Below, one piece after another: positions 1-64,000 of a stretch of DNA of 64,000 nt (its first letter is position 1; each line of letters starts with the position of its first letter). Origin of the DNA: Epithemia pelagica. Lineage: Eukaryota; Protista; Bacillariophyta. The notes below the pieces were generated by a model that saw nothing but the letters and a program-made list of their open reading frames with translations, did not search any database and was not told the DNA's origin. Location: contig OX337241.1 in the NCBI GenBank assembly GCA_946965045.2, positions 2,046,001 to 2,110,000 on the forward strand. The letters are read 5' to 3'. The translations under genes and the position numbers were made by a program.

Positions 1-12595: not shown

Positions 12596-13196
12596 CTATG
12601 CGTTCAAGCTCCATGCAAACCTCTACGGGCAGAAGCAAGCCGGTCGGGTATGGTACCTATACCTATCCAAGCGACTGGTCAAGGATGTAGGATTCACCAA
12701 GTCACGAATAGACGAGTGCGTCTTATACAACGGGAACACTGTCTATGTTTATACACTGATGACTCCATCATTACTGGACCAGACCAGGACGAGATCAACC
12801 AAGTTATCAAGGAAATCCAGGAAGCCAGACTAAACATCACCGTAGAAGGAACAATCAAAGATTTCTTGGGAGTCAACATTGAACATCAAAAGGATGGGAC
12901 CATTGAATTCACACAGCCACACTTGATAGACAAAGTTTTGTCGGCACTTCGATTGGATGGAAAGACGGTCGATTCAAAGGATGTCCCAGCCGCATCATCA
13001 AAGATTCTTAAACGTCACACGGACTCACCTGAATTCGATAATCACTTCAATTATCGATCAGTCATCAGCATGCTGAATTATTTGGAAGCGGGGTCATGAA
13101 GCAATATAGCACACGCAACGCACCAATGCGCACGCTTCTGCTCGGACCCACGCAAGGAACATGCCCATGTAGTCAAGTGGCTGGGTTGATACCTAC
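12583..13196 (+). mobile_element. Old Ty1/Copia (CoDi-like) element, RT part 1
   Basis: KLHANLYGQKQAGRVW, YTDD (YxDD), DFLGVNIE, FTQPHLI, FNYRSVISMLNYL and HQCARFCSDPRKEH. Contains a frameshift and stops. Confidence 0.95.
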
Positions 13197-14129
13197 CTTT
13201 ACCACTCGTCGTCGTGCCCTTCCTCACTCACTGAGGACTCACTGAGGAGTAAGTCACTCCCCACACTCACACTGCCTAACCCCCCCAAATTACTGTACTT
13301 GAATTTTTATTCTAGTGTAGTCCTGCAAAATAGCCTGGGAAAAGAAAAAGTAGGACCGACAAAAAGTAGCACCCACCAAACACTGAAACAAAAAATGAAC
13401 CAAGGAATGGGCAATGGACAGAGGTTTGCAATTCGCAACAATCCACCATCAACGGACACAGAGGACAAGAAAATTGTGAGTTGGGAGAGCTTTTGTAGGT
13501 ATGTATGGATTATGGCATCCTCCCGGAGGAGGAGGAGGACTCACCTTGGTCAGCTTTCCCATGGTTGTAGTGTCGTTTAATGAGTGGTCGTGGTCGGGTC
13601 GGGAACGGGAAAGTAGAGGAGAGGAGTGGGGGGTGCGGTGGGGGACATACATTGACTCTAAGTATTCTGTTGTCTTATTTATGCAACAAGCACGCCTCGG
13701 AGTTTGATTGACATGCCATAAATGTAACACGAATGTTACTTAGGCATAAACCGTTATTAATCATCCGATGTAATCGGATGTGATCACTTAAGTGACATGG
13801 TTATTTACGAACAATTAAAGAGTACCTCAAAAGATGGGCCAGCCTAATTGTGTAACACTAATTAGGCTTACGACTACTAAGTATCCATTGAGAGAACCAA
13901 TCACTTAGGAAGGCCCAAAATTACCTAGGGTGCGCTGGCACGACTCCTCGTGACAAAGGAAACTAACATACTTTAATTGCCCCGGGGACTCCTCGTCGCA
14001 GGGCGCTCCTCGTCTTAACTCCTCGTCGGGCCATAGCTTCTCGTCGCTATTGCCCTTCTCGTTGTTAAGCCACTCTTCACACCCTAGCTCCTCCTCGTCC
14101 ACCCTCAGCTATCAAAGTAGATTTACTAC
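13193..14129 (-). mobile_element. Non-autonomous mini element related to the adjacent Crypton-like element (933-bp unit)
   Basis: Bounded by CTAC at 13193-13196 and 14126-14129. Its left end (ctttaccactcgtcgtcgt; aaattactgtacttg) matches 14130-14220, and its last ~275 bp match 19145-19418. No credible ORF. Confidence 0.85.
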
Positions 14130-14245
14130 CTTCACCACTCGTCGTCGTACCTTTCCCAAAACGCTACCCACACTACATAAGCCCTAAAAATTACTGTACT
14201 TGGATTTTTATTTTAGTGTATAAAATTAGAATAGCCCAAAATGAA

Positions 14246-14297
14246 AAAGTAGTACACCCAGGAAAGTAGTACACCCAGAAAAGTAGTACACCCAGGA
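14246..14297 (+). repeat. Subterminal ~18-bp tandem repeat x3 (aaagtagtacacccagga-like)
   Basis: Three consecutive aaagtagtacacccag units; the mini element has one related copy (aaaagtagcacccacc). Confidence 0.85.
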
Positions 14298-14791
14298 AAT
14301 CCACAGGGAGAGAATACGGGAAAGAGCACAAAGCGAACAAGAGGTGCACCAACGGAAAAAAGAAGAGCACAACAAACAAACACCACACGAATCAAGCAGC
14401 AAGCACCAGCAACAGCAACGGAAACACAGAGACCAAAAAACAATAATCAAAATGTAGGCAATAATTGAAACACGACACAGACGAGTTTTCACACGACACG
14501 GAAAATTCAGTAGCAAAGAGATGCACCACGAAATTTCATGCCAAGACAGAATTACAAAAATCGTGAACGTGTGAGAAACTGGTACGTAACGTGGAGTGGA
14601 ACGCGGAACAAGTGTCATCATCTAATTCTCACGTACCTTTCGAGACGTCAAGCTAGAGACCACCACCCAAATAGTCATGCAAAGAGCAAACATCAATCTG
14701 TCAAAAAGAGTGAATAAAGGGGTAAGAACAATGATACAGCAATCAACAAGAATGCAACAACAACAGCAAACGTACCGAATACTATGGTACT

Positions 14792-16196
14792 TCAATAGTG
14801 GTAGCCGTATCCATGGCTACCGCCATGGTAACGCGAACCACGATGATGGTGATGATGATGTGGAGGTGGTGGAGTGTATCCACCACCACGGTGGTGGATG
14901 TGGTCACGGTAGTACGGTGGGGGTGGTGGCGATGGAGTGTACGGGCGGTGGTGGTATCCTCGGGAAGAATGGTGGTGGGAATGATGATGAGGATGATATG
15001 GCGGCGAGTCGGATGGTGGTGGAGGTGGGGAGTACCAGTTGTTGCGATGATAAGCAACACGATGGTGCTCCTCCACACGACAATCAACCCCGCGGTCTCG
15101 ACTACCGTCATTGCGATGATATCCACCGTGATGATTCTGAGAGGGATTGTGGTGGCTGGTGTGGTGTTCCGTCGGAACAAGGGCCGTTGACGATGGCACA
15201 TTTGTGGGTGGTGGTGGCAGTTCCGTGGTCGCAATGGTTGGTGGTGGTGGAGGTGGTTGCGACGTTGATGTGGTCGCAATGGCTGGTGGAGCTGCAGCGG
15301 ATACCGTTGGTTCCGTGGTCGCAATGGTTGGTGGTGGTGGTGGTGGTGGTGGTGGCTGTTGCTCAGTCGTTGCTGTTGGGTGTGGATGCGTGGCCGTAAC
15401 AGTAGATGGCAGTGGAGGTTGTTTCATGGCTGTTACGGTGGTTGTTGTTGGTGCTTGGACTGTTGCACTGTTTGGAGGTGGTGCATGTTGGTCCATTGTT
15501 GACGTAGCTGGTGGTGGTTGCACGGCCACCGTGGTTGTTGTTGTTGGTGGTGGTGGTGGTACAACGACTGGTGGTGGCGGTTGTGGCGCTTCATGCTCGA
15601 CTGGAGGTGGTGGAGGAGGCTTTGAAGAAGCCACTGGAGTGGACGAAGGTGATGAAACAGGGAATGGCAGTGAGAACATATAAAGCAACAATCAAACAAA
15701 ACAAAACAAAACAATCTACGTACCAACGATGGTAGAGGGCGGAGAAGTTTTCTTTTTCTTTTGACATCGGGAAAGAACTTCAAGCATGCCATCCGATGAA
15801 GATGACGATGATGATGAGTCCGCGATCGACTTACTCTTCTTCTTCTTCTTCTTGCGTTTTTTCTTGGATTTGGTGTCTGTGGTCAAGAGAAGACGGAATG
15901 AGATCGATGCAACCAAGAAAACAACAAAGCAACAATCAACTTACCATGGGTTTGCGACTTGGACGACTTGGATGGTTTGTCGTCCAAGAGACGAAGGATT
16001 CGCGCCAATGAATCCTCGTCTTCGATGGACGAATCGTCATTCTGTTTCTTGGCAGCCTTGAGCTGCTGCAACGCCTTGCGACGGCGAATCTTCTTCTTGG
16101 CCTTTTTCATAAAGGCCTCAATGTCGGTGGAGGACGACGACGAGGACGAGGGGGATGAAGCGGTTTTTGACTCTTTCTTCTTGGATCTCTTCTCAT
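14792..16196 (-). CDS. Spliced Lys/Ser-rich then Pro/His-rich coding exons of the Crypton-like element
   Basis: Exons 16196-15945, 15876-15724 and 15633-14792. Introns 15944-15877 (GTAAGT..CACAG) and 15723-15634 (GTACGT..CCAG) are both phase-compatible. The upstream acceptor at 16197 is preceded by a TACTAAC branch point. Confidence 0.7.
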
Positions 16197-16255
16197 CTAA
16201 ACATAATAGCAGAGTAGTTAGTAACAAAGTATAAAGAGTGATTCATGCAATGAGT

Positions 16256-18285
16256 CTACGTAAAATTCTTCGTGTTTTCTTTGTCGGCCTCGTCGCTCTT
16301 TTCGGGTGGACGGTACCAGTTGGCCGTGACGGTCCGAACATGATTTTCTTTCGAGACGTCCTGGTACAGTACGTTGACCTCACTTGACTTGTGACGGGCG
16401 AAGGAGTTCGACGACTTCTGTGGTACTCCACAGTTGGCAACGTTCGAGATTCCGGTGCGTCGGCCGGTCCGGAACGTCACCTTCTCGGCGTTGTCAAACT
16501 TGCAACGAATGGCAAGTTGACGGGCATTCCTCAACGGCCAGTTCACGCCCAATCTACCCGCACACTTGAAGCCAGATCCATCCGCGTCATTCTGTGAAGT
16601 CTCGGGGACGAGCTCAGTCCAACCGAGGTGCTTCGCACCATCCTTGCGGGCCTTGAGGTGTTTTGCGGGTATCTGCTCTAGAAACAGCAGACCCTGCCAT
16701 CCTGGCGGGTGCGCCACTTTCATGATGTGCAAGAGGATCTTGTACGTCGCAAACTTATCATCTGGGTTGTCGATGATCATGTGCGACGAGTCTTGTGTAT
16801 CGTTGGCGACTCGATCAAAGGCGAGATTGTTCGTCGCGAGGTGCGACGATTTCTCAAGCACAGATTCTTTGAGAATAATCGCGGGAAGCCCAGCCAACAT
16901 TCCGTACGATTTGTCAAGACACGCCTTGAAAATTAAATCGGATACTTTAAGTAGTCTTATCTGGAGACAACATGCAAGAACCAAACTGTTAGACAACAGC
17001 AGCAACAACAACGGCGACAATCAACAAATACAACAACAACAACAAACAACAACTTACTTCTGGGCCGCGGAGACCGAAGTCTCGGGAAGTCTTGTAGACT
17101 CCCATGCTCAAAGCCGTGGAATACTCGCCGTCTTCGAACGGCCGAAGCTCCGGCTCGCATGTCCGCATCTTTTCTTCGTCGTCGAATGCCGTTGGTGCAC
17201 GATTGGGTAGGCGGCCAAATTCGGGTCGGACGAGGGCTGCCTTGTTCCAAATGTCGGCAAGGTAGGCATGGTAATTGCCAAGCCCATGTTTGAGATCACT
17301 TTGAGCAATCACGATCCCGTGTGTTTTAAGAAGAGCAAAGAGATGGTTCAGCATCTTCATTGTTGTGTTGGGCTGGAAGAAAAACTTGGGGTCCTCCACC
17401 GAATCCGTTTCCATATTGAAACCCCGCATTCGATGGTTCACGAGAAAAACCATTATGCAACTATTCAACAATGTCAATTTCGATGGAGTCTTCACTCCGC
17501 GGAGAGCAAGAAAGAGGAGCGGCGTTGGTGTATCTCCACCCGACAGTTCATCGATATCTTCGACGATTTCAAGAAGAAAGTGCATCTCGTGATGCTTTTG
17601 AAGACACTCCAAAAATTTGTTGACGGAGGCGGCCTTTTCTTTGTCGTATGACGCCTTGCATCCAGTGAGGTCACGGATGGTGAAGGTGTTGTTGCCGTAT
17701 ATGGTTGGAGACAGACGACAATATTGACTCCAGGCGGCCAACGAACGTGCACGAGAAGAGTTCATGGTGGGCGGGTTGAAGGTGACCTCACCAATCCGCA
17801 TGGAGCCCTTTTCGGCATCCCATGTCAGATGCTTCCGTTTGACCAAAGCTTGGGATACAAGCTTGGTATCCACTTTGCAAGATTCCACAACCGTTGCGGC
17901 GTTGAGAAGGGCGTCGTTGGCGCCATTGGGAAGATCGAGACCTTCGATCTGGTGACGACGGGAAGAAGGATCAGGCCTCGCAACATTGCTGAAGGGAAAA
18001 AGGAAACATGGTGGTTAGAATGAGACAGATAAGAATAGAAACAAAACATACTGTCACTTACTTTGATTGCTCTGTAGCTTGGATGTTGTCTTGTTGTTGT
18101 GGTTGTCGACGAGGATTTCGGGAAGGAGGAAGGTTCACTTCCGTTAATGGCGGACGATTGGCACGGTTGTTGGGTGGGCGGCCGGGATTTCGGTACGGGT
18201 TCACGTTATTGGTTGAGTTTGTGGCGTCCACATTGTTTCTTGCGGCCGCCCGCTCCAGTTGGCGGCGAGATTGTCGAGTCGCCAT
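16256..18285 (-). CDS. Tyrosine recombinase (lambda-integrase fold, Crypton/DUF3504-like), 619 aa
   Basis: Exons 18285-18062, 17988-17058 and 16960-16256 with GTAAGT..AG introns of 73 and 97 nt, in phase. Motifs: RDFGLRGPE|IRLLKVSDL (catalytic Arg box I), FRTGRRTG (HxxR position), ARHKS..VLYQ (His and catalytic Tyr). Confidence 0.85.
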
Positions 18286-18516
18286 GGTCAGGCTGTGAAA
18301 CGACGATGAAAAAACGATGCACAATGAAAAATGAGGGTGAGGAAAGTGAAGACGGTGACACTTGCGAGAAAGTGCGGACACGTAGGTTACACGTAGGAAT
18401 CAGTAGGAAACAGAACAGCGACTCAACCATGCGCGCGCGCACGGCAGGTGGTTTGAAATTTTGGGAAGACGTCTGGAACGAAAACACACGACAATGGTGG
18501 GAAACGCGGCGAAAAC

Positions 18517-18942
18517 TTACCGTCTCTGTAGGATTTCCATGATCCAAGGGTCGGAACTACAGGTGCTGAAGTCGTCGGATGACCCAGTACAGTCGTGGTA
18601 GAGTTCCGAGCGGCGAAAGAGATTGCCATCCCATTCGTCTGTTGCATTGTCCTTGGTGACAAAGACGAGAGTTTCGCCCGAAGAGTCTGATGAGCAACTA
18701 GACGACGAAGACGAACTACAAAGATCTATTACATCAGGAGGGGTGCAAAGGTCTATGACTCCACAATCAACCTGTTTGGAAGCATGAGCAACTCCACCAG
18801 AAGGAGGAGGAGTCACCATGGTCGGTTGTCTTCCTTTTCTCATCATGTTGTTGCATTGTTGTTGCACAAAATGTGTCGTCTGTGAGAGATTATCGTGGGA
18901 ATGTCCGTTGGGGGGTGGGGGATCTAAGTAATATATAGACAT
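18517..18942 (-). CDS. Small upstream ORF (141 aa) in the Crypton-like element with two VIDLC motifs
   Basis: ATG-initiated ORF with two SIM-like VIDLC motifs followed by Ser/Asp tracts. No homology recognised. Confidence 0.35.
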   Translation of the reverse strand: MSIYYLDPPPPNGHSHDNLSQTTHFVQQQCNNMMRKGRQPTMVTPPPSGGVAHASKQVDCGVIDLCTPPDVIDLCSSSSSSSCSSDSSGETLVFVTKDNATDEWDGNLFRRSELYHDCTGSSDDFSTCSSDPWIMEILQRR

Positions 18943-19414
18943 TACCTATGTATTCCTGTGTCACGTGTCACGCCTATGTAAACAACACGACTTGTCGTAT
19001 GTACCTATTTGATAGATGCGAGCCATCGGATTTGTTGCGCAAGCACGACAGTATGTTGCTTATTGAGAAACGCGAGCAATCGGATGAGGTGCGCAAGCAC
19101 GCAAGCAAGATACCTAACTAACACTGTACCGGCGCGAATGTAAAAAGCTAAATAGGCCAACTATTACTAAGTATCGATAGAGATAAACGATCACTTAGGA
19201 AGACCGAAAATTACCTAGGGTGCGCCCGCACGACTCCTCGTGACAAAGGAAGCTAACATACTTTAATAGCCCCGGGGGACTCCTCGTCGCAGGGCGCTCC
19301 TCGTGGCTTTCACAGGGGCAGTCCACTCCTCGTCGCTATTGCCCTTCTCGGAGTTAAGCCACTCCTCACACCCTAGCTCCTCCTCGTCCCAACCTGGCTA
19401 TTAAATTAGATTTA

Positions 19415-19823
19415 CTACTGGGAAGGATGACATTCAAACCGAATCAGGATGCAGGATTGGAAGTCTTCGTAGACACCGACTTCGCAGGAAACTGGGACAC
19501 CACCAAGTCCCAGATGGATCGCAATACAGCACGATCGCGCCATGGATAGATCATTTGGTACAAAGGGTGTCCAGAGTGGAAATCACAGTTGCAAACGGAG
19601 ATCGCTCTGAGCTCAACCGAGAGCGAATGCACGGGCTTATCGTACGCATTGCGTGAAGCTATACCATTCATGGAAATATTGAAGGAGATAAAGGCACACG
19701 GCATCGACATCGCGGACACACAAAACTACATTGCAAAGTGTTTGAGGACAATAGTGGCGCCCTAGAGACGGCACGTGTCCACAAATTCCGTCCAAGGACA
19801 AAGCATCTAAATGTCAAGCTGCC
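19415..19823 (+). mobile_element. Old Copia element, RT end / RNase H part 2
   Basis: MTFKPNQDAGLEVFVDTDFAGNW, SQLQTEIALSSTESE, FEDNSGAL and RPRTKHLNVKL continue the RT broken at 13196. Confidence 0.95.
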
Positions 19824-20587
19824 TGTTAGGATTCTCACCGTTAACTAGGTGGTGGTGGAATCTACAACACATCGACTGATGCTAGTATTTTATGGCATCC
19901 GATGACATTTGTGTAAAAGTGAGAAAAGAATGACGGCATGCTCGCGGACCTTTAATTTTGGCCAAGGCATGCTCGCAATGCACGCGCTATCGGCGACCGC
20001 TCGGATATTGACTATGGCCCATCACGTGCGCGCCCAGTATTCTCAAGCGCGCGCAATCACGATCCGAGTGAGCACCTCCACGACTTACCTCAACGACCTA
20101 AGTAATCAAAGCACGAATCACGATCACGCGAGACCATATTTCCATTCCCACAATTCCAAGAATGCAATCAACAACGCGCCAAGAAAACTACCTATATCAC
20201 AACAAAGCAAGAGCTGTTGGCATTGGTATATGATATACAACTGCATATACTTTCAATACAACAATGCAGGTCTACTCCAACCATTTGAGGACCTATCACA
20301 CCAGATCCATGGCCGTATACAAGAGCCAGGACCTCGACCTTCATCAAACACCTTAGTTAGTAATCATCTCACAATCATTAATATCACCATTTTAACACTC
20401 ATATTAAGACTAACCTCTTATCAGTGGACCGACTGCCCCCACCCACGGCGGACTTTGACTTGCAACTCTTCTCTGACCCGTGGAGGATTGTTGTATCGGT
20501 TGGTGATCGATTGTCGGCTCAGCGAGCCTTTTACCCAACTACCTATTACCCTTCTGAATTCTCAATGAGAGTTCTGCTAGATTAACA
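19824..20587 (+). repeat. 5' LTR (764 bp, TGTTA...TAACA)
   Basis: Canonical TG..CA ends with a 5-bp terminal inverted repeat; matches 24440..25195. Confidence 0.97.
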
Positions 20588-21083
20588 GTCTCATCGCTCA
20601 TTGCCCTGCAGTCGCATTGGAGATCATACTTACCCATCTACATTGAGTACAGATTGAGCTACACCAACCAACAAGAGTTAGAGGACAAAGCTACCCAACC
20701 CAACAACAGGGCCAGCCTGGCTAAGGCTAGGGTCATCAACCCTCTCCTATTCCAGGACCTCAAGCTGGACCAGGACTTCGTGCAACTACCTTCCCAATAC
20801 TCACCTGACCAGTACTTTGCTGAGGACTACGAGCAAGACGAGGAAGCTACCATTATTCCTGACTCCCTGGTTCAACTCGATCACCGCAACGAGTCCGGAA
20901 GTGACCAAGGATAAGTATCTTTAAGTAGTTTGCACAACAAACCAGAGACAAAACCGAGTTCCGCACATCCGGGTTCCCAGCACAACACACATCCGGGTAC
21001 TGACATACGTGGCACACACGTGGTACATCCGGGTTCAGATCACACCACACATTAAATAAACAACGAACCAACCATATACTACC

Positions 21084-24000
21084 ATGGATCCAACATACCC
21101 CAAGACACCTTCTCTTCCTTCTGACGACTCAGTACCGCCTGACATATCAGATACACAAGTGTTCAATCATATCACCCAGCATCTATTTGAATGTGATGAA
21201 GAACAAGCCCTTCATCAATGGATAAAACATAGTGGTTTCGAACACATTCTGAATGTCATCGACTATCTTGCAGTCAATCCAGAAAAGAATATCAAGGACC
21301 TTGGACAATACAAGTATGGGAACAAGACCATGGACCTGAAGACATATACAAGGCATCAACTGAAGATCCTAGCACATTGGTCACGAGAACAAACCTCAAC
21401 CCTGCAGCAGTCTGATTTACCTCGCTCTACCTGGTTGAACCTCACCAAGGCCAATTATGATCATTGGAGAATCAATGCAGACTTCACCAAGCTCCGTCTG
21501 AACCAAGGTTGCATTTCGTCATTTCGTTTAGCAAAAAGAGAGGTGCTACGTCTTAACAACTACATCTCCAATCTTCGTCTCGATGATTCATGGCACGGCA
21601 CAACCTATCAGTTTCTTCTCCACTTTCAACACCAATTCCATCTTCTCGACAATCTGGGATCAATGTTTGATCACATTCCTGGCCACTCCACTAGGATGAC
21701 CTTCCTGATGAAAGCCGTTGAAAAGGTACCTGATTTACGACAAGTCAACATCTTGTCTGGTGCAAAGACACTTTGTTATCAATCATATTTCCGTCTTCTC
21801 CTTGATGTCGCATATGATCATGACCAAGCAACTCGAGCACCAAAGTCTAACCGACTTAAGCATACCAAGCAATGCGACTTTCAATATGATCAAGATTTTG
21901 ATATCAAAGATCTATCACCCAAAGAAAAACACCGCATGATTAAGAGAACTAACGTGAAGACCAAGGAATCATCTTCGCTTCGTCCAAAGATCAGTCTTCC
22001 AAGAAATCTATGGAGTAAACTCAACGACAATAGTCGTCAAGTAATCATTGCGTACAACAAGTCTACCCAGAATGCGTCATCAACAACTGCATGCATGGAA
22101 CAGACGCATACTCTTGACATTGATCCGGAACCTGATCCCGACCCTGGTCGTGCATGGATTGACGACATGATTCAAGATGATTCCCAAGACCATCAAGATA
22201 ATTTCTTTGATCTGATTACCCGGTTGGTTCCACAAGTTGTGACCAATATTGATGTCAATCATCCAACATCTGATCTTGCTAATTTGGTGTCCAATACCAA
22301 GGCAACATCCATCCCTAATGATTGCCTCGAGAACAACAACTGTAAACAGAAAGTTGAGATATCTCGACATCTGCTCTCTCGCATGTCTACTTTCTCCGGT
22401 GACAATCAATTGACTGGCTATAATCATTGGTATCTTGATCCCATGCAAGATACGGCACCTTCTTCGAGGACTGTTGAAAATGATGGTAATCCGAATGATG
22501 CTTTTGGGAAGTATACCAATCGTGTTGTCTGTAACCTCAACCTTCTCTTGGATTTACCTTACGATCATGGACCTGATACGCCTTCCTTCTTCACACCCCT
22601 GCTTGGAGAATACTGTTCCAAACCATACCTCCAAGATCAGAACATGGCTGAGAACCGTTATCAGACCGTTAAGAGGACAACATACGTCGTGACCGTTTCG
22701 GGCCATATCCCTCTTGAGATCCTCAATGGTCGCCCACCCGGCATTACCCACCCTCTTTTCTTCCTTATCTGGGACAAGGCCCCCTACTTTACCGAATCAT
22801 ATGCCCTCTCCCACCGTCCCTACCGTCCCTACCCTCCCTCTTTTGTCACAACACTTGGCTACTGGCTTGTTTTTGCCCCTCCTCTTGGTGATACTTTGTC
22901 TCTGGACACTCCAACCCTTTGTTACTCTGCCATTCTTCATGATGCACCCACGCCACCCAGCAACCTTTGTGTGGATACCTCTTCAGGGGAGGAATCGCTT
23001 CCAAGTGAACCCAACGGCAAGCAAGCTGACATTGTTCTCATTTCTAGCAAAGGTGAAGATCCATCCACGCAAATTCCAATGATCAAACATGATGACACTA
23101 TTGGACAACCTTTCCTTGTTTATGATCCAGAGGAAAATGGGGAGCAACGACAACCGTATAATGGGGAGCAACCACAACCGTGTCTTATAAGATGCGTCAT
23201 TGATTTAGAACAAGATGCTCTCAAGCAAGAAGACTGTATCAAGTACACTTTCTGCAAATCCATTTCCGACATTGACAAGATAATTTCATACCGTCATATG
23301 GAATACATCAAACAGGACAACCAAGCACAGGAAACTGAAGATGACGTTTTTCAGTTCAGGGACGTTGTTGCAGATCAAGAACCGTCAAGTATTAGCAACA
23401 ATCCTGACTACAAAAGAAGTCACTGTAATATACTTGTTGATTGGGAGACTGGGGAGATGATCTATGAGCCTCCGTCACTCATGGTAAATGATGCCTATGC
23501 CAAGAAACATGACCTATTAAATGAACTTGGATGGAAACATCTCAAGCGTTTTGTCAAGACCAGTAAATGCCTTGTTCAAGCTGCCAAACAGCAGTCAAGA
23601 ATCAAGCAAGTCTGTCGTTCCATCAAGTACAAGTTTGGTTATCAAGTTTCAATGACAAATGAAGAATTAGTTGTTTTGTTAGACAAGCAACATGGTAAAA
23701 GAAAGTGGCACAACACTACTGAAGTTGAGCTATTTCAGGCTTCACCGATCCAATCCCTCACAAAAGTCAAGGATTGCGTTCAAGCTCAGTTCAAGAGAAG
23801 GGAAATGATAAATGCATCACCAGAAGAGTATCACAAGAACAAGATTCGAATCCATCTTGTAAAACATGATGATAGTCGCCCAGCACTTCTCATCACAGAG
23901 GAGGATTTTACCAAAGAACCGGTTGAGGCAATCTTTTTGTGTACTACATCCATTCACAACTTCCATACAGCCACCTGTCTTGGGATTCTCAATGATATGG

Positions 24001-24464
24001 ATATATGGGGAGCAAAACTTGGAATTGCACACGACTGGGAAGCTTTATCTGGAGAGAAGATGTTGATAGTTGCAAGGCAAGAACTCAAGGAATCAGGTCA
24101 CATCTTGATTACGCACAAGGCCTCAAAGGGATTAAAATCTTCAGGAGCATGTTGGCGTGACTGTTCCTTTGACATCCCAATTGATATGGATTTGTCACCA
24201 ACTAAAGCAGATCCCAATGTTTGGATGAAGAAGGCACCTGGGGAGCTTAGCTCAAAGGGCATCGACAAGACCTACCAACTCAAGAATGATGACTATGAGA
24301 ACATCCAGGAGACATTCTCAACAAGCATTGCAAATTCTCGAAAGTATGGACCATGTTCAAGATCATATTCTTCTGGGGAGGAAACGTTCAGAAGCATGAC
24401 AAGGAAAATAACAATCCTCACTCGACAAATTGTGGGGAGTGTTAGGATTCTCACCGTTAACTAG
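21084..24464 (+). CDS. Degenerate, internally deleted gag-pol ORF (1126 aa, uninterrupted)
   Basis: Remnants of gag (LRLDDSWHGTTYQFLLHF), integrase (QNMAENRYQTVKR) and RT (KIRIHLVKHD, TKEPVE, GLKSSGACW, KADPNVWM). No YxDD, no RNase H, no recognisable protease. The stop lies in the 3' LTR. Confidence 0.8.
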   Translation: MDPTYPKTPSLPSDDSVPPDISDTQVFNHITQHLFECDEEQALHQWIKHSGFEHILNVIDYLAVNPEKNIKDLGQYKYGNKTMDLKTYTRHQLKILAHWSREQTSTLQQSDLPRSTWLNLTKANYDHWRINADFTKLRLNQGCISSFRLAKREVLRLNNYISNLRLDDSWHGTTYQFLLHFQHQFHLLDNLGSMFDHIPGHSTRMTFLMKAVEKVPDLRQVNILSGAKTLCYQSYFRLLLDVAYDHDQATRAPKSNRLKHTKQCDFQYDQDFDIKDLSPKEKHRMIKRTNVKTKESSSLRPKISLPRNLWSKLNDNSRQVIIAYNKSTQNASSTTACMEQTHTLDIDPEPDPDPGRAWIDDMIQDDSQDHQDNFFDLITRLVPQVVTNIDVNHPTSDLANLVSNTKATSIPNDCLENNNCKQKVEISRHLLSRMSTFSGDNQLTGYNHWYLDPMQDTAPSSRTVENDGNPNDAFGKYTNRVVCNLNLLLDLPYDHGPDTPSFFTPLLGEYCSKPYLQDQNMAENRYQTVKRTTYVVTVSGHIPLEILNGRPPGITHPLFFLIWDKAPYFTESYALSHRPYRPYPPSFVTTLGYWLVFAPPLGDTLSLDTPTLCYSAILHDAPTPPSNLCVDTSSGEESLPSEPNGKQADIVLISSKGEDPSTQIPMIKHDDTIGQPFLVYDPEENGEQRQPYNGEQPQPCLIRCVIDLEQDALKQEDCIKYTFCKSISDIDKIISYRHMEYIKQDNQAQETEDDVFQFRDVVADQEPSSISNNPDYKRSHCNILVDWETGEMIYEPPSLMVNDAYAKKHDLLNELGWKHLKRFVKTSKCLVQAAKQQSRIKQVCRSIKYKFGYQVSMTNEELVVLLDKQHGKRKWHNTTEVELFQASPIQSLTKVKDCVQAQFKRREMINASPEEYHKNKIRIHLVKHDDSRPALLITEEDFTKEPVEAIFLCTTSIHNFHTATCLGILNDMDIWGAKLGIAHDWEALSGEKMLIVARQELKESGHILITHKASKGLKSSGACWRDCSFDIPIDMDLSPTKADPNVWMKKAPGELSSKGIDKTYQLKNDDYENIQETFSTSIANSRKYGPCSRSYSSGEETFRSMTRKITILTRQIVGSVRILTVN

Positions 24465-25195
24465 GTGGTGGTGGAATCTACAACACATCGACTGATGCTA
24501 GTATTTTATGGCATCCGATGACATTTGTGTAAAAGTGAGAAAAGAATGACGGCATGCTCGCGGACCTTTAATTTTGGCCAAGGCATGCTCGCAATGCACG
24601 CGCTATCGGCGACCGCTCGGATATTGACTATGGCCCATCACGTGCGCGCCCAGTATTCTCAAGCGCGCGCAATCACGATCCGAGTGAGCACCTCCACGAC
24701 TTACCTCAACGACCTAAGTAATCAAAGCACGAATCACGATCACGCGAGACCATATTTCCATTCCCACAATTCCAAGAATGCAATCAACAACGCGCCAAGA
24801 AAACTACCTATATCACAACAAAGCAAGAGCTGTTGGCATTGGTATATGATATACAACTGCATATACTTTCAATACAACAATGCAGGTCTACTCCAACCAT
24901 TTGAGGACCTATCACACCAGATCCATGGCCGTATACAAGAGCCAGGACCTCGACCTTCATCAAACACCTTAGTTAGTAATCATCTCACAATCATTAATAT
25001 CACCATTTTAACACTCATATGAAGACTAACCTCTTATCAGTGGACCGACTGCCCCCACCCACGGCGGACTTCGACTTGCAACTCTTCTCTGACCCGTGGA
25101 GGATTGTTGTATCGGTTGGTGATCGATTGTCGGCTCAGCGAGCCTTTTACCCAACTACCTATTACCCTTCTGAATTCTCAATGAGAGTTCTGCTA
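24440..25195 (+). repeat. 3' LTR (756 bp, missing terminal GATTAACA)
   Basis: Matches the 5' LTR apart from two substitutions seen by eye (tattaag/tatgaag; actttgac/acttcgac) and the 8 missing terminal nt. Confidence 0.97.
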
Positions 25196-25363
25196 CTGCC
25201 TCACTTCCGAAGTTACGTGGAGCGCGGGGACATTACCATTCACGCCATCCCAACTACGGAACAATTGAGCGACTACTTGACAAAGCCCCTGTCCCAATCG
25301 ATGCTCAAGCCATTGCGCAAACAAGTCATGGGGTGGACGACAACAATTGTGCGCGAGAGGGAG
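25196..25363 (+). mobile_element. Old Copia element, RNase H C-terminus and PPT, part 3
   Basis: (KL)PHFRSYVERGDITIHAIPTTEQLSDYLTKPL..RKQVMGW continues RTKHLNVKL from 19823; purine tract GAGAGGGAG precedes the LTR. Confidence 0.95.
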
Positions 25364-26675
25364 TGTTAAAATATTGACAATATTGCCTCGCGTGCTCAAC
25401 GGTCACAACTTATGCGCTATACAATTTTTGGGGGAAGTTCACACGACCCCTGAAAGATCCAATCATCCTAGATTCGTAAGATACCTACCCCCAAGCAGGG
25501 GTGAATAGTCGGGTCGCACATGTGTCGTGAATTCGATTTGCATAGTCTTATTCACCCCCACGGCGCGAGGGTCCAAAATTGGCGATTTCTCGACTTTGAC
25601 ACAAACCACCAAAACACACCACACATTCACCACGGAGCCAATCTTGAGAGTGTCATAACATCACCCATGAACGTTCAATCCTTCACCCAAGATGACCAAC
25701 ATGTCTCCCTTACCCCACCGGACCATCGTGAACCTGCGGTTGCCTCCGAAAATCGCCGCAACAAGTCTCTCCATGGTCTGCATACCACCACCAAGAACAA
25801 CCACACCAACGAGACAGATGGCCATCCTTTCCATCCATCCATGCAAGCTCTCCTTTTGATCCAACCATCCGCAAGCCTCCCTTGCACCTCCACAGACCAA
25901 ATGGAAGCTTCGCATTCGCTCGAAACCACAATCAACCAGGCTTTTACCGATTACAACGGCAAGACGACTCGTGCTTGGGGATTGTCTATTTGTTTGCTTA
26001 TCACCATCCATGTCATAAACTATGGTTGATTGTTGTGTTGTTGTCTTCGTCTTTGGGGAAGCTAGATGCAACAAACGAGAGGTGATTGCTGTGTGATCTT
26101 GGTGCTTCGTATCTTTGAGCTTAATTTGTGTTGTTGTGTGTGGAGAGCGAAGACCCCAATGTTGTTGTTGTTGTCGAGTGCTGAGGGCCTTGTTTTCCAT
26201 GGGATAAAGATAGGCCGGTGGAATCAACGAAGGAAGGAGAGAAAGGAAGAGGGGGAACATCGTCGATGCCTGATAGAAAGGAATAATGGGTGAGAAGAAG
26301 GTTGTTTTGGGCGATGCTTCTGTTGCTGCCTACCATGGACCTTGGTAAGCCAATGTCAACCTTTCCGCACCACCATCGAGTCATACAGTCCACATGCGCC
26401 TTGTTTTGGATGATGGTGGCCTTTGGGCAGTGATGATGGGCCATGGACGATCGCATCACCTCCAGTGCCGTGGTGAATGCGCGGAGTGGTTGCGAGGATT
26501 GTGTCAAAGTCGAGAGCGCAAGGGACGCGCCGTGGGGGTGAGAAAGACTTTGCACACCAGAATCGAATCACTAAACCTCATGACTCACCCCCGCTGGGGG
26601 GTAGTAAGATACCTTATAATCTCTTTTGCCACCTGAGTCCAACTCATCTACTTGGGCCGTAGGAGGGTTTTCACA
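25364..26675 (+). repeat. 3' LTR of the old Copia (~184 bp net), split by a MITE
   Basis: Starts TGTTAAAA right after the PPT and ends TTTTCACA (7/8 inverted match). Segments 25364-25484 and 26613-26675 rejoin across the TSD. No 5' LTR was found in the window. Confidence 0.75.
25485..26604. mobile_element. Non-autonomous TIR element (MITE-like, 1120 bp) with ~110-120-bp imperfect TIRs
   Basis: TSD TAAGATAC at 25477-25484 and 26605-26612. Ends are CTACCCCCAAGCAGGGGTGA and TCACCCCCGCTGGGGGGTAG. Inner inverted blocks tcacccccacggcgcg and ctcgactttgacacaa occur at both ends. Confidence 0.9.
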
Positions 26676-27049
26676 AATGCAGCAACTTACCGGTATCTGG
26701 AGAACAACCAACTAAGGGAGACAATGAGATGTGTCTGTGAAACAAAACAAATAATGAGAGATGAAGGACAGTCCTAACAAAAACAAAAAAGAGACTCACC
26801 AATGAGTTGGAAGGGGAACTGCATTTCTCATACGTATGCTTGGCTTCAATCGTGGTGGTGTAGCAGACTAGAGCGTTCAAGTTTCATTTCCTAAACTTCA
26901 TCTCCTAAAAATGTAGGCACCGAAGTTTTGCCTATCTTACACGATGCCCAAAGTGCCCACCAAAGTTTAGGTATACCCTCTCCAAGAAACTATGCATGCT
27001 ACCATAAATGAGTATGTGACACAGTTGAACAGTGAACGTAGCTTGACAA

Positions 27050-29797
27050 ATGCACGTCGACAACTCCACCGTCAACGTTTCACTCCCCCGCTCAGGCACA
27101 CACCCGCCACCAACGACGAACCAAGAAACAACAACCAGGGCCACCGCCAAACAAATCGACGACATGGCCAGCAAGACACCAAACACCAAGCCCTCCATCT
27201 GCCCACCCATCTGCCCACCACCGGCAAGAATGACCGGTCAACTAGATCAAGCCCTTCAACGAGTCATTGCTCAGTTACAAATGACCCGGCCAACAAACCA
27301 ACCAAAAGGACTCGGCCACAAAACCAGTGAAAACCGAGTTTTTCACCCCAAGCTCTCAGCCGAAGCACCAACCGACCAGCCAAACTACCACCAACACCCG
27401 AAGATGCAAGTCCATTCGAAGCCCTCCTCCGGCCGCCGCCAGACCCGCTCCAAAAGCAACTTGACCGCCCTCAGTCCGCTCCCCCTCGTAGACACCAAAC
27501 AGCACAGCACCACCGCCGTCACCCCCGACCGCCGCAACATCAACAAAGAAAACAAAAAAACAAACAAAAAAACCACCGACGAACCCACCACCGACATCCA
27601 CACCGAGAAAACAACAGTCACCACCCACGACACCAACGAGAAAAACACCAAAAACAACACCAACAACAACAACGACAAAACCACGGAGAAAACTAACACC
27701 AACAACAACCAAGACGGAAACGAACAAAACACGTACGGACACACGGAAGAGGAGACTCAGCCAACAACAAAGAACAAAACCAACCACGACGATACCACCA
27801 CCACCGTCAACAACGAACCAGGATCCAACAGCGAAGCAGGCACTCCAACAGCCAAGAATCCATACCTCCAACCCAAAACCGGAACAAAACGTCCCCCGTC
27901 GCCGGAACCAAAGACGCTGATTCACCTCCATGTGGCGGTGAACCACCACCAAAACCCCCAAATTGAGTCTACCCTTCCTAGACTTACGGAACAAGCCATA
28001 AAGACGCATCTCAACGAAGTCTTTTTCCATCATAGCAAACGGGAAGAGCCCATGTGGCTCCAGGTCCACTCCGTGGACTTTCTCGAGACCAAGCAATCTG
28101 GATCACGCCAATTCAGGTCGGACAACCAGACGAGATCCACCAAAGGAAGCGGACACACCTCCACCTTCCATGTCACCCTTTCCCCGGCTCCAGCAAACGA
28201 CGTCTTTGACACCGAGATTTTTACCGAGCAAGGCCTACGTTTCGTTCTCCAAATGTGGCACAAACACCACAACGACGATTTTGTGTACGACGAGTTCGAC
28301 TCACAAACCGTTCTCCGGCCAGGCACCAAACAATCCAATCCTACGATTAACCCCCGTTGGGACCAAATCAACGTGTACCAACCTGCATGCAACAACAGGA
28401 CGAGCGACACCTTCGGCATTGTCGTCGGTGTGCCAGCTCAAACAATCAAACATCGACGGGCGGCCCTGGATCTGACTGGCGACATCCAGAACACCCTAAC
28501 CCCCCATCTACCGCGCAAACTGAACTACCTGGATTTCTTCAACCACGTGGGATGCCGCACAGGAACGTTCAGCGGGGAACTGAAAAACAAACAACGTGGC
28601 CAAGTCCCGGCCATTTACATCACGGCTTCGTCGCGAAACAACTTCGAAGCCCTGCTTCGAAGCTACAACGCCTATCAGGCAGCAAATCGAAACACCGAAC
28701 TCAAGTGGAACCACAACAACATCCAAATCATCCCGATGCCAACAAGCCAAGCCAATCGGACGGCAACATTGGAAGCACTGAAGGATATCGACCAATTTTT
28801 CGGGGCCTGCGTTCGGATCAAACTGAAACCGACAAACCCAGAAGCTACCGACGGCGACTGGAAGCGACTACGACACCTACGTGAATTCGTGGCCGTCTTT
28901 CCCGAATTCAACAATGAGGACCCAGACACGCAGTATTACACGCTATATTTGCGGAAGACGCCTGATACTCATTTGCTCACCACCAACACGATTAGACAAC
29001 ACCCCGACTTCCCGGAAAACATCTTGCTCCCCACCCTGGCAGCAGTAGCAGCGACACCTCCGAGACAACAAACCACCAACCAAGACCCGACAACTCCTTC
29101 CTCATCAAGTCATACAAACAAACTCCTGGCCTTCACGAACCGGCTGCTACGCCGAAAACACAACAACTTGGAAGACAACACGGATGAGACTGACACCGAC
29201 GTTCTCACAACACCAACAACCAAACCAAAGAATCCCAATAGCCCACCGACCAACAAGCGTAGCGCCTCCGCTATGCAACCAACCGACGAAGAAGCAAGCG
29301 ACCCCTACGACGACGGAACCGATTGGACACCAGTGGCAGCCCAAACAAACCAAAACCACTTCGCGGACCAAACTTCCCAAAACGACGACTCGAAACCTCC
29401 GGCCAAACGGAACCAATTCGCCGCACTAGCGGAACAAACCGAAGACGAACAAAACAACGACGACCTGATGGACACTGAAGAATCAGACGACCACTCGCGG
29501 GCACTCATTGGTAGTGACGACAACCTAGACCCAGGAGAGGGCGACAACGAATTCTCTGCAACGACCATGCAAGAAATCGAACTCATTTTCAAGTACGTTG
29601 CACACAACAACCCTTCCCGCATCGAAGAAATGCGACAATTTTTAGAAAGAACAAAGTCATTTACGAATGACACAGACGCGCAAGATGCTTGGAGGTTTGC
29701 GCAGACTTTGGTACAGTCTGGCAACCCCAACATCGCCGACTCGCGCACCGGCCATGTGGTCCCGCATGAAGATAGGGCCAAAGGGCCACATGAGTAA
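27050..29797 (+). CDS. ORF1 of CRE-like retrotransposon (up to 915 aa)
   Basis: Long open frame with a Thr/Asn/Lys low-complexity N-terminus, a structured-looking centre and an acidic C-terminus. Its stop overlaps the ORF2 start. An alternative ATG lies near 27164. Confidence 0.75.
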   Translation: MHVDNSTVNVSLPRSGTHPPPTTNQETTTRATAKQIDDMASKTPNTKPSICPPICPPPARMTGQLDQALQRVIAQLQMTRPTNQPKGLGHKTSENRVFHPKLSAEAPTDQPNYHQHPKMQVHSKPSSGRRQTRSKSNLTALSPLPLVDTKQHSTTAVTPDRRNINKENKKTNKKTTDEPTTDIHTEKTTVTTHDTNEKNTKNNTNNNNDKTTEKTNTNNNQDGNEQNTYGHTEEETQPTTKNKTNHDDTTTTVNNEPGSNSEAGTPTAKNPYLQPKTGTKRPPSPEPKTLIHLHVAVNHHQNPQIESTLPRLTEQAIKTHLNEVFFHHSKREEPMWLQVHSVDFLETKQSGSRQFRSDNQTRSTKGSGHTSTFHVTLSPAPANDVFDTEIFTEQGLRFVLQMWHKHHNDDFVYDEFDSQTVLRPGTKQSNPTINPRWDQINVYQPACNNRTSDTFGIVVGVPAQTIKHRRAALDLTGDIQNTLTPHLPRKLNYLDFFNHVGCRTGTFSGELKNKQRGQVPAIYITASSRNNFEALLRSYNAYQAANRNTELKWNHNNIQIIPMPTSQANRTATLEALKDIDQFFGACVRIKLKPTNPEATDGDWKRLRHLREFVAVFPEFNNEDPDTQYYTLYLRKTPDTHLLTTNTIRQHPDFPENILLPTLAAVAATPPRQQTTNQDPTTPSSSSHTNKLLAFTNRLLRRKHNNLEDNTDETDTDVLTTPTTKPKNPNSPPTNKRSASAMQPTDEEASDPYDDGTDWTPVAAQTNQNHFADQTSQNDDSKPPAKRNQFAALAEQTEDEQNNDDLMDTEESDDHSRALIGSDDNLDPGEGDNEFSATTMQEIELIFKYVAHNNPSRIEEMRQFLERTKSFTNDTDAQDAWRFAQTLVQSGNPNIADSRTGHVVPHEDRAKGPHE

Positions 29798-32700
29798 TCC
29801 AACCACAAAACCACCCAAACACTGTCCCGTGCCAGATTGCCCGTGGAAAGTGCCCCCATTGACAACCAACCCCCAAGCATCACTCAAACAACACCTCATC
29901 ACCGAACACAATGAAACCCATCCATCGGATTACCTCACCCCAACCCTATGCACCCAATACGGCCTCCATCCATGTCCGACATGCGACACTCCCACTGCCA
30001 TCTTCGCCACCGAAGGCCACCTTAGAAAACACGTAACAAAAAAACATAGTAGGTCAAAGACGAACATCGACTTAGTCCTACAAACCTACCGACATTCTAC
30101 ACCAGAAACAACGACAAACTGGAAAAACAGCCTAGCTTATATCCACAAACTACAAATATCCCCACCGCCCTTCCGTCGGAGCCTCTGGCACAAGCTTAAG
30201 CCACCGCTCAGGGCTGAATTTTATGCCACCTACAATAACGTGACCAATTGGGTACTTGAAGCCACATCGCCGCTTGCGCCAACCATTCTGAAAGACGAAC
30301 GGCCACCCGCCTATAACGTCGACGCCACCCCATTCTGGAAACTGCTCATCCTCCTAGAGCCGTTGCTCCTTGCACCTATACAGGGCACAGTGCACCTCAC
30401 CCATTCGAACGCGTTCCGAGCAAGACTTTCGCTGCTGAAAGCAGGCAGGATTGAGGAACTCCATAACATGATATGGAACCCAACACCTTTGCCAAACACA
30501 AGAACAACAAACAACAAAAAGAAGCGGCAAAACCAAAAAAACAAACAACAACACCAGCCGACTGACCCATTGCCTTCATGGCGGCTAGCCTCCGCGCAAC
30601 AACTGGCAGACTTAGGCAACTACCGAGCAGCAGTGAAAAGACTCACAACCAACACACCACCTGCAACCTTGACAACGGCACGAATCGACAGATGCCAAAA
30701 ACAACTCTTCCCTGAAAGACGACAGCCCCCGCCGGCGACAAGAGCTCACGGTCACACAAATATGCCTCCACCGGCAGCACAATACCTGAAACTACAAGAT
30801 AAACAGTTTGAGTCAGCACTCCGACAAATGAAACCAGGCACGGCCTCAGGACCGTTCGCCACGTGCACAGACATCCTCGTGTCTATGGCAATATACAAAA
30901 CAACAAGCGCACCCGACGCAACACGGCCATACTTTCACAACATAAAAGCCCTGATCCAACTCGTGGTGACAGGACAAATACCAACCTCTGTACAACAAAT
31001 CCTCGCAAGCAATTATTTCCTTGCCTTACACAAGGACATGGCAAACCTGGAAAGACTGCGACCGATCGGCATCGGCACAGCCATACGAAGAGTAGCGGCC
31101 AAAGCCGCTCTGGTGCATCTCACCGACGACATTCGCCCCCTCCTCTTGAAAGGAGGCCAATACGGGATACAAGTCCCCGGGGGGGTTGATTTTGTGGCCC
31201 AAACAACCGCAATGGCGGTTAAACAATACATTGACAAGACTCATGATCTGGAAAACGATCTGGAAAACAACACAACAGAAAACAACACAACAGAAAACAA
31301 CCAGCCAACCACATCTCCAAGCCGGGCTCTCGTCATGCTAGACCTGGCAAACATGTTCAACAATGTCAGCCGAACCGAAGCAAGAAAGATTTTGTTAGAG
31401 AACGAAGCGACAACACAATTGGTCCCCCTTTTCGACCTACTAACCAAACATACCTGTAACCAATGGTACTTTGATGACAACAAAGCGGCCAACTACCTCA
31501 CACAAACTGAAGGGTTTCCACAAGGCTGCCCACTCAGCCCTCTCTTCTCATGCCTGGTATTACTAGCGCTGACGAACAAACTCAACAACGAACAAGCAAA
31601 AAGAGCACAACTCAGACTGCGCAACAACGACCCCAACGACGACGGAATGGGCGGCATCGGCCACACCGCATCCATCATGGATGATACATCGGTATGCCTG
31701 CCACACTGTGACATACCATGGTTTCTTCAACGCTTCGAAGAGCTTGGCAATCCCCTAGGAATTGTTTTAAACAAATCAAAAACGACCATCCTCACCTCCA
31801 CCAACGGACACTCCCCGTCCAACCTGAACGACAACCAAACACACTGCCTCAATCAAGCACTATCGTTTCTGTCGCCCGATGACCCCTCAAAAGCAGAAAT
31901 AACAAGCGGTGTGAGATTCCTCGGTCAACCAATCGGATCTACTGCCTTTGCACGACAGTACATCAACAACAAATTACAAGGCATGCAACACAAAATGAAC
32001 TGCATTCTCCAACTCGACGACCTCCAAACACAGCACAATCTCTGTAAATTTACGCTGGTCTCCGCAATCCTGCACCTGCTACCGACCGATGTCAACCTAG
32101 CATACAAGCAGACCAACCCAAGAACGACCCTCTGGTCCAGTCCAACAACAACACAGACAGAACAACTGATCACATATTTCCTGGCAAAACTCACCTCCCT
32201 ACCGGAAAATGAAATCTCCACGTCCTCAGCACTCATCGCCACGATCCCTCAACGACTAGGGGGACTCGGATACCAACAGGCAGCGGTGGCGGCCTATCCT
32301 CGTCTGCTGACACAAACAGCACGGGCGATAGCTCTGGCAACATCAACCGACACTCCAATCCCACTCGTTCACCAACGAGAACTGTCGAACTGGAAAGAAA
32401 GTACCAACGAATATATGACAACCTTCCGTAAGACTCTGTCACTTTTCGCAAACGAATACGCAGAAGAGAGCTTATACGTACCAACGAGGTATGATCACAC
32501 AACACACAATCGCCTTTTAAACCACACTGCGCAAGAACACACAATCCCAAAACTATTCACAGAGACCGACCCAAAGCAGCGAATCTTTTTGCCCGGCTTA
32601 CTTTCGCCCCTAACGAGTATGGCTCTCTCTCTTCCACTAACCGCAACCAAATTCCGTTTCCCAAACAGTGTCTTCCGAACCGCCATCAAACGGAAATTAA

Positions 32701-33701
32701 GATTGCCTTTGTTCGTCCGAGACCCCACACAATCCTGGCCCCAACGATGTCGCTGCTCAGCCACAAAAGAGATCGACCCAATGGGTGACCATCTGTACTC
32801 CTGCACCTCTGCTTCCAAAACACCTCTTTCAAATGCCATCAGAGACACACTCTATGACATTCTCCGCCAAATCGCTCCAGCAGCTGAAGCCGTCGACACT
32901 CCCCATGATGTCCACATCGAACCCCCAGGTTTGACACCACAACACCAAAGAAACATTAGACCAGCAGACGTCGGTATGCTCCTGTCCAAGCCGCACAAAA
33001 ACTCACCGTTTCAATACGTCGCGATTGACATTACTATCCCACCTCCCCAGCAACCCCAAACCATTCTTGACCCGTCCGACCACAACACACTCGCCACTTT
33101 GGCATCTAGGACGCATCAAGAAGCGGCAAGGGCCAAGTTTTGCCGAGACCCCGAGACATCCAAACACCTTCTCCACAATGGCATATACCTTCTACCTTTT
33201 ACGGTAGACCATCTTGGAGCACTTGGTTCATTTGCCGACCGTCTCCTTTTTCCATCAATTTCTCAACCACATTTGTTCTCAACGACACAACCACCACCTT
33301 GGACCAACGCCTTCTTCGGAAAAGACGAAAAACGAAGCAAAGCACATCCTGCGGCATACAGACTCTTTCAAGAAGCGTCAGACGCACCAAGCAACCTCTT
33401 TACCGCCGCCAACAGCAAAACAAAAAAATTCTCTTACCCAGAAGCCCATATCTACTCAATCGGGCACTATGCAAAAGCCTCCCTTGGCCATGCAATCGTT
33501 TCGGCACTGGCAACTCATGCCAATACCAACATCGCCGCAATACGACAACACCAAACAACACGAAAAACGAGAACCACTCAGTTGCAAAATCTGGCTACAC
33601 CATGTTTTGCTCCGGTCACTCCCATCTACTCCCCCGCACCTCTGGCACAGTTCCTCAATGTCACGGACGAAACACCCCTCCTTTGCGTACCCACCGCTTA
33701 G
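29790..33701 (+). CDS. ORF2: reverse transcriptase with restriction-like endonuclease (1303 aa from ATG 29790)
   Basis: Two C2H2 fingers (CPVPDC..HLITEH; CPTC..HVTKKH), RT motifs (LRPIGIG, QYGI, LDLANMFN, GFPQGCPLSP, IMDD, RFLGQPIG), CCHC (CRC..HLYSC) and RLE (RPAD..AIDITI). Confidence 0.92.
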   Translation: MSNPTTKPPKHCPVPDCPWKVPPLTTNPQASLKQHLITEHNETHPSDYLTPTLCTQYGLHPCPTCDTPTAIFATEGHLRKHVTKKHSRSKTNIDLVLQTYRHSTPETTTNWKNSLAYIHKLQISPPPFRRSLWHKLKPPLRAEFYATYNNVTNWVLEATSPLAPTILKDERPPAYNVDATPFWKLLILLEPLLLAPIQGTVHLTHSNAFRARLSLLKAGRIEELHNMIWNPTPLPNTRTTNNKKKRQNQKNKQQHQPTDPLPSWRLASAQQLADLGNYRAAVKRLTTNTPPATLTTARIDRCQKQLFPERRQPPPATRAHGHTNMPPPAAQYLKLQDKQFESALRQMKPGTASGPFATCTDILVSMAIYKTTSAPDATRPYFHNIKALIQLVVTGQIPTSVQQILASNYFLALHKDMANLERLRPIGIGTAIRRVAAKAALVHLTDDIRPLLLKGGQYGIQVPGGVDFVAQTTAMAVKQYIDKTHDLENDLENNTTENNTTENNQPTTSPSRALVMLDLANMFNNVSRTEARKILLENEATTQLVPLFDLLTKHTCNQWYFDDNKAANYLTQTEGFPQGCPLSPLFSCLVLLALTNKLNNEQAKRAQLRLRNNDPNDDGMGGIGHTASIMDDTSVCLPHCDIPWFLQRFEELGNPLGIVLNKSKTTILTSTNGHSPSNLNDNQTHCLNQALSFLSPDDPSKAEITSGVRFLGQPIGSTAFARQYINNKLQGMQHKMNCILQLDDLQTQHNLCKFTLVSAILHLLPTDVNLAYKQTNPRTTLWSSPTTTQTEQLITYFLAKLTSLPENEISTSSALIATIPQRLGGLGYQQAAVAAYPRLLTQTARAIALATSTDTPIPLVHQRELSNWKESTNEYMTTFRKTLSLFANEYAEESLYVPTRYDHTTHNRLLNHTAQEHTIPKLFTETDPKQRIFLPGLLSPLTSMALSLPLTATKFRFPNSVFRTAIKRKLRLPLFVRDPTQSWPQRCRCSATKEIDPMGDHLYSCTSASKTPLSNAIRDTLYDILRQIAPAAEAVDTPHDVHIEPPGLTPQHQRNIRPADVGMLLSKPHKNSPFQYVAIDITIPPPQQPQTILDPSDHNTLATLASRTHQEAARAKFCRDPETSKHLLHNGIYLLPFTVDHLGALGSFADRLLFPSISQPHLFSTTQPPPWTNAFFGKDEKRSKAHPAAYRLFQEASDAPSNLFTAANSKTKKFSYPEAHIYSIGHYAKASLGHAIVSALATHANTNIAAIRQHQTTRKTRTTQLQNLATPCFAPVTPIYSPAPLAQFLNVTDETPLLCVPTA

Positions 33702-34314
33702 GAGTCCATTTGTTATAGACCGTAAAATAGTACAAAAAGATGACCGTTGCAATGGTCAGTACCTCTACTACTGTCGATCAGGTTGACTGGTTCGATCTTG
33801 GTTGAGCGTGTTGCAAAGCCTCGAAAAATAATGTGCGGAGAAACCTCCGTAACAGTCCGGGGCAAGACAAGGCTGAGGTTTGCTTGAGGCTTGAGAGTTG
33901 GCCTTAATCTGAGATACTTGATGAAGGTAAGATATAGAGTACTTGCCACAAACAAACAAATGAACAGGCTCTGGAGGAAGATGACAATGATTTGAACGGT
34001 GCCATTATGACGTGAACGTAAGTCACCATAGATGATGGAACTGGTAGCCAAAACTACCTAAACTATTTCATTATCTAAGTTTACCTAAACTGTTTGGGAA
34101 GAAACTACACTCCAATTTCTGTTACGCTCTACAGACCATCTTCGTCAACCGCGGGTCCCTACTGGCGACTACCATCCTACAGCGTGTAGAGAGAGTTTGG
34201 GCTGTCCTACTAGTAGTAGTATTTTGTTGTGGGTTTGTTGGGAACGAGCAAAACTCATCATTTCGTGTGGTCTGGTCGTTCTTGTCATCATTCTCGTAGA
34301 AGTAGTAGTATTGA

Positions 34315-36462
34315 TTATTGATCCAATTTCAAGGACAGGGCCCATTGCACCGTCCGTCTCAAATCGTGGGGTCCATACCGCAGGGGTACGGCATAGGTCG
34401 CTTCGAGTCGAACCCCACCGCCCAGAATTGTGGTGGCCATTCCACATCCGACACTGCATCGGGAGGACTGCAAGACTGCTTGGGCTGTTCCCACAAGCTG
34501 CTTTGGGTGTTGGCTCATCATCCTGGGGAACCACGGTTGTGGACCTGGTCCACGACTGCTGGAGGAGGAGGAGGACTGTTGTGGTTGTTGTTGATTCCAT
34601 ACATGTGACAAACTTCCGACACAGGTTCCGACGGTTCCAAAGACAAAGGCTTGCAAGGGAACAAATGTGTCATTGTGGTTGGGAGATGACGACGACGATA
34701 GGAGGGGAAAGGTAATCATGTGTGTCCAGGTATAATAGGCATCTCCACCCAAGGCATCGCCACGTTCGGGTGGTTGCTCTTGTTGTGGTTCTTGTTGTGG
34801 GGAGGAGGAGGCATTTGGCGTGGAAGAGTATCCACGAGGTCCAATGCCACTGGGCAAAAATCCTCGAAAGGGCAAGGGTCCCCCGAGAAAGAAACGATCC
34901 GAGACATAAAAGGGCGGCGATTCCTTGTGGTGGTTGTTTGGCGTGTGCCGCAATGCCAAGGAATGAAGGTATCCGACTTGAAAGAGGGAATGGTAGGTTC
35001 CCAACCATGTCGTCGTTTTGTTTTTGGTTGTCGAGGACGACCACAGGAGAGGCCAATGCCAAGCGGCATGCCATTGCGTTTTCCAAAAGGCATTGGCATG
35101 GTTCGACGCATCCTGGGCATGACCCAAGACAAACAAGAGGTCGGGCAAGGCTACTTCGGTGGACCAGGTCCAATCCATATAGGGTACTTGTTCTTGTTGT
35201 TGGGCGTGTTCTTGTTGGAATGGGGGTGGTGGTTGTTGGAGTTGCCACACGAGGGATTGTTTCCACGAGGGACCCAAGGCGGCCTGTTGCAAAATGGGCC
35301 ACGAGGCGGATAGGGATTGGATGCCGGGTGTCGTGGTGGGTCCCAGCCGTGGAATGAGATCCCGCAACAAGACTTGATACAGACAGGACCATTGCAGCGG
35401 TGGTCGTGGTACTACGACAGCGGCCGCCGTGGTGTCATGGTTGTCGTCGTCCGCGTCGTCGGTGACCAAAGTCAGTGGGGTGGAAGACGACGAAGCCAAT
35501 TGAACGTGCCATCCTCGTTGATATTCTTGATAACTTCGGGTATCGCGAAAATCCACCATGGTCAAAAAGGCCTTGGTCGAAAAGTGGCAGGGAATGATTC
35601 TGGTTGTCGTAGTATCATTGTCGTGGTCGTCGTCCCAGAGTCCCCACCCAATGCGTGGAAGTGGCAAAAAGAGTGGTTGTTGGTACCGACCGGTCCACGA
35701 GGGTGCGGCGGCCGTCGTACTGGCTTGTTGGGTATAGGCCCACTCGCACGTGTCCCCTACGCCCACGATATTTCGCACACCGGCACTGACTTCGACTTCG
35801 GCCGCCTGTCCCAACCCGTCCCACAGGTTGGTGGACGTACTCGTACCCGTACCACTCGTCGAGTTCATCCACGACGACCCCATGCCATTCGTACTACTAC
35901 TACTACTACTGCTGCGATTGGTATTCAAGGATGCTCCGGCCGACAGTTTGTACCAATTCTTTTCGTGCAGAGAAATGTGCACTTCCACGGCCTGTTGTTG
36001 TTGTTGTTCTTGGTTTTGTTGTGGTTGTGCTTGTGATGGGTGTTGGTCCGTCATTGTCGGGGACGATGAGACGGGAACCAATTCGACGTGGACCGAATGA
36101 TAACACGTGGTGGCTTCCATGGCTTGAACAAAGTGATTCAATTGTACCATGAGGGTCTGCAAGGATTGGGGTGGAACGGTGGACAACGATGACGATGACG
36201 CGTCGTGTGGGAGTGAGGAAGAAGATGCGAGAGACGACTGACCCAAGGCATGGGCCAATTGTTGATGGACAAACTGGGGTGTGGTTTTCAAACGATCAGT
36301 GGTTGTTGTTGTTGGGGTGGTGGCGTTGTGGAGTTTGGGCGGCCACGTGACCGTCACGGGATAATGAGCCGCATACTCTTGCAACAGTTGCAAGTGCTCC
36401 AGTTGTTCTTGTTGTTGTTCGAGATTGTCGTCAGGATTGGGATTGGAAGCAGCCGTCGTCAT
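34315..36462 (-). CDS. SAM50: Omp85/Sam50-family beta-barrel assembly protein (715 aa)
   Basis: DRFFLGGP..FRGF..GIGPR, DALGGDAYY, RCSVGCG and RLEATYAVPL are Sam50/BamA barrel signatures. Single exon. Confidence 0.85.
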   Translation of the reverse strand: MTTAASNPNPDDNLEQQQEQLEHLQLLQEYAAHYPVTVTWPPKLHNATTPTTTTTDRLKTTPQFVHQQLAHALGQSSLASSSSLPHDASSSSLSTVPPQSLQTLMVQLNHFVQAMEATTCYHSVHVELVPVSSSPTMTDQHPSQAQPQQNQEQQQQQAVEVHISLHEKNWYKLSAGASLNTNRSSSSSSSTNGMGSSWMNSTSGTGTSTSTNLWDGLGQAAEVEVSAGVRNIVGVGDTCEWAYTQQASTTAAAPSWTGRYQQPLFLPLPRIGWGLWDDDHDNDTTTTRIIPCHFSTKAFLTMVDFRDTRSYQEYQRGWHVQLASSSSTPLTLVTDDADDDNHDTTAAAVVVPRPPLQWSCLYQVLLRDLIPRLGPTTTPGIQSLSASWPILQQAALGPSWKQSLVWQLQQPPPPFQQEHAQQQEQVPYMDWTWSTEVALPDLLFVLGHAQDASNHANAFWKTQWHAAWHWPLLWSSSTTKNKTTTWLGTYHSLFQVGYLHSLALRHTPNNHHKESPPFYVSDRFFLGGPLPFRGFLPSGIGPRGYSSTPNASSSPQQEPQQEQPPERGDALGGDAYYTWTHMITFPLLSSSSSPNHNDTFVPLQAFVFGTVGTCVGSLSHVWNQQQPQQSSSSSSSRGPGPQPWFPRMMSQHPKQLVGTAQAVLQSSRCSVGCGMATTILGGGVRLEATYAVPLRYGPHDLRRTVQWALSLKLDQ

Positions 36463-36996
36463 GATAGGGTCAACAACGGCGCACTCACTGGCGGCCTCTC
36501 AAATATACGGATATGCCAACACCCTCGAGACTCTGTAGTGACACCCAGCAAAAGATACGGAGGGGAAATCTTTTTTGGAAATGGTGTGTCGGCATAATAT
36601 GACGCTGGGGAGTCTATCGACCGTTTCATAGATAGTTTGAGTGCTTTGTAATACACCCTAGAGTTTAAGTATCTGGATCCCCTGATGGATGCCACGTGGA
36701 TCAACATCACCCACAATCTTTCTCTCATCATCATTGACTGTCATCACACAATCCTGGTTGTCCATTGGCTTTGTTCCGCAGGATCCAATCATCATAATCC
36801 TTTCTGTATTCAGAAACACAGGGTCGTTTGGGTATTCAGTTTCTCTTCTTGGGGGTTGTTGTTTCCAACCAGTGCCATTCCCAACAAACCAATCGAGACG
36901 ACGACACGATTCGTACAAAACAACCACAGCCACACTCCTACTACGACAGCAACAACAACAAGTTGCACAATCCTGATCATGATGATGATGATGAGG

Positions 36997-38308
36997 ATGA
37001 AACTGGTGACGGTTCTGTCGTGCTTGTTGTACATGACGTCTTCCACGTGCCATGGGTTTACCGTGGGATTCTCCTCCTCCTCGTCCTTGGTGGCCTCACG
37101 ACAACAGACGACACCCAGAACCACCCGTAGCACACTCTTTGCCGAACCCCCCGCGGCCGACGACACGGAGGAGGAACCTGCCGCCGTGACGGAGGAGGAA
37201 ACTTCAGAAGAACAAGAAGAAGATGTGGATCCCGAAGTCAAGCAACTCCAGGAGGAAACGGCAGCCTTGGAAGCCACCCTCAAGGAAAAACGTCGAGCCT
37301 TGGCCTTGTTGCAAGACATTGCCGAAGATTATACCACCACGGGATATGCTCGCAAGGTGGCCGAAATGGAAAATATGCGACGGGCACGAAGGGTAGGTCC
37401 ACGTCTATCATCTCGACATTACGGAACCACATGTGTGTTTTGTTTGTGTGTGGTTCGGTTGTTGTTGTGGTGTGAGACCCTCTTACTCACTCATATTCAC
37501 TCGTTTACTTGTGTCCTTCGCGTCCTGGGGGTTGTGTTTTGGGATTGTGTTTTTGATGTTGGTGTTTTTACTACCAATGGTTGTTGCCGTGGTTTATGGG
37601 AACCCTAACGAACTACTATGGTCGTCCTGTTGTGCGTCTGGATGATGGATGGTTGCACCACACACACACAAAATGGTGTTTTCACCATGACTGGATCCTT
37701 CCCTCTCTTGGAAAAATCCTCGTGTGAAATCCCCCTACGAACGACTCAATCTGCTGCTGGTTCCCAATGATTGATGTATATCCACCACTTGCATTGCATT
37801 CCATTCGACGGTCTCGTGGAATGTTCTTGGACACCCACGTACACAGATGTTGGCCTCGTCCAACAAGGCGGGGTCGGAGGCGGCCACAGTGGCGGAATTT
37901 TTGCCCATTTTTGACACCCTCTACCAACTCAATGTCCAATACGCTGAGGATGAGTTTGGCCAACAATACAATGCCCTCTTGTCGTCCTTGAAACAAGCCA
38001 TGATGGATTTGGGCGTGGTGGACTACGAGGTGGCGGTCGGTGATCCCATTGACCCGCTCCGCATGACCGTGGTGGAATCGCAGACCAATGACCAACAACC
38101 GGCCCAAACCGTCTTGCAACTGGTACGGTTGGGAATGGAATTGGAAGGCAATGTCGTACGACCGGCCCAAGTCATTGCCAGTTTGGGATCCGAACAAGAA
38201 GCGGCCGAAGCAGCTGCGGACGAAGAAGAAGCAACAGGGGAAGAAGAAGAAGAAGAAGACGCGGCGGCCGCCTCGGGAGAACCCGACATGGCGGCGGGAG
38301 AAATTTAA
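36997..38308 (+). CDS. grpE: GrpE nucleotide-exchange co-chaperone, probably plastid-targeted
   Basis: Exons 36997-37392 and 37847-38308 (GTAGGT..CAG, phase 0). Motifs AEMENMRRAR, FLPIFDTL, GDPIDP and GMELEGNVVRPAQV. N-terminal signal peptide ends CHG-FTV (ASAFAP-like). Confidence 0.88.
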
Positions 38309-39237
38309 CACGCTAAACGCTCTGTCCTTGTTGGTTTGCGGTCTGGCTTTGTGGAGACGCACACACAGTGCACACACCACCAAAAACACAATCATTTGTA
38401 GGGTTAGAAAGATGCGCGTGCGGTGAAACGAGGCTCTCACCCGTACTAACACGCTAGAAACAATTCGTAGTAGTAGAAAATTGCAATTTGGATGGTTTGC
38501 TGCCCATCCAAAACGAGTGTCTAGGTAGGTAGTAGTTGAAAAAGTATTACAAGAGGTCACTTTTGCCTACCAACAAACTCCAGACGGAACAAACGAGCTA
38601 CTCGATTGCACAAGGGCTGGCCCATGCCGTGTGGCTCCGATCCAAGCGATACAAGTCAAAAGTCTCTGTCTACAGGGACAACCGAGGCTACGAGTCTTGG
38701 ACTGGTTGTGATGTGGTGTGATTGGGCTACGGACAGTGGCAGGGGTTTTGTGTGTGAGAGTGCGCGGGCATGTGAAAACCGGACACGAGAGAAGAGGAGA
38801 GGCCTATCGTTCCCGTCCAGCTAACGTGTGTCCCAACACACTGGGTAGGTAGTGATGGCTCCAATCTGTTTGGGAGAGTGCACGTCGTGTGCCATGGGGA
38901 ATAGGGTCTTGTGTTTCTCTTGGTGATGATGATGAGTGGTGCGTGACTGGGTGCGTCAATCCCAAGGGTGGTTTCATCGAGTGTTGTGTATGTGGGTGTA
39001 TGTGTACCAACGAAATGAAATCCCCAAAACAAGAAACGGACGCAACCAAGAAGCGGAAAAAGACTATGACGCGGTGGGAGTATGCGGACACAAAAAGGAA
39101 CAAACAAGATTGCGATTTCCACAACAAGATTTTTCGGAAACCAAGTGCAACCGTAATTCTTCTTCTTGTCCATCTGGTGTGCTCATGATGAGTGTCAAGT
39201 AATTGGTGGTGGAAATATTCGTTCCTCCAAATTCGAA

Positions 39238-40617
39238 TCAGTCATCCAAACAAAATCCATGAGAGGCAGCCGGGTGACCGGATTCGTGCTTGGAGGCTTT
39301 CGACTTTGGTGGTTGGGACGAGACAGCTTGTGCTTGTCGTGTCTCATCTTCGAGAAAAATGGCTGGTCCCACACGGGGAGGCAAGGAGGGAGACGTGGCT
39401 GGAGTCACCAAGGTTTGTTTCGTGGCTTGATGAAGAGTCCAGGACGACATGTCCAACAAAGATGGTCCCGACGTTTTGTCGAGAATCTCCTTCATTCGAT
39501 GATTCTCGGCCTCCAATTCGGCAATGGCCTTTTCAATGGTGGCGATAAAACACTTTTTCCGCGATCGAGTCATTTTGGCGTGGATCCGATTCCGCTCCCG
39601 TCTGTCCACAAGAGAATACCACAGGGATAATATGTGAGAAATGGCCCAACACCCCAAGAACGAGCAGTAGTTTCTCGGTCGGTACACGTACCTCAAGACT
39701 TCGAGTTGTTCGGTCGTGAGTTGTTTCTGTACTCCCTCATTGTCTCGGTACAAGCCCGTCTTCCAGTTGATGTGAGACTTTCCGGCTCCAATCTCGGTAA
39801 CCTTGCCATCAATGTTGATGGTGAGACGATGTTGCTGTTGCTGCTGCTGCAATTGAGACTGTTCGCCAATGGCTTCGGAAATGAACCGTTTCCGTTTGGT
39901 ACCCGACAAGACTGCCACCATGTCCGAACGGCGTTCCGTGTGATTCTTTTTCTTGGTAGAGACGACTGCCTCTCCCCCTCCTCCATTCTCGGCATCCTCC
40001 ATGGCACTGATGGAGGTGCCCGAAGAAAGGCCCAAGAGAATGGAGGCAATGCCACATTCTTCCACCTTTTGTTCCAGTACTTGACGTTCGGCTTCCAAAC
40101 CCTTGACTTTGGCTTGCAAGGCTTCCAATTGGGCCTTTTTCCGGAGACGTGTCCGACGTGCATGCTCGCGATTCCGTTCTCGACTTCGAGCCAAGCGACG
40201 TTCACTATCGTCTTCATCCTCTTCTCTGTCCCTCTCTTGACGATGATGTTCTTGGTGATTTCCTTCTTCTTCTTCTTCCTCCTCCTCCTCTTCCATTTCG
40301 TCCTCACCACTCTCACCGTCCACGTGACTGTGTTTGAGCTTTTGGCGCTTGGAGCTCGTCATGACCTTGTTGTTGTTGTTGTTTGCTGATACGTGGGGGC
40401 TTGTGCTAGGACTTTGGAGTTGCAAGGGTGGTTGGGCTTCATAGGTCTGATTCGATGATGCAACCGCGGCGTCCAAGAGGGCTTGTGGCAATGAGTGAAG
40501 TCCTTCCACAAGGCCCGGATTCTGAAGCGACGCTACAGCAAAGGCCAGAGCAATGGTCTGATGTGGTTTCCCTCCTCCCGCTGCTGCCGTGCTGGACAAG
40601 ACATTGGTTGGAGTCAT
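39238..40617 (-). CDS. bZIP transcription factor with two bZIP domains
   Basis: RERNREHARRTRLRKKAQLEALQAKVKGLEAE and RERNRIHAKMTRSRKKCFIATIEKAIAELEAEN. Probable intron 39691-39602 (GTACGT..CAG, 90 nt). Confidence 0.9.
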   Translation of the reverse strand: MTPTNVLSSTAAAGGGKPHQTIALAFAVASLQNPGLVEGLHSLPQALLDAAVASSNQTYEAQPPLQLQSPSTSPHVSANNNNNKVMTSSKRQKLKHSHVDGESGEDEMEEEEEEEEEEGNHQEHHRQERDREEDEDDSERRLARSRERNREHARRTRLRKKAQLEALQAKVKGLEAERQVLEQKVEECGIASILLGLSSGTSISAMEDAENGGGGEAVVSTKKKNHTERRSDMVAVLSGTKRKRFISEAIGEQSQLQQQQQQHRLTINIDGKVTEIGAGKSHINWKTGLYRDNEGVQKQLTTEQLEVLRYVYRPRNYCSFLGCWAISHILSLWYSLVDRRERNRIHAKMTRSRKKCFIATIEKAIAELEAENHRMKEILDKTSGPSLLDMSSWTLHQATKQTLVTPATSPSLPPRVGPAIFLEDETRQAQAVSSQPPKSKASKHESGHPAASHGFCLDD

Positions 40618-41703
40618 GGTGGTGCTGTTCTATAGAGGTGTTTTCTCGTGAATTTTTTTCTTTTGTCGTTGTTGTCCTCTCGAGATTGTCAAAAAAACTC
40701 AAGTGTGTGTGATTAACACGGGACCAATGCTCTTCTCATGTAAGTTCGTACTTTGTGCTTAGGAGATTACTCCTCAAGGAATGAAGGTTGGACAATGACA
40801 CTTTCATGGTACTTTGCATGCTATACAAAATCTCAGCTATGCTCCGAAAGATGCCCGCTCGGGGTGTGATCTGATTACGTCAGTGCTTACGTACCTAGGC
40901 GAATCTGGTTGGGTGAATCCAAACAAGACAGATGTCAACACATTCTTCGTTTACCCACGTCAGATCCGAATGCCTTCTGTTGAGTCGGGTAGTGTTAATA
41001 AAATCTGAGTCTTGCGAAGCTCTTGTGCAAATGGTCGCTTCTATGGAACAATCGACAAGGTTGCCAACTTTCTGGTTTTTCCATCCAATGCGCTAAGGAA
41101 AAGTTTTAGAATTAGACTGATCTAGCTTGAATTTTCTAGTAAAAGTTTTAGAAATATCCGATATTACTATCAAGTTCAGAGTAACTGTCCTCTCTCTATA
41201 CTCATTAGTTCGTTAGAAAACAGAGACCTGCTAAGCTTTCATGTGTGAATTGACGTCACCTTTTGGCCTCCTGTCTCGTGAGCTGACGCACCCACTTGTC
41301 ACCCAATGGACCATTGACACGATGGGTTCGGAATTCGGAATCTGCGAACTCCTGTCAAAAACGCGAAGATTCGAGTCGTGCGCGCATCTCGTTGGTTCGG
41401 TCGCGCACGCCATGTTCGTGACTCAGGATCGGGACTGGCGAGCATGCGTCACAAGCACGTTTGGGGGACAGCGAAAATCTGCAGCGACTGCAGAATTCCC
41501 AATCATGATCGCAATGGTGGTGATCAAACGCTAATGTACAGGTTTGGCATCGGTGGTTGCCTGCTCCGATTCCGGATCTTGTTCTTGCAATCCGCTCTTG
41601 TCCATGCATTTGGTCGAATAACTGTCCCATATTCCATTGACTATCCTCCTTCTGTTTCATCATCCTTGCCCTCTTCGTCTTGGTCGTTCCTTTTTCCCGG
41701 GCC

Positions 41704-42810
41704 ATGTCCATGCGTACCAGCTCCACCCGTGTTTCTCTGGTGGATCAACATCACAAGAATAATAATTCGTCGTCGTCGCAGTTGTCATTGGTGGGTCGTA
41801 GTCGGGCCGGAGATGGGACGTCCTTTGTAATTCCCGAACTCAAATGGATGTTTGATTGTGGTGCCTTGGTGGCCCAGCAGGGCAGTGCACCCACACACAT
41901 TTTTTTGACCCATACACATTCCGATCATGTCACCTTTTTGACGCACGTTTGTTCCAATGACAATAACCACAAGAGCACGAAACATTTACAGCCCACGGCC
42001 ATTTACCTCCCCGCTCCGGCACTCCCCTTTGTGGAACGATATTTCGAAGCGCATCATGCTCTTGTGGAAATGACAGACTGGAACACAGAGCCAGAGGAAA
42101 CCGACACCCAAAAAAAGAAGAAAAGCGACAAGACCCGACAAGCTTCCTCCTATAAATTGCATCCCACAACACCCAATCAGGAATTCAAAATACGACAACG
42201 AGGTGGTGATGAGTTTAGTATTCTTCCCATTGAGGCCGACCATCGCATTCCTTGTCATGGATACAGTATTTTTCGGCGACGGAAACGTCTCCATCCAAAC
42301 TATGCCCATTTGCCAGGTGCTGAAATTGCCAAACTACGTCGTCAACCGCAACCGCCACACGATTTGTTTCACTACGTACAGGAACCTGTCTTGTGCTACA
42401 TCGGGGATTCAACGCATCGTGTCTTTGAACGGTACCCTGAGGTGTTGCAACAACATTTGGTCATTGTCACGGAATGTTCCTTTTTGGCCACGGCCGATGT
42501 GGGACGAGCCGAGGAAACCAAGCATACCCATTGGACCAATTTGAAACCCATTGTGGAAGCTCATCCACAAATCCTCTTTATCCTGATTCATTTTTCCTTG
42601 AAACATTCCGCCTTGCAAGTCTTGGACTTTTTCTACCACCCCGAAACGGGAGCAGCCATCACGCACCGCAATGTTCATCCCATGCTGGTCCAAGAAGAAA
42701 TTGAAAACGAATGGAACAAACAACTCGCAAAACAACAACAAACTCCTTCTTCCAGAGAGACAATGGCTGGCCCTCCGACATGCCAATGCTTTCGATGCCA
42801 ACCACGCTAA
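41704..42810 (+). CDS. Metallo-beta-lactamase-fold ribonuclease, short tRNase Z-like
   Basis: FDCG, THTHSDH (HxHxDH), EADHRIPCHGY, CYIGDS, VTECSF and LIHFS, plus a short exosite-like segment (YAHLPGAEIAKLR). Confidence 0.85.
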   Translation: MSMRTSSTRVSLVDQHHKNNNSSSSQLSLVGRSRAGDGTSFVIPELKWMFDCGALVAQQGSAPTHIFLTHTHSDHVTFLTHVCSNDNNHKSTKHLQPTAIYLPAPALPFVERYFEAHHALVEMTDWNTEPEETDTQKKKKSDKTRQASSYKLHPTTPNQEFKIRQRGGDEFSILPIEADHRIPCHGYSIFRRRKRLHPNYAHLPGAEIAKLRRQPQPPHDLFHYVQEPVLCYIGDSTHRVFERYPEVLQQHLVIVTECSFLATADVGRAEETKHTHWTNLKPIVEAHPQILFILIHFSLKHSALQVLDFFYHPETGAAITHRNVHPMLVQEEIENEWNKQLAKQQQTPSSRETMAGPPTCQCFRCQPR

Positions 42811-43099
42811 AAAAGGAACATGGTCCCTGCTCAGTGGAAAACTCATTGGTACAGAAACGACGGATTTGTGTTGTGGCACATATGTATACACAAAAATGTC
42901 ATTGCCGTTATGAATACAGTTTCGAGTCATTCATATTGGATCAAGTCAATGTCTCATGATGAGTGTGCATATTCGCGACTACACAAATGTTTGTGCAGAC
43001 ATGCCACATTACACTCCATGCTGTCCGGGCTGAGGTACAAAAGTTTGATTGTCACTGGAACAATCGCGTGGAATGGAACAGAGAGAAAGCGAGCCAAAC

Positions 43100-46000
43100 T
43101 CAATTGCTCCGAATATTTCTCGTTGCCGCCTCTACGGTTCGGTTGAGCTTGTACAATTCAACCATCATTTGAACCTTGCTGGGATAGGAGCAATCGGAAA
43201 GAGCTGTCTTTATTCTATGCAGGGCCGTACCATTGTGATTCTTGTTGGACACCCAAAAGGATGCTGGTTTCTTGCGGAGTTCCTCCAGGAGTGACCGAGC
43301 CGATTGTTCCAGTTTGGGATCATTGGACTGAGCAATGGCTACAATGGTTTCAACGTAACAGGTCAAGTTGGATTGGTCTAGCTGATTGTTGGTCTGTTTC
43401 CAGGTCAGTGCCTGTTGCTTCATGGAGTTCAACAACGACAGTGCCTGGGACGCTGAATCGGGAGAGTTGGTTCGTGAATACATGACAATAAGAGTCTCAT
43501 ACGAAACCATGTCTGGTCCACTTTCGCATGTCTTTGGGGTCAAATTTTTACGATTGGTCGGGCTGGCAAGTTGGTACATGCCTTGAAAGATTTGATGCGC
43601 TCTCCTCGTTGCGTCAAGATGACGCGATTGCGCCCAACATGAGAGTACGGCATTGAACTGTCGCGTAGAAGGTTTCTGTGCCTCTTCTTCAGTCATCCAC
43701 TCGTGCAGAGCCCTGGTTGCCATTTCAGGATTACCGGCTTGCACCCATGCCTGTACACGCGTCCAGTGCACACCAGATTCTCCCAATCCCAAATCCTCTT
43801 TGGCTTGTTGAAATACCTGCTCGGCCTTATGTGGCTGATGCTCTTTGACCCATGCTTGCATGACCATATTGTACATGGTGAGAGATGGTTTCAACGTATC
43901 ATTATCATGTGGCTGTTCTACTTCCAGCCGTTTCAGTCGCTCAAACACTGCCGCCGCTTTTTCGCCGCAGTTTGGTAAATTAGATTTGGCATAGGCCGAT
44001 AAGATGGTTCGAAAGGTCCCGGCATTGGGATAGCAATCGTATGTTCCGTTCTTGGACAATTCCATCATTCGGTCCAGACCTCGTTCGGCCTTTTCCAACC
44101 CTTCCGGTCGACCGGATTTTATCCATGCGACGAGAACCGACGTAAAGTCTACCGTGCTGGGTGGTTTAGTCATGTCGTCGTCCGCGCCTTGAATCCATTC
44201 CCACAGTGCCGCAGCTGCCTGCTCGGGATTCCCTACTTTACACCACGAATGCAATCGTGTACGGTGTAAGAATTCGGTCGGTTTCATGGAGGAATCGCCC
44301 GCCTTGTACATTTCTTGAACATGTTGATAGAGTTCTTCGGCTCGTTCTGCACGAAAATGTTTCATAAAGGCCGTCATGCAGGTAATGGTAACATCTATTG
44401 TCAGAGATAGTTCCATTTCACGCATATCTTCCATGAGCTGTTTGACCTTTTCCACGGCGGCTGAATCTTCGGAAAGTGAAAGGGCGGTAAGGACGGCCGA
44501 AAAGGTCACAACACTGGGTTTGACAGAGGAATTGCCCTTTTCCCATTGGTCCTTCATGTCTTGAAACACCTCAAGTACAAGTTTGGCTTCCACCTCTTTT
44601 TGGTTTCGATAGTGCTTTTGCGAATGACGATTCTTTTCTCGAATGGAGTTTACCAAGGCCCACAAGTACGATGTATAGGTAAAGGCATCGGGTGCCACTC
44701 CCATTTGTCTCATGCGTTGCAACACGGACTGGATTCGTGGAATCGTCGCGGTAGAAGTGGACGACCGATGGGACGACTTGGCCCAGGCCTCAATGACCAC
44801 GTTGAAATGTTGTGCTTGCAAGGCTGTCGTGTCAATCTTGCCTTGCACAATATTCTCGTAGAGCTTGCGAATGTGAAATTCGCATCGCTCCGGTTCCCCG
44901 GCATTGGCCCAAGCTCGAATGACATTGAAATAAGAGGAACCGTCGGGGAAAATGGTTGCCGCCCCATCATGTTGTGGTTGCGTCTCCATCCATTCCAGAA
45001 GTTGTTCCGCCTCGACAGCAGCCTTTTGGGGATTGGGTTGTGTGGGTCGAGCATAGGCCGTGAGTAATAGATTGTACGTGTGAACCGTAAAAAACAACCG
45101 TGGACGACCGCTTTGTTGAGTGGAATTGTTGTTGTACTGCTCCATCCGTTCTAGAATGCTCTTCATTACATCGATGGAATCTTTGGAATCGACCCAGGAC
45201 ATGAGAATGCCATTCCACACTCGACTCCATGCCTGTGGATGCCAGGAATCTACCAGCAAGGATCCCCCTTCTTCCATGGCTTGTATCATGCGTTGAAATA
45301 CGGCTTGGGATTCCTCCGTGTTGCCCACCTTGGCATGAGCCCAAAGCAAGGAGGAGTAACACGCCATGTCCGGGCGCAAATGAGGATCGCCCAGTGTGGT
45401 AGCCAATTGTTCCATGTAGTCCAAAAGATGTTGGGCTTGTGTGGCCATTCCAGCACGACTGTAAGCGGCCAAGACGGCCACAAACATGCGAGTCGATACC
45501 TGTTTCGGTGGTGGTGTCGTTCCACTCATTGTTGTCCTTGAGTAGGAGGAATGGTCTTTGTCTTGGTGTCGTTTCAACACGGCCTGACAGTGGGCATCCA
45601 ATATAAATCGGGCGGCTTGTATATTCTTGTGTTGTGGATGCTTGACATTGGCGAGTGCAATGCAAGTGCGCGACATGGCAATGTCATCCAATTGCTCCAG
45701 CGCGAGTTGTTGCTCTTGTAGTACGAATGTGTCTGCTCGTGGTGGTGGTACTGATTCATCCGCGTGTCGTGGATTGGCCCCCGTCATTTGCTCAAAGAGG
45801 TGCCAAATTCGTTCCAAGGCGGCAGTCGGATGGGGATTGTATTTGCTATGAGCTTCCATGACGGCACAATAAAAATAGGTCGAAGGCTCATATTTGGACG
45901 ACACGTGATCGTTGCTGCCGTCTTGTTGTTGTTTTTGGCAATCTTGCAATTGTTGCAAATAGGCATCGGCTTGGACGTGTGCTTGAGGATTGTGTGTGAG

Positions 46001-47173
46001 AATGCACAATTCCACCAAAAAGTACAAGGTTTGTGTATCGGGATGAAACCGTGTCTGGACCGGATTGTGTTGACTTCGTTCCAACATGGACGGAACCAGT
46101 GTTTGTTTGGCCCACTCCAGGACTGTCGTGGGATTCATTCTGGAACGACCATGTGTGGTCGTGGCGGCAGGAGTAGGAGTTGCCGCATCGTCTTCTTGGT
46201 CTTGTTGCAATTGTCGAGTAAGGACATGCAACAAGACATTGTTGGCCGCCACGGTAAATTCAAAAAGATTGTGATGGTGATAAGTTTGCAACTTTTGCCA
46301 CACAACTGGGACCGAGAACACGTCCGTTTCTGGTTGTGGTGGTTGTTGTTGTTGTGAATTTGAATGGGACTGTGTGTCATTGGTGGGTGGTGGGGTCCAT
46401 GAGGGTGGTTGCAAAGGAGGAGAACGACGACTGGAGGATGGGCGGTTTGTAGTTCGCATGGCATCTCGCCAAATCAACAAGACCGCCGCCAAGGTTTCGT
46501 ATTCCAAGGGCAACTGGATCGGTGGTTGGGTTGTGGTTGTGGTTGTGCTTGTAGAGTGCTGCACTTCGGCCACCATGCGATCCACAATGGCAAATCCATT
46601 GTGGACGGCTTGGACTCGATCCTGTGGCTTGAGTATCCCTTTGTTGGTATGAACGCGAAGGTCCTTGAGCAAGGCTTCACCTTGATTCCAATGAGAGGCG
46701 TTCATGGAACCCAATGGTCGGGACACAAAATCTTGTTGCAGTCGTTTCCAGTGTGCCAAAAATTCATTCTCGTTGTCTCTTTGGGAGGTGGTGCTAGTTG
46801 TCGATTTCAAACAAGTGTCGTCATCACCCCGGCGTCGGGGCACGGGCGGAGTTTTTCCTGGCAGTGTCGACATGCACTGAACATGGCGGCATGGTCGCGC
46901 CCTTGGTGAGAGGGAGAAGGAACAAAATGGCGACGATGGTCTTGCTTGCAACGGGGTGGTGGTGGTGCAGCTGGTGGTGGTCATCGGACGAGACACCAAA
47001 GGCATCCTTGAAGAACAACTTGAAGTCCATTCGCTTCCGGTGCCATTCTTTTTTCTACAAACTGTCGTCCCGAAGCAACCTCCATACCATGGGATTCGAC
47101 GACTTGGCTGCCGCAAGGAACATCTGGCTGACGCTGATCCTCGTGAGGCTCCGACCAATAGGAACCGTGTCAT
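43100..47173 (-). CDS. Pentatricopeptide-repeat (PPR) protein, 1357 aa, probably organellar
   Basis: Many ~35-aa repeats (PDMACYSSLLWAHAK, TYNLLLTAYAR, PDAFTYTSYLWAL, PSVVTFSAVLTAL, PSTRQFNAVLSCWAQS). Arg/Ser-rich N-terminus. Confidence 0.92.
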   Translation of the reverse strand: MTRFLLVGASRGSASARCSLRQPSRRIPWYGGCFGTTVCRKKNGTGSEWTSSCSSRMPLVSRPMTTTSCTTTTPLQARPSSPFCSFSLSPRARPCRHVQCMSTLPGKTPPVPRRRGDDDTCLKSTTSTTSQRDNENEFLAHWKRLQQDFVSRPLGSMNASHWNQGEALLKDLRVHTNKGILKPQDRVQAVHNGFAIVDRMVAEVQHSTSTTTTTTQPPIQLPLEYETLAAVLLIWRDAMRTTNRPSSSRRSPPLQPPSWTPPPTNDTQSHSNSQQQQPPQPETDVFSVPVVWQKLQTYHHHNLFEFTVAANNVLLHVLTRQLQQDQEDDAATPTPAATTTHGRSRMNPTTVLEWAKQTLVPSMLERSQHNPVQTRFHPDTQTLYFLVELCILTHNPQAHVQADAYLQQLQDCQKQQQDGSNDHVSSKYEPSTYFYCAVMEAHSKYNPHPTAALERIWHLFEQMTGANPRHADESVPPPRADTFVLQEQQLALEQLDDIAMSRTCIALANVKHPQHKNIQAARFILDAHCQAVLKRHQDKDHSSYSRTTMSGTTPPPKQVSTRMFVAVLAAYSRAGMATQAQHLLDYMEQLATTLGDPHLRPDMACYSSLLWAHAKVGNTEESQAVFQRMIQAMEEGGSLLVDSWHPQAWSRVWNGILMSWVDSKDSIDVMKSILERMEQYNNNSTQQSGRPRLFFTVHTYNLLLTAYARPTQPNPQKAAVEAEQLLEWMETQPQHDGAATIFPDGSSYFNVIRAWANAGEPERCEFHIRKLYENIVQGKIDTTALQAQHFNVVIEAWAKSSHRSSTSTATIPRIQSVLQRMRQMGVAPDAFTYTSYLWALVNSIREKNRHSQKHYRNQKEVEAKLVLEVFQDMKDQWEKGNSSVKPSVVTFSAVLTALSLSEDSAAVEKVKQLMEDMREMELSLTIDVTITCMTAFMKHFRAERAEELYQHVQEMYKAGDSSMKPTEFLHRTRLHSWCKVGNPEQAAAALWEWIQGADDDMTKPPSTVDFTSVLVAWIKSGRPEGLEKAERGLDRMMELSKNGTYDCYPNAGTFRTILSAYAKSNLPNCGEKAAAVFERLKRLEVEQPHDNDTLKPSLTMYNMVMQAWVKEHQPHKAEQVFQQAKEDLGLGESGVHWTRVQAWVQAGNPEMATRALHEWMTEEEAQKPSTRQFNAVLSCWAQSRHLDATRRAHQIFQGMYQLASPTNRKNLTPKTCESGPDMVSYETLIVMYSRTNSPDSASQALSLLNSMKQQALTWKQTNNQLDQSNLTCYVETIVAIAQSNDPKLEQSARSLLEELRKKPASFWVSNKNHNGTALHRIKTALSDCSYPSKVQMMVELYKLNRTVEAATRNIRSN

Positions 47174-47556
47174 TTGCTGTAGCAGCTCTCATGGAATGTT
47201 GGTCATTGGACCACTTGCGCGCACACAACCGCCGCCTATACGCGGAGACCTTTTTGGATGGTGTTGTTGTCGTTGAGCTGCTGCTGTTGGTCGTTTGGAG
47301 ATGGGCATTGACAGTGTCCCAGAGAATAAACAGGATGAGTGGTCTCGACTTCTGCTTTCTGGATCTTTTAAAAGTGACCCATAAACGACTGAATGGAAAA
47401 GATCCGTCGCTTTTTATTCGCGGAAAACTCGTCAGGAAGACGTCGCGTCCTTGGCATATTCAGTTTGGGTGTTGAAGAAGGTTGAAGGTTGCAAACCGCA
47501 AGGCAACCAGCAACCCATCCGCAACCAAACCAACCAAAAGACAACCAACAATTAGG

Positions 47557-49509
47557 ATGGCAACCCTCGTATCATCCGCTGGAGTAATGGAGAAGGGCCG
47601 ACTGCTTCTAACCCGTGCATCCTCTACTCGTATGCAGAGCACTACTGTCTTGATTCGAAAGGCACTCTCGTCGTATCGGACGGCGGGTCGGTGGTGGTGT
47701 GGTTGGCCCGGCTTCCACCGCACTGCTCCTCTTGCGGTTCCACCACCACAACCAACTGCCAGGACGGTTCCGTCGACACAATCATTAACCATAGCCAGCG
47801 GTGGACACTTGGGCTACGCCCAAAGAGCGTTTTCCAAGGAAACCAACACCAATGACAGCAGCAGGAGCAACCACAACGACAACACGGCCTCGACCAACAC
47901 CAAGGTGGATTTGCAAATGAGTTTGTTCAAAAATCCCATTGTACAACGATTGTGGTCCGAACGACAACATGCCAAACAACAAATGGGCAACAACAACAAC
48001 AATGACGATTCATCATCCGCCGAATCCACAACAAATCATCATCCCTTGTCCAGTCAATTGCAAGTCTCGTATCCCTTTTCCACCGATTCTCTCTTGTACG
48101 ATACCTATCGCAATCCATGGGGTCAAATACGCATTGGCAAAATGTTGGAAGATTTGGATGCCTTGGCCGGTAACATTGCCTTTTTTCATGTCCAACGAAA
48201 TAGACTGGACAACCACCACAATGATACCTCCTTTCCCGTCATTGTCACTGCCTCGGTGGATCGTATTCGATTGCGACGACAGCCTCTGGTGGGATCGGAT
48301 CAATTCTTGACCGGTCAAGTCACGTACGTGTAACGAGAGCCTCCGCGAGTGGAGCGTCTTGTGATTAAAACTACCAACACGACCATCACTCACATTCCAT
48401 CTTACATTGCCGGCTCTTTCGTTTCTAATATTTTTTGTTTTGCCATTCAACCTCAACTACGACAACATATCAGTTGGACCGGACGATCGTCCATGGAAAT
48501 CAAAATGTGTTGTTCCGAATCTCCTCATCCTTCACCATTGGATGATTGGTTGGAAGCCTATGTAACATTTGTCACCTTGGATCCAAAGACCAAAAAACCC
48601 ATGCCCATTCCTTCTATTGTGCCACAAACACCTGAGGAAAAACAAGAATTTCAAAATGGAAACCATCGAGCCCAACTCAAGAAACAACATCGCAAAAAAC
48701 TGGGCATGATCACCAACAACAACAACAAGACCAAACAAGAGGAGACACCGGGTCAAGTGGTGGACCGTCACGAACGGATTGAAGCCATGGCACAAGAATT
48801 GCTCAACGATGCTTCCCCCTTGTTGAATTTACCCTCCCTTGCCAATCCACATGACATTCTCATGGATCAAACCGCCATGCAAAATGCCATGATTGCTCAG
48901 CCACAAGTTCAAAATTTACACAATCGCATCTTTGGTGGCTTTTTGATGCGACGAGCCTTTGAATTGGCCTTTGCGACTGTCTATTGTTTTGCGGGAGCAC
49001 GACCCATTTTTCTAGAAGTGGACCAAGTCTCCTTTACCCTGCCGGTCGATGTGGGAGATTTGCTCATTTTTCGTAGCCACGTCTTGTATACCGACAGTGG
49101 ACGGTTGCGGGATTATTACCAACACACGAATGACCAGGATCCGACGACGACGACCACCACCAAGTCTGCGACGGAATCCTTGTCGGAGGAACAAGAAGAC
49201 CATGTTGTACCCTTGGTGCATGTCCAAGTGGAGGCCAGTGTCACGGTACCCGAACAAGCCAAATCACACGTGTCCAATCTCTTTCATTTCACCTTTGGAA
49301 TTGTTCCCGAACAAAAAAAGAGTTCCAGTACAACCACCGAAACGTTGGAGGCACCCACCACCACCACCACCACCACGACTCCCACGATTCGACGCATCTT
49401 ACCATCCAATATTGAACAAGCACGACGAATGGCATCCCGTATGGTAGCCAATGAAGAACAAAAACAATTGGATCAACGACAACAATCGCCACAAAAAAAT
49501 ACAAACTGA
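47557..49509 (+). CDS. ACOT9: Double-hotdog acyl-CoA thioesterase (ACOT9/10-like)
   Basis: Exons 47557-48323 and 48474-49509 (GTACGT..CAG). Motifs YRNPWGQIRIGKMLEDLDALAG, IVTASVDRI, GQVT|WTGRSSMEI and NRIFGGFLMRRAFELA. Mitochondrial-type presequence. Confidence 0.88.
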
Positions 49510-50002
49510 TTTGCATCTTTTTGAGAGTCTGAATTTGACACACAGCCCCAGAATGGCACGTTTTGGACCATGAGAACAAAGAGACTATCGCAACGGTACC
49601 AACGAGTGGTCTTGTCTGTCCATGGAAACTTGAGAGCTTTTGAGAATCCGCCGTTCAATGGAAAGTTCGGGCAAGATGCTCGCAGCATGTTCTTTGGAAG
49701 CTTGCCTTTCGGAAGCAGCCTCATGTGAAACAATATCCACGAAGTTGGTTATTTACCACAAAGCTCTTGCACGAACCATATGTGCCACTAGAAGAGTATC
49801 CATTAAAATTGTTTTGGTGTGTTATAGCTGTCTGAATACAGATACAAAGGCATCGCCCAGTATTATATCAATACTACGTATGTAAAACTATAAAAGGTTG
49901 ACCACAAATCCTCATGAGCCCACCTTCTCTTCCCTCAAGATGTGTGCGTGCGTGGGTGGTTCATCTCGGGTCTCCTTTGATGAGATGATCCTCATCTTCT
50001 TC

Positions 50003-52176
50003 TTAATCCACCTTGATGGTACTAAAGATGGTACGAATAAACCAGAGCGCGGTCAATGCCCCAGCAGATCCCAACACCAAGAACATGCAACCACAAATGA
50101 TAAACATGTACCCAAAGTAGAGTAGGTATGTCATGAGCAAACGAGATGCTTCCAATTGTTTGAACCAGAAAATACTGTAGATGAAGGTAAACAAGGCCGC
50201 ACTGCCCGAAGTGCAAAAGGAGAACCACCTGTATTTAATTGAACCAGGTTCCAAAGCATCACATCAGGAGTAACACCAACCAGAGAAAAAGAAAACAACA
50301 AAGAAACAGCAAACAACGGCACAGCATTGAGACGATACATCTTGTGATTAGACAACAACCACCGAATCCACCACCAATTCCCTGAATGCATCTTCGGTTT
50401 GACTTACCACCATCGATGATTTTCGGCACACAATTGATAATACACCATGAGAATGGTCACTTCAGCAGAGGTGACAATCATGATAATATACACCAAGAGG
50501 GTGAAACCAAAGACATAGTAGAACTGATCCATCCAGAGCGAACTCATGACGAAAAAGAGTTCCACGAAGGCCGCCACAAAGGGAATAATACCCGCCACCA
50601 ACATGGCAAAGGTGGGATGCATGACAAAGTTGGCGGGAGGAGGAATGGCCCGAGCAATGGTAGACGTAATAGTGGGAAATTCCATGGCGGGTGCCTTGTA
50701 GGCAGCAAAGGCACCGCTAAAGACAAGAGGAATGGAGACTCCACACCACATGACCACCACCAACAAGACATCCCAGAGGGGTGCGCCGACCGAGTATTTT
50801 TGGAAAAAGAGAATGATATTGAAAAAGACAAAGACAAAAAAGACTGTACCGGGTACAAAGAGTGCCGTCACCACGGTACAGAGTTGCCATTGCTTTCCAT
50901 TCATTGCCTTGTAGAGGTAGGAGCTGACATATCCAGCAACGACACCCGTCAACATGTAAAAGACGAGAATGGCCACCATGAGAGATCCTCGTCGAGCAGG
51001 ACTCAGGAATCCAATAGCACTCAAGCAAATGGCACATAGGGCGGTGAGGGCCAATTGCGCACCCGAACCACAAAAGACGCAAAAGAACATGACATGCTTA
51101 GAGGGTGGTCGAAAGACATCGGCATGCAACATTTTCCAGCCTCGCTCTTCTTCCTCTTCCTCCTTTTCTTCTTCTTCATCGGCCAAGACCGCCAGGGCAT
51201 TATAGGCATCAATGTCTCGACGTAAATTACGGACCAAGACACTAATGAGCAACATACTCAAAAAGACCACCACCAAAATGGAATTGGTGATGGAATACCA
51301 ATGCACTTGGGCAGGTACCAAATGATCTTCCGTGAGGTAAATATCCCAGCGACTGGACCATTCCACTGGGCTTTGTTTCCAGGTAACGTCGTACGTATAC
51401 AAAATGGTTTCGTCCGGTTTGACCACCTGACTATCCTTGATCTCCTCTCGTGTCAATTTTTTGGTCGTGGAACATGTTTCCAAGGGTTTGGTCATACCAT
51501 CTGCCGATTCTCCATCCCACTGATAACCTCCTTGGAATTTATGTTTGACCGACAATGGCTCTACAGCAAATCCGACGACACGGTATCCTCCTTCGTAGGG
51601 ATGGTAATCGATTTCAATACTGACGTGATTGTAAATGTAGGTTTTCTTATCTTCTGTGGACATGAAACCAATCGGAAATCCTCCAGCATATCGTTTGCGC
51701 AACTTTCCGTTGGCATCGAGGCCAATGGCGGCCGAGGGGAGATTGTCAATGATCCAGTTGTTGTGGTAGCCGTACTTGATATGCAAAATTAACTTGGCGG
51801 CCTGAACCTTGCTCAACTTGTTTTGACAAACTTTGTGACAATACATTTCCGTCAACATGTTAATGGTATAGGGAGACGATTGGATCTTGTTGCCCGTCAA
51901 AAATTCCCCCAAATTTTCCGTCGCCATGGTGGGACCACCGGGCGGCTTACAAAAGGGAAGCTTGTAATAGTTGCGAGGAATTTGAGTCTTGATCGATGTC
52001 AGTGTATTGATTTTCAACTCCACGGCGTCTCCTTCCTTCAAGGTCAAGGGCGCCACACCTGGAATATAAAAGGCCTTGGCTACCGGCAAGCTCCACCAGC
52101 CGCCAACAATGACAGTCATTAACATCATCATTGTACTCATGGAAGACCCAGCTTTAGAAAACATGTGCGTCTTCAT
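50003..52176 (-). CDS. TM9SF: Transmembrane 9 superfamily (EMP70/TM9SF) protein
   Basis: FYIPGVAP after a signal peptide, ENLGEFLTG, NWIIDNLP, VHWYSITNS, GWKMLHADVFRPP and CAENHRWW|W. Exons 52176-50408 and 50228-50003. Confidence 0.95.
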
Positions 52177-52611
52177 CGTTGTGGATTTTATGCGTCCTCT
52201 GAGACTGCTATTCGATCGTCTGTTGTGAGTATGAGGAGTTGGGTTTTCAAACAAGAGAGAGAGGGAAATCGATCTCAATCATCGCGGTGCGCTGTCCAGA
52301 AAAGAGGCCAATAGCAGCATTTGTCGCACCCAAAATTTCCGATTTCAGGTGCAACACGAGTCATTTGGACTGCCTCGCGCGAAATTCACTCACCCGGCGC
52401 GCTTAAGTAACTTCTCCCCAGTTTCCACCGTTCATGTCATGTTTGTTAATTAAAATGTCATATACATGTCTTAATTTCCTGACTGGTACCCACATCCTCG
52501 GCGCCTCATCCATACCTCCATCCGAGGCAACGAGTCTAAATGACAATACGAGATCATTGTTGCATCCATTCTTCTCCATCCATACCTCTTCCCAAACGAG
52601 GCTAATCGAAC

Positions 52612-53493
52612 ATGTCAGAGGAACCTTATGAGCAAACGGTTTACCCAAACCAAATCGCCCACTTTGACAATTCCATCAAGGATGCCTTACGAATTGGTTC
52701 GTTCGTTGTATTGAAGAAGAAAGGGATCGATTATGTCGGTCGTTTGGAATGTCGTCAATGGGACGAAGAAGAAGAAAACAAATGGGACATTCGCATTCGG
52801 TTGTTTCATCCTCTATTCAAGAAGCCTAATGATCCGTCGAAATACAAACCCCCTTCCCATTCTTTTACCTCCCTTCTCCATGGACCTGGAGCGAATCAAG
52901 TGGAACTCTACGAATCACAAGACTTATGTTGGATCTCATACACAACTAACCCGGCCAAACTCTCCTTCCTATTTCCTGCGTTTGTTTTCACGATCTCCAA
53001 ACTTTCGCAACCCAAAAATGCATGGGCTTCTGGGCTTTACAACGTTTACATTGTCCGCTATTGGGAAGACCACAAGTACGAGAATGGTTACAAGACGCGC
53101 ATTCTTCGCCCCCTTCCTGACAATGCCAATTTTGGATTTGCGAATGATCACCCTGACTACATCAAACCGACGACGTCCATTGTACCCCGGCGCTGCCTTC
53201 ACACAAGCATTTGGAACGGACTCTATGGGCTCCAGAAAGGTTTGTCCAAACTCCTGAACAAGAGGTCTGGACAAGCTTCAGAGAAAGAAGTTTTGTCCCT
53301 GTCCATTGGACGCCTACCGATGGAGGCCATTCATTATATTATTGTTGTCGCAAATTATCTTTCCTCTATCGATACTCACCCCATTAATTTGTCGGAATCT
53401 TTCTTCCATCTCGACCAAAATCTTCGCAGATCCAAGATCAAGATCTCATTCAACGCGGCCATCGGATTCCTTGTGAATGCAAAGCTTGACTAA
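52612..53493 (+). CDS. Hypothetical protein (293 aa), convergent partner of the transposase
   Basis: ATG-initiated intronless ORF with natural composition. Its 3' end overlaps the transposase 3' end by 48 nt. A faint BAH-like beta-rich N-terminus is inference only. Confidence 0.55.
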   Translation: MSEEPYEQTVYPNQIAHFDNSIKDALRIGSFVVLKKKGIDYVGRLECRQWDEEEENKWDIRIRLFHPLFKKPNDPSKYKPPSHSFTSLLHGPGANQVELYESQDLCWISYTTNPAKLSFLFPAFVFTISKLSQPKNAWASGLYNVYIVRYWEDHKYENGYKTRILRPLPDNANFGFANDHPDYIKPTTSIVPRRCLHTSIWNGLYGLQKGLSKLLNKRSGQASEKEVLSLSIGRLPMEAIHYIIVVANYLSSIDTHPINLSESFFHLDQNLRRSKIKISFNAAIGFLVNAKLD

Positions 53494-56334
53494 CTTGTCA
53501 AAATGAGGAAGCAGACGACGGATTCGTACATTGTCCATAGTTATTGCTCCCAGTTCTTTCTTGTTCTCGTCGTACGGGGCTTTCCAGTGAGTTGGTAGCT
53601 CGACCGTACCAAGGCAGAAACGACACATGACGTCATTGATTGTCTGAATGAAAGCTGTGCATCTATCTCCTTCGTTTGTTCTCTTGTCGGCAGGAATCCA
53701 AGCTAGTTCGTCATTCATTGCACTCTGAAGTCCGTATTTGAGAGCCATCGAAAGAATTTTTATGCCCATGCGATTTTCCATGTGGAGAATGCACGGCACT
53801 GTATCCATTAGATACACCATTGCTGTAGATTGACTGGATGCTTTGTAATCCTCAATCACTTGACTAGCTTGGTAATACTCCCGCTCTCGTATATGATAAG
53901 TTTTCAATCGTCCTTGACGGTCTTTTAGTGTACCTGAGACATCCAACTTTCTCTCGACAAGGTCATTAGTGAGGATGCGGGCATATTCACGTCTCTCAGT
54001 GGCAGATGCCTTCGTCAGATCGAAATGAATGCTTCGGATGTCTCCCAACTCCTTGTCTGAAGGCGTAAGTCTTGGGTCATTCGGAATTGATATCATACTG
54101 TCCGCCCATATCTTCGTAAATTTCTTTTGGATCTCGGGCATCTCGTCGGTAAATCTCTTGACTTCGCCATGCATATCGGCCATGTGTTCCGGTGTACACA
54201 TTGTATGGTGATAACACACCCAACCAGGTTTATCTACATGCTTCAACTGCTTACAGAGTTTACATGCGCTGACTCTGTTCTTGGATAGATGTAATTCGCC
54301 GCTACGCACGGTACACTTCGAACAGGGGAATGTTACTTGCTGTGCCGCTCCACCGCGCCCAAGTAACTTCCATTCACAACTCATATCACAGTTCGTACAT
54401 ATCTGAAGTGGCCAGATACCGAACTGTCTGGGGAGGATTTTCATCGCTCCCTCTCGAATTTCTTGGAACATGTTGCGGAAAATTGATCGAACAAGGCCCT
54501 TGCTCTCTGGTTGGCAGACACACACAATAGGGAAGCAACTGTTCCGTGATTGTGCAAGACTATTCGAACTGTCATTGAACTTGAGGCCGCCCAAAGTGTG
54601 ACTGAGGTTTCTAGTGGAAAGAGCTCCATCTAGGCTCTGTGCCAGCCGAATTGGCCGCCATTTGGCATCTCCATAGAGGCAATGTCCCGAAATGAGAATA
54701 CAAGACATAACATCAGACGCCCGGAACGTAAAGCCTTCAGCACCAGTGGTTTTATTCCGCATAAGCTTGTAGGGACAGAGTCGAGACCCATATTGTTCTA
54801 CCTTGTTTGCACAATCCTGTAGAGCAGAGGTGCTCGGGAGTAGTGTTCTCTGGTGAGATTTTCCGTTGGTTTCTACAGAGCGTAGAACCTCAATCCCTCC
54901 AAAGTTCAACCTTCCTCCCATGAGATCCATTTTCTTCAAGATGTTATAGGGAGTATAAACAAAATTACGCACGTATTGCCTGAAAACCTGGTAAGAGGAT
55001 TCGAATAGCAAGCCGTGGTGGATACGTTTGTCGAGACAAACACAAGCCACGTCGCAAAAAAACATGCCCGCTGCACGACTTGTCGGTTCCATGTTTGACG
55101 TTGCCCTCTTCAGCACTTGTCTAATGTGCTCTACGAGTGTAGCACGGTTGTCGTCTTTATAACAAGACTTCGGGAGACAGTCCATAGCACTTGGTTTCTC
55201 TGTTGTTTGTTCTGCTGTCTTACGATCTTTGTCTTTTTTACGCCAGTATCCTACATCATCGTTGCGTTGCTTGAGGTTCGCACGACATTTATCAAGGTCC
55301 TTCTTCGTTTGTTCTAATTCCAAGGTGAGGTCAATGATCTTCTGTTGGAGGAGGCTAACATTCTCATCATGTGTACTGTCTACAGCGCTATCATATCGCT
55401 CTAAGTTTGGGTCAGATTCGTAAGTTCTTTGCGCTTCTTTGTGGAGGTTGGGGAAAGGGGGTAAGTCATCTTGTTCCTCCATATCATCTTCGCATTCCCA
55501 TGGAGGTAAATCGTCAAGGCTGTTGTCGTCCGGAAAATCTTCGGGTTCGTGAGGATCAGGAGAGTTCTTGTTGGTGGTAGATGGGGTCTCGAGGGATTTG
55601 GATGACTCTTCTTGGGTTTGGAATGACTGGGGAATCTCTTCTTCGCTAATAGATTCCGCAAGTTGGCGGAGTTGTTGTTGAAGATAGTCTGGAGAATCAT
55701 TCGACGTACCACAATTTCTGTCAAACATGATTTCTTCGAGGGATGAGGGAGGCGCAGAGGCGGCTGCTTTTGTGTCAGGGGGGTCAGGATTGGTTGTTTT
55801 ACGTTGCTCGAGTGGAATACAAAACAGTGAGGTGGGAGGTGGTGACGGATAATACTTCGACTTGGGATCTCGATGGGTCGGCCGAACAAAACTGGTATGG
55901 TTTGATTGGCAGGTGTACCGCCCATCTTTTGCTTTTCGGTTTATAAAACAATTCGGTCTGGTTTGTTCTGCTGTGTCGGCGTCGTAACATTTGGAACAAA
56001 ACTTAAAGCCAGGGTACTTCGTTTGCCTGTCACGGCCGTATAAAGAACAGGGAACTTTGTCGTTTTCCGAGCACGAGAGAAGAATCTTTGCAAGTCGTTT
56101 CTTCTCGACAGAGTTTGAATCCGTGCCAACTTGGGATTCTTCACGACGTTGCCGGGTCTGTTTGTTGGGTGATGGAAGCAAGGACTGATTTTCTTCAGCA
56201 ACCTTGTACGCTTCTTCGTACTCCTGTCTCTTCTGAGCATCCGAAATGCGTTTAGACTGTCGCTTCGGTGGACGACGAGATGGGGATATTTGGACATCTT
56301 GTGACGACCGCTTGGCGGCTTTTCTTCGTGGCAT
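53446..56334 (-). CDS. DDE transposase-like protein, Transib/RAG1/CMC-like, C-terminally truncated (962 aa)
   Basis: SLDGA (D1), CDMS..G..FPCSKC (D2 plus CxxC), PCILH (CxxH) and MDNVRIRRLL (compare RAG1 MNGNFARKLM). No third catalytic Glu region before the stop. N-terminal NLS and Cys clusters. Confidence 0.6.
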   Translation of the reverse strand: MPRRKAAKRSSQDVQISPSRRPPKRQSKRISDAQKRQEYEEAYKVAEENQSLLPSPNKQTRQRREESQVGTDSNSVEKKRLAKILLSCSENDKVPCSLYGRDRQTKYPGFKFCSKCYDADTAEQTRPNCFINRKAKDGRYTCQSNHTSFVRPTHRDPKSKYYPSPPPTSLFCIPLEQRKTTNPDPPDTKAAASAPPSSLEEIMFDRNCGTSNDSPDYLQQQLRQLAESISEEEIPQSFQTQEESSKSLETPSTTNKNSPDPHEPEDFPDDNSLDDLPPWECEDDMEEQDDLPPFPNLHKEAQRTYESDPNLERYDSAVDSTHDENVSLLQQKIIDLTLELEQTKKDLDKCRANLKQRNDDVGYWRKKDKDRKTAEQTTEKPSAMDCLPKSCYKDDNRATLVEHIRQVLKRATSNMEPTSRAAGMFFCDVACVCLDKRIHHGLLFESSYQVFRQYVRNFVYTPYNILKKMDLMGGRLNFGGIEVLRSVETNGKSHQRTLLPSTSALQDCANKVEQYGSRLCPYKLMRNKTTGAEGFTFRASDVMSCILISGHCLYGDAKWRPIRLAQSLDGALSTRNLSHTLGGLKFNDSSNSLAQSRNSCFPIVCVCQPESKGLVRSIFRNMFQEIREGAMKILPRQFGIWPLQICTNCDMSCEWKLLGRGGAAQQVTFPCSKCTVRSGELHLSKNRVSACKLCKQLKHVDKPGWVCYHHTMCTPEHMADMHGEVKRFTDEMPEIQKKFTKIWADSMISIPNDPRLTPSDKELGDIRSIHFDLTKASATERREYARILTNDLVERKLDVSGTLKDRQGRLKTYHIREREYYQASQVIEDYKASSQSTAMVYLMDTVPCILHMENRMGIKILSMALKYGLQSAMNDELAWIPADKRTNEGDRCTAFIQTINDVMCRFCLGTVELPTHWKAPYDENKKELGAITMDNVRIRRLLPHFDKLVKLCIHKESDGRVE

Positions 56335-56972
56335 TCCAAAGTCTATTACGCTTTAAAAGCATCAACAGCATAATGACTTCTAAAATTTAGACAAATAGAG
56401 ACAATGGATCAAATGACAGTAACATTGCAATAGGGAGATGGTCGGAGGGAGGTGTAACATGCTATTTGATGAGATGTTGGAAGTGAGAATGATAGGCGAC
56501 TGCTCTTTTATGTTATGCTCAATCCTGTATATATTTTATGATCAGGGAGTGTGACGGACCGCTCGGGTTTTTTTTTAGCAAATTGTGGCAGCACATCCAA
56601 TGATCGGCAAGGAGGTGAGTTTGGACTGCTTGTCGTTTCATGGTTTTTCAATGAAACTGTCAGCGGTAAGTTCCGTAAAATTCTCAAGGAACAGGTTTAT
56701 TCAAAGGAACAAACCGCTGACAAATTCGTTGAAAAATCGGTAAATGGGAGAGTCTTGTAAATGGTGAGTCGTTTTGAGGTGAAATGAGGGTCTTATATTT
56801 AACAAGATTGGCCCCATACATTATTCCACAGTAAAAACTACCTTTCTGATGCGGTATTCGCACAAAATCAAATCGCCCTGCGCGCACAACATGCAGGTAT
56901 TGCTGCTATTGCATTGGTTACGATACGGGGGCAAAATGACCGTTCGATGCCGCCCGCGTGCGATACGGTCGC

Positions 56973-57103
56973 ACATAATATGAATGCACCCACCCAATCG
57001 AATCTACCATTCCGAGGGGTACTTTTCGTAGCGAGAACATAATATGAATGCACCCACCCAATCGAATCTACCATCCCGAGGGGTACTTTTCGTAGCGAGA
57101 ACA
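56973..57103 (+). repeat. 64-bp tandem duplication (2 copies)
   Basis: acataatatgaatgcacccacccaatcg...gtagcgaga begins at 56973 and 57037, with one substitution. Confidence 0.95.
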
Positions 57104-57407
57104 GTAGTCTAGAGAGAAAAGAGTTGGTAGTTTAGGTCCACGATATCTTTGGAGTGCGTTATCATCCACTATACCGGGGACAAGCCATTCTCATAAGACG
57201 ACATAGAGAGACATTCTTCGTGTTTTCTCCGCGACGTCTTTTGGGAGCCACAGCAGCTACAATACTCATTGGCGGTGTCGTTGTCGCGAAGAACGATGTC
57301 GAGTGGTTCAACAGATTTTCCAACAGGTTTTTGACCAAAACCTTGGTTTGGTGAACTCTCGAGGGTATCAACGTTTTCTTGTGTCGCTGTTGAGGTTCGG
57401 AGGTTCT

Positions 57408-59246
57408 TTAGAGTCCTCCCGGACCAGAAGCGGAAGCTGCCGAGGAGGAGAGGGTGGTGACCAATCCAAAATGATCACTGGGTGCTGCGGGCATTTCCCG
57501 TGATGTTTGTGTATAGGGGTTGAGTTTGGGCCAGGTCAGATCGGCCAAGGCTTCTTGTCCAATCAACTCGGTCCCTTGAATATTCGCGCTAGTAGTTCCC
57601 TTCCCGTCGCCACCTTGTTTTCGCAAGACCAAACATCGATCAAACCGTCGTCTCAAGTTTCCACCCAACATGGGATTGAGCTTGGAATCGTAGGTATATC
57701 CCTTGTTTTGTGCCGTCACGGTATTGGTTTCCAGCCAGGCGTCCTTCCACGACGATCCTAGCACCGACAAGAGTTTGTCATCACTGGGTTTGCGACTTTC
57801 GTCATCCCAATTCAAATCTCCCATGATCACAGCTGTCTTTAGTTTGGCATGTTGTTGCATTTGGTCACGGCAAAACTCTTGCAATTCTTGAATTTGCAAG
57901 GCGCGTGTGGAGGCACCATTGTCTTGGGGGGACAGGTAGGATTCCAAATGAGTCGTGGCAACCAAACATTCCTCCTCAGAGTGTGTCCCATCGTTGGCAG
58001 GGTATTGACAATGTGCATAGACAAAGCCACGGTCCATGCGCGTCCTGGTATAGGGGACCCATCCCTGTTGAAGAATCTGAGGATAGACGCATCCGTCGTC
58101 GTCGTAATTGTTGTTGGCGTTGGTAGATTCGGGTGGTTGGCGAATGGCCAATGCGACACCATAGGGGAGAATACCATAGAGGGGTTGTTGAATGATACGA
58201 AAATTGGCTTGTCGCAACAAGGGATCCAAGACACGCACAAGGGGATCGACCAGTTCCTGAAAGCCCACAAACCAAAGGGGGGACGTCTTCTCGTCGTGCT
58301 GTTGCTGCAACAAATCGACAATGGCTGTCATTCGTTCCACAGGGACAGGTGAACCATCTCGTTGATGTGGTCCAAACCAGACATTGTAGGTACACAGTTT
58401 GAAACAGCCTCCCGATTGCCACCATTTTTGGGTGGTGGGACTGTGAGGCAAGGCGGTGGGTTTCCTTTTGGTCGCCACTGCCGCAATCTTGTTCGATCGC
58501 GCCTTTTTGGATTGGTGTTCCATGGTAACGTCAAATACACTACTATCATCGTCATTCGTTTCGTCCTCCTCCTCTTTGTCACTGCTGCAGAGGTCAATGA
58601 CAGTTTGTGCCGGTCTTCCATCCGTTTGGGTTGCTGTAGCTTGTCGTTTGCGAGATGACGACACGGTACTTGATGACCCATGACGAGGGAGATTCCTTGG
58701 TGTTTCGTCCTCGTCGTCGTCTTTGTTGTCACTGCTGTTGCTCTTCGTATGAGACAATGCGGCCAATCGCAATCGTCGAAGTTCTTGTACGGTAGGCGGG
58801 TTTGTCATGGTTCCAACCGAGTCGTCTCGTTCCATTCGACAATCCGACAACAACGGCAACGAGAAAGAAGAACCAGAAGTGACTCCAGAATGAAAGTGGC
58901 GCACAGATAAAGGGGATCGAAGAATCCACCACGGCCTCAACAACAAGGAGGGTCTTGGACACTGCGTCCGAGCCACGGTCCAGCTGGAATGACTCTGGAA
59001 CGCCGCCGCGACAGTCACCCTACTGCTCGCCAAAACCGTAGCGAGCCACAGAATACGGGACACTCTCGACACAGTCAAAGCTGTGATGGTTGTTGCTGCA
59101 AAAATGAATTGTCCGACGTTGACAATGCTTCCCATTCCCAGACGCTGAAACCGCGGTTTGCCATTGGTTGTCATTGGGCTGAATCTCGACAGACTGGAGA
59201 ATCGCGACCGATGGATGAGGCCTGCTCCCGAGCGTGCTCTCAGCAA
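57408..59246 (-). CDS. TDP2: Tyrosyl-DNA phosphodiesterase 2-like EEP-family protein
   Basis: CTYNVWF, GFQEL, ATTHLES, IMGDLNWD, WKDAW, YTYDSKLN, RFDRCL and PSDHFGL. The start codon is uncertain. Confidence 0.85.
   Translation of the reverse strand: MLRARSGAGLIHRSRFSSLSRFSPMTTNGKPRFQRLGMGSIVNVGQFIFAATTITALTVSRVSRILWLATVLASSRVTVAAAFQSHSSWTVARTQCPRPSLLLRPWWILRSPLSVRHFHSGVTSGSSFSLPLLSDCRMERDDSVGTMTNPPTVQELRRLRLAALSHTKSNSSDNKDDDEDETPRNLPRHGSSSTVSSSRKRQATATQTDGRPAQTVIDLCSSDKEEEDETNDDDSSVFDVTMEHQSKKARSNKIAAVATKRKPTALPHSPTTQKWWQSGGCFKLCTYNVWFGPHQRDGSPVPVERMTAIVDLLQQQHDEKTSPLWFVGFQELVDPLVRVLDPLLRQANFRIIQQPLYGILPYGVALAIRQPPESTNANNNYDDDGCVYPQILQQGWVPYTRTRMDRGFVYAHCQYPANDGTHSEEECLVATTHLESYLSPQDNGASTRALQIQELQEFCRDQMQQHAKLKTAVIMGDLNWDDESRKPSDDKLLSVLGSSWKDAWLETNTVTAQNKGYTYDSKLNPMLGGNLRRRFDRCLVLRKQGGDGKGTTSANIQGTELIGQEALADLTWPKLNPYTQTSREMPAAPSDHFGLVTTLSSSAASASGPGGL
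58591..59101 (+). repeat. Source segment of a local duplication (TDP2 5' region)
   Basis: Same-orientation paralog at 63250..63801, with scattered substitutions. Confidence 0.93.
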
Positions 59247-59260
59247 GCACAGCTCGTGTG

Positions 59261-59284
59261 CGCGCTCTATTTAAATAGGGCGCG
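59261..59284. promoter_or_regulatory. Near-perfect 24-bp palindrome with TATTTAAATA core between divergent genes
   Basis: cgcgctctatttaaatagggcgcg, with a TGACGTCA (CRE/bZIP-type site) at 59344-59351. Function is inferred from position only. Confidence 0.35.
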
Positions 59285-59519
59285 GTCATACTCTATATGG
59301 CATGATCAGGACCAATCCTGAAAACCCAGACTACCCGGATGTATGACGTCACGATGATGAAATTTGGTGACGTGTAGTGATTCAGGATTAGATTGGTTTG
59401 CCGTAAGGAACGGCCTCATAGAGCCGGAGCAACGGCTGCTGTTGTATCCCTCCACACTTTACTACTTCTACTTTCATTCATCATTGTAAACCAAGAGTAT
59501 ACCAAAGAAGGGCAGGAGA

Positions 59520-61019
59520 ATGAGCCTCCCACCTCTGCCAGAAAAGACGAACGCAGAGGAAAAGCTGAGAAGAAGAAAAGAGGCGTTTCTGGAGAGGGTA
59601 CGATCGGGAGATCCTACGGCAGAGGAAGAATACAGAGAGTTTCTCATCGAAAAGGGAGAGTACTTTTACTCACTTGAAGAAATAATTCCCAAAAGTCGTA
59701 TTAAATGGTATACTTTGGACAGCATCACTTTAGAAAACGGCGCCAAGCGGAATGACTGGGCTAGGGCATTCAAACGCACGCGACAACCAGACTACTTGGC
59801 ACCTGGCGGGCAAAACGGAGTGCGAGAATTCCTTACGACGAAAAAGACCATGGATGGTAAAGATAAGATTGCTTCATTAGAGAGCAAAGGTCATTCGTCC
59901 GAGACTAAGAAGAAAATTTGGTGTGTTGATATCTTTGCGCGATTATTGGAAGAAAGCAAGAACAGCGAAGTTGCCCATCTTCTTCCAGATGCCCCGGGCC
60001 ATGCGGTCGAATGGTATGATGTCGCATGTTGGGCTATGGGAGTAGATCCTGAGAACATAGACTGGTCAACAGTTTTACGTTTGCTTCACGGAACAAAAGG
60101 AAAAGACAACAAACGAGTATTTGGCTGTGGTCTCAGACATTTTGTAGCGAACAAGGCTAGAATCAATGGCCAAGAAAGACTCCTGGACAAGGAGGACCCC
60201 CAATTACTGATACTGCCAATCTTGACTATACAGCAATGCAAAGACTGGAACGGTGAAGAGTACGAAGCTATTGTTTTGATTGGAGCAAACAATGATGGGA
60301 AGAGCCAGAAATGGGCAACTAAAGAGGTCGGGATGACTGACGTGGATAACATCACAGTCTTGGACGCGACAGATGGAGACGTGAAAAAGGCCCTTTGCCT
60401 ACTTGACTTTTTTACGTGTGCAATGGTCCAGTCATTGATGAATTTCGATGTCCCTTTCGTGCCTTCAAGCGCAACAAAGGCCGAGAAAAAGCTCATGGAA
60501 TCGGCATCGGCTCTGCGCTTATCCCGCCGAAAGAAACTTCGAGAGGCTGTCTCTGCTCTTGGCCATCCTTTCATTCCTATCCCTGATTCTGAAACTTCGC
60601 TACCCCTTGAAAATCATCGAGCAGTTTGTAAGATTCGTTTCAGTAACAATGATGTAGACAACTTCCAAACAGGTCTGCATGTCGCTCCAGACCCAATCTT
60701 GCTGTTAGCCCGCGCCACTGTGGTTTGGTCCGTTCGCAATAAATTCCGTTTGCGAGCCTCTGCCGTCGCGCAGGATGACTATGATTACGAACAAGATCGG
60801 ATGCAGCTGGAATTGATATCGAGAATGGCAATGGAAAAGAGAGTCGAAGGTCTAGAAGTTACAATGGAACAAGGGAAGAATCATCAGCACAGCGATCATG
60901 AAGAAATGTCGTCTATTTCTTCCTCGGAAAGTGATTCCTTGTTGGAGCTTGAGGCGGAGAAGAATATTTCACGGTTCGTCCCTTCTGTGCCCCCGATAGT
61001 TGGGTCTTTCACTAAGTAA
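59520..61019 (+). CDS. Hypothetical protein (499 aa), possible HNH-like endonuclease
   Basis: Intact intronless ORF. EVAHLLPDA and LRHFVANKARINGQERLLD loosely resemble HNH_2 (AHI.P...NG..L) motifs. Confidence 0.5.
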   Translation: MSLPPLPEKTNAEEKLRRRKEAFLERVRSGDPTAEEEYREFLIEKGEYFYSLEEIIPKSRIKWYTLDSITLENGAKRNDWARAFKRTRQPDYLAPGGQNGVREFLTTKKTMDGKDKIASLESKGHSSETKKKIWCVDIFARLLEESKNSEVAHLLPDAPGHAVEWYDVACWAMGVDPENIDWSTVLRLLHGTKGKDNKRVFGCGLRHFVANKARINGQERLLDKEDPQLLILPILTIQQCKDWNGEEYEAIVLIGANNDGKSQKWATKEVGMTDVDNITVLDATDGDVKKALCLLDFFTCAMVQSLMNFDVPFVPSSATKAEKKLMESASALRLSRRKKLREAVSALGHPFIPIPDSETSLPLENHRAVCKIRFSNNDVDNFQTGLHVAPDPILLLARATVVWSVRNKFRLRASAVAQDDYDYEQDRMQLELISRMAMEKRVEGLEVTMEQGKNHQHSDHEEMSSISSSESDSLLELEAEKNISRFVPSVPPIVGSFTK

Positions 61020-61887
61020 GCTTGTGGATTCGGTTCGAGAGGACAATGACCAACATCCGGACCATGAGCTGCGTCACGTGAGAGTGGGGTGATGATGGTG
61101 CAGTTGCCAGCGGGTCTCTAGAACCACCACCACCACTTCAACTGTAGACCCTCCAAACAAGACAATCTCATGACATCAACGATCGTTCTCGCAGTGCTAC
61201 CAGTACAACCGTCTTGTCGTCGTCCATCACTCGAAACCATCAACGGTGGGATTCTTATTCCTCCTCATTGTCATCGTTGTCGTCCTTATCGTCATCATCC
61301 TTCTTGGTGACTGGAGCGACACCAGTGTGACGTTTGTATGAGGTATGATAGACAAACGACCGTGACGGTGTTGTCTCCGGCCCAGATGCACAAGAAGGAC
61401 AACGATTCGAATACTACCTTTCGACACGGAAAGGATTCTGCTGCAGCTGCCACTGATGTTCTGTGGGAACGCCGTTGTGGATGACAAATTTCTGGAATTC
61501 CATTTCTCCCGCAGTGTCTGTTTCGTCCCCTTACCGTCCAAACAGGAACATACACAGTAAAATAGAGGATGATGAGGACGATCAAGAATGCATTGTCGTT
61601 GATTCGGATAAATGCATTGTCTTTGATTCGGATGATGAAGAAGAATGCATGTCTTGGAGTCTCCCTTTCTCTCGTCTTGTCGTTGTCGAATGCCAGATAC
61701 ACAACACACTCCAGCTCCTGGGACGTGGATCTGGAACACGACGTCGAGGACCAAAGTGCGTCGAGTTCGGCAAATGGGGCATTCCAGTCAAAATACATTT
61801 CCCCCGTTATGTTTCTACACGCACATGTTCTAAGGAAGAACAGCAAGCACTTCGAACCCTCATTCTCATGACTGCGTTTTACTTCTA

Positions 61888-63133
61888 CTATTTATACTGT
61901 TCAATTGACACTTTCTTCGTCTCAGTTTTGCCAGATGACTTCTTCTTAGGGCGCTCATGAGACTGCTTCCATGCTGCAGTACGCCCTGGAGTAGATCGCA
62001 GTGAGTCTGTTCTTGACCCAAAGATTATACTTGGCACCTGCTCAGTGAGTCGACGAAAACACCACGTATTCTTGTCAACCAAGGAGAGTGTCGCACAAGG
62101 AGCATTGTCACTTCCACCAGTCACAGCAATTCCCCTCGAGTGAACCACATCACTGGAGATATAATACGGCCCTGTTGATCGGGTAAAGGTCCACACAGTG
62201 TTTCGGCGAGTACCGAAGACTTCAACAATGTCCGCGGCTAAGGAACCTCCCATAACAATAAGACATGATCCAACAGCTACAACTGCATGATCACTCCGTC
62301 GGATGGAAGGATTGATTTGGTCATGACATGTCCAACGGCATGAGGATGGAAACACTGCACTTGTTTTGTCCGTTGTCTCATTGCCGGATAGATAATGAAA
62401 CTCCAAATTCTCCATGGAGTTGAGATCTGTCCCATTACTTTAGCCTCCAACAACAAAAATGCGATTGCCAATGACAGCACTAGCACAACAGTACCGAGGA
62501 ACTGTCATGGATGGTCCCACAATCATGGTGTGGTTGCTTGCGATAGCTGTATCGATTATATCAACCGACGACAAAGTCTTTCCTTTGGATCCACCAATCA
62601 CAACAATATAGCGATTGTGCACGGCAACAGCCGAACATCCATTTCTTCTCGTAGACAATCGACAAGTCAGGGTAGTCCATTGGTTGCTGGTAGAGCTTTC
62701 CATTGATTCTGAACACAGCTTTGCAACATCAATCCGTTCAATTTTTCCAATCGTGAACTTCCATTGTTTCCTCCGATCACGTGAACTCCTCCGCGACAAA
62801 CCACCGCAGCATGAAACTCTCTCTTGTCGTTCAACGAAGGGCCTTCCCTCCATTGCTTAGTTTCTTCTGCCAAATTCATCAGCAGAACTGATTCATCAGC
62901 AGAACTGAGTTGGTGTAGCCTTGACCTTGTTTGTCTCCTCCCCAAACAACAACCGTCTGTGCATTGTTATGCTGTTCGGGATGGTCGAGCACAACCGATG
63001 CATGCGAACGACGCCATCCTCCCAAAAGGGGAGGCCAGTCATTAGTATTCCATTGCGGCACCTCACTATTATTGTCAATTTCCAGAAAGCAAAGCCCGGA
63101 TTGTTGTGCTTGCTGTTGCAGTGTAGTCGTCAT
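61888..63133 (-). pseudogene. Kelch-repeat gene, frameshifted
   Basis: Kelch blades in several frames (VVVWGG..W, GPSLNDKREFHAAVV..VIGG, RRNGCSAVAV..VVIGG, GPSMTVPRYCCASAV..VVGG). A 17-bp duplication at 62874-62907 and further shifts break the frame. Confidence 0.85.
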
Positions 63134-63249
63134 GGTACTTGCAGATTTTATGACAGCACCAAGGAATGGACCTCAGAGCTTATCTTTCTCCTCAAAAAAT
63201 ACAAAAATGGACTCCGAACGAGATGGACTGAATATTCTGGACATTTCAC

Positions 63250-63801
63250 AGGTCAATGACAGTTTGTGCCGGTCTTCCATCTGTTTGGGTTGTTGTAGCT
63301 TGTCGTTTGCGAGATGACGACACGGTACTTGATGACCCATGACGAGGGAGATTCCTTGTTGTTTCGTCCTCGTCGTCGTCTTTGTTGTCACTGTTGTTGC
63401 TATTCGTATGAGACAATGCGGCCAATCGCAATCGTCGAAGTTCTTGTACGGTAGGCGGGTTTGTCATGGTTCCCACCGTGTCGTCTCGTTCCATTCGACA
63501 ATCCGACAACCACGACAATGAGAAAGAAGAACAAGAAGTGACCCAGAATGAAAGTGGCGCACAGATATAGGGGATCGAAAAATCCACCACGGCCTCAACA
63601 ACAAGGAGGGTCTTGGACACTGCGTCCGAGCCACGGTCCAGCTGGAATGACTCTGGAACGCCGCCGCGACCGAGCCACGGTCCAGCTGGAATGACTCTGG
63701 AACGCCGCCGCGACAGTCACCCTACTGTTCGCCAAAACCGTGGCGACCCAAAGAATACGGGACACTCTCGAAATAGTCAAAGCTGTGATGGTTGTTGCTG
63801 C
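63250..63801 (-). pseudogene. Partial duplicate of the TDP2 5' coding region, upstream of the Kelch gene
   Basis: Encodes ..MERDDTVGTMTNPPTVQELRRLRLAAL..TVIDL then stops. Contains a 44-bp tandem duplication (63627-63714) that is absent from the source. Confidence 0.88.
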
Positions 63802-64000
63802 ACAATAGGAGCACTTCGGTACCAATTTCCCTCACCTACACGTGCCAAAACGTACCCCCAACCATACCGGCGCACCTTTTCTACGTGCCCGCGCGCAAAT
63901 TTCTTCTTAAACAACCAACTCTAGACACCGAAACTGTGACTTAAACCACGTACAACATTTAACCTTTTTTTTATCAACGGTACGAACTTCTTCTCACTTT

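Follow-up and report, generated by a model that had tools for sequence, protein, structure and literature searches.

A head-to-tail pair of Crypton-type tyrosine-recombinase elements in a decayed diatom Copia gene, and the one-sided junctions of their family

The window analysed here is a stretch of 64,000 nucleotides of Epithemia pelagica DNA, in which a decayed Copia pol is interrupted by two units lying head to tail. As the first-pass annotation had proposed, the insert splits the RT of this Copia: on its left the host pol occupies 12650..13192 on the plus strand, carries in-frame stops as read by Pfam and translation, and contains an ORF (12650-13099) that corresponds to the C-terminal part of RVT_2 (E 1.8e-7, Pfam), and on its right Copia pol continues on the same strand at 19419..19800, reading ..LGRMTFKPNQDAGLEVFVDTDFAGNWD... 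The first unit is a mini of 929 bp without a gene (13197..14125, plus strand), an internal-deletion relative of coding elements, and the second is a large autonomous unit of 5285 bp (14130..19414, plus strand) whose gene lies on the minus strand. The tetranucleotide CTAC is present at all three places where it had been reported, namely at the left junction (13193..13196), between the units (14126..14129) and at the right junction (19415..19418), all on the plus strand. The left ~190 bp of both units align, starting with CTACCTT(T/C)ACCACTCGTCGTCGT, and their right ~280 bp are ~90% identical and terminate in ..AGATTTA-CTAC. At the internal junction, agatttaCTACcttcaccactcg, the mini's end A is joined directly to the large unit's end B, and this is the sequence expected of a circle junction. 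When one CTAC is retained, the flanks read ..W L G (stop) Y L / L G R M T F K P and the host frame is kept. The closest Copia relatives that the genome contains are ~81-82% identical and read WLGRYLLGTRQKGMTFKP, tac-ctg-ttg-ggg, at the site. Frame and YLLG residues of the reconstituted site are thus those of the genomic copies, but the exact nucleotides predicted for it are not; the pre-insertion allele ..TACCTACTGGGA.. is unconfirmed because no closer empty Copia copy exists in the genome.

The large unit is one of six genomic copies that are 99.0-99.8% identical, the window copy being 99.7% like its sisters. Its gene is read on the minus strand as a series of exons, which overall are open in five to six of the six copies. 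A probable first exon (18521..18942) is a 140-codon ORF that ends at a GTAAGT donor and holds two V-I-D-L-C motifs with a Ser-rich run after them. Then comes exon 1 (18062..18292), read from the sequence, with an ATG at 18285 and in frame with the upstream exon via an acceptor at 18292; each of these two exons is open in five of the six copies. Exon 2 (17058..17988) encodes the core-binding domain at the N-terminus together with the first catalytic Arg, with ..G-L-R-G-P-E preceding a GTAAGT donor, and exon 3 (16259..16960) encodes most of the catalytic domain with its K, R-x-x-R-R, R-H and tyrosine. Beyond them lie a Lys/Ser-rich ORF, probably a further exon (15883..16227), and a Pro/His/Tyr-rich ORF (14792..15691) that probably makes up the recombinase's C-terminal tail; the relatives P0014, P0046 and P0005 have similar tails.

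All protein searches were made with single-exon ORFs. With the exon-3 ORF as query, a full HMMER search found 86 relatives, and those with names are from the diatoms Entomoneis and Cylindrotheca. Both exon ORFs are colinear with single diatom proteins, to whose N-terminal half exon 2 aligns (38% to P0022, E 4e-43 by BLASTP; P0041 and P0014 were also matched). Across the relatives K, RR, R(H) and Y of exon 3 are invariant, and in the family profile R-x-x-R and R-H..Y align to H-x-x-R and H..Y of XerA, the His of H-x-x-R being replaced by Arg in the recombinase family of the window. The AF2 model of the exon-3 product (pLDDT 83) matches Cre residues 143-319, the Cre/Xer catalytic domain, with Z 9.6. 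P0022, a relative of 522 aa, is modelled as a complete two-domain Cre-like recombinase with Z 15.5 over 275 residues; in the same comparison QRICH1 (Z 11.0) and Ndc10 (Z 6.9) both score below Cre (15.5). The Tn1549 integrase is among the fold matches of P0022, which is encoded on contigs of 3.6-4.0 kb. A PDB sequence search with exon 3 alone gave no match, a word-based protein search gave four matches only, none of them named, and the profile word search (A4) was dominated by low-complexity words and gave no named match. In 16 ORFs from the two strands Pfam detected neither RT nor RNase H nor any other domain, and it gave no RVT match in 40 relatives up to 1027 aa. The colinearity of the exons with diatom proteins and the Cre fold matches bear out the earlier claim of a spliced tyrosine recombinase; it is the only recognisable protein of the large unit, with a Cre-like fold in the models and a predicted activity.

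The ends of the units have structures of their own. Three tandem 17-nt subterminal repeats, AAAGTAGTACACCCAGG (14245..14299, plus strand; family D8), echo the terminal AAAGTAGATTTAC. End A (19215..19414, plus strand) forms in intact copies a rod palindrome of ~235 nt with six direct CTCCTCGT, and the window copy is without 62 bp of this palindrome at ~19309. An intact copy folds with dG -61.6 and z -9.9, and the window copy with z -0.9. Across families whose bodies are ~80% alike, the last 200 bp, which make up end A, are 96-99% identical. Having lost 62 bp of such a conserved palindrome, the large copy in the window may now be immobile. Neither LTR nor TIR was found at the element termini, and readings of the insert by LTR, TIR or split repeats were discarded, as there are no terminal repeats and both minis and large copies occur alone.

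Searching the genome with ends A and B, as had been suggested on first-pass annotation, recovered copies bounded by junctions and two pairs of empty and filled sites. The same ends bound ~50 left and 44 right termini, and therefore the observation in the window is not chance. In the 60.5-Mb genome the family amounts to ~45-50 elements, mostly minis of 0.7-1.0 kb. More than 25 gene-less minis stand alone and have both termini in common with the coding units, and in this respect the postulated partnership of autonomous and non-autonomous elements holds. Some mini pairs are 99.6% identical, so that movement must be recent. The mini in the window is a singleton lineage, 88.6% identical to the nearest mini. 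Elsewhere, two minis lie head to head 4 bp apart (C3:2335284/2335297).

What do the junctions tell about the way of integration? We tabulated 34 left and 36 right junctions and held out 19 further ends. The left junction is always C-T-A-C, with T in 34/34, while the right one is C-N-A-C, where N is T in 13, G in 11, A in 9 and C in 3. Of 34 left flanks, 31 have G at -8 and 32 have T at -7; among held-out ends (n=13) the T of the target GT is found in 11 and the G in four. The fixed ends of the element are thus CTAC-CTTYAYCACTCGTCGT ... AAAGTAGAYTTA-C, and the target is [G/T]T-N6-C-N-AC, a 12-bp sequence which is single in empty sites and whose C adjoins the join. In the window the target-side GT is at 13185..13186 (plus strand), its two bases preceding the tetranucleotide by 8 and 7 positions. 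Applied to this insert, the genome-wide rule makes the C of the left CTAC common to element and target and assigns the TAC after it to the element, and it gives the right CTAC a C that is shared or belongs to the element and a TAC derived from the target. The target GT is one base nearer to the C than is the GT of the element's own core. For the C7 copy, the empty site in five paralogs reads gtgcGTacttca-CAAC-cctg and the filled site ..acttca-CTAC-[B..A]-CAAC-cctg. For the tandem at C1, the empty site in three paralogs reads cattGTcgtcgg-CAAC-acaacaa and the filled site ..cgtcgg-CTAC-[mini]-CTAC-[large]-CAAC-acaacaa. Both paralogous empty sites carry GT-N6-CAAC once, and therefore the left T is element-owned and the right N target-owned. 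For the C10b copy no empty site was obtained, its left flank being unique in the genome. Non-T bases occur at the right junction in 20 insertions, and the left base is T in 20/20; under symmetric segregation of a heteroduplex, the probability of such one-sidedness is 2^-20. The right-junction base was also considered as a sublineage marker and rejected: the six large copies form a star, and none of 8 informative sites separates CAAC from CTAC. Hence the "CTAC crossover" of the earlier reading survives on the left, where CTAC is fixed, but not on the right, where 36 junctions genome-wide are C-N-A-C; the shared CTAC is not a symmetric crossover core.

Junctions of the type A-CTAC-B occur exactly three times in 60.5 Mb, on three contigs and always base-perfect. 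Each of them joins end A of a mini to end B of a young large copy, the minis belonging to three subfamilies and being only 85-88% like the adjacent large ends. The other three of the six young large copies have no adjoining mini and end in ordinary flanks. At C1 the whole pair of mini and large unit fills a single empty site, and the C10 locus has a 96% identical duplicate in which the mini is present and the large copy absent, with a different right flank. One might regard such adjacency as a coincidence of two independent insertions at neighbouring ordinary sites, or as an assembly artefact. Some insertions beside residents are indeed expected, as the element end has a GT..C.AC-like sequence, and the head-to-head minis described above look like such a case. 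Against this, a base-perfect A-CTAC-B recurs at three loci on three contigs, each time with a different mini, and with ~1e5 canonical sites in 60.5 Mb (an estimate from base composition) versus 44 right ends, only ~0.002 of six insertions would be end-joined by chance, again as an estimate. In addition, resident right ends have one base more between GT and C than ordinary targets have, which makes them atypical even as ordinary sites. Coincidence or artefact is thus highly improbable. The estimated probability that three of six young large copies fall at ~44 right ends by chance is ~1e-9, which argues that resident ends would be preferred recombination sites. Among ~22 young minis there is no mini-mini tandem (0/22 versus 3/6 for large copies), and minis therefore show no such general preference for right ends. 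The idea that one element integrates at the end of another agrees with three loci and three mini subfamilies, but the "arrays" foreseen with it are pairs only. Resident ends thus appear to be favoured as recombination sites, and it is from sequence comparison that we infer the order of arrival.

Could the whole 6.2 kb be instead one retroelement of the DIRS order, of Ngaro, PAT or VIPER type? The mini would then be the A2-B2 terminal module, with the minus-strand order A1-internal-B1-A2-B2. The layout on the coding strand, [B'..A'][B..A], superficially fits the A1 ... B1 A2 B2 repeat scheme of Ngaro and VIPER (PMC13465315), and Ngaro and VIPER elements use a tyrosine recombinase as well. Yet neither the ORFs of either strand nor the 40 relatives contain RT or RNase H, the 5.3 kb leaves no space for them, 3/6 young copies lack a mini while minis stand alone more than 25 times, and the three partner minis are from different subfamilies, 85-88% like the adjacent large ends. 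This reading is barely credible, and membership in DIRS, Ngaro, PAT or VIPER was rejected for the lack of RT and RNase H and of the second module in three of six copies.

Our reading, drawn as a whole from one assembly, is that the insert very probably consists of two members of one Crypton-type family, a gene-less mini of 929 bp and an autonomous element of 5285 bp, and that the right end of the resident would have captured an incoming large circle. The recombinase would excise the element as a circle with the junction GTAG-ATTTA-CTAC, and this junction would recombine with a target sequence that is a degenerate version of it, the exchange taking place in effect at the single position that adjoins the C. 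A resident right junction, made up of the A arm and GTAG-AYTTA-C/NAC, would be a near-perfect copy of half the circle's site, and incoming circles would for that reason be captured there far more often than at ordinary sites. The product of such a capture would be [resident mini][incoming large], and minis would be moved in trans.

The same arrangement, flank-CTAC-[mini]-CTAC-[large]-CNAC-flank, would also result from the reverse order or from a single step: a mini circle could have entered the left junction (flank-C/TAC-B) of a resident large copy, or a fused circle of mini and large unit could have integrated via A(large)-CTAC-B(mini) into an ordinary target. At C1, mini and large unit are both absent from three paralogs of 98-99% identity, so that both arrived after that duplication, and the outer flanks make up one canonical target; moreover, if transposition is by cut-and-paste, the age of a lineage is uninformative on the date of insertion. 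If minis entered left junctions, however, mini-mini junctions should be seen, since there are ~40 left ends of minis versus six of large copies, yet none exists. The mini in the window is without a close sister, and that at C10 is older than a 4%-diverged duplication which lacks the large copy. From a fused circle the order [large][mini] would be expected in some cases; none is seen, though three out of three is weak evidence. Taken together, these routes seem rather unlikely, and capture by the resident mini is the reading we follow.

How the exchange itself proceeds can be approached from the one-sided junctions. Standard staggered cuts of 6-8 bp should leave a segregating heteroduplex, but the junctions show none. 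We therefore entertain, as a possible though doubtful scheme that rests on junction analysis, that the join is made at one fixed phosphodiester by the C of a 12-bp target mimicking the core, that only one strand pair is exchanged and replication finishes the reaction, and that right ends would act as super-targets for accretion. An exchange of one strand pair that is finished by replication can be likened to CTX phage with XerCD. Neither one-sided exchange nor accretion into tandems was found in the Crypton literature searched.

To which class does the family belong? The large unit has a tyrosine recombinase with its catalytic residues as sole enzyme, with no RT or other transposition enzyme and no TIR or LTR, and its CTAC and C-N-AC termini together with one CAAC in empty sites represent microhomology and not duplication. 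It is a Crypton-type DNA transposon, for which a circle would be the intermediate; a Crypton model with an excised circle was reportedly put forward by Goodwin et al. in 2003. Further likenesses to Cryptons are the short terminal direct repeat from target microhomology, of 4-6 bp in Cryptons, low copy number, and non-autonomous derivatives that outnumber autonomous ones, and a stramenopile host is shared with CryptonS. Oomycete CryptonS elements have TATGG termini (Kojima and Jurka, 2011; PMC3212892). The first-pass annotation had given TATGG for stramenopile CryptonS, along with a SWIM finger that is not in that text. The terminal repeats of CryptonS are 5-6 bp and mostly TATGG, with CTGTAAG in CryptonS-1_PTri of Phaeodactylum tricornutum (PMC3212892, additional file 1), in contrast to the CTAC and C-N-AC ends in ~50 copies here. 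The published CryptonS alignment has H-S-x-[RK]-R ... R-G-x-W ... Y (PMC3212892), unlike R-x-x-R-R ... R-H ... Y of the window family, the motifs being compared by eye and not computed. Neither DUF3504 (CryptonA) nor NDC10_II/GCR1_C (CryptonF) gave a Pfam match at E <= 1 in the exons or the 40 relatives. The family may thus be distinct from CryptonS, from which termini and motifs, not phylogeny, set it apart. The 12-bp target motif, the one-sided junction rule, the 235-nt rod palindrome and the pairing with minis were not found in the Crypton literature searched.

Several known systems resemble this family in part. In Streptococcus thermophilus, the autonomous ICESt1/ICESt3 integrate at the att flanking a resident gene-less relative, a CIME, so that a tandem with a shared internal att is formed and the gene-less partner depends on the recombinase of the other; these elements are bacterial, use a single fixed chromosomal att site and are transferred by conjugation. 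Here, too, an autonomous unit is joined to the end of a gene-less relative, at three loci and with three mini subfamilies, in an order that would be the same. Unlike ICE and CIME, the family is eukaryotic and has degenerate 12-bp targets genome-wide, and co-mobilisation of a pair is not observed. Tn916/Tn1549 and CTnDOT have a circular intermediate, targets that share few bases with the joint and a loose consensus by the exchange point, and their heteroduplex "coupling" sequences segregate to either end. A tolerant recombinase, a loose target consensus and a probable circle are common to them and to the window family, whereas in the latter the left base invariably comes from the element and the right one from the target, as judged from 20/20 informative insertions and two empty sites. 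The RT-bearing retroelement DIRS1 of Dictyostelium prefers other DIRS1 copies as insertion sites and becomes nested and clustered. With DIRS1 the window family has in common that it is eukaryotic, has a tyrosine recombinase and inserts in or next to elements of its own kind, but it joins precisely end to end and is without RT.

Of all classes of eukaryotic DNA transposons, that of the Cryptons is the least understood. The family described here combines a target motif with two pairs of empty and filled sites that place the join within one base, and it also offers a structured end that is strongly conserved, copies that are young and intact, and natural junctions that resemble the predicted joint of a circle. 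With it the circle model of Goodwin would be directly testable, in the alga itself if it is culturable. Annotators should keep in mind that head-to-tail pairs of Cryptons can be misread as retroelements with split repeats. Bacterial integrative elements are known for accretion between autonomous and dependent partners, and the pairs found in this diatom suggest that such accretion may take place in eukaryotes, too.

The insert consists of two units placed head to tail between three forward-strand copies of CTAC (13193-13196, 14126-14129 and 19415-19418): a mini unit of 929 bp (13197-14125) and a large unit of 5285 bp (14130-19414), as the first-pass annotation had described them. Both units start with CTT(T/C)ACCACTCGTCGTCGT and finish with ..AAAGTAGATTTA, and they can be aligned over ~190 bp from the left and ~280 bp from the right, with ~90% identity at the right end. 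Since fainter similarity reaches ~650 bp inward from the right end, the mini unit is, by its sequence, related to a coding element through internal deletion. The insert lies in an old, dead and decayed copy of a Copia element, whose ORF at 12650-13099 matches RVT_2 in Pfam (E 1.8e-7). With a single CTAC retained, the Copia flanks translate to W L G * Y L | L G R M T F K P. As to the YLLG reading proposed for the restored host, its frame and residues agree with the nearest Copia relatives in the same genome, whose site reads WLGRYLLGTRQKGMTFKP, while the exact pre-insertion allele is not readable from them because the best are just 81% identical. In-frame stops occur in the host at EAGS*, WLG* and SRHG* (13096-13192 and 19419-19560), and four codons (TRQK) present in the 81% relatives are missing just past the insertion site.

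What enzyme does the large unit encode? No ORF on either strand of the insert has a Pfam match, which argues that RT, RNase H and transposase are absent. The two central minus-strand ORFs are evidently exons of a single gene. For the 254-aa ORF (16256-17020), a full HMMER search returned 86 relatives; those with names come from the diatoms Entomoneis paludosa (a 1027-aa transcriptome product) and Cylindrotheca fusiformis, and from them the source genome is taken to be a diatom's as well. The 299-aa ORF (16989-17888) aligns to these proteins over their N-terminal half (P0022, 38% identity, E 4e-43; also P0041 and P0014). Each homology search used a single exon. Exons 1 to 3 lie on the minus strand at 18292/18285..18062, 17988..17058 and 16960..16259. 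In the sequence, exon 2 terminates with ..F-G-L-R-G-P-E followed by GTAAGT, exon 3 opens with I-R-L-L-K-V-S-D-L after ..CCAG, and across the splice runs R-x-x-E-[IL]-x-x-L-x-x-x-D-[IL], which we take to be the usual first box of tyrosine recombinases. The family profile aligns R-x-x-R-R to H-x-x-R-H of XerA and R-H-x8-Y to its G-H-x8-Y, and K, RR, R and Y are invariant across eight family members. Modelled with AlphaFold (pLDDT 83), the exon-3 product of the window itself fits the Cre catalytic domain (residues 143-319) with Z 9.6 and rmsd 3.3 Å over 153 residues, and XerA with Z 8.6. For the 522-aa relative P0022, the model (pLDDT 71) has Cre as its best match, which covers both domains (Z 15.5, 275 residues), followed by Xer proteins (Z 12-13), QRICH1 with its DUF3504 (Z 11.0), the Tn1549 and lambda integrases and Flp (Z 9-10), and Ndc10 (Z 6.9). 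The spliced tyrosine recombinase claimed for the larger unit is thus borne out by exons that match single diatom proteins, by the catalytic K/RR/R/Y and by the Cre-like modelled fold. A further 5′ exon, probably the first (18942..18521, minus strand), ends in frame at a GTAAGT donor; it has no Pfam match and is open in five of the six large copies. It carries two V-I-D-L-C motifs and then a Ser-rich acidic run, which look like SUMO-interaction motifs. Lys-rich and Pro/His/Tyr-rich ORFs downstream are probably part of the recombinase protein, because the relatives have similar tails.

To which group does such an element belong? It has the features by which Cryptons are defined, namely a recombinase as apparently the sole enzyme, no RT, TIR or LTR, and short terminal repeats that represent microhomology with the target (PMC3212892, PMC13465315). 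LTRs and TIRs were looked for in the elements and none is present, so the ordinary ends that the first-pass annotation had named as a case against its reading did not appear. Two assignments were set aside, since Pfam matched neither DUF3504 of CryptonA nor NDC10_II/GCR1_C of CryptonF in the exon ORFs and 40 relatives. Termini of oomycete CryptonS are TATGG, as the first-pass annotation had stated, the SWIM finger that it named with them is not mentioned in the same paper, and CryptonS-1_PTri of P. tricornutum (4671 bp, 4 copies) ends in CTGTAAG (PMC3212892); the present family, by contrast, has CTAC on the left and C-N-AC on the right, and so differs from CryptonS in its termini.

The whole analysis rests on one assembly (60.5 Mb, 23 contigs). 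Six copies of the large unit are 99.0-99.8% identical in a star-like pattern, and five or all six of them have the recombinase exons open. Three autonomous relatives that are older share ~80% identity with the large unit at the DNA level and 86-89% at the protein level, and one more has a protein of 58% identity. At least 38 loci encode the recombinase lineage (38-100% identity, about ten groups, many open frames); this reads as a large radiation of Crypton-type elements within one genome. Pattern counts over the whole genome gave ~50 left ends and 44 right ends. Minis fall into subfamilies A (~759 bp, 11 copies), B (~1004 bp, 4 copies) and C (~770 bp, 7 copies), the remainder being singletons, including the window mini (88.6% identical to its closest relative). 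Non-autonomous Cryptons are already known. Because pairs inside these subfamilies are up to 99.6% identical, the gene-less units appear to have moved recently and must presumably be served in trans, which upholds the proposed partnership of autonomous and non-autonomous elements.

We tabulated 34 independent left and 36 right junctions, and 13 left ends were held back as a test. On the left, the four bases are C-T-A-C (first C in 33/34, the other three in 34/34), whereas on the right they are C-N-A-C, with N being T in 13, G in 11, A in 9 and C in 3. Thus, CTAC as proposed for the element ends stands on the left, and on the right is not a fixed tetranucleotide. In the left flank, which is target DNA, G at -8 (31/34) and T at -7 (32/34) are the only conserved positions. 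Among the held-back ends, 11 have T at -7 and just 4 have G at -8, and six of them, from the CACTCCTC subfamily, have TT there. From these counts the target is read as [G/T]T-N6-C-N-AC. When joined, the ends give AAAGTAG-ATTTA-CTACCTT, an imperfect palindrome of GTAG/CTAC around ATTTA; the target resembles this palindrome in degenerate form, its spacer being shorter by one base. Two side observations touch this motif. TT (once AT) replaces GT at -8/-7 in the subfamily with left end CTTTATCACTCCTC(G/A)T (C5:890591, C11:1413038, C16:2543113, C5:1014470, C7:606418, C11:195799; L073-L079); an autonomous copy with a 58%-identical recombinase adjoins the C11:1413038 end, and recombinase and target base may have changed together. 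At C3:2335269-2335312, two minis of different subfamilies (L009, L023) face each other head to head, 4 bp separating their left ends (..AAAGGTAG-ctta-CTACCTTT..), and the target of one takes its -8/-7 GT from the GTAG of the other.

Empty sites tell which bases belong to the target. Around the large copy on contig C7 (host repeat C7:3621014-3621513), five paralogs of 97-98% identity (C18:794402, C5:3713299, C5:2302169, C7:505008, C10:203548) read ..gtgcGTacttca-CAAC-cctg, and the filled site reads ..acttca-CTAC-[element]-CAAC-cctg.. The repeat that holds this copy is of another family (at least 6 copies, 97-98% identity) and ends 4 bp away from the insertion, and the paralogs diverge immediately beyond ..caaccctg. 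On contig C1, a segment at least 0.6 kb long (C1:372061-378760) is repeated in four copies of 98-99% identity; the three paralogs (C1:417k, 474k, 517k) read ..cattGTcgtcgg-CAAC-acaacaa, and the filled copy ..cgtcgg-CTAC-[mini]-CTAC-[large]-CAAC-acaacaa.. As only one of the four carries the pair, both units postdate the duplication. The four-base target is present once in empty sites. Since these read CAAC, and filled sites CTAC on the left and CAAC on the right, the left T is the element's and the right N the target's; all 20 insertions with a non-T right base have T at the left. The effective join should therefore lie at, or just beside, the first C, and one copy with GTAC left and CTAC right hints that it is between C and N. 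Symmetric exchange with a heteroduplex overlap would leave a different pattern, as it would put the target base at either end half the time (P = 2^-20 here).

End A, the right terminus, folds in intact copies into a rod palindrome of ~235 nt whose internal loops are regular, as computed for copy L035 (6610-6855; predicted dG -61.6 kcal/mol, z -9.9 against shuffles). It has six direct CTCCTCGT, and the rod base pairs the terminal GGCTATTAAAGTAGATTTA. The window mini has a short version (z -2.6). In the window large copy (end A 19215-19414), 62 bp are missing at ~19309, and with them the inner half of the rod (z -0.9), so that this copy may have lost its mobility. Over the last 200 bp, identity is 96-99% among all mini subfamilies and autonomous families (e.g. 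window 13926-14125; L035:6649-6848), compared with just ~80% for element bodies and 82-93% for the left 120 bp, which points to strong constraint, or gene conversion, on end A alone.

How, then, did the tandem arise? A whole-genome search for end A, CNAC and end B (the left terminus), with one mismatch allowed, found tandem junctions at exactly three places, in the window, at C1:373318 and at C10:2752373. Each is a mini joined to a young large copy, and since the minis are a singleton, an A and a B, these appear to be three separate events; none of ~22 minis is joined to another mini. Base composition gives a rough estimate of ~1e5 canonical target sites, of which ~44 are right ends, so that six insertions would be expected to strike a right end 0.002 times; three of six did (P ~1e-9 by this estimate), and resident ends thus appear to be preferred partners of recombination. 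We lean to an order in which a large circle would enter the right junction of a resident mini to give [mini][large]. The same arrangement would result if a mini entered the left junction of a large copy, or if a fused double circle integrated as one, which we consider less likely: the window mini is old and the large copy 99.7% like its sisters, the right junction retains the whole A arm with exact GTAG-AYTTA-C spacing, and end A is nearly identical across families. Entry of the large circle is favoured also by a locus (C10:3416673-3416889, L091) that duplicates, at 96% identity, the C10 tandem's mini and the flank to its left. There the mini, reduced to ~215 bp, has no large copy and an unrelated right flank, which may go back to an old duplication or to a rearrangement where the mini ends on the right. 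The earlier idea that one element integrates at the other's end therefore gains three mini-large junctions and an end preference, with the order of arrival left as a leaning.

The closest working analogue may be found among bacterial integrative elements, which accrete with gene-less CIME partners; Tn916/CTnDOT, the CTX phage and DIRS1 also offer comparisons. In the one open-access library searched, neither head-to-tail pairs of Cryptons nor a comparable Crypton target motif nor a one-sided junction turned up. In this one assembly, the observation of the first-pass annotation is confirmed, and junctions, recombinase, minis and the three tandems support its interpretation. The evidence supports the insert as part of a Crypton-type family that has a defined target, joins to it by a one-sided junction and accretes onto the ends of resident copies.
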